Origin: a virus
Lineage: Duplodnaviria > Caudoviricetes
Length of the DNA stretch: 64,000 bases
Strand: one strand, 5' to 3'
Virus record (IMG/VR): IMGVR_UViG_3300013936_000015
Span: 72,533 to 136,532 of that record
Positions 1-64,000 of the stretch are shown here, in pieces (the first letter of the stretch is position 1; every line of letters begins with the position of its first letter). Both the position numbers and the translations under genes were made by a program. The notes beneath the pieces were generated by a model. That model was given only the letters and a program-made list of their open reading frames with translations, ran no database searches and was not told the origin of the DNA.

Positions 1-2785
1 CTCCAACATTCATCTTATTCCAACTATGTACAACATTATCTTTATTCCATTCATCACAGCTGTTATTTAGCCAAGAAGTAGAATCAACAATTATATCATT
101 TGTTGGACTAGATGTACTACTGAAGTTTCTCTTCATTCTCTAAGTAAACCAGCATATGTATCTATCACCACCAAATAATTCCTATTCTGTTTTAGAATTA
201 TTTAATTGAACTCTCTATCCTATTTGATAATAATTAGAAGTATCTTTTAATCGAATCTCCCAATAATTATCCATATTATTTATATTAAACTCGGGGATAT
301 ATACATTATATAGTGAATATAAATCAACAATATCAGAAGGTTGTATTGTGCTATAATATTCATTTGGAAAATAATTAGCAATATTATATTCATCTTCCTT
401 TGACTTACCACCATATTTTAAGAAATTTTCTCCTTGTCCTTTATATTGCCAATGATAATATTTTGTATAATCATCATTATTATAACTAGGATATTTTAGA
501 AATACTTGATCAGCACCAGAATATGTATCTTTAACAAAATTACTAAATCCTATTCCGATATATGGAGAAATTATACCTCTAAATATATTCTTTCTTCGAC
601 ATAATGAATTATGGTTATTTTCATCTCCAATTTTTCCATATTCATAAGACAACTATGACGCATCATAATTATCTATGAATCTAAATTGTCGTGCTTCTGT
701 AGAACTTCCAACACTTGATCGGAATATTTTGCCATCAGCTTCCACACCAGATACATCCTCGGGTACAGAAATTAAAGACACTTTAGAATAAATATTCTAA
801 AATCTATCATCGTTATCTGTACCACCATTACCCCATGGATTTATTCCATTGTTATAATATTTAAAAATATGAGATCTGTCATTATCAGTAGCAGAGCATA
901 TATAATTACATACTTTTTTTACAGTAAATTTATCTCCAGTAAGAAACTAATTAAAATAAGGCTACTTTATAGTTAAATCTGGACATATCCCTGCCGCTTT
1001 TTCAAAACTTCTAAATCCTGAAATAAGTCTTGGAATATATGGTTGGGTTAAATATGCGTATTGACCTTTGTCTGTATGCCACCAAATTTTGAACTCTCCA
1101 GTATCTCCAATCTTTTGTCCAGCATCTAACTATATGGGACTTAAAAAAGATTCTAGTTGGGTATATTTATTAGAAGTACTATCAACTGCAGGAACATCTG
1201 CTCCCTAAATCATTGGCATTGTAAACATCTATGTAAGTTTCAAAGGCATTCTTTTCTATCTTACAAAGAAATACCCCATAATACCTTTTCTCTTTAGATA
1301 CTATAAAACAAACTTATCAGTTCTTATATCTAAAGAATATATATAATATCCAACAGTATTTATTGAAGTTACTCCCCCATTGTATTGAAATGGATATGAA
1401 TATCTATCTGGATTTATGTAAATAACACCCTTTTCGTTTTCCCTTGTGTTATTCTTAACATATCCATTGTCATGAAATTCCCAATTCTTAAAAGTAATAC
1501 TATCAGGTAACTCATTAGAATCTGTCTAAAATTTCTCATGCCATGGAATATCAGAATAATAAGAATTTCTATTAGGTTGGGTCTTGTTATTTACTGTATT
1601 TAATTCATGCCCTCTGATATTATACACATTAGAAAGCTGACCATTATTATAGATATATACAATACCAAGCCTATAAAACTCTCCTGGCATATAACCTAAA
1701 TAATAATATTGATTTTGAGAATTGTAATATTCTCCTTGATATTTAGATTCTGATTTCTGGATAACTTCATATTCTCCAGAAACCTCACCAATAAGATTAT
1801 TAGCCTATGTCTCTTTTAAGAAAGGTAAAAACTATAAACTAAGTGTCTTTAATTCCTAATCATAAGGGATATTAGTAGTACAATTAGCAGCAAATAACCT
1901 ATTCTATGTCTATGCAAAAGATTTGACTGTAGTAAAAAGAGTATGTGTCTGATTAATTGCGAATTGTGTTGTATCAACAGTATTCTCAAATCCAGAAATA
2001 CGAATTTCTAATTCATCCCCATCATAAGGAAATAAATCTACTAACTATTTGTATTCATCAACACTATTCTAATCCTTATCAGCAGTAATCCTCTAATAGC
2101 AAACCTGTATATAATTATAACTAGTATCAAGATTACTTAATTTTAATCTAATAGTCTTATTAGAATTTTCATCTCTGATACCACCGTGTACTGATTTTGG
2201 ATTACCATCATCACCAATAAATGCTATAATTCTATTAGACTAAGCAACAATATCAGTAACATTCTTATCTAAATCAGCATATCTAAAGAAGAAGAAATAA
2301 CTACCACATTTTAAATTACCATTACCTGCCATTCCTAAATAATCCACTTGAGGAATTTTATCATATAATAGTTGTAAACTAGTATTTTTGGCAAGCGTAT
2401 TTTCATCATAGAGATTGCTATTCTTTTCTCTATTAATAAATGTAAATGTATTATTATCTTGTACTCGAAACCTACTATTTACTAGTCTTGGAATACTTTT
2501 ATTATCAGTAAATATTAGATTGGTACTTCCATCATATGTTTTCTGTGTTTCTAACTAAACCTAAGAAGTAAAATCATATTTATATTGATCGGTCTCAAAA
2601 TTATTAACCTTATTAAGACCATCTTCTTCCTTTAATAAGTTTCTTAACGGCCTATATGTTATTTGTAATGGAGCCTCATCAATAGGAATACTACCATATA
2701 TATAGAAATTTACATCTTCATTAGGATTAGTTAAAACAGAGATGTCTAATGATTCAAATCCCGTATTAGTTGTCTGAAGTTTCAT
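1..2785 (-). CDS. Tail stabilisation/muzzle-type virion protein, C-terminal partner (runs off window start; TAG=Gln)
   Basis: Track ORFs 2561..2785 and 215..652 are in frame and joined by TAG read-through. Motifs TYDGSTNLIFTDNKSIPRLVNSRF and GNLKCGSYFFFFRYADLD resemble crAss tail stabilisation proteins. Confidence 0.65.
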
Positions 2786-4766
2786 CTGTAAGCGTTATAG
2801 TAAATTCGTCTGAATAATTACCCCTACCTATTCTCGAATATTTATAAGTATCTCCTACTTCAAATCCTACATCAAAATTTGGATCGTCACAGATATATTC
2901 TGTTTTCTTATTTTTTATAAATGTTAAGAGTGGTTCTCGTGCTGTATCCCAAGAATCAATGTTATCATATGGAGTATCCCCAGGATTTCCGGGATCATAA
3001 GGATCATAAGGTTCATAAGGGGTGTCTTGCTAATAATCACCTCCCGTATAAGGATTGTCACTAACAGTAGAGTCAACTCCTCCCTGTATAGGTTCGGTAG
3101 GTAATTTTATATCCTATGTAGAAATCTTACCGTCTTTAATTCTTTGAATATAGGCATAAACATACAATTTATTATCTCCCTTTGTATTAGGATAATTATA
3201 AACTATAGAATATTTAATATCTTTATTAGCAAGATCATTACTATTTAATACTATAGATTTATTACCATCTTTATCAATAGTAAGTAAATCTGTTTTTTCT
3301 GTTACATCATTTTTAGTTTCATTTCTATAAATATGAATAATACCCTCTTTCATTTCTACATTTTCAAAGTCTGCGATATTACCAGTAATATAATATGTAG
3401 CATCTGGATTATCCCAGTTATTATAAGTAGACCATTTAGAAGTTATTTTCATTGTAGTATATTTATATTTATACTACTTGCCGTCTTCTGTTTCATTAGG
3501 AACAGTAGGAGAAATATAATGATCTAAATTTACTCCTACAGGAATAGAGATACTGTCTGTATATTGATTATTATTATAGAAACAACTTAATTCATTAAAT
3601 AGACTGCTGTAATTTATTTGTGTAGTATGTTTTTCAGTTCCGCTGCTATCCTTTGTTTCTTTCCCATCATCACTTATTAAATACTTGTTATAGGACAGCT
3701 CTATATCTAACTAACAACCATTTATAACATTATCCTTTATTGCATTAGAATAATTATTTAAATGCTATGAATTTGGACAGTTATATGTAACAGAAACAGG
3801 GATATCAACAATCATACGTTTATCATATGTTTCAGACTCCTCTTTCATTGTTATTGTATTTGATCCAGCATCATATTCAAAATTTAAAAAATCTTGAAAC
3901 TCTGAATCTGTCCAATATAGTCTATTAGATGTAGACTTAACATTATTATAAGTGATTATATTGATAGGATTCATCTTACAACTATAAATATAGTTTTTAG
4001 ATAGTTCCATTACAAGCCTTGTAATAATATCATTACCATTATAAAAACACTTATATCCAAATTCTGTAATATTGCCATCCTTTTCTTTAGTATATTGTTT
4101 CATTAAACTATTTACATATGAAACTTCCACACCATTTTTATTATATCCCTTGAATTTTATAGAATATACCTTGTTAATATAATTATCATCAAATTTTCTA
4201 GTTCCTATATACTCATACAGAAATGTAGGAAGTTTTAAATAAAATTCTGCCCCATAGCTTAATGTAACTGGATATAATTTCTCTTCATTCCAAGCCTATA
4301 ATTGATGAGCATCCTAATCAAAAATAGTAAAACTTTCAGAAATTCTACTATCTTTGTGATAAGTATAAGAATCCTTTAATTGTAAATGTTTCTATTGATT
4401 CTTTCCCTCATCAGATAAGTCTGTAATTAATGCTTTAATATCATTAACTCCAGGAAAACTTCCTACCTATGTATGTCCCTCTTTATCAGTAAGAATCATA
4501 TATGCAACACCACCATCTTCTTTAGTAACAAGAGGGACATATCCGTCTGGTAAAGCAGCTTTATTATAATTTCCCTCATCATCTACATCAAAAGGATTAG
4601 TAATGCTAGTATTACCAAAATCATTTTGTAAAATCATCTCATCACCATTACCAGTAATCATACTGGCATTCATAGCATCTGTAAGCTATTCATTAGTAAT
4701 AGTCTATTCATTTAGATCTAGGTTCATCCCCTTACTAAATCCATTAACCGCTTCTTTTTTTGACAT
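2766..4766 (-). CDS. Tail stabilisation/muzzle-type protein, N-terminal partner (666 aa, TAG=Gln)
   Basis: ATG 4766 to TAA 2766 joins 4467..4673, 3765..4130 and 3114..3452. N-terminus FSKGMNLDLN...LTDAMNASMITGNGDEMILQNDFGN is typical of this crAss family. Confidence 0.65.
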
Positions 4767-5932
4767 ATTGTTGAATAGTTTGTATTACATAAATCACTTA
4801 TTTTTAAGTTAGGCTAGAATTTATAAAATTCCACATTGTATAAATCTATATATGTCCTTATAAATCGGAAAAAACCTACATCAGAAGATTTAACCCTTAC
4901 AATATATCTGTGTATTCGGTATAGTAATGATGCAATTTCCGGAGATTTACATAATAGTTTACATTTATTAAAATAAAATTTTTTCTATTGTTTATATCTT
5001 AAACTTCCATCTGGTTTGAAATATTTCTTAAATTCTGGTTTAGAAATACCAAAATAATAATAACCATCCCATTTAATATTCTTGGAATACCAAAGTTTAC
5101 GAATGCGCTTCCTTAATTGTCTGGCATAATATTTTTCTGGTTTCTTTCCACAGAAAGCAATAACATTCCCAATATAAATATATCTTCCACCCTTACTGAT
5201 AAATATATCCATAAAAGATTTAGCATTGATAGAAATCTGTCTAACACCAAATCTAATAATTTGATATAAAGTCTATATCTTAATATTAGGATATAATAAA
5301 GATACTTTTTCAACATAATCCATTAAAAGTACTGGTGCTTTAGGATAATATTCCTTACCAGAATTAACTTGCTTCGCCAAGTCCTATTGAAATCTATCAT
5401 CCATAATAACATCCGTCTAACGTATAGGAGTTCCTCCTGCTTTACGATAGTAATAAAAACATGGACAATAAGCCTTAAAGTTAGATTCGAGATAATCAAT
5501 ATATTGATAGTTTCCTCTTTGACGTTCTTTTATAAATTCATCGCCCTTAATAACACGCATATGAACTTCTGTGTATGCTCCAATACCTGCAAGACTAATT
5601 GTTCTATTATATAGGATGATATCTTGCATCATAATAAATACAGCATCTGCTAAAATATCACCAAAGAACTCTTCTATCTCTTTATCTGGATCTATATTTA
5701 ATTGAGATATTTGTGTATCATTTAATCCTAATCCTTTTCTATATGTATAATATAGCTCTTTTTGAGTCATTGCATATCCAAACCCAGAATTTAGAATTAA
5801 TTCCAAACTTTCATTTTCATTCAGTTTTTTCTTAGGAATGTATTTTATTTCCTTCTTCTTTTTCCTGATCAAACTGGGAGATATCTCCCTATAAACATCT
5901 CGCAAATTTACATTACCATACCACTATTCCAT
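4724..5932 (-). CDS. Conserved crAss-like hypothetical protein, possibly IHF/HU-like DNA-binding (402 aa, TAG=Gln)
   Basis: ATG 5932 to TGA 4724 joins 5417..5905 and 4985..5212 in one frame; basic protein; function inferred from position only. Confidence 0.5.
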
Positions 5933-6633
5933 TAACGTAAAGGCTTAAATGATTTATTATATATTTTTCTATCGTGTGATGTTCTAGCATCTAATATCTC
6001 ATTCATATCATTCTGAGAAAGATATGTAGGAATACGGGCCTAATCTACTTGAACAGCATACTTCTTAGTAAGATTTGAGGATAATGTGATTAAATTAGCA
6101 TTATTGGTCGCTAATCCCCTTTTAAAATAGTCTATAGATGCAATATATGTAGCAATGGCAAGGGCCTCATCATCAGTAACTTTAGGAAGACCCTCATTGT
6201 CTAAAATAAATTCTTTATATAATAAATGTAATTTAGTTCCTACAGGAGCTTCTTTCACCTAAATTGTATTATCATCAACCATTACATATTTTACGTATCT
6301 ACCAGATTGATAAAAAGGACTCATAGAAACTTTTCTACCCTCTATATATTCTTCTGTTACAATAGAACCCATATCTCCTTCTGAATATATTGGAGAATTA
6401 TACATTGCATCTTCAAAGTCATAATTCAATGATTCTATAGCATCACATTCACAAGGAAGCTCTATAATACCATCGTTTCCAACTTCTACATAAGTGGATT
6501 TTAATTTATATCTCTAATTGCCAATTTTATTAAAAGCAATCATTCCTAATTCTTCAAAATCCTCCTCTGGCATCTTTACCCCATATAGCTGATTAGCTAA
6601 AACCATTGCATAATGAAAATTATTATACTACAT
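5932..6633 (-). CDS. Tail ring/tubular protein (233 aa, TAG=Gln)
   Basis: ATG-TAG start at 6633, TAA at 5932; contains 6040..6258; LPCECDAIE and DNEGLP motifs; synteny with crAss ring proteins. Confidence 0.55.
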
Positions 6634-7312
6634 ACTCTTGTTTATTTGGCATTATAGGCATCGCTAGTGACCGATAGTATTTTATGTACTAATCAGCTAC
6701 AGCATTCTTTATTTCCTTATCTAAAAATGAAAATTTCTTATTTGTCTCCTCTGTCTCGCAACATTTAAAATTATCTAAATCCCTTGGATCTTTAAAAATA
6801 GCAACAATGGAGATTTCTTTTAACATTGGAGCATTAAAAACATACCCATCAATCATTCCTTGAATATTCTATACGGGATCTAAAAATACCCAAGGTCTCT
6901 TCTTTCCCCTTTTTCTATATTTCTAAACGTAATTAACTTCATAAGGAGAAGAATAGATAGTAAAAGGCTACCTTCTATCTGTAGAACCAATATATTTTAT
7001 TGCATCCTGCCCAAACACATCCACCATCACTGCCGGTATCTAAAAATGTAACTAAGGCTCTCCCACATAATCAGAATTACAAGAACACCTATCTAAATCC
7101 TAACAGTCAATAGGAATGCAATTAATAGATTCTACTAATTCATCAATAGGTAAAATACCTTTAAGAGAATATTGCTTAATGAGATTTAATCTAGTGGCTA
7201 CTATATCATCTTCTAACTACTCAATGCTAATAGATGAATTATGGTGATAACCCTTTAAACCACTTACTATGTCATTATATACAGCAGATGCTAATTTGTT
7301 TATTAAACTCAT
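6623..7312 (-). CDS. Tail ring protein (229 aa, TAG=Gln)
   Basis: MSLINKLASAVYNDIVSGLKGYHH... is open from 7312 to TAA 6623 only with TAG read-through; absent from the ORF track. Confidence 0.55.
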
Positions 7313-7388
7313 AGAAATAAAAAAAGGTACTAACTAACAAAAATTAGTTAGTTAATACCTTAAACAATTAAAATTTATAAATCATAAA

Positions 7389-8552
7389 TTACTTCGCAGG
7401 CTGACGAATGCCATCCTTTAAGAGAGTATCTGCAGGATTACCTGTCATTGTATCCCCCTCTGTCTTAGATGCAGCAGCATCATCCTGAAGAGCTTTAATC
7501 TTCTCTGCATCATCAGCAGAATCTACAAGAGTATCCTTGTCAACAGCCTTATCATCATAATCAGACTGAACAACCTCAAATGTACCAGTGACATCTGCCT
7601 TGATAGAATCAAGAAGAGTATCAAAAGCATAAGAAGGATTGGAAACATCCTGAGCACCATTATCAAGAATAAAGAAGGTATGCATAGTTTCACTATAAAC
7701 CTGCTGGCCAACAGCACTCATACCACCAAGACCATCTCTTTTGGCACAATAAACAATGATATATTCATTGTACTTGCCACCGATAATGGGCTGCTCATCC
7801 TGATAAGGAGACTCCCAATCACGATGTGCACAAGTAGGCAAGAATACATCCTTGATAAGATGACGGTATGTACCAAAACTCTCATGACCCTGCTTAATAA
7901 CAATACCAGAATCAGCATCCTCGTAACCACCAAAGGCAGAATCATTGCAGCAAGAATAACCATAAAGCTCAGGATTATAAACCTGCATCTCTGCACGATT
8001 AACAATCTGATACTCCTCAACACCAGTAATAGTTACCTTGGTATCAGCAGCAGTAATAGAAAGATGCCGCTCACCAAGAACCATCTGGCCTTGTCTCTTT
8101 GCATCCTTAGCAACAGAAGCAGCTAACTCTGCAGCAGTCTGCCCCTTCTTGTATGCAAACTCAATAAAGAACTCCTTGCCATAACGAGCATAAGCGTCTG
8201 CATAAGAAGGATCTGTTCTACGAAGATTGATAAATAATGCAAGTCTACCAAGACCACTGTCCTTCATTGTCTCAGTATCATCCTCATTAACAGAAGCAAT
8301 AAACTTTGTCATATCAAACTCTACCTGAAAGTTCTGAGGATTCTCCCAATGTCTCTTGGCAATGCGAACGATATTCTTTACATTAAAATTGAAATCCTTG
8401 GCAATATGAATAAACTTCTCATCACCCTTTGTTCCAATATAAAATCTACCATAAGTCTCCTTACTTGCATCTGCGCCAGTCTCTGCCTTGCTGGTGCTTG
8501 TGTACTCTGGAGCCAGAGTATTAATCAAAGTAGTTGTTTCAAAATTTAACAT
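7389..8552 (-). CDS. Abundant virion structural protein (auxiliary capsid/head protein candidate), 387 aa, TAG-free
   Basis: Long ORF with strong codon bias and no TAG; lies in the capsid operon and is followed by a terminator-like hairpin at ~7322-7360. Confidence 0.6.
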   Translation of the reverse strand: MLNFETTTLINTLAPEYTSTSKAETGADASKETYGRFYIGTKGDEKFIHIAKDFNFNVKNIVRIAKRHWENPQNFQVEFDMTKFIASVNEDDTETMKDSGLGRLALFINLRRTDPSYADAYARYGKEFFIEFAYKKGQTAAELAASVAKDAKRQGQMVLGERHLSITAADTKVTITGVEEYQIVNRAEMQVYNPELYGYSCCNDSAFGGYEDADSGIVIKQGHESFGTYRHLIKDVFLPTCAHRDWESPYQDEQPIIGGKYNEYIIVYCAKRDGLGGMSAVGQQVYSETMHTFFILDNGAQDVSNPSYAFDTLLDSIKADVTGTFEVVQSDYDDKAVDKDTLVDSADDAEKIKALQDDAAASKTEGDTMTGNPADTLLKDGIRQPAK

Positions 8553-8557
8553 AATAA

Positions 8558-10360
8558 TTATTTTTTAGAATTTGTGTCCTGTGCCTGAGCTGGGGCAGCT
8601 ATGGACTATGATATAGCTGGATGTGTCTGTAATCTCTAATCAGACGCATTCTCCATAATAACATTTGTTAGCTCATTTATTATCTCTTGACAGATATAGT
8701 CAGGAAATTCCATTATCTGACTAGTATCCTCTGTTAAATCCATCTACTCTTGGGTTAAGCGAATATATTGTGGTGCTTTTACATAATCTATCTAAATACC
8801 AATTAACTAAAATACAGAAGAATCCTTACCATAGCGAATCTCTAATCTCACATTAGAAGCATTCCCATATCTCTATCCTGCATATTTAACAACATTACTT
8901 TCCTTTAGATTATTTACATTGATAAATCTTGGGAAATTTGGATTCTTAACAGAAGCCCCTCCATAATCATTCTATTTTAAAGATGTGTAATTACCATCAG
9001 CATCAAGATTGTATTCAGGAGTACCCTCAGTAGCAGGAGTCTGTTTAATAATAGGAGATTCTACTGGATTATCTACTAAAGATAAAGTAGGTTCCTTAAA
9101 ATTAAATGCACCTGAAGCAGCATTCTATAAAGTCTACTCTAATTTTATAAATTCCTAATAATCATCAGAATTATTGATAGAAACTGTTGTAGTTTCTTTA
9201 TTGTATTTTAATACTTTCCCTAATAAACTGTTTTCAGGTATTACAAATTTTCCACCACTATGTGAAAGGTTATCCTTAGTAACAGTTGTTAAAGAAAAAT
9301 CAGTCAATTTCTAGTACCCCTATATAACATTATTAGATTTTATAGGAATAGAAATAGATGTTACTTCAGTATCATTAAACTAAAGAATTGGTCTGGAATT
9401 AGTAGAATATTCACTACATACTTCTCCAGAAGGTGTGCCGGTATATTGCTGACCTTCAAGTGGACAAGTAGATACCTATAATTCATTAGAACCTAAATTA
9501 ATTCCTGCAAACTTTTCACTGCCATCAATCTTACCCTAAAATTTAATATTTTTTATTTTTCTTGTAAGATTATAAGAAGTAGATGATAAATTTCCATCAG
9601 TAGAAGTAACCTCTAATCCTAAAGAAAAAGCATCCTCTAATGGTAAAGAAAGACTTCCTTTTTTAATAGGAGTAATAACACCATCGGTATATGTCATTAT
9701 TGTGCCATCTGAGCTTTCAGTTTTTGCATCAGTATGTGCATAATCTGTTCCTTCAAAAGGAATAGTTTCCTTACTGTAAAAAGAGGATTCATTTACAGGA
9801 TTTGTGGGATTCTAATTACTTGTATTTAAATTGTTAATATAATAGTATGGCCTCTTATAAGAGGGTCTCATATATAAATTGTCTATTATTAATGGCCATG
9901 CATCTGCAGTTACTTTAGTAGCACCCTTCATAACAATATTACCTACATTATAAGGACAATTTATTCTTCTAAGAACTTTATATATACAGATGCAGTTTAA
10001 TAGATGTAAATAGTCAGCAGGAAGAGCAAATTCATAAGTAGCACCATATATTGAATCAAGGTTTATCACTTCAGCATCTCCTTTAATCCCATTCTCTCCA
10101 TTACCCTTTAATAATTTACTAGTAACAATTTGAGATAAATCGGAAGGGGTTTTTATAGGAGTTAATACAGCTGATGTCTTTAATACCCGTAAATTGTCTG
10201 TTCTTTGCTGATCAGTATCTACACCAAAATTATATTGCTTATTAATAAACTAATTAATTGTTTTATTAAAAAAATAATTAAAAGTTTCCAAGTCTATACT
10301 AGGAGCATTATTCTTATTAAGCTCCATTAATACATAAGTAAAGACTTCCTTTGAGGTCAT
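8558..10360 (-). CDS. Tail ring/adaptor protein with large internal insertion (600 aa, TAG=Gln)
   Basis: MTSKEVFTYVLMELNKNNAPS...YEFALPADYLHLLNC...MEFPDYICQEIINEL; ATG 10360 and TAA 8558 are in frame with 9812..10069. Confidence 0.6.
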
Positions 10361-10371
10361 AGTTTATTAAA

Positions 10372-11196
10372 TCATTTTTTTGTTTTAGTATCTGGCTCTA
10401 ACTCTGGGAATGACTCCTTTTTAATCATTTCTACAAGTTTCTTATTAGAAGTATCTTGTAGCCATGCAATAGCAGCATCATCAGTTGCTCCAAGAATAAT
10501 CTCATCACCATACATATAAAGATTATTCTTTCTAACAATTACTCCCTTATCTTTTGCAGTAAACAATAATAATCTATATTTTGCTTCTGCACCAGTATAA
10601 ATACTTTGAATTTTAGAAGGATTACGCTTTGCAATTTCTAATAAGTATTCTGTAACATCAGAATCAGGAGCATTCTCCATATGTTTACCAAGTAATCTAG
10701 TTTTAAGAAGTCTTCCTTCAACAGAATCCTCAAAAATAAGTTTACAGGCATCATAAACTTGTTTAGACTTACTTACTCTTGCCTTAGTTTCTACACCGGG
10801 GATATCAACATAAAGTTCTGCAATCCCATTTCTAGGATTAAGACCCTTATATTTAGGATTACCATCAATAAGATAGTTACCCTTTTCATCCTTGGCATAT
10901 CTACTAGATGCAATTAGAGGACAATGTTTGATAGCTTCCCATTCTGCATTCTGATATGGATCACTTAAATCAAATGTCTGACCATCCTCAATCTTAAATT
11001 CCTTGTTCTCTGGAATAAAATATGGATAATCAGCACTATTCTTTTCTGCATCGGTGAGAATCATATCTCCGGAAGAGTTTACTCTCTTCACATATTTACA
11101 CTGCCGCCCAGTCTTGGGATCGGGGCAAGGATTAATAGTATAAACCATTCCAACCTTTCCCCATACACTTCTTAAAACAATAATATTATCATTCAT
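10372..11196 (-). CDS. Conserved crAss protein downstream of the major capsid gene (274 aa, TAG-free)
   Basis: Intact ORF immediately downstream of the MCP terminator. Confidence 0.7.
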   Translation of the reverse strand: MNDNIIVLRSVWGKVGMVYTINPCPDPKTGRQCKYVKRVNSSGDMILTDAEKNSADYPYFIPENKEFKIEDGQTFDLSDPYQNAEWEAIKHCPLIASSRYAKDEKGNYLIDGNPKYKGLNPRNGIAELYVDIPGVETKARVSKSKQVYDACKLIFEDSVEGRLLKTRLLGKHMENAPDSDVTEYLLEIAKRNPSKIQSIYTGAEAKYRLLLFTAKDKGVIVRKNNLYMYGDEIILGATDDAAIAWLQDTSNKKLVEMIKKESFPELEPDTKTKK

Positions 11197-11231
11197 ACGT
11201 ATTAATTCATATTAAACATTAACAATAAAAT

Positions 11232-11254
11232 ATGGGAGAGAAAACTCTCTCCCA
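11232..11254 (-). terminator. Intrinsic terminator after the major capsid gene
   Basis: TGGGAGAG-AAAA-CTCTCTCCCA hairpin flanked by A/T tracts. Confidence 0.6.
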
Positions 11255-11270
11255 ATAAAAAATATCTTTA

Positions 11271-14015
11271 TTATGCTTGACGAATGATATAAGAACGATA
11301 TGGATTGAAGACACAAACACCAGCAACACCCATAATAACCTTCTTAGAACCAGCTACAGGAGTGGCAACTGCACCAGACTGATTACCATCAAGACCACCA
11401 ACACCAGCAATAGTATTCTGGATAAACTGGCTGTCCTTAACAGTAAACTGAGCCATTGCAGGAGTACCACTAGCCGCATCACTAGTCAAGTCCACAATAA
11501 TTCCAAAGCCTCTATCAGGATATTCCTCAGTCAAAGCTCTATCAACAGTAATATTAATACTATTGCCCAAATAGTTATAACTGTCATAGCCCATAGGATT
11601 AACCTTAACAAAACCATTAGCCTTCATAGAATACATGAAAGAACCATCGGTCTTAAACTTAGCAAGATAATCACCAAGAACACGGTTGATATCTGCATAA
11701 AGAATCTCATTAACAATGAGATTATAAGTATTACCCTGCGGCTTCTCTGCCTTACGATTCAAAGTTCTAAGAGCAGTATTCAAAGTCTCTAACATAAAGT
11801 TAACATATACACTCTTAGAAGCAAAACGTTCAATCTGAGGAATGATACCAGCACCAATATTTACTGGTCTGCCAGTAGCAGGATCAGAAATAGTACTCTT
11901 ACCATTCTTATCCATAGAACTTCTATTCAAAAGAAGTCCCTTACCACGAGCCAACATAAAGTTGTCAAGAAGAATCTTCTCCTTAGTGTCTAACTGGAAG
12001 AAGGTCTCACCCTGACCCTTAGAACCAGCCATACGGATGAACTTGTCCTCCATAATAGCAAACTGGCTTGAATAATCAATATCATTACGGAAAGTGGTAA
12101 GATAATTACGCATCTTCTGAATGTTAGACTGAGATTTTACATACAATTATGTTATCAATATATTACTATATTGTTCAGACTATATCTTTAATTATATAAT
12201 GTATTTATATATATGTCCCTTCTATGTTTTATTAGTTCCATTTAACACTTTCCATACACTTGTTCCATTTTCCTTAGCAGCAGCTGTTGCAGAATCATAT
12301 AGCTTTACTAATTCTCCATTTAAAGTATATTTACCTACTCTCTTTTTACTATTAGTTCTACCTTTGGTTTTTGCAAAATATTCTGGAACTTTCACCAATG
12401 CCCATATATATCCATATTTATCAGGTTTTTTACTAATAATGGCTTTATTAAGATTATTTTTTGGAAACTATTTTATAGCATCAATTTGTTTAAATTCCTA
12501 TAAATATTTTCCATCAGAATCATATTGATAAATAGTTCTATTTAATGTATAAATAGTGTTGGCTTCACTGTATGTGTTAGCCAATACAGTAGAAATTTTG
12601 TATCTACTATTTATAACACACCCAAAAAGTAGGGCCTAATGTATGGTAGACAGATGTAAATTTAATTTTTTTGCACACTCCATTTCTGAATTATAGGTTT
12701 TTATAAAGTTTCCAATACAATCATATATATATACTGGAACTTTATGATTATTTCCCTAATTATATAATGATATGTCTAAACATTTCATCTTATCAGTGCT
12801 CCAAAAAGAATTACAAGATTTCTATTTAGAATATATTGCATGCTATATAGCCCCATGAGTAACATTATTACTATCAGCAGCTTCTTTTATTGAAGAATAT
12901 TCTTTTATAAAATTTCCTAAACAGTCATATTGAAATACTTTTACTTTAGGGGGAATCATATATTCTCCTCCAAGTATCATATTATAAACATCTGTTCGTT
13001 TCAAAAATTCTTCATTTACTATATAATATTCTAAATCATAAGCAGATTCAGCATCATCAAAAATCTAAATAGTCTATCTTATAAATTTATCTGTACCATA
13101 TTTTTTTACTGCACATTGAAAGTATGTTTTGGGATGTTTATAGGTATATGGCTAGTGTATGTTAATACCACATCCTATATATCCATCAAAAACATCTGGA
13201 GTAAGTGTTTTATGTACTCCAACATATATTTTTTTGTTTACTAGATTAGTAGTTAAGTAAACAATCCATTTATAATTAGTTTCCATTTCCATATTTTATA
13301 TATGTAATCCTTGCGGATAGTCGTTAAACTTTATTATTAATTTGTTAGAAAATAACTAAAATAATAACCTTAGCTGCTGATTGTCCCAATATCACAGGAA
13401 TTTCCAGCAATTAAAAAACTTTATTTAATTTTACGCTACTAGTTTAGCAGCGGAGGAGAGCAATGTAAACCTACCCTCCTCAGACATCTCAGGGAATGCA
13501 TTGGACTGGAAGACTGTAAGATCACCGGGCATTGCACCGTCCATATTAATTACAGTATTGTAATCCTCACTAATAATACGAGCTTGCAACTCATACAAGT
13601 TGGTAGCCCTCTTAATAGGATGACTTACAACAATAAACTGCTGGCGAGTCTTCTCAACCTTGAAAATATCATACTTCTCATAATAACGATATGGGAAGAA
13701 GAATGTAATTTCAGTACCATCAGCACCATCACCCTCTGGAACAGCTGCAAAAGGTACTCTCTTAATCTCATTAGCATCAATCTGCCATTCTACCATAAAA
13801 CTATCAACACTCTGGAACTTATTAGCCTTCTGCTTACTATTATAGAAAATGTTACCAAGAGCCTCAGTGTAATATGTGGCAGTACACTGTGGATACAATC
13901 TACTTACTAAACCTAAATTCTTAGGCTTATCTCCAAGAAATTTTAAAAAATTCTAATAGGTACGAGTTTCACCCTGATTAAACGAGGGATTTGAAACATA
14001 ACCAATAGTTGCCAT
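11271..14015 (-). CDS. Major capsid protein, two exons (13473..14015 + 11271..12143), 471 aa
   Basis: Spliced product MATIGYV...TRTY(Q)NFLKFLG...FPEMSEEG|YVKSQSNIQKMRNY...GVCVFNPYRS matches crAss MCP motifs. Exon lengths 543 and 873 keep frame. Confidence 0.85.
12144..13472 (-). mobile_element. Group I intron in the major capsid gene
   Basis: P1 GAGGAGGGU/GCUCUCCUC with U.G at the 5' splice site; P10 UUUACAU/AUGUAAA; core P AAUUGCUGGAAA, Q AAUCAGCAGC, R UAACGACUAUC, S AAGAUAUAGUCU; terminal G at 12144. Confidence 0.9.
12192..13292 (-). CDS. Intron-encoded GIY-YIG homing endonuclease with NUMOD1-like repeats (366 aa, TAG=Gln)
   Basis: WIVYLTTNLVNKKIYVGVH...GYIGCG...YNMILGG followed by repeated VFQYDCLGNFIKEYSSIKEAA-type units; open only with TAG read-through. 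Confidence 0.85.
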
Positions 14016-14034
14016 AAATTAATTAATTTAAAGT

Positions 14035-15054
14035 TTAAAAATCTATATCATCAATACTAACAGGTTTCTTTGTATTAGGATTAATCAATGGCTTATCTGG
14101 ATTACGATTAATAACAACAGGCGGTTTATTTCCTGACTGCTTTAATCCTTCTTGATAACCAGCCTGCCGTGCATTCTTTGCTACCTGACTGATATAATCC
14201 TGTATTTGATCAAAAGTGTCTTGCCCATTTAACAAGAACCAACTGGCAGCAACAACATTCTATGGATCACTAAGTGCTTTTTGTATATAACTAACACCAG
14301 CACCATCCTTACCCAAAATAAATTGAGCAAGCTGATCTTTGTCTTCATCAGTCATTTGAATATCCATAGAACCAATAGAATTAAAATTGTCTATAGAATC
14401 AAAAATCTGATTAGCCGCCTTCTAATACTGCTCTTGTTGCTAAGCCTGATATTCTGCTTGTTCCTCTTGATTTTTTTGATCCTCTAACCCCTTATATTCT
14501 TGTCTTAATCCAGCAATCTGTTTCTGATAAGTATCAGGATTTGCTTTAGCTACTTCAAGAGCATTTTGCAATTCCTCATCTGTCATATCCTTAGCACGAA
14601 GCTGCATATCAGCAAGATATAATTCATCATCTGACAAATTATCTACTGTATACATCTTAGGCTGGGGAGCCTGCTGCTGACCCTGACTATAAATATACTG
14701 TTGATACTCTTCTGGGGATAGACCATTATCTCTTAGATAATTAATAAATTCAATCTCACTATCATCTAACCCATTCTCAGGTTCCTCATATTTAACATTA
14801 GGAGTTTTGAGAATATTAAACTTCTCATCCTCTGTTAAATCATTCCAAGACTTATTAACAACACCACCATTGCCATCATCAAATTTAATATTATTAGAAT
14901 CCTTAATTCCAATAGTTTTCAAATAATCTGAAATGGCATCATTGGTACTTGTATTATCTTCTTGGTGCTCTTCCTATTGAGGAACACTTTCTTCATTACT
15001 TTCTTGCTGATTATTCTACGAATAATCATCAAAATCCAAATCATCAAAATCCAT
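14035..15054 (-). CDS. Acidic capsid scaffolding-like protein (339 aa, TAG=Gln)
   Basis: Joins 14440..14922 and 14035..14235; D/E/Q-rich; immediately upstream of MCP. Confidence 0.6.
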
Positions 15055-15161
15055 ATTAATCCGTATTAAACATTAAAAAATTAAAATCTCTAATTTATAT
15101 TAGACATTTTATAAAATCACTCATTTGACCTTAATATAATTAATAATTATTTTTTATATTT

Positions 15162-15956
15162 TCAAATTTTTTTCACATAATTACCAATCATATTGGCAAG
15201 TTTTGTATAAAGTGGTTGACCAGAATCTCGGATACATAAATACAAAATTCCATCTTCCTTATAATATTTATCCTTATAAATTACAAGATTACCATCTGAA
15301 GGATAATCTATCGGATCATCTTTTGTACCCGACTGTTGCTCTACAATCTAAACATATAAAGAAGCAGTCTAAATAGAAGGAGGATATACCTCCTAAACAA
15401 GATGATCTTGAACAACCTTATACAATTTGTCGTCATATTGAATCTTTGTATCTTTCTTTATATTCTGACCAATAAAAGATTCCCAAGTAGGATATAAAGA
15501 CTTAACTTCAAGTGCTTGGCTATCTGTTAAAGACATAGTATTAATTGTCATAGACACAACCTTAAATACATCTTTCTACCTAGGAGTCTATTGCACAATA
15601 GGCAAAGATTCCTCAATATTAAAATCCTTCTTTACATTGGATTTAATCTCTTTTAACAAATTAAGATAGGACTCATAATCTTCTGTCATATCTCCTCCCA
15701 TCTAATAAAAATTATATGAGTTAATAAAGTCAAATTCTTCATCCTAACTCACATACTTTCTTAATACTCCTAAAACACATTTCTTATATGTAGGCTCTCC
15801 CTCTATTTTAACTGCAATAAAAGAATAACAAGAACCCGGAGTATCCTTCATTTCTTCCTATTTAATATCATAATTATAAAACCAATATCCATTTTCTAAA
15901 TCTATAAGAGTATTGGGTTTGATATTAGACTAATCTCTATTAGGATTTTCTACCAT
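15162..15956 (-). CDS. Phage protein with C-terminal CBM5/12-like carbohydrate-binding repeats (264 aa, TAG=Gln)
   Basis: ATG 15956 overlaps the RT end, TGA at 15162; motifs YDDKLYKVVQDH and GTKDDPIDYP...YYKEDGILYLCIRDSG. Confidence 0.55.
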
Positions 15957-17130
15957 AAATAATACAATTTAAAGGATATTTACAAATTAATAGCTTATTA
16001 AAATTCTATACATTTCTACTCTTAATAGTATAGGAATTTTTCTTATATATATAATGGACTTCGTAATATTTTGTTCGGGGAACAACTTCAATGATTCTAA
16101 TATTACCTTTCTTAAAGTAGGCTGTTCCTCCATTCCAATTAGAAAAATGCAAACCAGTTAATTTCTCTATCTTAAATAATAAATTCTTGGAATCACAATA
16201 TTTCAACCACCCAAAATAAGAAGATAATTTTGAAGAAAGATCATCAAATGACAATTTATGCTGCTTATATTTATTTATAATTTTGAAGATTTTTTGTTTA
16301 ATAGATTTCCTGATTTTTGTGTAATTATGATAAAACACATAACCTACAAAATCTATTCCCCTAGATTCTACAGGAAAAATTTGATAATTCCCCTTCACTT
16401 CCAGATTTAAAATATATTTCAAATAAATCTTGATTAAAATTAAATACTTTCTTAACTCTTCCTTATTATCAGATAAAATAATAATATCATCGGCATATCT
16501 AAAATAATACCTAATTTTCACTTCCTCTTTTAACCAATGATCAAAATAACTTAAATATAAATTAGCAAAAAATTGAGAAAGATAATTGCCTATGGGAATA
16601 CCATCAGTAGAATCAATTATCTCATCCAATAAATTTAATAACAGTTTGTCTTTTATCTTCTTCCTAATTATTTGTTTAAGTATATCATGGTTAATAGAAG
16701 GATAGAACTTTCTTATGTCTAATTTTAGACAATAAGTAGTCCCGATTTTATCTTTTAATGCCTTCTTTACATCCTATACACATTTATGAATACCCCTACC
16801 CTTTATACAAGAATATGTATTTTTTATAAAAATTTTATTCCATATATGTTCTAAGGTTAAAACAATATCCCAATGTAAAATTCTATCTGGATAATAAGGT
16901 AATCTATAAATCTCCCGCTCTTTAGGCTCATAAATCTTATAAACATCATACTTAGATGTTTTATATGTTCCATTTATTAGTGACTTCTATAATTTCAGAT
17001 AGTTCTCCTCTTTATGCCTGTCATGTTTAATAATTCCTATATTATTCTTTCCACGCCGAGCATTCGTATCTGCAAGCTCTATCCTCTTTAAATCACAAAT
17101 AAAAGGATATAAATTTCCAATACGTTTCAT
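15940..17130 (-). CDS. DGR reverse transcriptase (396 aa, three in-frame TAG)
   Basis: MKRIGNLY..., YSCIKGRG, LKLDIRKFYPSI, GIPIGNYLSQ (DGR-type SQ motif), RYADD. TAGs at 16987, 16774 and 16006; TAA at 15940. Confidence 0.92.
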
Positions 17131-17247
17131 TATGTTATTTTGGAATTTTCAATAAAAATACTTACTAATACCATTTTTTTATAAAAACTACGATATCTTT
17201 TGCCAAGAGGCAAGGTTATTATATTAAAGATATTGTTTAAACATAAT

Positions 17248-17350
17248 AAGAGCGAAACCCGATATTCGACTAGGAGACTAGAAGAGAATTGTTAGAGTTG
17301 AAATGAAACAACCTAGCATTAGACCAATTGTTAACGTTACTGCCTACTAG
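17248..17350 (-). repeat. DGR template repeat (TR)
   Basis: 103-nt ungapped match to 17405..17507. All 18 mismatches fall at TR adenines (coding strand); 8 AAY codons; TTGCC-TCTT-GGCAA hairpin in the TR-RT spacer (~17200-17214). Confidence 0.95.
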
Positions 17351-17390
17351 TATATTAAGTTTCAATATAATAACCTGTATTTAATATAAC

Positions 17391-19682
17391 TTATTTAAAT
17401 ATAGAAGAGCGAAACCCGAGAAGCGACCAGGAGACCAGAAGAGAATGGTCAGAGCTGAAATGAAACAACCCAGCATCAGACCAAGAGTCAACGCCACCGC
17501 CCACCAGGCAGCTTCTAAGGTCCTCATCTGCTGTACCTACATAGTGATAATCACACAAACCTGTAGTAGTAGAGCCTTTAATGTCTATTGGGAAAATATT
17601 GCCCTCTGATCCTAAATCCATTTGAGTTGAATAGCCTGCCTAATGCAGTTCTTTTCCCACCTAATCCATTGTTTTCATTGAGGTTCTATCATGCTCACTT
17701 CCGTCCGATTTACAGTACTTGTCAGGATCTCTCGTAGCATATACTGTATTATAAGAGCCTCCAGATTCATTTGAAGCGTCAATAACAATTCCATCAAGAT
17801 TAAGACTAACATCTCCAAATAAATTTTCATACCCTCTCCATTTAAATGGATATTCAGTATCTGCCGGATAACTTAATTCTGTTGTTGTAGAACTGTCACA
17901 AAATACCGTGATATTACAACTTGTCTTGTCTGGATCAACTATATTATAACCTCCAGCATCTTTTATATATGTAAATCCCTCAATCTATATTCTAAACCCA
18001 TTAAGAGTTATTGTTTGAGGAGTTTCTTGATTATCTTTTGTGAAAGTAATCTTATTAGTACTTGACTCCTATATTATCACTTTCTAATCATCTACCAGAC
18101 CAGTAACATGAAAAGTAGCTTCTCCACTTCCATAAATAGCAGAATAACCCCAATAAGCATTTGGTCCATATACATTCGTACAAGTAACTGACTGCCCATC
18201 AGAAGAAACTTTCCAACTACTAGAATAATCTAGTAATATCTTACTAGTAACAGAGGGCTGGTGATAATATCGTCCAATAGCATCTCTATTACCAAAATAT
18301 ATTTTCTATGTACTAACAGTAAATGCTGGAAGTTCTAATTTTTTAATATTAGTAGTACTGCCTAAATCATCTAAATATCCATTAGGACATACAGAATAAT
18401 AATTATTATATGATAATGGGTTATTTACAGTAGTAACTCCCATTCCCATTCCTCCTTGATGCAGTCCACCTGCTGTAAGAGTAGATTTAAAACCAGCTTG
18501 AGAATTAAAAGTGGCATATTCAATCACCCATAACCAAACAATATCTTTATAGTTATAATAAGACATTATTTCCATACCAGCATTTCTGCAATATGTTCTC
18601 ATTATATTTCTATTGATAGCCGTTCTACATTTACCTAAGTCTGAACGGTATGGATCTGTTTTTAGATATTTGTCATAATCAGTTCTATTGCCACCTCCTC
18701 TACAATAGGTACTTGTATTATTAATACTGACTGCTGAATTTACTGGTAAGGTACTTAAATACCCCATATTTTTAGGTACAGTGTTTAATACTGTAATTCT
18801 GTATGCACTATCATATCTTGATGGTACTAAAGTCCATTCATTACCGAGATTCTCCTAAGCAATCTTTACTTGATTATATGTATTATCTCCATCTTCCACA
18901 TTAGTTTCACTTAGAATATAATACTGTGGTATATCTAACATTACTTGTCCATCATATCCTGATAAATCGGATCCTAAATAACACGTGAATGGAGTGTTAA
19001 AGACACCAGAAGTTTCCAGACTGGCTTCTACATTCATTCTAATAAATTTATCTGAAGTAGTAGCTGAATCTAGAATAACTACCTCTGTAATCTTAAATGG
19101 TTGTTTAGTATCAAAATTATCTTTAATTTGAATCCAGTGATCAACTAATCGATTTTCAGCTTGTTCTAAATTAGAGATGTCTGAAAAGTTCTTTATATTG
19201 ACGCTAACCTGTCCAGAAGCTGTTCCATTACTATATGTAATCTCTCCAGTCCCTTTAATCTCTGTGGCATTTTTTCTGAATCTCCAATCTTTAGGATCTA
19301 AGTCATACATTTTTGTCTTAGAAGATTTAGTAGACTGGACAATACAAGCCTTTATCTAAGATTGGATAGGTAATTCTCTATGATAGTCAAAATTACCGAT
19401 CCTTTCAAGAGTAGGATCTTTATATGTAGTAGACCATCTTACTCCATACCATTTATATACTACTGGTGGAGAATATGTTTTCCATATTGGCTTAGTTCCA
19501 TCTGATTGTAAAAACAACCCATTACCACCTTCATAACCAGAAGGGACAAATAAAAAGTCTTTCCCCTGTGTTTTTATTTCTTCATATCCATTTTCTGAAA
19601 CAAAAGCAATATCGGTGTCTTTAACATCTGTTTTAGTATTTAATCCAGATTTTGTTTTTGCATTTATAAGTCTTATAGCCAT
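17391..19682 (-). CDS. DGR target: tail fibre/receptor-binding protein (763 aa, TAG=Gln)
   Basis: Four track ORFs (19356, 18855, 18306, 17391) share one frame and are separated by TAG; WVIEYATFNSQ and C-terminal VR. Confidence 0.85.
17405..17507 (-). repeat. DGR variable repeat (VR) at the 3' end of the target gene
   Basis: Encodes LVGGGVDSWSDAGLFHFSSDHSLLVSWSLLGFRS (C-lectin-fold-type GG...GFR tail); 12 A>G, 4 A>C and 2 A>T changes relative to TR. Confidence 0.95.
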
Positions 19683-19683
19683 A

Positions 19684-19863
19684 TCAATCTACGTTTACCC
19701 AATATACATATGTAGCGTTTGTCTCTACACTTTTTAATTTATCTTTCTCGTCTTTAGTATAATCATTAGAAGATAAATCATAACCCTCTCTTTTATCTAC
19801 CTTTTCCTTTATTTTATTAACAAGTGCTGTAGTACCACCTGTGCTTAAATAATTATATGCCAT
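19684..19863 (-). CDS. Small fibre adaptor protein (59 aa)
   Basis: MAYNYLSTGGTTALVNKIKEKVDKREGYDLSSNDYTKDEKDKL..., containing the KVDK..G..LSSNDYT fibre motif. Confidence 0.55.
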   Translation of the reverse strand: MAYNYLSTGGTTALVNKIKEKVDKREGYDLSSNDYTKDEKDKLKSVETNATYVYWVNVD

Positions 19864-19864
19864 T

Positions 19865-20740
19865 TTATGTTTTACCTAATTGAGTTATAATATTAACATA
19901 AGTTACACCATTATATGTAGCAGATATTTTTACACTCCGTGGATTAGTAGAAGTGTTATCAGACAGCCAAATATTCCAATAATTATCTGTACTAGTTACC
20001 CAATCGGGTTTACCATCAGGAAAGTCTAATACTCCCCAATTAGAAGAATACGCATCCTGCGGTTCTGAAGCTCCAGAGGTATAATAGCTCCAATTACCTA
20101 CCGCTAATACTACTTCTGAACTAGCCCACCAGTCTTTATGTCCACCAAGTGATTCCATTTTATCGAAATCCTTATAAACCTCACTATTACTTCCAAAATC
20201 CCAAGGAATATTAGATAAAGTAATTCCATCTTTTAATGGATAATCAAACTAAATGTCAATCCCATGAGTAACTTTCTCTAATTTGTTTTCTTCTTGAGAT
20301 ACTGAAATAGTTCCAGATGATTTATTCCCAAAATAATCAGTAATATTAACTAATAGGCTTACAGACCTTTCTTTTCCAATAACAGTTCCCCTATTATTAA
20401 TATGTAAATTACCTTTTTCTAAAGTAATCCAATCTGGAATATCAGATATTTCTATATCTTTATATGATTTTATATATGGAAATGTATTTACATTTAATGT
20501 AGTAACATCAATAGTTGGATTTTTTAAATATTCTATATCTGCAATATATTTATTAGAATACTCTGGAATACTATATATAGAAGTCTATCCTCCTACTGCA
20601 GAAAAGGTAAAAGTAGACTATATAAATTTCAACTAATCACTTGTTATAATTGGATATAACGGCTGTATGGAATATCCAGAAGACCATATCTGTTTATTAT
20701 AATAAATATCATTTACTTGCTTGTCACCAATATATATCAT
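19865..20740 (-). CDS. BACON-like Ig-fold domain virion protein (291 aa, TAG=Gln)
   Basis: Extends 19865..20158 to ATG 20740; W(I/V)T...N...R-S-V and ITQ motifs occur twice. Confidence 0.5.
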
Positions 20741-20958
20741 ACTGTTACCAAATAAATAGTATTCTTGTCCTTAGTAGCTAAAGCATTGTATTCCGATTGA
20801 GATATCTGTACTATTTTTAAACTAGAATTATTATTAGTAAGAGCATTTAATCTCTCAGATAATGATGTAATTGTAGTATTAAGAGTTGTAATCTATTTCT
20901 ATAAATTTTTAATCTCCTCTGCCAACGCTTCAGTTCCTTTTAAACCCAAATATTTCAT
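20737..20958 (-). CDS. Small coiled-coil fibre adaptor (73 aa, TAG=Gln)
   Basis: MKYLGLKGTEALAEEIK...ISQSEYNALATKDKNTIYLV; ATGA overlap with the next gene. Confidence 0.5.
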
Positions 20959-20969
20959 ATTTTTATATA

Positions 20970-21008
20970 AAAAAAAGAGTACCCCCTTATAAAGGGGGTA
21001 TTCTCTTT
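20970..21008 (-). terminator. Intrinsic terminator
   Basis: GAGTACCCCCTT-ATA-AAGGGGGTATTC hairpin with A/T tracts on both sides. Confidence 0.65.
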
Positions 21009-21860
21009 TTAAGCAAACATTGCAGTTACATCAGCGGCGGTAATTTCAACCATATCGTCTTTTGCCACCTTAGTTGCAATAGCATCAGTATTAGCTTTTT
21101 CAGCAGCTTTTGCACGAGTAATTTCAGCAGCGAGATCGTCTGCATTACCCTTAATAGTGTGAGTAGGAGTCTATCCGGGATCCTCACCATAAATAGAGTT
21201 GATAGCAGAACGTCTATTAGTTACCTCTTCACCTACTTCAGTGTCAGTATACTCCTTAGCTTCTGCCAAACTATCGGTAATGGCTTTTGCATTAGCTGCT
21301 TCTGCAGCTTTTGCTCTAGTAACCTCGTTATCAATATTTGTCTGAAGTGTAGTATCTGCAGCTGTTCTATCTTTAACCTCTTGTGCTAAATCACTAGACA
21401 CTGTATTAACAGAAGTAGTAAGAGTTCCCTCTGCCTTTGTAGCACGAGTAGTTTCTGCAGTAATAGCATCAGCATTCGCCTTTTCTGCCGCTTCTGCACG
21501 AGTCTTCTCTGCACCTACTTGTTTATCAGTATATGCCTTAGCATCCGCAAGTGCCTGATCACTAGTATAAACAGCTTTCCAACCGTCAGCAGTCTTTCTA
21601 CTCTCCCAATTTATTAATTGATAATAAGCACCATTTCCGTTCCCATCGGCATCAAGAACATACCATCTCTGACCAAGAGCATCATTATTGGTGTTCTTAC
21701 CATCAATAGAAAGCTGCCAATCAAAAAGGCCATAAAGGGCTTCAAGATTACTTACTGATTTGTGACTAATTACCTCATCTGCATATACAATACCATATCC
21801 AGTAGATGTAAGGTTATTTGAACGTAGGGTATTTGCCTAACTTAAACCAATTCTTGCCAT
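21009..21860 (-). CDS. Coiled-coil tail fibre protein (283 aa, TAG=Gln)
   Basis: Repeated ExTRAxAAE units; ATG 21860, TAA 21009. Confidence 0.65.
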
Positions 21861-21894
21861 ATTATTTATATTTCTTTTTAAAGGTTAATAATTA

Positions 21895-23082
21895 TTATGC
21901 AATATCTAATTTAGCGTTAGTAAATGCGCCTTTCTTAACACTGGTGTATACATAGTATGTATCAGAAGCACCGGTATCTGGATCAGTAACAGTATGTTCT
22001 GACCGAGTGAAACCATCAGCAAGCAATGGGGTGGCATCATTCTGAACAATCTTTGTAAGAGCACCAAGACTCTTTGGATATGCATATACAAAATACTCAT
22101 CTGATGCTACAGTTAAACCTGTAATTACTCTATTTCGACCGCTTCCAGTCTCATACTTCTTTGTACCAGATGAGGGAGTAGTAATAGCATCAAGCAATAT
22201 AGCATCAGTAAAAGAAGTTGTTCCCATCCAAAGTCTCTTATAAACAAAAGAAACACCTACAGATTTAGAAGTAGTATCAACATCAGAACCAGAAGCCCAT
22301 TTGATAATGCCATTATTATTTACAAGTCCCTGCTTTGGAGCTTTTACACTAGCTGTAATAGTAGTATTGCCTGTTACTGTAGTAGTATATGCAGAAGAAA
22401 GAACTCCAGATGCAGGAAGAGCTGCACTACCCCAATTACCGCCATTCATAGCAGTAGGATCCTTGTGATTATCATCATGAGTCCATTTCATACACCCATT
22501 AAAGGTTACTTTGTAACCCTTTAAGACAGAAATGCTTCCTGTGCCACCAAGGCCCTCTACAACAGCACCCTTTTCACCGGCCTTATTGACAGTCCATAAA
22601 GATGAACTACCATCAACAGGGACAATAGAAGGAGTAACAAGTGGAAGGTCTCCATTTTTAATAGCATCGATATCCTTTCTGTTTGCAGCTCCCTTATCTC
22701 CAGCATAAGCTGTAGAAGTTGTTTCTCCAAGAGCAAGAGACTTACTAATCTCAATTAAATCAGAACCAGACCATCTATAGGTAAGCTCTGTGTCTTTAGT
22801 AACATAAATCTTACCACTTTCGGGAGTAGTCTTTGTCCAAGTCTTACCGTCAACAACGAACTGATATAATTGCTTTTTATCTGAGATATAGTACAACATA
22901 CTGGCATCCCGATTATCTGTAGGAAGTTCTGACTCTTTAATAATACTAGTAATCTCGATTACATCATCCACATAACTAGGAAGCTGGTTGGCAGGAACTA
23001 ATCCATCCACAAGATCTGCTTTTCCTTTAATTCTATTTACCAACTCCTATGTACCTGCTTCGCCTAAAAATTTATAAGCCAT
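21895..23082 (-). CDS. Tail fibre/baseplate-like protein (395 aa, single TAG at codon 12)
   Basis: GLVPANQLPSYVDDVIE...GKIYV...YRWSGS...LALGETTSTAYAGDKG fibre motif. Confidence 0.7.
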
Positions 23083-23108
23083 AATTATTAATGATAAATT
23101 TTTTATTT

Positions 23109-23312
23109 TTAAAACATCTCTTTTACTTCATCTGCTGTTATCTCTCCTAACTATTCTAATATCTTATTTAATTCTGATGCGTCAGGGATTGAAATAGATC
23201 CCTATAAAGGCTCTCCTTTATATACTAGCTGATAACTAGTAGACCCATCAGAAGAACTTATCTTCTTAAAGTACAAACCTTTAAGAATATGTTTATCAAT
23301 GCAACATTTCAT
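23109..23312 (-). CDS. Small hypothetical virion protein (67 aa, TAG=Gln)
   Basis: ATG 23312 to TAA 23109; ends GEITADEVKEMF. Confidence 0.45.
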
Positions 23313-23474
23313 ATATAGTCTTTATTTAAATAATATTCCATTAATAACCTTTGATTATCTAATAGAGGATATAAATCAAGATAATTAATTTCATCCATTA
23401 TTAATGAATATTCATCTTGATACCCTCTTTCTAGTCTTGTAAAGAAATGTAGATATTCTTTAATAACTTTCTAT

Positions 23475-24239
23475 TTAAGACTGTCTATTACATCCGCATC
23501 CAGAAGATCCTGTGTCGGACTAGTCTGATGAATTACAGAATCCTCCACAATAGTTGATTCTTTCTAACAGCCTCTGAGCTTCTAATAACTAGTCATTGTC
23601 TACATAATATTTAATAGCATTAATAGTCATCCAAACAAAATCCCTCTTAAATCTAATATCATCTAAATTAGTTTTAGAAGGACACTTCATATTAATGCTG
23701 TCGAAAATAGTCTTGCTTAATTTTAAATAACATTCAAATATCTAACAAATAGAAAACTATTCTATAGATATTCTAGATATAGTAGTACCTTCCTAGTTTA
23801 TCTAAGTAAGAATAGAAGGCTCAACAGATACTAACTTGCTATCTTGCCAATGATATATGCAATTACCATCGGTAACATAAATAGAAAGATTCTTAGTAGT
23901 AATATTATTATCTTTCTATAATTGTGTTTCTAACCAGTCAACAGTAGGTAAAATAAGATGATGAATTATATAATATCCATCAGAGGGAAATGTATAAAAA
24001 GCCTCATCCTCATTATCTGTATGCCCAGAATAAATAGTACCAGTTATTGTAGATTTTTCAGTAGTTACTTTCTCTATAATGTTAATAGTATAAGTGTCAC
24101 TGTATTTATATACATTCTCCTAATACTGTTCTGTCGTTACTTCCTAATCTTCAGCTATATATTCTGAAGTTTTTCGAGAAGTATCAATTATATGTAAACC
24201 ACATTTCTAAGTTTCATGTATTTCTATCTGAGGTATCAT
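23475..24239 (-). CDS. Conserved crAss structural protein with Cys-rich C-terminus (254 aa, TAG=Gln)
   Basis: ATG 24239 overlaps the previous stop; RDFVWMTINAIKY...CGGFC...GCGC. Confidence 0.55.
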
Positions 24240-25384
24240 TTTGTAGAAGTGATAGTTGTTGACATATTTGTAAATTCTATCATAAAGGTCTTTCCTTTAT
24301 CTACTAACCAAGCATCGAATTTAAGATTCTTTGCCGCATTTATCTATGATTGTGACATATTACATACTATAGTCTCACTTACATCAGCAATATAATCGTA
24401 GTTACTATCCATTGGACGGCATACAGCTAGAACACTTCCCTGAGTTTTCCATACATATCCGTACCAATGATGTGTGGGTAGAGAGCTGTCATATATAAAA
24501 CCTATTTTTTGATTTGTAGCTCCGCCAACACTTAAATTATTCCAACACCCTTCATAGGCATATGCTCTGTTAGATCCAGATACCTAATCAGACTTCTAAA
24601 CAGGTTCTAGATAACCGGTAGATGCTATAATAGTTCTAGTTCCTTTGTCATGAGTTAAATTTGTAATTATGTTTCCCTTATCATCTTTAATTACTTTATT
24701 GATTATGCCTAGTTTAGATAATGTTTTAGAAGTAACTTCAATATTTGTCTTATTTTTCCCAACAGAAACTACAATTGAAGGATCTGTACTTTCAATATCA
24801 TTTACTGAAGTATTTGTAATCTGGCTTACAGTCTCTATTTTGTCATTAAGATGTGATTCAAGATCTGTAATATCTGATATTGGATGTGTGTGTTGTTTTA
24901 CAGCATAATTATTTGATAAGTATTCTGCAGTAGTAAGTACTCCAATAGAATCAAAATCTCCAGTAACCTCTTCCATAGAAGTTCCATTATAGATATAGAA
25001 CTTTCCAGTAGTTTTATTCCTATAAAGTATATTCTAGTAAGGCTTTATATTCTCGTCCTACCATATATCATCATTACCCCATACATTTACATACTATGGA
25101 GTAGAAGTAGTCTCACCAAATCTAATTACAAAATAATTATTTTTTATGCTAAAATATACATTATCACTTGTTACAGTTTTTGGTACACCTACTTGTAAAA
25201 TATTACTACTTGATATATCCTCTTTATATTCTACAATATAAGATCCTGAAACAGAATATAACTACCCATGAGTCCATATCTATTTTGCATCCTTAATAAA
25301 TATTATTGAGTCATCATTTAAACTTCCCGCATCTAAAGCAGTCTTAAACTCAGAATATTTATTGTAATGTATAAAATTTACCAT
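24236..25384 (-). CDS. Tail fibre protein (382 aa, TAG=Gln)
   Basis: Contains 24596..24976 with the HTHPISDITDL metal-binding fibre motif. Confidence 0.6.
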
Positions 25385-25453
25385 ACATATTAATTTTATA
25401 AAAATGGATTGGAGAAAAATCCCTCCCCCAATCCATTTTTAAAGTATAAAATA

Positions 25454-26659
25454 TTATAATTCAGTCCAAGTCATAGCTTGATTAATCTAGCTTCCTACAT
25501 ATTCTTTTGTAGCTTTTGAAGTAATTAGACCTCTAGTACTGTTAACCTATCCTGCATCATCCACAATAGTACCTCCTAATGTGATACTTCCTCCACTAGC
25601 AGTTAAAGTAAGAAAAGTAGCATTAGAACTTGCTGAAATTGATCCCAGTTTTTTGTCTTGTAAATATCTAGTTCTCTTATCTAACTCTGATACAGCGTCC
25701 TAGACACTTGCATTAGTCTTTATTGTTGTTATACCAGCTGCCCCAACAGGAGTATAATCAACTAAATTTACATTTTTACCGTTATAGACAGTTCCTATTA
25801 ATCCAGATAAAGATACAGTAATCGGATCCTTTCCAGCATCAGTATTAAATGTAAGAGTGAGATCTTTAGTTGTTGGATCAAATGAAGCACTACTAAGCAT
25901 ACCATCTTTAATAAAACGGCTTGCATCAATAGAAGATATAACTGCTCCATCAATTCCCAAAATCTAAAGAGTCTTTTCTTCTGAATCATAATTAAGAGAA
26001 AGAGTAGAAGAAAGCTCACCATCAGTTAAGCTTATCGCTTTTTCATCTGTAGATACTCCAGTTACAGGAAGAGATACAGTACCGGTTAATCCTCTAGTAG
26101 TTTGACTAAATTTTACATTACCATCAGTAGTTGTATTTAATGATATGGTCTCAAGATTGCCCTTTGAATTTTTTTTGACAGAAATAGCTCCTGAACCAGT
26201 AAGACTATTAATCTAAGTAATATTATTTTCTACTGTAGCAATACTATTCAACGCTGTCTATACTCCTTTAATAGTAATATCCGTACCATTCCATTTGACA
26301 GTTCCAATTGAATCTCCCTCCTCTACACTAGGAGAGCTTATATAGACACTATTATCGTTAATAGATACACTAGTACCACCACCACTAGTAAATTTTAGAA
26401 CACCTCCCGGAATTGTAGTCTCTGCAGTAGTACCACCTGCAGAAACACTGCTAAAATATTTTAAAGAGCCTACCTTGTCAACAAGATTTTTTAACTTAGT
26501 TTCCTATTCTACTGAAATAGAATAAAAAGTACCATGTGTAAAAATCTCTCTACTATCTTGAATAAAAACTATACTGTTTGCATACTATTTCTATAGTGCT
26601 TCAGAAAAAGTTTCTTTCTTTGCAATGTGTACAAAATTTACGTTTGCTGAATCTGCCAT
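25454..26659 (-). CDS. Tail fibre-associated protein (401 aa, TAG=Gln)
   Basis: Contains 25700..25960 (IDASRFIKDGMLSS motif); ATG 26659, TAA 25454; hairpin terminator at 25404-25437. Confidence 0.6.
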
Positions 26660-26660
26660 A

Positions 26661-27452
26661 TTAATTATTTAAATCCTTCCATTTTAAAGCTTCTTCAATC
26701 TAAGTATTAGCTATATTTGTAGCTGTATATTTCACAGATCCTTCTATCTTAACATCTCCATTTAATGTGTTTAAAGCATTAGATACTTTCTTTAATTCAG
26801 AAGTAGTATTGTCGAGAATTTGTAATTTAGGAATTAAACCATTCGTAGTATCATTAATACTAACACTAAAAGCAGACTTATAACTACTAGCAGTATCTGT
26901 TAAAGGTTTCAGTTCTGTTTTTGTTGCATACGTAGAAGATGCAGCTGTTGTAGTGAGATATGCAGATAAATCGGTAATTCCTGCAAGAGGATCCCAAGCT
27001 TCTCCATCCCAAGCAACATTAGTGCCAGCAGGATATTCTTTTTCACCTAAAGTGAATTTATCAGTCACATTATATACATCTCCAGTTCTAATAGTAGAAG
27101 TCTTAGAATTTGGTAATTCACTATATGTGCAAGAACCTTTATAAATGTATACATTTGTTAATTTAGAAACATCTGGAATATCTCCACCAAAAGCAAGCTT
27201 TTTCCAATTACTTTCACTCTTATATGCTTCAAGATTACCACTGGTATATCCAGTAAGCATATAAACTCCTGCATTATCTCCAGTTAATACAGATACAACA
27301 ATACCATTATACAGCCATATCTGCTTATCATCTCTTGTCCATGTCTCAGAATTTGTTAAATCAGCATATTCATTTACTACAATTCTAGTATCAAGAGGTC
27401 CGGCCTTGCGTACATCTAGATTATTTGAAAATTTGAATCCTTTGTCTGCCAT
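26661..27452 (-). CDS. Tail fibre-associated protein (263 aa)
   Basis: GPLDTR...YNGIVV and YKGS...GDVYNV...GTNVAWDGEAWDPLAG motifs; one TAG near the C-terminus. Confidence 0.6.
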
Positions 27453-27456
27453 AATA

Positions 27457-28818
27457 TTAACGTGTATAAGTTATTTGATATGTTGCTGCGCCAGTTTTAC
27501 TTCCAGTATTAACATAATAGTTATAGCCCAATAATCCATTCTAACCTCCCTATGAAAAAGAAGATATTGGATCATAATTTCCGCTTAAAGTATTAAGCAT
27601 CTTAACTTTCACATCTGTGTAATATTTAGAAATAGCAAAAGCATGATGAGTACTGTCTGTTTCACTACCAAGAGAAAATGTTAAAGTAACTTGCTCTGAA
27701 GACCCCCAACTAGTTGGTTTTACGCTCTTTGTACTTGTATCAATAACGAAAATACCTTTCTCTTGATCTTCAGTAAGAGCATAATATATGGGATATACAC
27801 CATAGATATATAAGTTATTACTAACTACAGTTCCTCCGGAAAATGCATCTAAATCAGACGCTTCTCCCTTATTATTATCATACTTTGCTCCTGCAGCAAA
27901 TGTTACCTCAGCTTGATATAGCATAGGGCCTTTTATAACCTTTGTATCTACGCCTGAGCCTAAAGATAGAGGATTTACTAAAAAATTTGTAGAATGATCT
28001 GTACCCTCATATACATTCTTATTAGAAACATCTCCAGCATATGCACCTATATTTACACCATTTAATGTTACCTATCCACTATCACCAGAAGGAACAAACA
28101 GTCCTTCATAATTAATCGTAGTACCTACCTTTTGGAAAGGATCAAATCCTTCTTTAAAAGATAATGTTGCTGAAGGTCGTTTACTTACAATAGGCTGAAT
28201 TGTTGGGAAAAGTATTTGATCAAATACTTCAGAAACAGTTTTGCCACTTACGGAACTTACCTTAGTACCTTTTGTAATTCCACCAACAGTGTAAGGTGCT
28301 TGGAAATCTTTATTCTCTGCACTGGTATACTCAATATTCAAACCTGCACCAGACAATGCACTTTCAAGCTGTTTAAGATTTGCACGATCTTTATCACTTA
28401 CTACTATATCAGTAATATCAATTCTGATAGAATCAGCATCAAATACTGTACCAGTACTACCAGATATTTCACCACAGGTTTCTCCTTCAGCACACGCACC
28501 TCCAATCAGATCACCAACAGAGCCTACAGAACCTCCAATTACAGTTGGATCTGATTGTGTCGCTACCTAAGTAGATGTTGAAGATGCTGTGGACCAATTC
28601 TTATTCTTGCTGGCAATACCCTTTCCATAAAGAACAAGATATACCTTAGTAGTATTATCCTTAGTGGCTTTTATAATTTTAACATCCTCAACACCACTAT
28701 AAGAAACACCATTAAGAACTACCGAATGAGTATCTGTGACAAAATACAGGTTATTATCCTCCCCAGTAATTTTTTTATTTACATACTCTGCCTATGTACC
28801 TTTATAAAAATTAATCAT
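27457..28818 (-). CDS. Tail fibre-associated structural protein (453 aa, TAG=Gln)
   Basis: Joins 28072..28356 and 27550..27924; TVGGITKGT...ILFPT motif. Confidence 0.6.
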
Positions 28819-28822
28819 AATT

Positions 28823-29023
28823 TTATTCAGTTATTTGTTTCCAATTAAGTTCCATAGAGCTTGTAATCTCTTTGGTTTCACTCTTTGAATAAATATCTAA
28901 ATTCTATCTAGCTTTAGATTTAGCTTCTTGTGTTTTAAATTCAGACAAATATTTCCCTATCTATAAATACCCCGAATTGTCAGATTCAGGCTTACAACGA
29001 GGGGTTAATACTAAATCTAACAT
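28823..29023 (-). CDS. Small structural protein (66 aa, TAG=Gln)
   Basis: YLSEFKTQEAKSKARQNL motif; ends LNWKQITE. Confidence 0.45.
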
Positions 29024-29025
29024 AA

Positions 29026-31212
29026 TTAAGTCTTTTTAATGACATCATTATAAGGATTACCATCATGTAATTGGGTTATCTCAATATCCGTTCTTCTAAT
29101 CTAATCCCCAATCTATTTGTCCTTATATGTTCTGTCTGTTCTTGCTTTATACCAATCTAATTCTAAAGTTTTAGTAATCTTTTCTTTCTCTAACTACATC
29201 TTAGCTTGATTCAACTGTTGCAGCTGCCCTTGTGCTTTCTGTAACTCTTTCTACATCTGCTACAATTGTTGCTACATCTGTTGATTTTGCTAAGATAATT
29301 GTTTAATCTAATTATTTTCTTCCCGCTATTTTTTAATAGCATTCTTTAATCTAATTTTATAATCACTCAGGCTTGTACACGTAACACCATCAATTATTAA
29401 ATCAGGAGGAACAAATCCACCTTTAATAAAATCAGGCATTAACTATTTGAGTTGTTCAAGTTGCCTTGTAATATCTGTAGTAGTTACAATGTGAATATCA
29501 TAATCTGTTAAAGTAAAATACTAAGGAAGAGCTGTAAAAATACGAGATTCTTTATCTCCTAATACTAATGTTCCAATCAGTCCGTTCTTAAAAACTTTCT
29601 TTGCCATATTCAAAGAATCTAACAGCATCTCTTCTACTAAAGTATCAATCTGCTGTGTAAACTGCTTAGTAACAACAAAAGAATTGTTCTGACTAACTTG
29701 AACATTAGTAACAGCATCTCTCTATTGTATTCCATTTAATCGTTCTCTAAATACTCCAGTAATAGAGGAACAAGTAGCCTCAATGGAATCCATAGCCATC
29801 TAAATAGCTTGAACAGACTGCAATCTTACTGTATCATCAAATCCATTGTAAATAGTATTTGGAGTAGCTAATCCTTCTGATAATCTGCCCTCTTGGCTAG
29901 AATCAATAATAGCAGTTCCCTGTTTCTTATAGGCTTGCCATTTTTTGAACCTTTCTGCAAAATTCTATCCTAACATCTTAGGTAATACCGCAATGTCAAG
30001 AATATCTCCTGCAGTACCAGCAGAAGCAATTAAATTATCTCTGTAGAAAACAAGAACATTATATTTATCTTGTAAAGGAGCACAAGCTAATACCATAGAA
30101 TAAGGAATACCACTCCTTGTAATATGTTGAATACCATTTACAGATATACTGCATTTTCTAGGATCAGACATACTTCTTACAACATTCTCATCCTTACCAT
30201 ACAAAATATAAATGTTTGTACCAATTCTTACAGTCCTATATCTATTCTATATATAAGTCTTCTTATCAGTCTCTATCCATTCTACTTCATATACAGGAAT
30301 AAGATTGTTCTCGTAGTCATTTAGAATATTAGTAGGATATCCTGCTTGTCTTTTTCTATTTCTACTTCTTGCTGCTAATAAAGGAACTCTTTTGTTCTAA
30401 CCAACAGCAACTGTTGTAGTATAGCTAATTTCATTTAAATACCCCCACAAATCATCTAAATTACCAATCTCATCACTGGTAAGCTTATCTCCATATTCTG
30501 ATATAATATCTTGTTTTGACATCCATTTTCTAACTACTATCCTCTTAGCATCTTTTACATAATTAGATTCAGGATCCATCTCTGGAAAAGTATTTCTTGG
30601 ATCTAAATCCTCAATGGTAATATTATTACCTGCACCAGATTCTTTAACCCTATAATATTGCTCTCCAGAAATGAGAGTATCTAAAGCTAACTATTTCAAT
30701 TTGTTCTTAAAATCAATACTCCTAGACTGTAATAAATACTCTACTACATTCTATGCAGCAGCCTCATATTCTGATACATAACTGGATTCTATTGACTCCT
30801 TTAATTCATCAATATCATGCTATACTGCTAAATCAGTAGGTTTCTAACCAGTCTGGAAATATGAAATAAGCTTATTCTAAAGTCTCTTATTTAAAAAATC
30901 AAAGACTTCTTTAGCTATTGTAAGCTCTTTTTCCCTAGTAATCTTTGAGATAGTATTACTATCCTTACAAGTTACTTTTGGTAAAATAGGAGTACTTATA
31001 ATCTCTCCTACTAAAGCATCAACGTGTTTCTTGATTAAGGGAATAAATACCATAGAAGTAGGATTGCCTATTCCATACTCCTCTTCTAAATATTTATACT
31101 AGTCCTCATCTAATATGCCATAGTAGTAATTATAAGCCTTTTGTAAATCTTCTTTATCATATACTAACTCACTAATAGCTCTATCCGTAATATCAATTAA
31201 CTCATCTTTCAT
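29026..31212 (-). CDS. Portal protein (728 aa, TAG=Gln)
   Basis: KAYNYYYG...GIGNPTS..FIPLIKKHVDALVGE...; joins 30397..30579 and 29965..30204; Gln-rich coiled-coil tail with TAG in poly-Q context; follows the terminase. Confidence 0.8.
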
Positions 31213-31483
31213 TCGTTAAAAGAGCTTCTTTATATTCTACATAATCATATCTGCTATTTTTTAACTCCTATTTTAATATATTAAGAAACTACTTTTCATT
31301 TCCTTCAACATAAATTGTAGAAAATTCTGTATTACTTGGAATCCCAAATAAAAGACAATAGCCAAAATTTGTTTTGTAAATCTCAAGCCGTCCCTTGAAA
31401 ATACAAGTATATATCTCACAAATAAGTTTTCTTACCTTATTATATAATGGATTCGTTTTTTCTAGGATCACTGCTGTAGACAT
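31202..31483 (-). CDS. Hypothetical protein between terminase and portal (93 aa, TAG=Gln)
   Basis: Track ORF 31289..31483 extends to TGA 31202, overlapping the portal start. Confidence 0.5.
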
Positions 31484-33836
31484 AATTAGTATAATTATTT
31501 GAAATGTCCATTTTTATATTTATATTATTCTATTTAGGTATGATACCCCACCTCTTAATACCATTATCATCATAATAAAAACCAATATCCTACCATTCCT
31601 CAACAGATTCTTCTTTTCTCGGAATCATTCCTTGTAATTCCTCGTCCGCTAATAATGCCATAGAAAAAGCTGCTACCATATCAAACTTGGTTTTATTTTC
31701 AAGAGAATATCTAGTAAGCTAATTTAATAGCTCTGGAAACCAAATCTAATCGCAAAACTCCTCTACATAATTGGCTATTAAATCATTTTGATGATCAATA
31801 ATAGTAGGAGTGGCTGGTGTACCTATTGTTCTAGAATGCCTCTTGCTGGTATCCATATAGGTAGCTCTCGGTCTATACATAAAATAATTAGCAAAACCTC
31901 TTGCTTTTGCATAGTTCCAACAAGATAGTCTGGTAGCCTCTATATTTACTTTTGCATTATACCAATACATCAGTTTTAATGCTGTCTAAAATGCCCTATC
32001 AATCTTATCAGGTCTTTCTAGATAATAAGCAACTGGTTTTGGAGGATTAACACCAAAAGCCCTTTTGAAAATAATAATACAGAATTTAGAAGGATCAGTA
32101 GTAGCATCAGAAGTTTGCTCCTAACCAATATCAATAGCATCAATTCCTGCAACATATAAGTTATTTATATCACCTTCAATAGGTTTCTCTAATACATGAA
32201 GACTTCCAGAATTTCCGGGAATAAAATCTACCCCCCTAATATTAGATAATTTTATTCCCTAGCTGCTATCCTTATAAAGAAATTTTAATTCCCCAGTCTA
32301 TATGATAGGAACAGCATCTACTGATTCATTAAATTCATCTCTTACCTTCAATCCTCTATGAGTTCTTATATAGGCTATCTGATTAGCTAATAATGTTCTA
32401 TTAAATTTATTACTACCTTCAAGAGAAAGAGCTTCATCTGCGGTGAAACATTGCTCTGCACAATATTTTAATAATGCAGATGGTTGATTAGCTAACTAAT
32501 CCCTTCTTTGCTGATAAAACTCTTTGGCTTTTTCTTCATTACACCAACCTCTATTATCTAAAACATCTTGACTATTCAATGTTTTATATGCTGGTATAAA
32601 GAAACAAGAAAGTACTTCCTCACCGTCAGTAGTATAATTATGCTTAAATGGTAATACATTATAAACTGTTGGGGTTTCATATAATTTTCTAAGCCCCTCT
32701 GCACCTTTAGAATCACCACCGGTTCCACCAGTAATAGAAAGGCCTCTTTTTACACCACCTACATTAATAAGCTCCTCTCCTTTAATAAGAGACTCTTCAA
32801 GAATAGGATTAGAACCGGCCTCCTCATATATAACAAGATCTGCACGGTCTCCTCTCACCTTCTTAGAATCATCGGCAACTAAACCCTCAATTAAAGACAT
32901 AGGACCGACTTCTACATACTAACCATCAATATTAGTAAGATATGAAGCTTTCTTTTCTAATTGATTGTTTTTTACCTACATAGGTCTTGAAAAAGCACTC
33001 TCTCTTTGGGCATTCTAAAAGTTTAGAATACTACTTACTTTAGACATTGTTTTTACAACATACTAAAGTAGATTGGCAGTAATAATACTGACACTATGGC
33101 TATAACAAATAAAAGTACAGGCAATAATACTTGCTACAATTTCAGAGAAACCACAAGAACGGTTTTTCAACATAGCACAATTCCATCCATAAATTCTACA
33201 TAATTCATAATAATGAAAAAACTCATATTGATAAACTCTGAAATCAGGAAATATCTTCACCTAACCCTAGCCAACTTTAGAAGATACATTGGCATCTACT
33301 TTACAATAATTTAAAAAGAAATAATGTGGACCAGTAATTGTATAACCATTAATAGTTAATCCTTCTCTACATCTTTTATATTCTCTATCCCAAAACTAAT
33401 TATATAATTTAGAGCCGGGAACAAACTAACAATAATAACCGGTCTTATCTTTATCTTTCCTAACTTCTAAAAATGGAGAAGGATCAAAATCTAACCCGTG
33501 CTAACCATCTATAGGCCTATATCCAGATGCTTCATAAGTACAATGAACATCAAAATATGGAATATTCTTTACAGACTTGTCATAGTCCCAATATAATACT
33601 TCATTGTTCTTATTAGTAGCTTCTTTCTTTGCCTATACAACAGCCTCCTCTATCTTAATATTTTCTTCTTTCTTTTCTTCTGTAATAATATCTTTAATAG
33701 TAGCAGATTCTATTTCTAAATCATTTTTAGCTGTGGCTTGTTGCGTTACAATAGGAGTATTAGATAATAATGATTTAGTTAACTTTGTAAGAGGTCTATT
33801 CTTTTTCTTACTAGGTTTTACTCTATCTAATCTCAT
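31440..33836 (-). CDS. terL: Terminase large subunit (798 aa, TAG=Gln)
   Basis: ITGPHYFFLNY, Walker A KNRSCGFSE, Walker B LVIYEEAG, GGTGG coupling motif, YVAGIDAID nuclease motif; four track ORFs in one frame. Confidence 0.9.
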
Positions 33837-34420
33837 ACAAAATTAGGAATATATCCTTGAACAACTCCTGCCCTGTTCTTATTCTGTTCCAACATCTCTG
33901 TCTTCACAACCTATTCAAGAGCCTTTAATTCTTCAAGAAGTTTTGAACCATTGGCAATCTCTGCTTGAAGATCTTTCACTTTATAAATAGGTTTACCAGT
34001 CTATTCATCCCTTTCTTGTGGATCAACAGAATTAAAATAATCAGTAATCCTATCTACTGCTCTCTAAGAAGCATGAAGCAATTTGATTGCCCTACTACTA
34101 TTTTGTAAATCTCTATATTTACGGCAAGCAGCCCTAAAAGTTGGGTCATTCCATTCTTTTTCTGTAATCTCCCCATCTTTTAGAGCTTCTTGATGTCTTT
34201 CTTGTACTGTATAATCTTTATAAAGGCTGTTCCAGTCGATAGCTAACCAAATATATGTAAACTCTCTAAACGCTCTTAGGTGCTCTTTTCCTGTAGGGTC
34301 TTCTTTACATTTATTCCTATTATCATCCATCAAATCACGAAATTCCTTTATTAATAATAAATTTCCATCTTCCAATTCTACCTTCCCAGTAGCATTATTA
34401 TACTAAAACACTTTGAGCAT
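33833..34420 (-). CDS. Putative terminase small subunit (195 aa, TAG=Gln)
   Basis: ATGA overlap with terL; helical protein; assignment is by position. Confidence 0.5.
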
Positions 34421-34436
34421 AAGTCAACAATTTAAA

Positions 34437-36290
34437 TTAGCACTTCTTCTTTCTCTTTTTTAATTCCGCCTTAATAATATTCATACCCTTGGTAGCACCA
34501 CCCTTTGCGTGCTCACGAATTTCCATCTGCTTTTTGTTGTTCTCAATACACTTCTTGCAAAGAACACCACCAGCTTTGAAATACTCTAAATGAGTTCCTT
34601 GAGGGCATTCACCTTTAAGATGACGAAGATAATTCAACTTAGCACCAAAACGGGCAGCAGGTGTTTGATTAGATTGATCTTCTTGACCACCCTGCATCTA
34701 CTGAACAATCTGCTGAATAACCTACAACATCTGAGATGCTTGTTCATCACCCTGATTAGCAGCCTATTGAATCTACTGAATAGTCTGCTGAGCATCATCG
34801 TCACCCTGCATAGCTGCCTATACTAACGCTACTATTTGCTGCTGTTGATCATCACCAGATGGAGCAGCACCACCATCCTAATATTTATTGTAATACATAT
34901 TATTATAATTTAAAATTCCACCAGATTTAAAGTTTTCCTACCAAGTATTGAGAATTTCATCACCATAATTTATAGCAGATTTTGGTGTCCATTTGTTATC
35001 ATTTCCAAAATTGCTATACATTAATCTACGAGTATTTGGATCAAAAACAATTCTCTAAGTAAATCTACGTCTATCTTTTACAAATTGACCGGCCCAATTC
35101 TAATCTCCTAACTCCATTTTACCAGTATCATCAAGATAAACTGCTAGATTAGGATTAAAAGCAAGCAATCTGCGTACGTTATTCTACTACGCCTTGGCCG
35201 CGGAGGCCTTTTCCGTCGCGATCGCCGCGCCCGCATCGGGGTTCTGAACATCAAGATCCGAACCCCATGAACCGTTATCTCCTACCCTAAGGCCCAATGC
35301 ACCATTTCTCCAATTAGCATCTTGAAGATCTTTCTATATCGACTAATTTCTTCTTCTTACAGCATTAGTAGCCAATTGGAATTTATTAGACATAGTTTTC
35401 AAATCGTGTTTACCAAAGTGCTTGCCATAATCCTTAGTAAAAAGATCTACATTCCAGTTACCATCCACATTCTAATATGCAGCCCTAAACCAATCTGCAA
35501 GATTCTTATTTGACCCCTATGCAAGATCATTATAGAATGCATTCATTGTATTCTAACCATTTGCATTATCAAATCTTGATGACCTACTAAGAGCATTAAG
35601 TGAAGTAATAGCCTTTTCTCTATATAACTTTCTTCTCTCTTTTACATCATTTAAAAGACTATTATCAGACCTTATATTTTCATAAGGAGTCCCATTGACA
35701 GCACCCTATTGATAATCTTGAGGTGGAGTATTTGTAGTATTTGCAGGATGTTTAATCTGTTTAAATACATCAAATACTGCTTGGGATTTCTTACCCCATA
35801 AACCATCTGACCAATTTTGCTATTGTCCTAACCACGTTGTTAAATCTTGTACAGTTTTCAAATTCTATGTACCTGGAAGTACAATTCCTGCACTCTTCAA
35901 TATGTTTAATGATGACTCACCTAACTACTGGTCCACATTACCCCAATTTCTTGAATCGGCAAGATATTTTTGTATATCATAGGCGGCATTTCCTACTTTT
36001 TTACCATAAAGAAGGGTATTATCTTTCTCTTTTCCTCTTAAATTGTAGTTATTAGTGGGAGAGGGAGGTGTATTCTTATCAGACTTTTCAGAATTATTGT
36101 CTGATGCAGACTAAGACACAGCACCAGTAGGCTACATATACATATTATTTTCAGGTTTGTACCCCCAACCAATCATTTCAGAAAGAACGGAATCAACCTT
36201 TTTTGCTCTATCATTCCAAGCCTCACCTTTTAAATGGTCTCCATGATTCCAAGTAAGGTTATTACCGCCCCCATAAAACTAAATTCTCAT
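34437..36290 (-). CDS. Cargo/internal virion protein with DGLWGKKS peptidoglycan-binding-like motif and Gln-rich segment (617 aa, TAG=Gln)
   Basis: Hand translation shows no TAA/TGA from 36290 to 34437; TAGs sit inside Q-rich runs. An internal start at 34898 is possible. Confidence 0.55.
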
Positions 36291-36505
36291 AATTTAATCA
36301 AGTCTTTAGTATTAAAAATAGACTCCTGAAGTAATCCATCAGAAGTAAACCATCTACATCTTATGCCCTTTAATGTAGGCTCACTATCATCTTTATTCTT
36401 AAATATATAAGTTTCCTTCCTAATAACAAGCATAATAGGCTTGTTAGGAATATCTTGCCGGAGAGTTACTAACTCCCCGGGTTTAAAAAATACTTTGTCT
36501 TCCAT
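36287..36505 (-). CDS. Small YodC/DUF2158-like SH3-fold protein
   Basis: FKPGELVTLR...P.MLV...CRWF...F...DL pattern. Confidence 0.55.
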   Translation of the reverse strand: MEDKVFFKPGELVTLRQDIPNKPIMLVIRKETYIFKNKDDSEPTLKGIRCRWFTSDGLLQESIFNTKDLIKL

Positions 36506-37086
36506 TAACCTTTTATTCTTTTAGTTAATCCAACATTTACCAACTGAAGAATAGAATGCTCATTAATAGAATAAAATCCCAATTTGTAAAAAGGAATTGG
36601 AATAGCATTTATCTTATAATAAAACACCGCATCTCCCGGTTTTACATACTTACATTCTGGACCTACCTCAATGACATTAGCAACACAAATCTTCTGCTCC
36701 TCTTCTTCCCACTCACCAGTATCAGTAGATTTATACTCTGGAGCATAACCGCCCGTATCTACAATAATATTTCCCTCTCTCTTAATCTGTTGAAAAGGAT
36801 TTGTAGCATAAGGCTTTATCAAAACATTACTGTAATTAGGCAGAATCTCACACTGATTTAAATCAGCAACCATCTTGTTATGATACTCCTTCAATAAATC
36901 TTCGTGCTTATCAAAAGATTCCTGCTTGTCAGCAATAGCTTGATTTAACTTCGCTTTCTTATCTGCCATTGCCATCTTGTCCAAATCTCTATCATCTGCA
37001 AATACATCACCATCTGAAATACTATTAGCAACATCTAACTTACTTGCATTTTGCATATACACATTCTTACCATTAACTCTTGACAT
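36505..37086 (-). CDS. GroES-like co-chaperonin
   Basis: ILPNYSNVLIKP...VIEVGPECKYVKPGDAVFY...INEHSIL matches the Cpn10 fold. Confidence 0.65.
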   Translation of the reverse strand: MSRVNGKNVYMQNASKLDVANSISDGDVFADDRDLDKMAMADKKAKLNQAIADKQESFDKHEDLLKEYHNKMVADLNQCEILPNYSNVLIKPYATNPFQQIKREGNIIVDTGGYAPEYKSTDTGEWEEEEQKICVANVIEVGPECKYVKPGDAVFYYKINAIPIPFYKLGFYSINEHSILQLVNVGLTKRIKG

Positions 37087-37115
37087 AATTCATTTCATTT
37101 TAATAATTAAACATA

Positions 37116-37397
37116 TTACCATCTATCTAAAGGACATTTTGCATAAGGAAGACGTGTCTTAGCTTGAACTCTACAGCCGCATCCTCTCTTAAAACCTTCT
37201 TTAGGTGTCTCACTAACTTCTAAAGTTTCTGGATTCATGTATAATTTATAATTACATACACCACCTAAAGTGTCTTTTAATAAAGGACACTTCTTACATA
37301 CAGCTAACCTCTTCTAACTAATATCTTCATTTCTACCTAATAATTCATTAATATGCCCTTCGGCAATATCCACACTTTGTTTCAATAAATCAATCAT
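37116..37397 (-). CDS. Cys-rich conserved phage protein (93 aa, one TAG)
   Basis: RLAVCKKCP...GCGCRVQAKTR...CPLDRW. Confidence 0.6.
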
Positions 37398-39142
37398 CAG
37401 TATTCTATTTCTTTATATTTTTGTTCACTTCTCTCATGTAATAACTGCTTCTTGTAATAAGCCAGCATCCTAATAACCTCTTTCTTTAAATATTGTAATT
37501 TAAACTGAACATTCCCACCTTCATGAGGATACCAATTCAATATCAACTCCCCTATCTTAGCATTGGGATCTAATTGCTGAACCATCCAAGCATAAGTGGA
37601 TAATTGAAGTGTATAATGCCAGTAATTGCTATCTTGAATATTATTAAGAGGATATTTCATTGTAGAAAAAGAATTAGTATTACTGTCAAAGTAGCTCTTC
37701 TTTTCTATCTTAGAATTTGTATTATGAGTTACTAATAAAGAATATCCACATAAGTAAGTATTAGAAGGGCTGTCAACAGATATACATTGAGTAGGAACAA
37801 CATCCACCTCTTTTATATATTTAATAGTAGTATAATCGTCATTATTAAATACTTGATTATCCTCAGTCTTAAAAGGATTAAATTGATCTGTGGTAAATAT
37901 AATTGTACTATATTCGTGTCCCCCATTCTTTATTGTAGATTTACAACCAAGAGAAGCTAATAACTTCTCAATTTCATGGGCTAAATAAATATAGGTATTA
38001 ATTACATATCCTGAATAACCAATGTCTCCACAAGAATCCATAATACCTTTTAATAATTCAAGTCTGTCCTCATAAGAAGATAATATATAATCATCAGGAA
38101 TAAATTTAGTGTCAGTAATACCAAGAACTTTTAAATCAGAAGAAATATCTACTCCTTCTAAATTATCCATTAACCATTTACCAAATATATATGGTTCTAT
38201 AGGAAGGGTTTTCTTTTCGGTATTTAAAGGCTTAGCATTTAATATTCTAGGAATATTATATTTGTCCTTTATAGGTAAAGAAGATAAATACCTTTTTAAT
38301 TGAAGAGTAGTCATTACAGATTCTTTATAACTTCCATCCTCTTGTAAAAAAGATATTAACCACCGATGATCAATATCAGCAATAATATACTTTCCATTAT
38401 CAAACCGAATTTTATAACAAGGATTGTAATGAATATTCGATTTGACAGTAATAGTACAAAGATTACCATCCTTGTCAAATACTCTATCACCAATATTTAA
38501 TTTCTCCATAGTAGACCAACCCTTATTTGTAAGAATAGGAGTATCTAATGGAAGACCTTTGTGATCTATAATATGATAGGTTTCTCCCTGCTTCACAAGA
38601 ACATCTATCTGACCAGCAAGCCTTAATACACCATCCTTGCTTATTCTACTAATTAAATACTCAGGATAAATACCATTTTCCAAATTTAATTCAGTATTAC
38701 CTTCCTTACAGATAAATTTACCACCAATACCAAATTTATCTAGTTTACAATTATTTCCCTGCTTATAAAAAGAATGCTCTAATTCTGAATGAATTTTAGT
38801 ACCACGAGCACAAGACTCCTCATTAGCTTTCTGCCACTCGTCTAAAATGTCTTGCTGCTTGGCAATAATATCATCTTTAGTAAAATCATACTTATCATAG
38901 ATATTATCTGAAATCTTATGAGACTTCCTCAACTCATAAGATAAAGACTTCCAGTCCTCTTTTGGGACAAATTTCTCTAATGCCTTATATATAGACCAGA
39001 AATCTTTATCAAATGGTTGAGTAAATCTGTCAATGAGAGTTGTCACAGAAATAAATTTCGCATCAGGATTTGTTAAATCCCAATACTTGTGAATGTCCTC
39101 TCTAAAAACTACATTGCCATTTTTCTTATCATACATTTCCAT
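37397..39142 (-). CDS. PD-(D/E)XK (Cas4-like) nuclease containing an intein
   Basis: SVTT, RGTKIH, LAGQID...IIDHK|intein|TN, YTLQLSTYAW. Confidence 0.85.
   Translation of the reverse strand: MEMYDKKNGNVVFREDIHKYWDLTNPDAKFISVTTLIDRFTQPFDKDFWSIYKALEKFVPKEDWKSLSYELRKSHKISDNIYDKYDFTKDDIIAKQQDILDEWQKANEESCARGTKIHSELEHSFYKQGNNCKLDKFGIGGKFICKEGNTELNLENGIYPEYLISRISKDGVLRLAGQIDVLVKQGETYHIIDHKGLPLDTPILTNKGWSTMEKLNIGDRVFDKDGNLCTITVKSNIHYNPCYKIRFDNGKYIIADIDHRWLISFLQEDGSYKESVMTTLQLKRYLSSLPIKDKYNIPRILNAKPLNTEKKTLPIEPYIFGKWLMDNLEGVDISSDLKVLGITDTKFIPDDYILSSYEDRLELLKGIMDSCGDIGYSGYVINTYIYLAHEIEKLLASLGCKSTIKNGGHEYSTIIFTTDQFNPFKTEDNQVFNNDDYTTIKYIKEVDVVPTQCISVDSPSNTYLCGYSLLVTHNTNSKIEKKSYFDSNTNSFSTMKYPLNNIQDSNYWHYTLQLSTYAWMVQQLDPNAKIGELILNWYPHEGGNVQFKLQYLKKEVIRMLAYYKKQLLHERSEQKYKEIEY
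37721..38557 (-). mobile_element. Class 3 intein (279 aa) with degenerate LAGLIDADG-type domain
   Basis: Starts GLPLDTPILT (no Cys1/Ser1); block B DHRW; block F PTQCISVDS; ends VTHN before Thr+1 (WCT triad). Confidence 0.85.
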
Positions 39143-39154
39143 AAAACACTATTA

Positions 39155-39814
39155 TTAAAAATTCTTACTAACATCTAATATAGAGCTTAATCTCTATAAT
39201 GGAACAGAAATACCTTTCATATAATTTACATAATGTTTTTTATTGTAAGAATCATAAAAAACAATTACTAAACCTAAAGGTAGATATTCTCCCTACATAG
39301 GATAAATCCCCACCTGCTTAAATTTTATATACTAAAATATCTCTGTATACAATCTGGGAAAATCTAATTTAATCTGCTTTTTAGTTCCAATATATCCACC
39401 CTCTGATTGAATGGTCTTTAACTCATCAGCAAAGTACATATATTCCCGAGATTTAAATAAACCACTATAATTCTAAGCATTAATCTTACCAGAAGACTGA
39501 GTAGTATAATCAAAATAAATGTATTCTAAATCTTGTAAAGACTTCTGATTATTATGATACGTACATAATAATACTCTCGAAATACAAGTATCAGAATGCT
39601 CTATTAAGGTTAAACAGTCATTAATCTCGTTAGACTTCTCTATCGTATATAATTCCTTATTTAACTAACGCTATGTCTAAGTCTCATACCTGTATCTGTC
39701 ACAATAATATGCAACAACAGAAGGAACTAAAATCAAAATAATTAAAGTCTTAACACTAGATGGTAAAGAATTAATCTTAGAAAAAATGGAATATAAAAAT
39801 TTAAATTTTTCCAT
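39155..39814 (-). CDS. Single-TM membrane protein, candidate T4 T-like holin (219 aa, TAG=Gln)
   Basis: N-terminal hydrophobic helix LIILILVPSVVAYY followed by a soluble domain; missing from the track because of TAGs. Confidence 0.4.
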
Positions 39815-39874
39815 AAATTATATTAATAATTCAGTATAATATATTTATTTTTATTTTTGTATAATGAGAAAATT

Positions 39875-41140
39875 ATGGACGAAAATTTAATTAAAAAATT
39901 TGAAATTTTATTTGCAAAAAACGGAATCAAAATTAAAGATAGTACAAAAGGAACTTTTACAAAATATTGTAAAGGTAAAGTAACACAAGATTGTATAGAT
40001 AAAGCAAAAAGAAGTGGAAATAAAAAGCTAATAAAGAAAGCTGTATTTGCAGAAAACGCTAGAAAATGGAAACACCAAAATGGGGGAATTTTAGATCAAG
40101 CATCATATCTAATTCCAATATATGGAACTTATAGAGCTGTGAAAGATGCTATTAAAGATCCTTCACTTTATAATATAGGTATGGCAGCTTTGTCAGCAGC
40201 AGGAGATATTCCAGTCATTGGCCTCGGATTCAAAGCTGCATCCGTTGGTGCTAAAGCCGCAAAGGCTGCAAAGATAGCTAAATCTTTCGCTAAAGCTAAT
40301 ATTGTAAATGCTAATGTAAAAAGAGCATAGGCCGCAAGTAAAGCAGAAGCAGCTGCACGTACCTATAACAGAGCTAAAAAGATGGCAGTTCCCGTAAAAA
40401 TGATTCCTTAGAATGAGGTATATCTAAGAGCATTAGGGCAACGAGTAGGAGCTGCTGACAAATCTGCAAAGGCTGCTACAAATTATGCACGTCAGCTGAT
40501 GAGACAACAATCATTATCTCCAGTAAAAGAAAGTATGAAAGCAATAAAATCTCTTAACTTTTCTCCCTTAATGATTAATGCTTTAGAGCCTGCCGCTATT
40601 AGTGTCAATGGATTACTCAAACACCAAAATGGGGGAAGATTAATGTAGATGTACACAGCTTTATTAAAAAGAAATATAGACCCACAACTTGCTTTTGAAA
40701 CGGCAAGATTAGCTAAAATAGAAGATGGTAGACCGGGACATTATTATGTGTTTGGAAAAAGATCAGATAATGTAGAAAAATGGGCAGATCAAGCTGTAGA
40801 TAGTTTGACTACTGGAAGATATACCAATTTAAGGAATATTAAAACTCATGAACAATTTAAATAGGGATTGAAAAATAAGAAATATAATCCATTCCCCATT
40901 TTCTATAAAAAGATGGATGTAGGCAGAGAAAGAGATAAGCGGATAGTAAATCAATATAATAAACAACATAATATTAAATTAATAACCATGGCAGATAATA
41001 TAGACAATCATTATATGAATAATATGTATATACCTGAAAAGAATACGGTTGTCCCTACTATAGAAGTGCCTGCAGAAAATAAACATTTTACTATCCCAGT
41101 TAATTATGCAAAAGAAGGTTAGAAACTTAAAAAGAAATAA
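39875..41140 (+). CDS. Cargo/internal virion protein with KHQNGG repeats (421 aa, TAG=Gln)
   Basis: Joins 39857.., 40649.. and 40868..; KGTFTKYC...KKAVFAENARKWKH motif plus Ala/Gly-rich hydrophobic segment. Confidence 0.65.
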
Positions 41141-41142
41141 TA

Positions 41143-41763
41143 ATGAATTTTGATACATTTATAGAAAATGCAGAACCATATGCGGCAGGTGCTGCATTAA
41201 TCGGGACACCTCTAATGTTTTTAGGACCTATTGGAGGAGCAGTAGGGAAAACATTACAATTCCCATCAATTCTAATAGATGCATATCAAGCAACTAGAGA
41301 TGCATACAGAGCATATAAAAGCTCTAAAGAAAAAGATAAAAGACGATATACTATGTCCGCTCTTGGAAATGGAGTAGAATTAGCTATGGGACTCGGTGGA
41401 ACAAAAATAGCTAAATTTGGATTACAAAAAGCCGCTTTTAAAAAACCATAGAATTTTTTAAAAAAGCCAAAACCATCATTAATAACAAGATCGAATGGAC
41501 GTAATTATCAAAATAAAAAACAGGCTTATGATAAATTCTGGAGAGATACACGTGATATGGCAGAACAACAATTAAAAGATTCTGGATATCCAAGAATTAC
41601 ACCTCCTGTATTACAAACCAGAGCTAATACAATAGCACATCGAAGAATGAATGACTTATATGCGGATGCTACAAATAAAAGTATTCTTTTCGCTAAAAAA
41701 GCAGCTCCATATGTAGAGAACACTGTATTCCAAATTCCTAATATTAAAGATATACTTAAATGA
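41143..41763 (+). CDS. Cargo-like protein with hydrophobic Gly/Ala segments (206 aa, one TAG)
   Basis: 41143..41451 and 41557..41763 are in frame. Confidence 0.6.
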
Positions 41764-43700
41764 AAAACCTTATTCCAAAACAACAACATGGTAATAAGAT
41801 ATGGTTCGATACATCTGTCCGATATAAAAATAAACAAAATGGTAAAGGAGTATGGAAAAGAGGAAACCATATAATTCCTCTCGGTAATAAAATAAAAAAT
41901 AAAGATGGTTCATACTGGCAATTAAATAGTGATGGTACACATACTGTATTATATACAAAAAGAGGATATGTAAATAGAAAACTCGTTAATGATGCAACAT
42001 AGAAAGCAATGAAAGAAGGAAGTGTATATGATAGTACCACTAAAAGGGGAACTAAAATAGGATGGAGAGCTGATAATAGCTTGTTATCAGACCATGATAG
42101 AAAAATGATAAGACAACAAGCACAAGCGTCTAATGTTGCAAATAATACTCCTAGTAATGTATATAATACACCAACTAGTAATTGGGATCCCGGAAAAACC
42201 CCTATTAAAAATAAAAGGGATTATTAGAAATGGTGGATAGCTGTTAACCCTGATTCTGGAGATAGATATGATTCTTGGCAAGATATGCAGACTGCTTATG
42301 ATGCATATTAGCAAAAATTAAATGGAAAGCCAGTAAATATTACTTACATTCCTACATATTTTTATGATCCTGCAAAAATAAAAGAGTAGAATCAATATGC
42401 TTATTAGTTATCACAATATGGTACTCTACATGATATCATCTATAAAAAAGGAGGACCAATGAGATTGTTGAAAGAACTAACAGCTAAAACAGAAAAAGCA
42501 ACAAAAAACATATCTAAAATTACAGAAAAACCCTCTCAAAAACTATTACAACAAAAACCAAAAACTCCACAAAATAAAAAACTAACTAAACACGTATAGG
42601 GAGAAGAAGCAGTTAGAATGTTTAAAGAGTATGGAGGTATACCAATTCCAAAAAAAAGTGTTAATGGAAAACAATTAAGAATGTATGTAAATGAAGCTAG
42701 AGAAAAATATGGATTAGTGGGTAATAAAAATATTACTGATACAGAAATAGCTCAGGCTTTATATAAACACGTAAAAGAATTGGGTAAAGGAAGTGCTGCT
42801 AAAAATTCATAGGGAGAACCATAGCTGCTATTTAGAGGGGATACTAAATCATATACTCAGCTAAAAGATAGAGAACTAGATACTGATTATATAGTTATGG
42901 ATAACGGCTTGGGAACACTGTTTACTGGAGAATTTCCGGGGTATCGAGCGGATTACCCACTCAGAGTTGGATCATCTAGATATTTAGATGGATGGTATCT
43001 AAACCCAGAAACTGGAAAATGGACATATAGAAATGGAGGTACAGGAACTAATAATAATACACAAAAAGGATACCAGATGTTCTATAGACCCTTTCCAAAT
43101 AAACACGGTGAATTACACCCAGCAGGATTTATAAAAGCAGCTTCTACTCCAGAACACCCTAATGACTTAAATGCATTTGTAGTAAGAACACCAGCAGTAA
43201 GAAATTCAGATAGAGAAATTAGCGTTCTTAATGATGATTTATTATTAAGATTACCAACACTTAAAACACAACGCTATAAATATAATAAGGATGAAAAAAG
43301 AATCGTAGATACAGAAATGACACCAGAAAGATAGGCATCTAAAGAAATGATGGACAGGATTCTGGGAATATCACCAGAAAAACGATAGAAAATGACAGAT
43401 AAAAGCGCATTGTATGAACATTATTTTAATGTACTACAAGACGCAGAAAGAAAACAACAAGGACTTTTAAAATCATCTAGAATCGGTGAAAATGGAGTGA
43501 CTAGCAAAAATAGTTTAAGAGAAGAACATCCTTATTATTCATACTTTGTGGTACCTAATTTTAATAAATAGAATGTAAAACATATATTACCCTATGATTT
43601 ACGTATTCCCCGAAATTGGAATGATCCAAATATCTTTAGAATAATCGTACCAACTATAGGAATTACAGGAGTAGTAAACTCTAATAACCAATCTTCTTGA
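41760..43700 (+). CDS. Cargo protein with divergent ART-PolyVal-like (ADP-ribosyltransferase fold) domain (646 aa, TAG=Gln)
   Basis: Four track ORFs in one frame; NSQGEPQLLFRGDT...GTLFTG...YFVVPNFNKQNVK...NDPNIF. Confidence 0.55.
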
Positions 43701-43731
43701 TATATAATTGTTCCATAGTAAAACTACATTA

Positions 43732-44022
43732 ATGGATAAATCATTTAATTCATTTTTAAAAAAATATAAACATACTCATAAATGTATATTATGTGGTGAA
43801 AATGCGGATTGCTGTCTGGAATTTCACCACATAATACCAAAAGAAAAATCTTTCTCACTTAGAAGTATAAATGAAAGCAAGTATAGTAAGGAAGAACTAA
43901 TTAAAGAGGTAAATAAAACTTGCCTACTTTGTAGTAATTGTCATAGAAAACTACATAATAAGATATTATAGGTATCAAATGAAGAACTATTAGAGAAGAA
44001 AGTAAATGTAAAAGATTATTGA
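43732..44022 (+). CDS. HNH endonuclease (96 aa with TAG read-through)
   Basis: CxxC...LEFHH...LCSNCHRKLH. Confidence 0.8.
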
Positions 44023-44023
44023 T

Positions 44024-44257
44024 ATGAAAAATGTAATACAATGTGTTAGAAGTATATTCTCCGCAGATTCTGATTCTATATCCTCTAAAAGAATATGTGG
44101 ATTCATCGGATGGATAGTATGCTTAATAATAACACTATATTGTTCATATACTAATAAACAAGCACCAGAAATTACTGACACAGTAGTAATAACTAGCGCA
44201 GCATTGTTAGGAGTGGATAGTATAACAGGAATATGGAAACGAAATGATAGACTTTAA
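44024..44257 (+). CDS. Holin-like two-TM protein
   Basis: SSKRICGFIGWIVCLII and a second hydrophobic helix; charged C-terminus; overlaps the downstream peptidoglycan hydrolase gene. Confidence 0.6.
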   Translation: MKNVIQCVRSIFSADSDSISSKRICGFIGWIVCLIITLYCSYTNKQAPEITDTVVITSAALLGVDSITGIWKRNDRL

Positions 44258-45425
44258 AAACCACCTAGCTGAATATGTGGATATGGGATTTGAACCAGTA
44301 ATGGATAAAGCATATCTAAATATACAAAACCTACAAAATAATTTAGATGATATTCAAAAACAAACTAAAAAATTATCCACATTTGAATAGTTTCAAAAAA
44401 ATAGCCAAGATATTAAAAGCAACTTTCCAAAAATATCTGTAAATACAGATATGACACTGCCAGAACTATTAGACCAAGAAGGAGTACACTATAAAATAAC
44501 AAGCGCATATAGACCTAATAGTAAAACAAAATAGGGAAGAAAAAGTAACCATAGTGTAAAAAATGGAGCATATGATATAAAACCCGCTGATGGATACTCA
44601 TGGGATGATTTGAAAAGAGAAATATATTCTAATAAGAATATAAGAATGTGGATGGAAAAAAAAGGATGGGGAATAATAGATGAAACAAACCCATCCACAA
44701 TGAAACAAACAGGAGCAACAGGACCACATTGGCATTTCGGACCAGATACACTGGCAGTAAAACAATGGAATGATAATGTCATAAGATATGGACAAAATGG
44801 ATTTAAATTTGAAGATAACCTCTCTCAAACAATACCTACAAACGTAAATAATAAAACATCTATATTACAATATATTGATGATATCGAATCACAACTAGAT
44901 GATGATGACGATGATGATGAAAACCCATTCACAAAGAAAATAGAAACACCAGATGATGCACTGTTCCCTATAATAAAACCAAAAATACCTAAAATGAAAG
45001 AAGATAAAAAAGAAACTAAATACACAGGAAATATTCCAAATCTTATACACGAAATGATTCCAGATCAACAAAAAGCAGATATACTTACTAGTATCGCTTA
45101 CTAGGAATCAAGATTTAATCCAAACGCCAAAAACCCAACTTCTAGTGCCAGCGGATTGTTCCAATAGACAAATGCTAATAAACAAAAATATGGATATGGA
45201 GATGTAAGAACATAGATTAATGCTGCTAGTAAAATGTATGATGATGGATTAAAAGAAATTAATAAACTAACTAGTAAATATGGTAATAGAGGTAAAACCC
45301 TTAAACAACTAATGTACGCCTACTGGTTTAGACCAGCAAGCCTTAGAAATTTCCTTATAAATGGAAATGATTCATATAGTGATGCACAAGGAACAAATAT
45401 TAATAAAATAATGAGTAAAGTCTAA
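44244..45425 (+). CDS. Two-domain peptidoglycan hydrolase: M15 zinc peptidase plus SLT lytic transglycosylase (393 aa, TAG=Gln)
   Basis: ITSAYRP...SNHSVKNGAYDI...GPHWHF, then AY(Q)ESRFNPNA...ASGLFQ. Confidence 0.8.
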
Positions 45426-45426
45426 T

Positions 45427-47871
45427 ATGGCAGAATTATAGGAAGTAACAGTTACCGCAGCTCGACCAAAATATAGTAAGAGATTCGGAAACTTTTATTA
45501 TAGCCCAAGTAAAAAAAGATGGTTTAATAAAAACCAATCGGGATTCATACCTAAAGGTAATAGAATATTCTTTAATAATAAAATCCTACAACTAAATTCT
45601 GATGGATCCATAACAACACTAAAAGATGATAAAATAGATAGAAGAAGTACATGGGAAAAAACATATGCTAAAAAATGGGGAAACCAACCATACACTTTAA
45701 AAAATCTAAAAACAGAAGCATAGCTGGATTATTATAATAAAACACTCCCTAAAGAAAAACCTGATTGGCTGACATAGGCAAGAATAAATACTTCAGAAAA
45801 TAAAAGTAGATATCTAGAAGGAAAGAAAAAACTAAAACAAGGAATCAAAGATAAAGATACTAAATACGCAATATCTAGAGACAAAAGAACCAAATTAGGA
45901 TATGAAACTGCTGATGCTATAAAAGATACATTCGCAGGAATGATAGGTGCTACAGCAGCCGTAGCTGCAGCCCCTACTGCCGCTCTATATCCTATTATAC
46001 ACCCGGGAAGATTTATAGCTTCAGTAGCAAGCTCAAGTGCTGCAGACGCTGCTTTACAAAAAGCAGGATTAGATGATAAATCTTTAAAAGGATTCGGAAA
46101 ACCTGTAAGAACCCTTTTATCTATGTTTGCAGGAGGAATGGGAGATGTTGCAGCTAATACTATAAAACAAGGATTAGTAGCACTAGAAACTAAAGCCGCA
46201 AATCAAGGAACTAAAACACTACTCGGAAGTTTTGCAAATAAAGCTAAAGATAGTGCTATATTCGGAGAAAGAGGACTCTTAAACCCAACTATCAGAGGAA
46301 CTGAAGGACAAACACCATTCTTCGTAACACCAGAAAATAGTATTAAATTCAATGCTAAAAATATAGTACCAAATGTTTTATTACAAGCACCTAATGCCGC
46401 TGTGGGAACTGCTGTAAGCCTTGGAGCACAAACAGTAGAACCAGATTTTGTAAAACAATCAACAATAGGAAATGCAATTTGGAATTATACAGTTCCATTA
46501 TTATTGGGAAAAGGAGCTGTCAGAAAAGCTGCATATAGTGCTGAAAGAGGTTCTCATGGATAGGATAATCCTATCAATGGAGCATAGGATTTTGTAAACT
46601 ATATGAAAGCTAGATTCTCCCTCCTCCCTATAAAAAGTGGTGAAAAACAATTGATGCCGTGGAATCCAAGATATAGAGAAGCTATTAGACAAATGGATAA
46701 TTATAATAATAGCTTAAAAAGAAATAAATCTGGAGAAACAAAAGAAGCACTTGAATGGAAATAGTATCTTAAAGATAACCCAGATATGAGAGAGTCTTTA
46801 TAGCAGGTTGTTCAAATTAGAAAATTTGCCGCCCCATATACCGGAACATATGCTACTAATAATCCAGAAGGAAACGCAAATGCATTCGGAGCAAATAATC
46901 TTGGAGTATCCGCAAGAGGATCAGTTAATGGTAAAAAATTGTCAGATATAGAAGGATTTACAGATCAACAATTTAAAACACCTACATATAATGAATTTAC
47001 ATCACCTCTGGGAAGCGTATACCAAGGAAGAAACTATGGAGTAAAATCTGTAGATGATATGCTGAGAACTCTATCACTGGCTAATGGAACAAAAAATGAA
47101 TCTAATATGTTCGCAATAACTACTAATGCTGGATAGGAAAATGCTAAAAATATGTTTAAAGAATTAAACTCCCTATATGTATATGTAAATGGAAAACTTA
47201 CACCATTAGTAAATAATGGACAAATAGATATGAATGCTCTACAAAACTCTGGAATTAGTATGAGAAGTAGAGATTTCCAACTAGGAACTGATGCAACTAC
47301 AGGAAAAAGAATAGTCAGTAATGTGGACGGACATAGAGCATACCCAACATTTAGAATCGGAAAAGATGGAACTCCACAAAAAGCATATACTATACAAGTG
47401 GATGTGGCAGGAGGGGCTACTATGGGATCTCATGGAAATACAGGACTTCTGGCACCTATGATTGATGCTACACATAAAAATACAATAGCAACAGTAAATA
47501 TCCTAAAAGGCGTACCAGATGATTTACTAAAAAATAGATTCTCTAACGTAAGTAATGCAGTCCACCTATATAACCCAGATAAATTTACAGGATTAATAAA
47601 AAAATGGGCTAATTGGAAAAATAAAAAACATATTGAAAATGCTAGATCCATTCTGCTAAATGCATATAATTAGGAAATGAATGATATACAAACTAGATTA
47701 CAATATCATCAAAACCTTTCCTATATAGACCCAATTACTAAAAATAGAGTGTTCCTGTTAAAATAGCCAACAATACCAAAGAAACTGGGAAAGAAATCAA
47801 AAGGAGAAATATTGTGGACTCCATTTGAAACTTACTATAATACAATAATGCAAAATTTAATGAAACCATGA
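45427..47871 (+). CDS. Large cargo/ejection-like protein with hydrophobic segments (814 aa, TAG=Gln)
   Basis: Joins 45940.., 46939.. and 47152..; starts MAEL(Q)EVTVTA. Confidence 0.65.
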
Positions 47872-48032
47872 TTATAATACCAATCTTACATAAGAAAAAT
47901 AAATTCTCAACTATTAAACTAAAATCAATAGATAAAGATCAAAAAATGGGAAGAAAACCAGTAACATATGTTGATGGAAAACCATGCTACCTAGATGGAA
48001 TGGGAATAGCACACCCAAAAAAGAAATAAAAT

Positions 48033-48073
48033 AAAAAGCCCGACACATATAAAATATATGCCGGGCTTTTTTT
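48033..48073. terminator. Bidirectional terminator between convergent units
   Basis: AAAAAAGCCCG...CGGGCTTTTTTT. Confidence 0.7.
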
Positions 48074-48242
48074 ATAAATGAAAAAGTGAAATCATCTGTC
48101 TTGATCAATACTTAACTTGTTTAACTCGTCTAAATAATCTAAATAAAATTGCTCATCCAATAACTCGTATCGATTGGCAATATCACGTATAAACTCAATG
48201 TCATTTAAAGACTTCTTACATAATGATTTTATATATCGTGTG

Positions 48243-48485
48243 TTATCCATTATCCCTACTCTTTACTACCTCACTAAATTCATCCTTATCTAAATACCAA
48301 AAAGGCTTGCTGCCATCCTTGTAATACATATTAATAAAATCTTTGGGATGTAAAGCTAAATGACATAACACCCTAAATACATTGAAAATGTTACTGTCAT
48401 CCCAACCAGAATGACTGCCACGAAAATAAATAATTATAGGTAATAAGAAAAAACCTACAATAACACCTAATAAAAACGCAAACAT
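48243..48485 (-). CDS. Small membrane protein
   Basis: N-terminal TM helix; intact ORF. Confidence 0.55.
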   Translation of the reverse strand: MFAFLLGVIVGFFLLPIIIYFRGSHSGWDDSNIFNVFRVLCHLALHPKDFINMYYKDGSKPFWYLDKDEFSEVVKSRDNG

Positions 48486-48677
48486 TAATCTAATTTCTCG
48501 TAAATATTCATTATAGTACTACCATTAGGTAATCTAAAATGATGCATGATAATAGAATCGCCAGATCCTATTTCTTAGATTTAGAAATATCTAAAATCTG
48601 TATATCATCTATAGATAGGCTCATCATACATAACCCATCTAAATAGATACCTCATAAACCTTATCTTTAAATCATAG

Positions 48678-48749
48678 TTAGGGCACCAGGATTTGAACCC
48701 AGACTAAGTGGGTTAGAGCCACCTGTGCTGACCATTACACCATACCCCA
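48678..48749 (-). tRNA. Amber suppressor tRNA (anticodon CTA), Gln-type body
   Basis: TGGGGTA acceptor with U1-A72, anticodon arm GGTGG-CTCTAAC-CCACT, T loop TTCAAAT. Confidence 0.92.
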
Positions 48750-48810
48750 ATAAAAAACCTTAAAAGTAGGCCATCACCCCTACCTTTAAGGCGTTTGCCA
48801 ATAAGCAAAC

Positions 48811-49173
48811 TTATTTAACCAGCTGATTAAGTTTGTCTATGTAAACCTTTAATACTAACTTAATTAACTCCTTGATCTTATCGTAATCACCATTATCATA
48901 TAACTTATTAACAATAACAAGAGGCTTACCAGTAACCTCCTCAAACATATCCATTAAGATAGACCAAGTATCTTCATCTATTTCAGAAATAAACTCATCT
49001 AAATCCTTAGAAGGAGATTCCTTGCGAGTAAGAGTGATAATAACACTATCATCATCAACATTCACTAAACCCCTGTAAGAATAATCACCGTCCGTGAAAT
49101 CTAATTCCTCCGGCTAAATATTATCAAAATCCTTGATAATATCACTAAATAAATCTTCATTAAATATTTTCAT
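48811..49173 (-). CDS. Acidic hypothetical protein (120 aa, one TAG)
   Basis: Track ORF extends to ATG 49173 through one TAG. Confidence 0.55.
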
Positions 49174-49612
49174 AATCAAATCATTTTTATAAAACTAATA
49201 TAATAATAACATTATAATTTATACCATTAAAAAATGTTAAAAAACAAAATATTACTAGTTTATAAAAAAATGAGAATCTCTTCATAATCCTATACATAAG
49301 TGCTTGAAAATCAGACATTTAAAAAATGAACCCTGAGGTCATAAAAAAAATGAGCTGACCAATACTACTCCCTTATATCTACTACACCTCTAAGATGAAT
49401 TTTTCCCTAATGAAAAAATTCTGAAAAGAAAAATGTAAAAATCTTATCTAAAAATCTAAAACTAAAAATAAAAATGTAGGGGAAAATTATACATATTTAC
49501 AACCGTAAATATAAAATGATGGAAAATAATAATGTAAGGATATAGCTATCCCTAGCCGATTCTTAACATCTTAAAAAATCAGCCTAACAATAAAAAAATA
49601 AAATAAAAAAAA

Positions 49613-50416
49613 TTAAAGAGGAATGCCGTAACCCTCACGGAAAGATTCAATAACCTCCGCTCCAGTAATACCTGACCCCTTATATAACTCGCCTAATAGT
49701 AACATAGTAGCATTCTCATTCTCTTCAGCAGAATAACGCTTACATAAAACAGAACGAGCCTCCGATAAATCTATATGGCCACTCTCGTCAGTAGCCTTAT
49801 AAATCTTATATAAAGCCGCATCGTCTATACAATACTCAACTAAATCGTAAGTTAACTGATATTCACGATATGCAGAATGACGAGACTTGCGAAAAATACC
49901 ATTCTCAACTAAACAATAATAACCATCCTTACACCTAATCAAACCATTACGGATAGCACACTTCAATAAAGCAATAATGTAAGGACGACAAATGTTTAAC
50001 CTAGAACATAACTCACTAATCGTCCAATAACAACGATTAGTGCTGTTAACACAACAAGCCTTAAATAAAACTAAAAAACTTATTAACCTCGTATCTAAAC
50101 CACTATTCAATAATCTACCTAAATCTACCTCATCATAATGAGTAGTATCAATCTTGTAAGAATTTACCCTAAAGTAACCCTTGGGACCTTTAACACCACG
50201 ATACTCCTTTGTAACTAAACCTAACTCTATAAAACGCTTAATGTGACGCTTAACAGTAGAAGTACTCCGGCCATTAGATAACGTAGACTGACGAACATGA
50301 CTGATGTCAGTGCGAAAATCTGAGTGCTTGCGCAATTTTAAAAATGTATAAACCTCAGATAACTTCAATTCCTTAATGCGCTCGGGAATCTTGAAAATTT
50401 GATTACATTTTTTCAT
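49613..50416 (-). CDS. Tandem winged-HTH, replication-initiator-like protein
   Basis: Two HTH-like segments (RQSTLS...STSTVKRHIKRFIELGLV; TISELCSRLNICRPYIIALLKCAIRNGLI). Confidence 0.55.
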   Translation of the reverse strand: MKKCNQIFKIPERIKELKLSEVYTFLKLRKHSDFRTDISHVRQSTLSNGRSTSTVKRHIKRFIELGLVTKEYRGVKGPKGYFRVNSYKIDTTHYDEVDLGRLLNSGLDTRLISFLVLFKACCVNSTNRCYWTISELCSRLNICRPYIIALLKCAIRNGLIRCKDGYYCLVENGIFRKSRHSAYREYQLTYDLVEYCIDDAALYKIYKATDESGHIDLSEARSVLCKRYSAEENENATMLLLGELYKGSGITGAEVIESFREGYGIPL

Positions 50417-50867
50417 CTTTAAAAATTATTTGTTAATAATAATAATATATATATAAACGTACACACCATATCAAAAAAAAAAATATAAATTGAAAAAAAA
50501 ATTTATATGAAAAAATAATTAAAAAAGAAATGAGAAAAAATGAAAAAATAATGTGAAAGAAAAGAGAGAGTAGTGAAAGAGAGAAAGTTATGAGGGAGAG
50601 AGTAGAGAGAGTTGTAAGGGAGAGAGTAGTGGGGGAGAGAGTAGACAACCCTAGTCAAGCCCCCCGTCCTTCGTTATGGAAAACCGTTTCGCTATCGCTT
50701 CACGTTTTTCCATCCCTCAGTCATGGGGGGGGGATAGTAGAAAATTTGTCTTCAGCAGCAATTGCGTTAATGCTTCTGCACCGCAAAGCGGTGCGCATCA
50801 TTGCGCAATACTCGCTGCACGGGCAAGCGTCCGTCCCGATTTGTCGGACGCACAACACAATTTATTA

Positions 50868-51286
50868 TGGCAATTATGAAGCTGGGGGCTTCCACCCCCA
50901 AAGTCCCTAATGGGACTTACAAACTCCTCGGCGTAGAAGCCGAGGAAAAAGAGGGGAGGAAATACCCCTCTATATCGTTCTCCCTCGAGGGGCTCGAGGG
51001 AGAGAACAAGGGCAAGAAATACCTCTTGCCCTTGGGATTCTCCTCACGCAAATGGGGCGTGCGTAAGAACAATCGGGAATTTGAATGGATTCCCGATGAG
51101 CAGTGGGTCTCCCTCATCAGGGAGACCCCTGAAACGAATGAGTTTACCGCTAAATGGGGCGGTAAACTTCAAATCTCCCTTCGGGGAGAATTTTTCGGTG
51201 CCATCATAAAGAGTGATGGCACTTTCTTCGGTGGCACGCTTTATAGCGTGACCCCGAAACTGCCAAAACGGGCAGCTAAAAAATAG
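50868..51286 (+). CDS. GC-rich early hypothetical protein (ends in TAG stop)
   Basis: MAIMKLGASTPKVPNGTYKL...; followed by a hairpin and T tract. Confidence 0.55.
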
Positions 51287-51454
51287 CTGCCCATTCAATC
51301 CCCATCCTCTATTTGCTGGCATTCTTTGCCAGCATTTAGGGGGTGGGGTTTTTGATTTTCTCTTACTGGAGAAAATCACCTTTCATGCTTGCTTTTCTTG
51401 CAAGCGTTCTCTTACTTCATTTTGGGGGAGTGGGATGGATTGGGAATGATTTTG

Positions 51455-51519
51455 TCAACCCCAGTCACCGACCTATTTTATCAACCCCAGTCACCACATA
51501 GTTTTCTCAACCCCAGTCA
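51455..51519 (+). repeat. Three 13-bp direct repeats TCAACCCCAGTCA at 26-bp period
   Basis: Copies at 51455, 51481 and 51507; variant ACAACCCTAGTCA at 50645. Confidence 0.85.
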
Positions 51520-51603
51520 ATGTGCGTATTAGGGAGTATTCCCTTAGCGGCAGGTTGCTGTGGTGTATAAGGTATTGAGTGCACAATTAAAAAAAATAGG
51601 GAT

Positions 51604-51900
51604 ATGACAAAGACCATGTCCCTGTCCAAGGGTATGCGTCGACAGTTGTTCGACGTAGCTTTGGACAGGGCTGAGGTTGCATGCCCCGATGTGGCAAAGG
51701 AGATGTGGTACTTTCGTGGTGCCCATACTCCCGGAAGCCTCTTCAGTGACGTACAGCAGTATGTCGATGAAGAGTGCTACATCGGAGAGGATGTAACCTC
51801 ATATGGCAACTCTCTCTTTGGAAAGGGAGAGGAGTTCGCATATCTTCTTTCGGATGTGTACCGTGAGTACGGATTCGGAAGATATGTGGACTTCAAGTAG
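51604..51900 (+). CDS. Early hypothetical protein (TAG stop)
   Basis: Intact ORF with A-rich leader. Confidence 0.6.
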   Translation: MTKTMSLSKGMRRQLFDVALDRAEVACPDVAKEMWYFRGAHTPGSLFSDVQQYVDEECYIGEDVTSYGNSLFGKGEEFAYLLSDVYREYGFGRYVDFK

Positions 51901-51999
51901 CCGGAGTTTTCGCACGCTTTTTCTTGGCAACAGAAAAAAGCGTGCATTAGATGTTAAACCGGGAGTAGTATAGTGCTACTCCCATAAAATTAATCAAAA

Positions 52000-52485
52000 A
52001 TGATTGATCTTCAAAAAGAAGAAGCCCAACTGGTAGCACAGGGTGGGCATGTAGGCAGCACCTTTAGTGGTGCTGCAAACGTAGAGCCTGTAGAGGCTCT
52101 CCAGAAGGGTGACAAGTTCACCCTTCCTAATGTTGAAGACTTTAAGGTCTTCAACCAACCAGTTACTGGAACTACCCAGATGTATCAATACCTCTGGGTG
52201 GAAATAACTGACTCCAAGGGAAAAATTTCCCGAAAGCAGATTTCGGGAAATACCTTTGGCAGAAAGGTCCGCCTCTATGATGAGGTGGGCAATCAAACCA
52301 CGGACACTGATGAGTGCCGTGGTACTGCTTCCGATGAGTATCGGAAGCACCCAACTAAGCAAGAGGCAATGGCCTCTTTAGCTGGGAAGAGTTTCATTGT
52401 AAAGGACGCATGGCAGGCCAAAACGCGTTCTTACAACGAACAACCATACCGTGAGGTATGGCTCTATGACATTGATATTGCTTAA
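52000..52485 (+). CDS. Early hypothetical protein, possibly OB-fold
   Basis: Intact 161-aa ORF with A-rich leader and downstream hairpin. Confidence 0.6.
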   Translation: MIDLQKEEAQLVAQGGHVGSTFSGAANVEPVEALQKGDKFTLPNVEDFKVFNQPVTGTTQMYQYLWVEITDSKGKISRKQISGNTFGRKVRLYDEVGNQTTDTDECRGTASDEYRKHPTKQEAMASLAGKSFIVKDAWQAKTRSYNEQPYREVWLYDIDIA

Positions 52486-52513
52486 TCAATGACAGGGGGT
52501 GAGAATCCCCCAT

Positions 52514-52559
52514 TCTCCTTACTGGTGTATTGATATAGGTTCGATTCCTATAAGGAGAA
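52514..52559 (+). ncRNA. Anticodon-less tRNA-like element 1
   Basis: TCTCCTT/AAGGAGA acceptor, 14-nt linker with TGG, ATAGG-TTCGATT-CCTAT T arm. Confidence 0.7.
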
Positions 52560-52636
52560 CTTCATTTTTCGTTTTTTATATCGTAGTTGTCGTGAGATAA
52601 TTACGATACCTCTTTCCCCACAGCGGTGGGGTTTTT

Positions 52637-52680
52637 GGGCTTTATGGTACATAGACATAGTTCGATTCTATGTAAGCCCT
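52637..52680 (+). ncRNA. Anticodon-less tRNA-like element 2
   Basis: GGGCTT/AAGCCC acceptor, linker ATGGT, CATAG-TTCGATT-CTATG T arm. Confidence 0.7.
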
Positions 52681-52709
52681 CTAAGTATTAACAATTAAAA
52701 ACAAACACT

Positions 52710-52943
52710 ATGAAAGAAATGATAATTATGCTTAGTGGAGATAAAAAAATTTATCTTACCGAAATACATTCCAAATTTTCATTTGGGATGTATAAAGATA
52801 CAAAATTTGCGATCACCAACAAACTTTTGAACAAGTTGTTGAAGATGAACGCTGCTGAAAGAAATACCCTTCCTTTCCGATTGGAAAAAGATGAAAACCA
52901 GCCATATCTATGGCTGGAAGCACAGATATTTTCCCGTTTCTAA
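52710..52943 (+). CDS. Early hypothetical protein
   Basis: Intact ORF after the ATTAACAATTAAAA leader. Confidence 0.55.
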   Translation: MKEMIIMLSGDKKIYLTEIHSKFSFGMYKDTKFAITNKLLNKLLKMNAAERNTLPFRLEKDENQPYLWLEAQIFSRF

Positions 52944-53069
52944 AATGGGAAGATATATAGCAAAAATAGACGGGGAACTATTCCCCGTCTTTTCTCACTT
53001 TGGTGAAAGTCTGTATGACTTTTACCAAAGAATTAATAAAAATAAAAAAATAAAAATAGGATTAAAACA

Positions 53070-53252
53070 ATGAAATATTTAATAAGGTTCATAAAGCGGC
53101 TGGATTTTTATTCAGCCTCTCTGCTCCTATTTGTTTTAATAGGAGCATTCCTAAGCGTGTTTGTATGGAAATGCGAATTTTTTGCCGTATGTTTTACGGC
53201 ATTGAGTGTGCTATTCCTCATAATTATCAATACAGATATATTTGGGGAATAA
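53070..53252 (+). CDS. Small two-TM membrane protein
   Basis: Two hydrophobic helices. Confidence 0.5.
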   Translation: MKYLIRFIKRLDFYSASLLLFVLIGAFLSVFVWKCEFFAVCFTALSVLFLIIINTDIFGE

Positions 53253-53290
53253 TATGAAAAGCTGTCGTGTTGTGAAATACGGCAGCTTAT

Positions 53291-53333
53291 AGGCTTCATG
53301 GTGTATAATGTGGTTCGATTCCACATAAGCCTA
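53291..53333 (+). ncRNA. Anticodon-less tRNA-like element 3
   Basis: AGGCTT/AAGCCT acceptor, linker ATGGTGTAT, TGTGG-TTCGATT-CCACA T arm. Confidence 0.7.
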
Positions 53334-53363
53334 CTGATTATTAACAATTTAAAAGCAAACATT

Positions 53364-53780
53364 ATGAGAACTGAAATGAAGAAATTAGTGATTGAAAGTC
53401 TGAAAAACAGCAAGAAGTTTGTTAACAGACTTTCTATGTACCTCAGCGATGAGGCACTGGAGGCACTTGTTTGTGGAATGCCCCAAACGGCGAGAATTAA
53501 AGATATGAAAACATATCTTGCAAAATACTCCACGAACAATCATGTAATCATAAATGCCGAAGTTGATTACGTGAACATTGCTCAGGTATGGGTGAAGGAA
53601 GAATACACGAGAATAGTGTATGTTTCCAGTGAAGAAAATAAGAAAAAAATCGAAGCTGGGGAGTACGCACTCATCAGTGGAGAGAAATCTGATGAGTATC
53701 CTATAAAGGCTACTCAAACATTTCATAGCAGTCGGTCCTTCGATCTGGATGACCCAGAAATAGAGGTCATCTATTACTAA
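53364..53780 (+). CDS. Early hypothetical protein
   Basis: Likely start MRTEMKK after an A-rich leader; terminator at 53788-53815. Confidence 0.55.
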   Translation: MRTEMKKLVIESLKNSKKFVNRLSMYLSDEALEALVCGMPQTARIKDMKTYLAKYSTNNHVIINAEVDYVNIAQVWVKEEYTRIVYVSSEENKKKIEAGEYALISGEKSDEYPIKATQTFHSSRSFDLDDPEIEVIYY

Positions 53781-53877
53781 AATAAAAGCACTCGGGAGAA
53801 ATCCCGAGTGTTTTTATTAATAATACCACTGTTTATAACAATGAAGTATTATGGACGTTGTTATGGTTTAATAGTTG

Positions 53878-53980
53878 GTTGTGGTTTGATGTAGGAACAA
53901 GACGACAAACAACTATTATATTATATATCTTATCTATATTATTAGTTGTGGTTTGATGTAGGAACAAGACGACAAACAAC
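53878..53980. CRISPR. Mini CRISPR array: two identical 36-bp repeats with one 31-bp spacer, no cas genes nearby
   Basis: GTTGTGGTTTGATGTAGGAACAAGACGACAAACAAC at 53878..53913 and 53945..53980; spacer TATTATATTATATATCTTATCTATATTATTA. Confidence 0.75.
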
Positions 53981-54074
53981 GAAAAGTATTTAAATAGTCA
54001 ATAAACTAATTATGGATGTTAACCCTAATTTTGAAAAATAATTCAGAAGTATTTTGGATTTAAATATAATATCT

Positions 54075-54374
54075 ATGAAAATAAAAAAAGGTGAAATTGT
54101 TGAAACTACTGTCAGTAGTATTCAATGTAAAATGCTGATATTATATGTATTCCCTACTCCTACCATCATAAAACTTGGTAAATCAGAAGCGGCAGTATAT
54201 AAATACATAGTCTTCACTAACTCCCAAATATGGCTTGTAAAGAAAATCATCTATAGAAAAAGAAATTCACAAAAAGAATCTCCTATATATGATGATGCAT
54301 ATAATACCATGTGGGAAAAAGAAGATACCATCTGTAATAATTGTATTCTACCAGACATATTCATAAATATGTAA
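54075..54374 (+). CDS. Hypothetical protein
   Basis: MKIKKGEIVETT... intact ORF. Confidence 0.45.
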   Translation: MKIKKGEIVETTVSSIQCKMLILYVFPTPTIIKLGKSEAAVYKYIVFTNSQIWLVKKIIYRKRNSQKESPIYDDAYNTMWEKEDTICNNCILPDIFINM

Positions 54375-55196
54375 ATTTGTATAAATTACAATCCTCTAAA
54401 ATGTGGTATATATAAAAGGTACGCGCGTACATTATATATATAGAGAAAAATAAATTAAAAAACTCTATCATGTGAAAAAGTTTTCCCAGAAAACTCAAAC
54501 ACACAAAAAAGTTTTAGGATTTCCAAAATCAAAAAACTCAAATGTGAAAAAATGTTAACACATGAGAACTACACATATGTAGGATGCATTAGAATACATT
54601 AAAGGTATACAGAGAATTTACATTATATTAAAAAATACAAGGAAAGAATGAAAAGAATATAATAAAACATACTAAAAGAAGACTGAAAAGGCCCGAAAAT
54701 GAATATAAGACCCCATTTCAAAATGTCAACTTAAAATGCAATAACAGCAAAAAATGACATTTCAAAATAAGTAAGACGATAAAAAAAGTATTCAAATAGT
54801 GAATAAAATAATAAAAATATACTAACATTGAAAAATGACGACAGCAGAAGATAACATAGAAGGGTGTAATGAGGAAAAGAGTAGTACTCTCCCCCCACAA
54901 AACCACCTAAAAATCCTCATATAGGTGTTTTTTAGGGTTAGGAAAAATCTTCCCACTTTGTCAAAAATTTTTTTTCAAAAATTCGGTAAATTTTATTTTT
55001 TTATTTTTCACTATTATGTATTTCTTTTTTTCTTTTATTTTATTTTCATTTAGTTTTCTTTTTCATTTAAAAAATCCTATTTTTTGATATTATCATTACT
55101 TATATTTTGCATTATTGCATTAGTGTATATAATTATTTATATTTAGGGTTATTTACTTGTTTTTTATTTTTTTTTTGAATTACAAAAATCAGTTAT

Positions 55197-55547
55197 ATGA
55201 AGAAATTTGATGTTCGCATTCAGATTGTTTTTTTAAACGAATTGAAGAGCAGTTTTCAGATTTTCACTAGGGATGAGTTACTGAGTGAGTTTAGGCGTGT
55301 TGGTATACCTTGTAATCAAATCTTTTGGAGTGTTTTTCGCAACTCTGGATTGATTATTGAAGTATTACCAAATACGTATAAATTCACCAATCCGGGTAAA
55401 CCGATATATTTTCGTATTTTGGATCGAATTTATCAAAAATATCGTGAAAAAATAGAAATTTACCAACATAACAGTGAATTGAAGAAGAAAGAGATTGCGT
55501 GTATTAATTTTTTATTAAAGAGGGGTTATAAAATATATTTACCATGA
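55197..55547 (+). CDS. Hypothetical protein
   Basis: First gene of a tightly coupled operon. Confidence 0.6.
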   Translation: MKKFDVRIQIVFLNELKSSFQIFTRDELLSEFRRVGIPCNQIFWSVFRNSGLIIEVLPNTYKFTNPGKPIYFRILDRIYQKYREKIEIYQHNSELKKKEIACINFLLKRGYKIYLP

Positions 55548-55795
55548 GGGATTATAAGGTAGAAATTGTTAAAATTTTAGATTGGCGATTAGAGTGTATG
55601 ACTATGATAGAGGATGGGGATTCTATTATGTTTAATTCAGAGGAGGAGGAGAGAGTTGTTCTTTCTTTTTTAATGGATATGCATATTGGGTTTTTGCTTA
55701 CCAATCATAGGATTACTATTATTGAGCCATATGTTTATATTAGAGAAAATTACATAGAGAAGTTTTCTGTTGAGTACAAGATTTCAGAGAAATAG
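55544..55795 (+). CDS. Small paralogue A (TAG stop)
   Basis: Shares GDxIxFxxxE...VxSF motif with the next two genes. Confidence 0.6.
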   Translation: MRDYKVEIVKILDWRLECMTMIEDGDSIMFNSEEEERVVLSFLMDMHIGFLLTNHRITIIEPYVYIRENYIEKFSVEYKISEK

Positions 55796-55800
55796 GTTAT

Positions 55801-56049
55801 ATGAGGTATTTTGTAAAAGTTGTTAAAAGGTATGACAAGTTGTACCTTCCTAATGTAGCTGTTCATGGCGATCACATTATTTTTGATAACATGAAAATAT
55901 CGGAGTGTGTTTATTCTTTTTTTAAGGACAGAGGTTTTGATGTCAGTATGATAAGGAATGCATTGTTATTAGACGATTGTATGTCTTTGCATATTGGTGT
56001 TGATAGTTATATTGAATTTCCAACAAACATTTATAAGATAGTAAAATGA
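55801..56049 (+). CDS. Small paralogue B
   Basis: MRYFVK...GDHIIFDN...VYSFF. Confidence 0.6.
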   Translation: MRYFVKVVKRYDKLYLPNVAVHGDHIIFDNMKISECVYSFFKDRGFDVSMIRNALLLDDCMSLHIGVDSYIEFPTNIYKIVK

Positions 56050-56294
56050 ATTATTTTATCAAGGCTACTCCTAATAAGGATCAGTTATATTTGACGAATG
56101 ATATTACTCCTAAGGGTGATCGTGTTTTATTTGGGAATACAGAGGAGGCAGATGTTGTTTTTTCTTTTCTTGCATCTCGTGATTTGGATGTAAAGAGGGA
56201 TGGTAATTTACTCATTCTTGGCAATTCTTTGAAATTGAAAGAGGGGGAAAATTGGTATATTGAGTTTTATGTATATGAATATGAAATAATTTAG
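56046..56294 (+). CDS. Small paralogue C (TAG stop)
   Basis: MNYFIK...GDRVLFGN...VFSFL; hairpin at 56300-56321. Confidence 0.6.
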   Translation: MNYFIKATPNKDQLYLTNDITPKGDRVLFGNTEEADVVFSFLASRDLDVKRDGNLLILGNSLKLKEGENWYIEFYVYEYEII

Positions 56295-56468
56295 AAGACG
56301 GAAGGGGTTACGTCCCCTTCCTCATTATATGATAATAACTGTTTTAGGTAGGTTTATTAATGATACCACTTTCAAATTTGGTGACAGAAGTATTTTGTTT
56401 CCGAGGGGTAGTTATAGATTAAAGAAGTGGTATTTTGCAAATATAAAGAATGGTAAGATATTAAGCAT

Positions 56469-56681
56469 ATGTGGTTAGTTAGAGCAAAGGTAAAGAATGA
56501 GAAGTATTATTATTTCAATGTATGTCTTCTCAATGATGTAGATGATTTATCCAAATTAGTTTCATATTTAGATGATGAGTATGGGATTAACAATTTGCGA
56601 GAGGATAAGAGGTCTTCTGACAAGATAATATTGAAGAATGACAGAGATGTAATTACTATTTCTAAAATTGAAATTTTATGA
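56469..56681 (+). CDS. Hypothetical protein
   Basis: Intact ORF coupled to the OmpA-like gene. Confidence 0.5.
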   Translation: MWLVRAKVKNEKYYYFNVCLLNDVDDLSKLVSYLDDEYGINNLREDKRSSDKIILKNDRDVITISKIEIL

Positions 56682-57586
56682 AGAAGTTTTTATTGTTAGT
56701 TTTTAGTGTATTTAGTTTAGGTGTTAATGCTCAAGTAGTTTACGAGCAACCGAAGTTTTTTGACAATGTAAGTGTGGGTGTATTTAGTGGTGTTGGTACT
56801 TCTTTATCATTTACCAAAGTATTTCCATTGAATACCAGTGTAGGTGTCCGTCTTTCCAAGGACATTACTCCCAAATTTGGGATGAGTGCAGAGGGTGCAT
56901 ATACATGGAATGAATCTAATCTTGCAAGTTTTCGATTGAATAGTCATTATAATCTTATTAAGGCAGGCAAGTTTATTTTGTCTCCTGAGGTTGGTGCTGG
57001 TTTGGATTGGGATCTTCATGGTGGTGTAGATCCTGCAGTTAAGACTGGTCTTTTGTTTACTTATGACAATCCTCTTTCCTTTTATATCAATCCCACAATT
57101 AATTGGCGAGTAAATGATATGAAGTTTAATAAGAATTGTTCTAATTTAGGAGTGTATATAGGCATTCAATATAGATTTGGCAAATTCAAGTCTCACAATT
57201 TGGATGATTATAAATCTCTTAATGAGCAACAGAATGATGAGATTAATAAACTCAGAAAGGAATTAGACAAGAAGTCTAAAGAGAGGATTATTATTAAGAA
57301 TGAGACTATTTCATCTGATCGTGTTGTGTTCTTCTCTCAAAACAGTTCAGATCTTTCTGATGCAAGTAAGAGGACTCTTGATCTCATTCCATGGGGAAGT
57401 AATGTAATTTTGGAAGGTTATGCATCTCCAGAGGGAAGTAAATCTTACAATAAAGAACTTTCAGAAAAGAGATGTTCAGTTGTGGAAAAATATTTGAAAA
57501 ATAGAAAAGTGAATGTTGGTAAATCAACTGGATTTGGTTGTGTAGATGAAACATCGAATCGTGTTGTAATTATTAAAGTAAATTAA
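56678..57586 (+). CDS. OmpA-family outer membrane protein (signal peptide, beta-barrel, OmpA C domain)
   Basis: MKKFLLL...VNA|Q signal; barrel ending GIQYRF; VFFSQNSS...EGYASPEG...NKELSEKR...NRVV. Confidence 0.85.
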   Translation: MKKFLLLVFSVFSLGVNAQVVYEQPKFFDNVSVGVFSGVGTSLSFTKVFPLNTSVGVRLSKDITPKFGMSAEGAYTWNESNLASFRLNSHYNLIKAGKFILSPEVGAGLDWDLHGGVDPAVKTGLLFTYDNPLSFYINPTINWRVNDMKFNKNCSNLGVYIGIQYRFGKFKSHNLDDYKSLNEQQNDEINKLRKELDKKSKERIIIKNETISSDRVVFFSQNSSDLSDASKRTLDLIPWGSNVILEGYASPEGSKSYNKELSEKRCSVVEKYLKNRKVNVGKSTGFGCVDETSNRVVIIKVN

Positions 57587-57619
57587 CATTTATGAGGGGG
57601 AAGAAATTCCCTCTCATTT

Positions 57620-57668
57620 TCCTTGTTTTTTTTGGCAAGTATTTTGGGTTCGATTCCCAATCAAGGAG
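57620..57668 (+). ncRNA. Anticodon-less tRNA-like element 4
   Basis: TCCTTG/CAAGGA acceptor, linker with TGG, TTGGG-TTCGATT-CCCAA T arm. Confidence 0.6.
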
Positions 57669-57693
57669 CTTATTTTTTTTTAATTTAGAAGTT

Positions 57694-58320
57694 ATGAATA
57701 ATTTTTATAATCCAGATGGAATTTATGTATCTCTTCCCAACTACCAAGTAGATACAGAGGTGGCTGGTAATTAGCCTTTTGGCCACGGGTTTGTGATTGC
57801 TGTTAATGAGGACACAGGCAGTACTCGTGGATCTGAGTATGGGAGATATGGAGGTAGAAAGGGTTCAGCACATAGAGTTGTTGTTCCAGATTTTAAGATG
57901 AAAAAACCGGGAGATCCTACACCTGAAGAATTGCAGTAGTATAGCAAGGTGCTGTTACATTCTTATAAAAGGCTTCATCCTAATGCAGGTAATAAGATTA
58001 AGATTACTTATGTAAGGGGTGCTGATGAGAATAAGATGATTTAGATGATGAAGAGTGCAGAAAGTGGTAATAGAAAGAAGGGATTCTATATTAATAAGGA
58101 TTATCGTATTCTTGATCATAATTGTGGTACTTATGGTGCGGATATGATTGATAAATCTCTTCCTTGGCTTGACCGTGGAAAATTTGGTATATATACTTTT
58201 GGTAGACCGGGTAATTTACATCCACTGTTTGACAGATATACTCAATCATATACTGACGATTCAAAAGGCAATAGTATTAACTGGAAAGGTTTATGGAAAG
58301 GATTTAAGAGTTTATTTTAA
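57694..58320 (+). CDS. Papain-like (GH...NC) hypothetical protein, 208 aa with three in-frame TAG
   Basis: Track ORFs 57592..57774 and 58045..58320 are in frame; PFGHGFV...SEYGRY...YRILDHNCGTY. Confidence 0.55.
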
Positions 58321-58869
58321 ATGAAGAAGATATTATGTATTTTATTAGGGTGTCTTTTATTTGCTTATTGTATAAATGAGTATGAGCAGAGACACCCTAT
58401 TGTTTACAAGATAGATTTTAAGGAAGGGGATATTCTATTTCAAGAATCTCATTCCAAGCAGTCTCCATTTATTCAACATGCCACAGGATCTAAATGGACA
58501 CATTGTGGTATTGTAGTATATAAGAATAATCAGCCTTATGTATTAGAGGCATCTAATGTAGTAAAACTTATTCCATTAGGTAAATGGTTAGATAGGGGTG
58601 ATTATAAACAAAGAAGGGTTTTATCTAATTGTCCAAAAATAAAATACAAGAAATATTTAGGAAAACCCTATGATACATCTTTCAGATTAGATAATGATAA
58701 GTATTATTGTTCTGAATTAGTGTATGATATTTATAAAAACCAATTAGGAGTTGAATTTAAACTAAGAAGAGTAAAAGACTATAATATAAATGGGTTAGAA
58801 TCTATTTTAAAAAATAGAAACATTCATTTAAATCAAGAAGTAATAGCACCAAGTGATTTATTAAAATAA
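58321..58869 (+). CDS. YiiX/YebB-like permuted papain (NlpC/P60) amidase
   Basis: EGDILFQ, THCGIV, LGKPYD, YYCSELV; N-terminal hydrophobic anchor. Confidence 0.85.
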   Translation: MKKILCILLGCLLFAYCINEYEQRHPIVYKIDFKEGDILFQESHSKQSPFIQHATGSKWTHCGIVVYKNNQPYVLEASNVVKLIPLGKWLDRGDYKQRRVLSNCPKIKYKKYLGKPYDTSFRLDNDKYYCSELVYDIYKNQLGVEFKLRRVKDYNINGLESILKNRNIHLNQEVIAPSDLLK

Positions 58870-59197
58870 GATATTATGAGTATTAGAGATGGTTATGAGA
58901 TGTGTTATTTTGGTAGCACGGAGTATAATAGAATTAACAATCAAAAGGTTGTTAATTACATATCTACAAAATATGGCAGAACGATTCAATTTAGGAAGAC
59001 TTTGGAGATTAAAAGACGGTAGATATCGAGACATTAATGGTCCACAAACTCTTGCTGCATATTCTGATGCAAAACAATAGGCACTAGGAAAGTCTTATCG
59101 TAATGGTGGTAAATTAGGTATGTTACGAGATAGTATAGAAAGAGCAGGAAGTAAATTATTTAGTTAATTTCAGATAATAAAAACAAAATTAATTATT

Positions 59198-59713
59198 ATG
59201 AAACAACAAATTTATCAGAATGGGTTCTGGCTTATGTTAGGACTATTAATAGGAGGATTATCAATCTTTTTATGTACTCCTAAACACAAGCCACAGCCCA
59301 TTACAATTCAATTAATGGATACAATAGTAAAGGATTCAGTTGTTGATAATTCTGAGAAGAATGTAAAACAGTTATCTTGTGAGGTGTCGGATGATACATT
59401 ACCAGAATTAACTGAATCCAATTTGAGGAATGCTTTAATAGAGCATAATATTCCTCATCATAAAATAGTATTAGCGCAAGCCAAATTAGAGTCTGGTAAT
59501 TTTAATTCTAAATTGACAAGAACTCATCAGAATATCTTTGGTATGAAAAAAGGCAATAGATATAGAAGATATTCTCATTGGCTTGAGTGTGTAAAGGATT
59601 ATAAAAAGAGAATTTCCAGCAGATATACTGGTGGAGATTATTTCTCTTTTTTAAGAAGGATTGGCTATGCGACTAATCCTAATTATACGAATTTGTTAAG
59701 GAGAATGATTTAG
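59198..59713 (+). CDS. Membrane-anchored GH73 glucosaminidase (FlgJ-like)
   Basis: AQAKLESG, NIFGMK, GYATNPNY; N-terminal TM; ends TAG-TAA. Confidence 0.85.
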   Translation: MKQQIYQNGFWLMLGLLIGGLSIFLCTPKHKPQPITIQLMDTIVKDSVVDNSEKNVKQLSCEVSDDTLPELTESNLRNALIEHNIPHHKIVLAQAKLESGNFNSKLTRTHQNIFGMKKGNRYRRYSHWLECVKDYKKRISSRYTGGDYFSFLRRIGYATNPNYTNLLRRMI

Positions 59714-59745
59714 TAATATCAGTCCCTCGTTTTGAGGGACTTTCT

Positions 59746-59797
59746 GGGGATGAAATGGTAAGTTAATTCTTCGCAGGTTCGATTCCTGCCATCTCCA
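59746..59797 (+). ncRNA. Anticodon-less tRNA-like element 5 with G3.U70 alanine identity
   Basis: GGGGATG/CATCTCC-A acceptor, linker AAATGGT..., GCAGG-TTCGATT-CCTGC T arm; resembles fused tmRNA termini. Confidence 0.75.
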
Positions 59798-59814
59798 CAA
59801 TTAAATATAAGAAT

Positions 59815-60258
59815 ATGAAAAATAAGAAGTTACACAACATTATTACTCATAGTAATATTGTCACAAGAGAGATAGTTGATAAGTATCCAGAATTAGAAGC
59901 AAAAGACATTTGTAAGATTAATCAATTAACTGATTTATTTATTTCTGTAAAGAATAATAAGAAGTTAATTGATATTCTACAAGAGACTACTTCTAAAGTA
60001 GTGGAATATATTAAAGAGAAAAAATTTCCCGATATAGTAAAATCTTCCAAGAATTATAAGAAATATAAAGTAGGTGATTTAGTTCAAATTATTCGTACAC
60101 ATACTGATGATATGAACAAAAAAGGAATTATCCAAGAGGTAAGAAATTCTTTCTGTAAGATTGCTATTTTACAAGAAAATGGCAGTCCAGAATTAAATCC
60201 TCAAAATAATAAACCAATTGTTAATAATCATACCTACTCTCAATTCAAGAAGGTTTAA
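59815..60258 (+). CDS. Hypothetical protein with C-terminal KOW/SH3-like motif
   Basis: YKVGDLVQI...KKGIIQEV. Confidence 0.55.
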   Translation: MKNKKLHNIITHSNIVTREIVDKYPELEAKDICKINQLTDLFISVKNNKKLIDILQETTSKVVEYIKEKKFPDIVKSSKNYKKYKVGDLVQIIRTHTDDMNKKGIIQEVRNSFCKIAILQENGSPELNPQNNKPIVNNHTYSQFKKV

Positions 60259-60452
60259 GATAAATTAACATCTATATAAATATGATATATGTATATTATG
60301 ATTGAATTTTTCATTTTATAAAATTCTCGGAAACTCATGGCCTTAAATGGGTTGACTTTTTCACAGTAGTTCAACAAGAAGCATCTGTTGGTTTGGTAAA
60401 CCAGAAGTAACCAAATTGTCTGTGAGGAGTTAGAGAATCTCCTCACATTCTT

Positions 60453-60524
60453 GCTTCCTTAGTATAAAGGTTATTATAGTTGATTTGTACTCATCAGATA
60501 CTGGTTCGATTCCGGTAGGAAGCT
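60453..60524 (+). tRNA. trnT: tRNA-Thr(TGT)
   Basis: GCTTCCT/AGGAAGC acceptor; loop TT-TGT-AC; T loop TTCGATT. Confidence 0.85.
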
Positions 60525-60533
60525 CTTATTAAT

Positions 60534-60607
60534 AGTCTAGTAACTCAATTGGATAGAGTAACGCTCTTCTAAAGCGTAAGTTATGGGTTCAAATCCCATC
60601 TAGACTA
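60534..60607 (+). tRNA. trnR: tRNA-Arg(TCT)
   Basis: AGTCTAG/CTAGACT acceptor; ACGCT-CTTCTAA-AGCGT anticodon arm. Confidence 0.9.
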
Positions 60608-60708
60608 CTTTATTCATAATGTTTGTTTGTTTTCCTACAGTCCCTGTCTTTTGATAAACTGTAGGAGTTTTTATGCCTTCATGGTGGAATGGTAGACACG
60701 AGGGACTT

Positions 60709-61020
60709 TAAAAAATCACATTTATAATGACAAGAAAAACCAATTGTATGTGAGTTGCATCATATTAATGGGGATTCTACTGATAATAGAATAGAGAATC
60801 TTTAGATTCTCTGTCCAAATTGTCATAGTCAAACTGATAATTATAGAGGTAGGAGTGTACAGAAGGAAACTTCTGATATAGAAGCTGGCTAATTCGGGGA
60901 AGGTATCGGCCTTTAAATGATAATAATCCCGAGCTAAAAAAAAATGCGTAGAGACTATACACCAGCCTCCTAAACAAATATTGCATGGAGAAGATATAGT
61001 CCAATAGAGAAAACTCTATG
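60709..61020 (+). mobile_element. Group I intron in the anticodon of tRNA-Leu(UAA)
   Basis: P AATTCGGGGAA, Q AATCCCGAGC, R GTAGAGACTATA, S AAGATATAGTCC, P3 GCTGG/CCAGC; follows U and ends in G. Confidence 0.9.
60731..60892 (+). pseudogene. Truncated HNH homing endonuclease remnant inside the tRNA intron
   Basis: KPIVCELHHINGDSTDNRIENL(TAG)ILCPNCHSQTDNY; preceded by TAA TGA and lacks a start codon. Confidence 0.75.
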
Positions 61021-61132
61021 AAAATCCCTTGGCCAGTAATGGCTGTGCGGGTTCGAGTCCCGCTGAAGGTACATAATTAAATTTGAATTTATAAGTATTT
61101 TTTAGAAGGCTTGTGAAAATCTTCTAAACTTT

Positions 61133-61205
61133 TCTGAGGTCAGTCAATTGGTTAGGCTAGATGTCTTATACACATCTTATTTGGGTTCAAGTCCCAACCT
61201 CAGGA
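61133..61205 (+). tRNA. trnI: tRNA-Ile(TAT)
   Basis: TCTGAGG/CCTCAGG-A acceptor; GATGT-CTTATAC-ACATC anticodon arm. Confidence 0.8.
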
Positions 61206-61280
61206 CAAATAAAAAAATGAAATAAAAAAATAAAATGAAATATATTAGATATTGTAGACACTGACTACAAGTGTTTGGTT

Positions 61281-61559
61281 CAGATGGGATGCGAGGTGAT
61301 TCCTGCACGGCCCATTTTGCCTAGGTTTAGTAGCTTGCACATTTACATAGCGAGTGAGGTTGAGCCTAACAGCAAGCATGATTAATAAACATGGTGGCCT
61401 GCCGAGTAGTTGTGAAAGGGTTGATGGAGTAAAGAGGCCTTTAAGGATAGTCTTTTGACGAACTCGCCCGGATATAAATAATCATGCAATACCTATCGAA
61501 ATCATAAGATAGGTCAGGCGGAGAATCAATCCGATGAAGAAATCTCGCACGCCCATATG
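61281..61559 (+). ncRNA. Candidate structured non-coding RNA
   Basis: GC-elevated, no credible ORF; long-range stems ATGGG..TGCGAG/CTCGCA..CCCAT and GCATGATTA/TAATCATGC; hairpin ACCTATC/GATAGGT. Confidence 0.5.
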
Positions 61560-61611
61560 TGAAGTAGATAATTGAAGAAAAAGAAGTCTAACTATTAATA
61601 ATACAGTAAAA

Positions 61612-61764
61612 ATGAAGAAACTTTTATTTATTTTTGGTTTGTTTTGTATGGTATCTTGTTTCAGTTCTTGTGGTAGTACTTCACAAGAAAAGAATGTAAA
61701 CGATTCTATTGATTCTACATCAGTAGATACTTTATCAGTAGATACTGTAGATTCTATTAAGTGA
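61612..61764 (+). CDS. Small lipoprotein (50 aa)
   Basis: MKKLLFIFGLFCMVSCFSS|C lipobox, then D-S/T-rich tail; terminator at 61794-61830. Confidence 0.7.
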   Translation: MKKLLFIFGLFCMVSCFSSCGSTSQEKNVNDSIDSTSVDTLSVDTVDSIK

Positions 61765-62051
61765 ATTAAGTAATCTTTTTTATAAATTAAATGTATCCCC
61801 AGTAGGAATTTATTCTTACTGGGGATTTTTTGTATATAGATATTATGATGGATATTTTATTTGTTTTATTTGTACTGTTTTGTATTTTTTGTTGTGGTTT
61901 CTCAGATAATAAAAAGTGCAAGAACATTTTTGGTACTGGATTAGTGATAGTAATTATTTTGATTATTTGTTGTTCAATATATAGTTGTACTCATCAATAC
62001 TGATTCAGATGGGAGTTATCATCTCTCTTTTAAGACGTATTTATTTTTAAT

Positions 62052-62648
62052 ATGGATTGTAAAATATGTAGTAATATTCCAGAATATCCAAGAAGGAACG
62101 TATTGGATGATACATTAGGAGTGTCGATATATGACAATAAGATAAGTTTAATATCTGACACTTCTGATATGTTAGTCCAATCTACTAATCATATTCCTAT
62201 TAATTTCTGTCCCATTTGTGGAAGAAAGTTAGTTCCATCTAAAATAGAGATATATACAGATGGAGCATTAAAGACTTCCACAAAGACAGGAGGGTGGGCA
62301 TTTGTAGTAGTAGATAATGGTTCTATTATTTATAAGAAATATGATAAGAAGGATAATACTACTAATAATGTAATGGAACTTGTAGCAGTAATAAAATCAT
62401 TAATATATATAAGAAAGAATCAGTTAGAGGATGTGACTATTCTAACAGATTCACAATATGTATATGGATGTGCTACATTAGGGTGGAAAAGAAAATCTAA
62501 TTTAAAATATTGGGAGATATTTGATAAACTGATAAATGGTTTAGATATATCTATCCAATGGGTAAAAGGACATAGTAATAATAAATATAATCAACAAGCA
62601 GATACTCTTGCAGTATTTGCAAGTAATTTATTAGATAGTATAAAATGA
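62052..62648 (+). CDS. rnhA: Ribonuclease HI with N-terminal zinc ribbon
   Basis: IYTDGA, TNNVMEL, TDSQY, WVKGH, NQQADTLA; CxxC...CPICG. Confidence 0.9.
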   Translation: MDCKICSNIPEYPRRNVLDDTLGVSIYDNKISLISDTSDMLVQSTNHIPINFCPICGRKLVPSKIEIYTDGALKTSTKTGGWAFVVVDNGSIIYKKYDKKDNTTNNVMELVAVIKSLIYIRKNQLEDVTILTDSQYVYGCATLGWKRKSNLKYWEIFDKLINGLDISIQWVKGHSNNKYNQQADTLAVFASNLLDSIK

Positions 62649-63469
62649 AAGATATTAGGATACAGAGTTGTATAACAGATAGGCAATATATTTCTTCTTA
62701 TCTGAAAGAAATTTCTAAATATAAACCTCTTCCTCAAGAAGAATTAAATAAACTTTTTAAAGAAGTAAAGAATGGAAATAAGAAAGCTGTGGATATTATT
62801 CTTAAATCCAATTTAAGATTTGTAATTTCTGTGGCTAAATCTTATCAAGGGTATAACATTCCACTTTCTGATTTAATTCAGGAGGGGAATATTGGACTAT
62901 TGAAAAGTATCCATTCTTATAATCCAGAAAAGAATGTTAAGTTCTTATCTTATGCTATCTGGTGGATTCAGAGTTATATTCTAAATAGTATTAAGAAAAC
63001 TAATAAGATAATTAGAATATCACAGCGGCAATATGATATTAATAATAGGATAAATAAATTTGTTAATCATTTTAAATTGAAAAATGAAAGAACTCCTAAT
63101 GATTTAGAAATAAAGAAAGCTGTTAATGTTACTGATTTAGAATTAAGTATATATCATTCTAGTATTAATAATATTTATAGTATTGAAGAGCCTATTAATG
63201 ATAATCAATTCATAAAAGATACTTTAAGGAGTGATGACGCATTCTTCTCTAGTATGGATAGAGAAGATGCAAAAGAAATAGTAGTAAAACTACTCTCATT
63301 TCTTCCTAAAAGAGAAAGAGAAATACTTAAATACTATTACGGGTTTAATAATTCTCCTCTTTCTACTGATAATATTGCAGAAAAATATAATATATCAAAA
63401 GAAAGAGTAAGACAAATAATTATTGCGTCTATTAATAAACTTAAATATTATAACAAAAAAATTGCTTAA
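62645..63469 (+). CDS. RpoD/RpoS-like sigma-70 factor
   Basis: YLKEI, NLRFVISVAK, DLIQEGNIGL, KFLSYAIWWI, SKERVRQI. Confidence 0.92.
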   Translation: MKDIRIQSCITDRQYISSYLKEISKYKPLPQEELNKLFKEVKNGNKKAVDIILKSNLRFVISVAKSYQGYNIPLSDLIQEGNIGLLKSIHSYNPEKNVKFLSYAIWWIQSYILNSIKKTNKIIRISQRQYDINNRINKFVNHFKLKNERTPNDLEIKKAVNVTDLELSIYHSSINNIYSIEEPINDNQFIKDTLRSDDAFFSSMDREDAKEIVVKLLSFLPKREREILKYYYGFNNSPLSTDNIAEKYNISKERVRQIIIASINKLKYYNKKIA

Positions 63470-63471
63470 TT

Positions 63472-63753
63472 ATGAACAAGGATGAATTTATTAACTTTAT
63501 GATTGATTATCATAAATCTCTTGATGATGCTGCTTATAATGAAGAATCTGTAATAGATCTTTTGGATTTAGATGATTCTTTTGTTTTAACCCTTAAAAGT
63601 AATTTTAAAAAGGATGGAGTTGATTATATTACTTGGTGGGAATATGAAAAAGCAGGTAATCCGGAAATAAAATTATTTGATGAAAATGGTAATGAAATTC
63701 CTTCAGAATCTCTTGATGATTTATGGGAAATAGTAAAAGACTGTATTAAATGA
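63472..63753 (+). CDS. Acidic hypothetical protein
   Basis: Intact ORF, coupled to neighbours. Confidence 0.6.
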   Translation: MNKDEFINFMIDYHKSLDDAAYNEESVIDLLDLDDSFVLTLKSNFKKDGVDYITWWEYEKAGNPEIKLFDENGNEIPSESLDDLWEIVKDCIK

Positions 63754-63971
63754 ACACCCCTATTTTAACTCAATCAGAAGAAGATAGTGCTCCTTGGAAT
63801 GATAAAACTATTCCAGTGGATGTTACTATCTCTCTTACAATGAGTAAGACAGTTTCTGTAGATATTAGCAATAAAGAGGACTTCAGAGATGAGGTCATCT
63901 CACAAGTAGATCTTCCATGTGATAAATATAAAGATTGGAATATTGATGATTTTGAAATTATAAAAGAATGA
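63750..63971 (+). CDS. Hypothetical protein (SAPWN motif)
   Basis: Intact ORF with ATGA overlaps. Confidence 0.6.
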   Translation: MNTPILTQSEEDSAPWNDKTIPVDVTISLTMSKTVSVDISNKEDFRDEVISQVDLPCDKYKDWNIDDFEIIKE

Positions 63972-64000
63972 ATTATTACGCATATTACACAATTAGTAGA

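Follow-up and report, generated by a model that had tools for sequence, protein, structure and literature searches.

A CRISPR mini-array without cas genes in a crAss-like gut phage shares its repeat with a Prevotella type II-C system

The final 64 kb (64,000 nucleotides; hereafter the window) of a linear IMG/VR virus record of 136.5 kb contains a CRISPR mini-array without cas genes, and the array is real. The record belongs to a crAss-like gut phage and has an estimated completeness of ~76%. The repeat of the array is identical to that of a type II-C CRISPR-Cas system of Prevotella, which identifies the probable source of the Cas9 and tracrRNA that a phage crRNA would use. Sister phages carry the locus at the same position, either as a repeat-spacer-repeat array or as a single repeat.

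Structure of the mini-array

The array is composed of two identical repeats that flank one spacer (Table 1). An earlier note on this DNA, made from the sequence alone, had described a Cas-less mini-array of two identical 36-nt repeats and a 31-nt spacer with 29 A/T positions, and its coordinates and geometry are exact. The presence of one spacer between two CRISPR repeats in a viral genome makes the locus a virus-borne mini-array. It is not a solitary repeat, which has no second repeat within ~100 bp; the window has two.

No further copy of the repeat is present in the window or in the whole record when up to three mismatches are allowed, and none of 100 dinucleotide shuffles contained a repeat match. 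The similarity between the two repeats extends 3 nt in the 5' direction with one mismatch. The array transcript is not predicted to fold with extra stability relative to shuffled sequences (z −1.17), and no CRISPR-DR family of Rfam matched the window. A search for RNA runs that contain this sequence returned none.

Table 1. Features of the mini-array, its neighbourhood and the related spacers in sister phages. Positions without a prefix are those of the window.
Feature	Position	Strand	Description
Upstream early ORF	53298..53780	+	160 aa (138 aa as called in relatives); no known family
Intrinsic terminator of upstream gene	53789..53818	+	hairpin 53789-53810, T-runs on both sides
11-nt motif, copy 1	53849..53859	+	recurs once, at 54010-54020
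Repeat 1	53878-53913	+	36 nt; identical to the Prevotella type II-C consensus repeat
Spacer S1a (AT-rich spacer family)	53914-53944	+	31 nt; 2 C, 0 G, 29 A/T; diverged versions at the same place in L020 and L017
Repeat 2	53945-53980	+	36 nt; identical to repeat 1 letter for letter
23-nt motif	53983..54005	+	directly 3' of the array; repeated at 54785-54807, ~800 nt downstream
11-nt motif, copy 2	54010..54020	+	the two copies bracket the array
Bacteroidota-type −7 promoter box, TAnnTTTG	54026..54033	+	ahead of the next ORF; 46 nt past the array
Downstream early ORF	54054..54374	+	106 aa (99 aa in relatives); ORFan of this phage lineage only
Spacer family	L003:5909-5938	(−)	sister-phage locus
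Spacer family	L012:1515-1547		also in L013 and L016
Spacer family	L125:1747-1776		sister-phage locus
Spacer family	L126:1747-1776		sister-phage locus

The phage and the neighbourhood of the array

The array lies in a viral context: genes for the terminase, portal and tail are present, as are a suppressor tRNA and TAG recoding. The large terminase, the portal and the tail protein were recognized by PHROG matches, and the terminase shares 25-40% identity with its counterparts in uncultured gut phages and in the crAss-like phages of Bacteroides and Flavobacterium. About 25 long frames among the late genes (window 1-47871) are open only if TAG is a sense codon. A tRNA with the anticodon CTA is located at 48677-48749 on the minus strand.

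The array itself resides within a plus-strand block of small ORFs that is free of in-frame TAG. The placement of the array in the early region, as proposed in the earlier note, fits because the block is on the plus strand and lacks in-frame TAG.

The array starts 60 nt past the hairpin terminator of the upstream ORF. This ORF anchors the locus in all sister phages, and its protein is a member of a 77-member protein cluster; no relatives were found in IMG/VR via this protein. Both flanking ORFs are lineage-restricted and without alignment depth. Neither matches a PHROG, Pfam or PADLOC family or a recognisable acr or aca family.

The 23-nt motif that follows the array may be a promoter, an operator or another regulatory element of the early genes; two copies of it occurred in no shuffled sequence. 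A −7 box of the Bacteroidota type lies after the array, in front of the downstream ORF. No such box occurs from the terminator to repeat 1 or, on the minus strand, anywhere in 53700-55300.

Several other repetitive or compositional features are present nearby. Two 42-nt elements (52660-52701 and 53313-53354) are 81% alike and contain a tRNA T-arm-like motif. The intergenic segment after the downstream ORF (54452-54556) holds three tandem-like copies of an A-rich motif of ~26-31 nt. The G+C fraction is 0.38-0.43 over 50001-54000, compared with ~0.30 elsewhere in the window, and the array is located at the 3' edge of this richer block.

The repeat belongs to a Prevotella type II-C system

An exact search located 35 copies of the repeat, spaced at 65-66 nt, on a 53-kb metagenome contig (L004, extended as L005). 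The genes cas9 (1206 aa), cas1 (of type II) and cas2 immediately precede the host array and score 414 bits (TIGR01865), 294 bits (TIGR03639) and 67 bits (TIGR01573), respectively; csn2 and cas4 are absent. The earlier note had named a repeat unlike that of any cas-linked array as part of what would speak against its proposal; the phage repeat matches at 36 of 36 positions an array beside cas9-cas1-cas2.

The neighbouring genes on the host contig are chromosomal and include dnaB, rsmG, corA, a DUF349 gene and luxS. The CorA protein shares 95% identity with that of uncultured Prevotella MAGs, and across the genus the identity is 85-91%. Thus, the suggestion that the repeat points to the host leads to Prevotella, via CorA on a chromosomal contig with identical repeats.

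The closest Prevotella MAGs, with 95% CorA identity, lack the array; among 401 genomes of the host genus, one has a related array with two mismatches to the repeat. Exact searches with the repeat returned nothing from IMG/VR, even with four positions left free, and nothing from 185,579 species genomes. A megablast search of INPHARED with the locus gave no match. One genome of the host genus has a contig whose edge carries nucleotides 1-15 of the repeat (G088:C48:6-24, L127); this may be another related array truncated by assembly.

A candidate tracrRNA is predicted on the strand opposite to cas9, upstream of that gene (L005:6204-6300(−)). Nucleotides 1-21 of the repeat form a duplex with its anti-repeat that has a dG of −25.4 kcal/mol and one 2×2 internal loop. 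The candidate also has three 3' hairpins, of which the last is a terminator, and folds with a z-score of −4.05. Its sequence is identical in four host contigs; no tracrRNA family of Rfam matches it.

With cas9-cas1-cas2, without csn2 or cas4, and with a predicted tracrRNA upstream of cas9, the host system is of type II-C. The earlier note had left the choice between type II and type VI-B unassigned, and its proposed search of the repeat for host and subtype has settled both, through the 35 exact copies beside cas9-cas1-cas2. Type VI-B (Cas13b) was rejected since the only cas-linked arrays with this repeat adjoin cas9-cas1-cas2 and a tracrRNA is predicted upstream of cas9. Because the anti-repeat pairs with nucleotides 1-21 of the repeat, the crRNA sense corresponds to the plus strand of the window. 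This is also the strand of all neighbouring early genes.

Host strains differ in their leader-proximal spacers, indicating that adaptation is active in the host. The phage is present in four DNA runs (X1-X4). Comparison of public DNA contigs with the locus placed the trailer of the host array in the same sample as the phage, and the same sample series yielded contigs of both host and phage. The cas9 gene is intact (1206-1213 aa) in L005, L006 and L008. In one host strain, it is called as three pieces of 212, 901 and 72 aa (L007:6457-10008); Cas9 may have been lost naturally in this strain, which is found alongside the phage.

CRISPR components absent from the phage

The description of the array as Cas-less applies to the whole 136.5-kb record. 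No cas9, no cas1 and no TnpB zinc-ribbon domain was found in this ~76% complete record, and tblastn with the host Cas9, Cas1 and Cas2 gave no match in it. Since the record is ~76% complete, a cas gene could still be located in the missing ~24%. The record also contains no homologue of the host tracrRNA. The array thus stands apart from any cas gene or tracrRNA in 136.5 kb, with a repeat identical to that of a cas-linked array.

A phage-encoded tracrRNA was considered and rejected. The best anti-repeat-like site (G000 29540-29575, outside the window) lies inside an open reading frame, and its score was equalled by 1 of 40 simulated random genomes. A fused sgRNA mimic of the kind represented by vsgRNA and rAcrIIA1 was likewise rejected, as the phage is without any tracrRNA part. 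Capture of the host leader or trailer was discarded too, as no such sequence adjoins the phage repeats.

Variation among sister phages

Contigs that encode the upstream ORF were compared from the terminator to the downstream motif, and 17 complete loci were obtained. More than 20 independent contigs, drawn from four assembly sources, show the locus flanked by the same pair of phage genes. A chimeric assembly was rejected because the same-gene setting recurs in SPAdes, MEGAHIT, JGI and Logan contigs and in several sample series. As assemblies of these four kinds show the locus, assembly artefacts account for neither the array nor the solitary form.

Nine of the 17 complete loci are repeat-spacer-repeat arrays and eight have a single repeat, a count in which two identical repeats of some Logan contigs may have been collapsed by the k=31 graph. 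The nine arrays contain six unrelated spacer families, each 30-33 nt in length; host spacers measure 29-31 nt.

The two repeats of an array differ in conservation. In all nine arrays, the downstream repeat is the consensus or carries C21A or G7A plus C21A, and its pairing with the tracrRNA (dG −25.4 to −27.0) is equal to or slightly better than that of the consensus. The upstream repeat carries G7A, G11A and G14A in seven of the nine (with an additional C21T in L003), and the dG of its pairing is −15.0. Solitary repeats carry G7A (three loci), C21A (two), A12G (one) or the triple substitution (two, L015 and L024, pairing dG −15.0). The commonest single substitutions, G7A and C21A, are associated with pairing dG values of −26.0, −26.4 and −27.0, versus −25.4, and with a weaker self-fold of the repeat.

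The site is also rearranged in other ways. L015 has lost 14 nt between two short direct repeats (L015:1675-1779), and with them part of the flank immediately 5' of its solitary repeat; this is further evidence that the site is recombination-prone. In runs X1 and X2, contigs cross the upstream flank and repeat 1 (window 53739-53913) and then depart from the window sequence for a further 24 nt (X1) and 112 nt (X2). Some phage variants may thus also have a mosaic junction at the repeat.

The locus is an accessory one whose content changes, and a few events could account for its forms. A decayed 5' part of repeat 1 beside a host-like repeat 2 would result from a double crossover with a host array. 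The identical pair in the window, like the near-identical pair in L020, would be the outcome if Cas1-Cas2 inserted a spacer into a solitary repeat. If the two repeats recombined with each other, a solitary form would remain.

Search for targets of the spacers

No credible target was found in phage collections. Exact 19-21-mers of four spacer families (the AT-rich family in two versions, as well as those of L003 and L012) were searched against IMG/VR, and the spacers of L003, L012, L125 and L126 were searched by BLAST against INPHARED; neither search gave a credible match. A protospacer with a consistent PAM was found for none of the spacers searched in these two ways. The earlier note had proposed to search the spacer against phages, and this did not reveal a competitor: the database matches of the window's spacer, which is of low complexity, look like chance.

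Searches between phage and host were equally negative. Phage spacers matched local loci at chance level only. In the opposite direction, 58 host spacers (34 from L004, 20 from G132 and four from L006/L010) gave nothing beyond chance against the phage. The whole host array had no match in INPHARED, and no PAM could be derived because the host array gave no protospacers. Among 151 genomes of the host genus, the sole match of the L126 spacer is the repeat-like contig edge in G088.

Two leads concern further copies of phage spacers. In the loose ends of run X2, the window's spacer occurs outside any array, apparently in a single contig of ~117 nt, and both loose ends probably belong to one record of this length. 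Immediately after this copy of the spacer come the 3' 26 nt of the L012 spacer in reverse complement. The two candidate protospacers in X2 overlap, and their flanks have no obvious shared PAM. In addition, a contig present in two runs has the L126 spacer, in near reverse complement, ahead of a consensus repeat. These contigs suggest that the spacers stem from a small set of real sequences in the ecosystem.

Possible functions of the array

The preferred reading, to which we assign a probability of roughly 0.55, is that the array specifies an early-transcribed crRNA mimic that relies on the tracrRNA and Cas9 of the host and is directed chiefly at rival mobile elements. As the array lies on the coding strand of an early gene block, it would be transcribed early and in the crRNA sense. 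The first ~21 nt of repeat 2 would pair with the host tracrRNA to give a crRNA carrying the spacer, and the spacer-repeat RNA would then be loaded into host Cas9. The host nuclease would in this way be armed with a phage-chosen guide against another mobile element competing for the same cells, and tracrRNA and Cas9 would be drawn off the host's own ~35 crRNAs. Spacers may be gained by recombination exchange with host arrays or by insertion through the host Cas1-Cas2, and may be lost by recombination between the two repeats.

The asymmetry of the repeats, the canonical lengths of the spacers and their turnover favour a working crRNA made of the spacer and repeat 2. An intact downstream repeat next to a decayed upstream one is what would be expected if the spacer and repeat 2 form the functional unit. 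Against the crRNA mimic stand the lack of a host-type promoter between the upstream terminator and repeat 1, the lack of a credible protospacer, the eight spacerless loci out of 17 and the ~76% completeness of the record. Half of the sister phages have no spacer and two of these have only a weakly pairing repeat, so targeting must be dispensable.

The main rival is a Racr-like decoy, in which the repeat transcript would pair with the host tracrRNA, fill Cas9 with a harmless guide and lower anti-phage immunity, the spacers being passengers. This has a tentative claim, well short of an even chance. The eight solitary repeats among the 17 complete loci have the defining form of SRUs/Racrs (PMC10651486), the locus is located in the early block, G7A and C21A slightly strengthen the anti-repeat pairing while weakening the self-fold of the repeat, and none of the 58 host spacers examined matches the phage. 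However, Racr activity has been shown for types I-C, I-E, I-F and V-A and not for solitary repeats of type II (PMC10651486), and the RNA inhibitors of Cas9 that were reported in 2026 are either fused crRNA-tracrRNA mimics or guides to the cas9 promoter (10.64898/2026.06.01.729453; 10.64898/2026.06.03.729762). A decoy would also make six unrelated spacers of canonical length superfluous, would be poorly served by the solitary forms in L015 and L024, which pair weakly (dG −15.0), and has no recognisable acr or aca family in the flanking genes. The crRNA mimic and the decoy could be two states of one element if the phage repeat is a live acceptor, loaded with spacers by Cas1-Cas2 or double crossover and emptied by inter-repeat recombination; it would alternate between a decoy state with one repeat and a weapon state with repeat-spacer-repeat. 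We consider this acceptor model unlikely.

Still more doubtful is the view that the locus is a neutral by-product, a scar of recombination with a host array that gains and loses host spacers without benefit to the phage. Spacer gain and loss, the decayed upstream repeats, the 14-nt microhomology deletion in L015 and the contigs that continue into unrelated sequence after repeat 1 would all suit such a scar. It is at odds with the single position of the locus in every relative examined and with the downstream repeat, which is at most two substitutions (G7A, C21A) from the host consensus in all nine arrays despite the decay upstream; nor was leader or trailer DNA captured along with the repeat. 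A viral regulator of the scaRNA/tracr-L type, in which a guide 5' of the repeat would send Cas9 to silence the host cas9 or tracrRNA promoter, is very improbable. The concept has been described for phages of II-A and II-C hosts (10.64898/2026.06.01.729453), and the spacer of the window is AT-rich, as is the host cas9 promoter. Yet ten candidate guides, comprising spacers and upstream flanks in all variants, reach a 3'-anchored identity of at most 8-9 nt across the 20.9-kb host locus, and none of these matches falls in the cas9/tracrRNA intergenic region. The proposal of the earlier note that the array represses an AT-rich promoter is likewise not borne out, as spacers and upstream flanks match nothing at the host cas9/tracrRNA promoter. 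Its other two proposals, host Cas turned on a competing phage and an RNA decoy, are retained.

Comparison with known systems

Virus-borne mini-arrays are known from conflicts between viruses (Medvedeva et al. 2019, PMC6858448; Faure et al. 2019; reviewed in PMC11656645). Like them, the phage array has one spacer, two repeats and no cas genes, its repeats are identical to those of the host, and its spacers differ among related viruses. However, the validated cases are archaeal and of type I, whereas the present host system is of type II-C, so that the phage array needs the host tracrRNA too. In addition, half of the present lineage is cut down to one repeat, and no target in a related virus was found in IMG/VR or INPHARED.

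SRUs and Racrs have been described by Camara-Wilpert et al. (2023, PMC10651486), whose search tool classes mini-arrays apart from solitary repeats. The phage locus resembles them in carrying a mimic of a CRISPR repeat in a phage genome and in the solitary form of sister phages. It differs in that the window has a full repeat-spacer-repeat and no recognisable acr or aca neighbour.

The vsgRNA and vscaRNA (10.64898/2026.06.01.729453) and rAcrIIA1 (10.64898/2026.06.03.729762) are phage noncoding RNAs derived from parts of Cas9 guide RNAs. The phage array is likewise built of such parts, but the phage has no tracrRNA scaffold or anti-repeat and no guide that matches the cas9 promoter.

The phage array and the host type II-C system (L005) share the repeat sequence and its length of 36 nt, and the spacer is of the length of host spacers (29-31 nt). 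Unlike the host locus, the phage copy is devoid of leader, cas genes and tracrRNA, and has one spacer versus 34.

Implications

The phage locus is a further example of known phage devices, namely viral mini-arrays and solitary repeat units. It bears on how such catalogued elements gain spacers and on whether type II versions, which need the host tracrRNA as well, can work. The sister phages provide a natural series at one locus that includes single repeats, identical pairs, decayed-plus-intact pairs and six spacer families. If the phage repeat is indeed an acceptor site, the phage population would hold a shared, fast-turning memory of rivals that runs entirely on the type II-C machinery of the host.

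The analysis also yields a firm host assignment, to Prevotella, for an uncultured, TAG-recoding crAss-like phage. With the cognate host cas9, tracrRNA candidate and array all identified, it becomes testable whether the locus is a decoy or a weapon, whether spacers arrive by recombination or by Cas1-Cas2 insertion, and which elements compete with the crAss-like phages of Prevotella.
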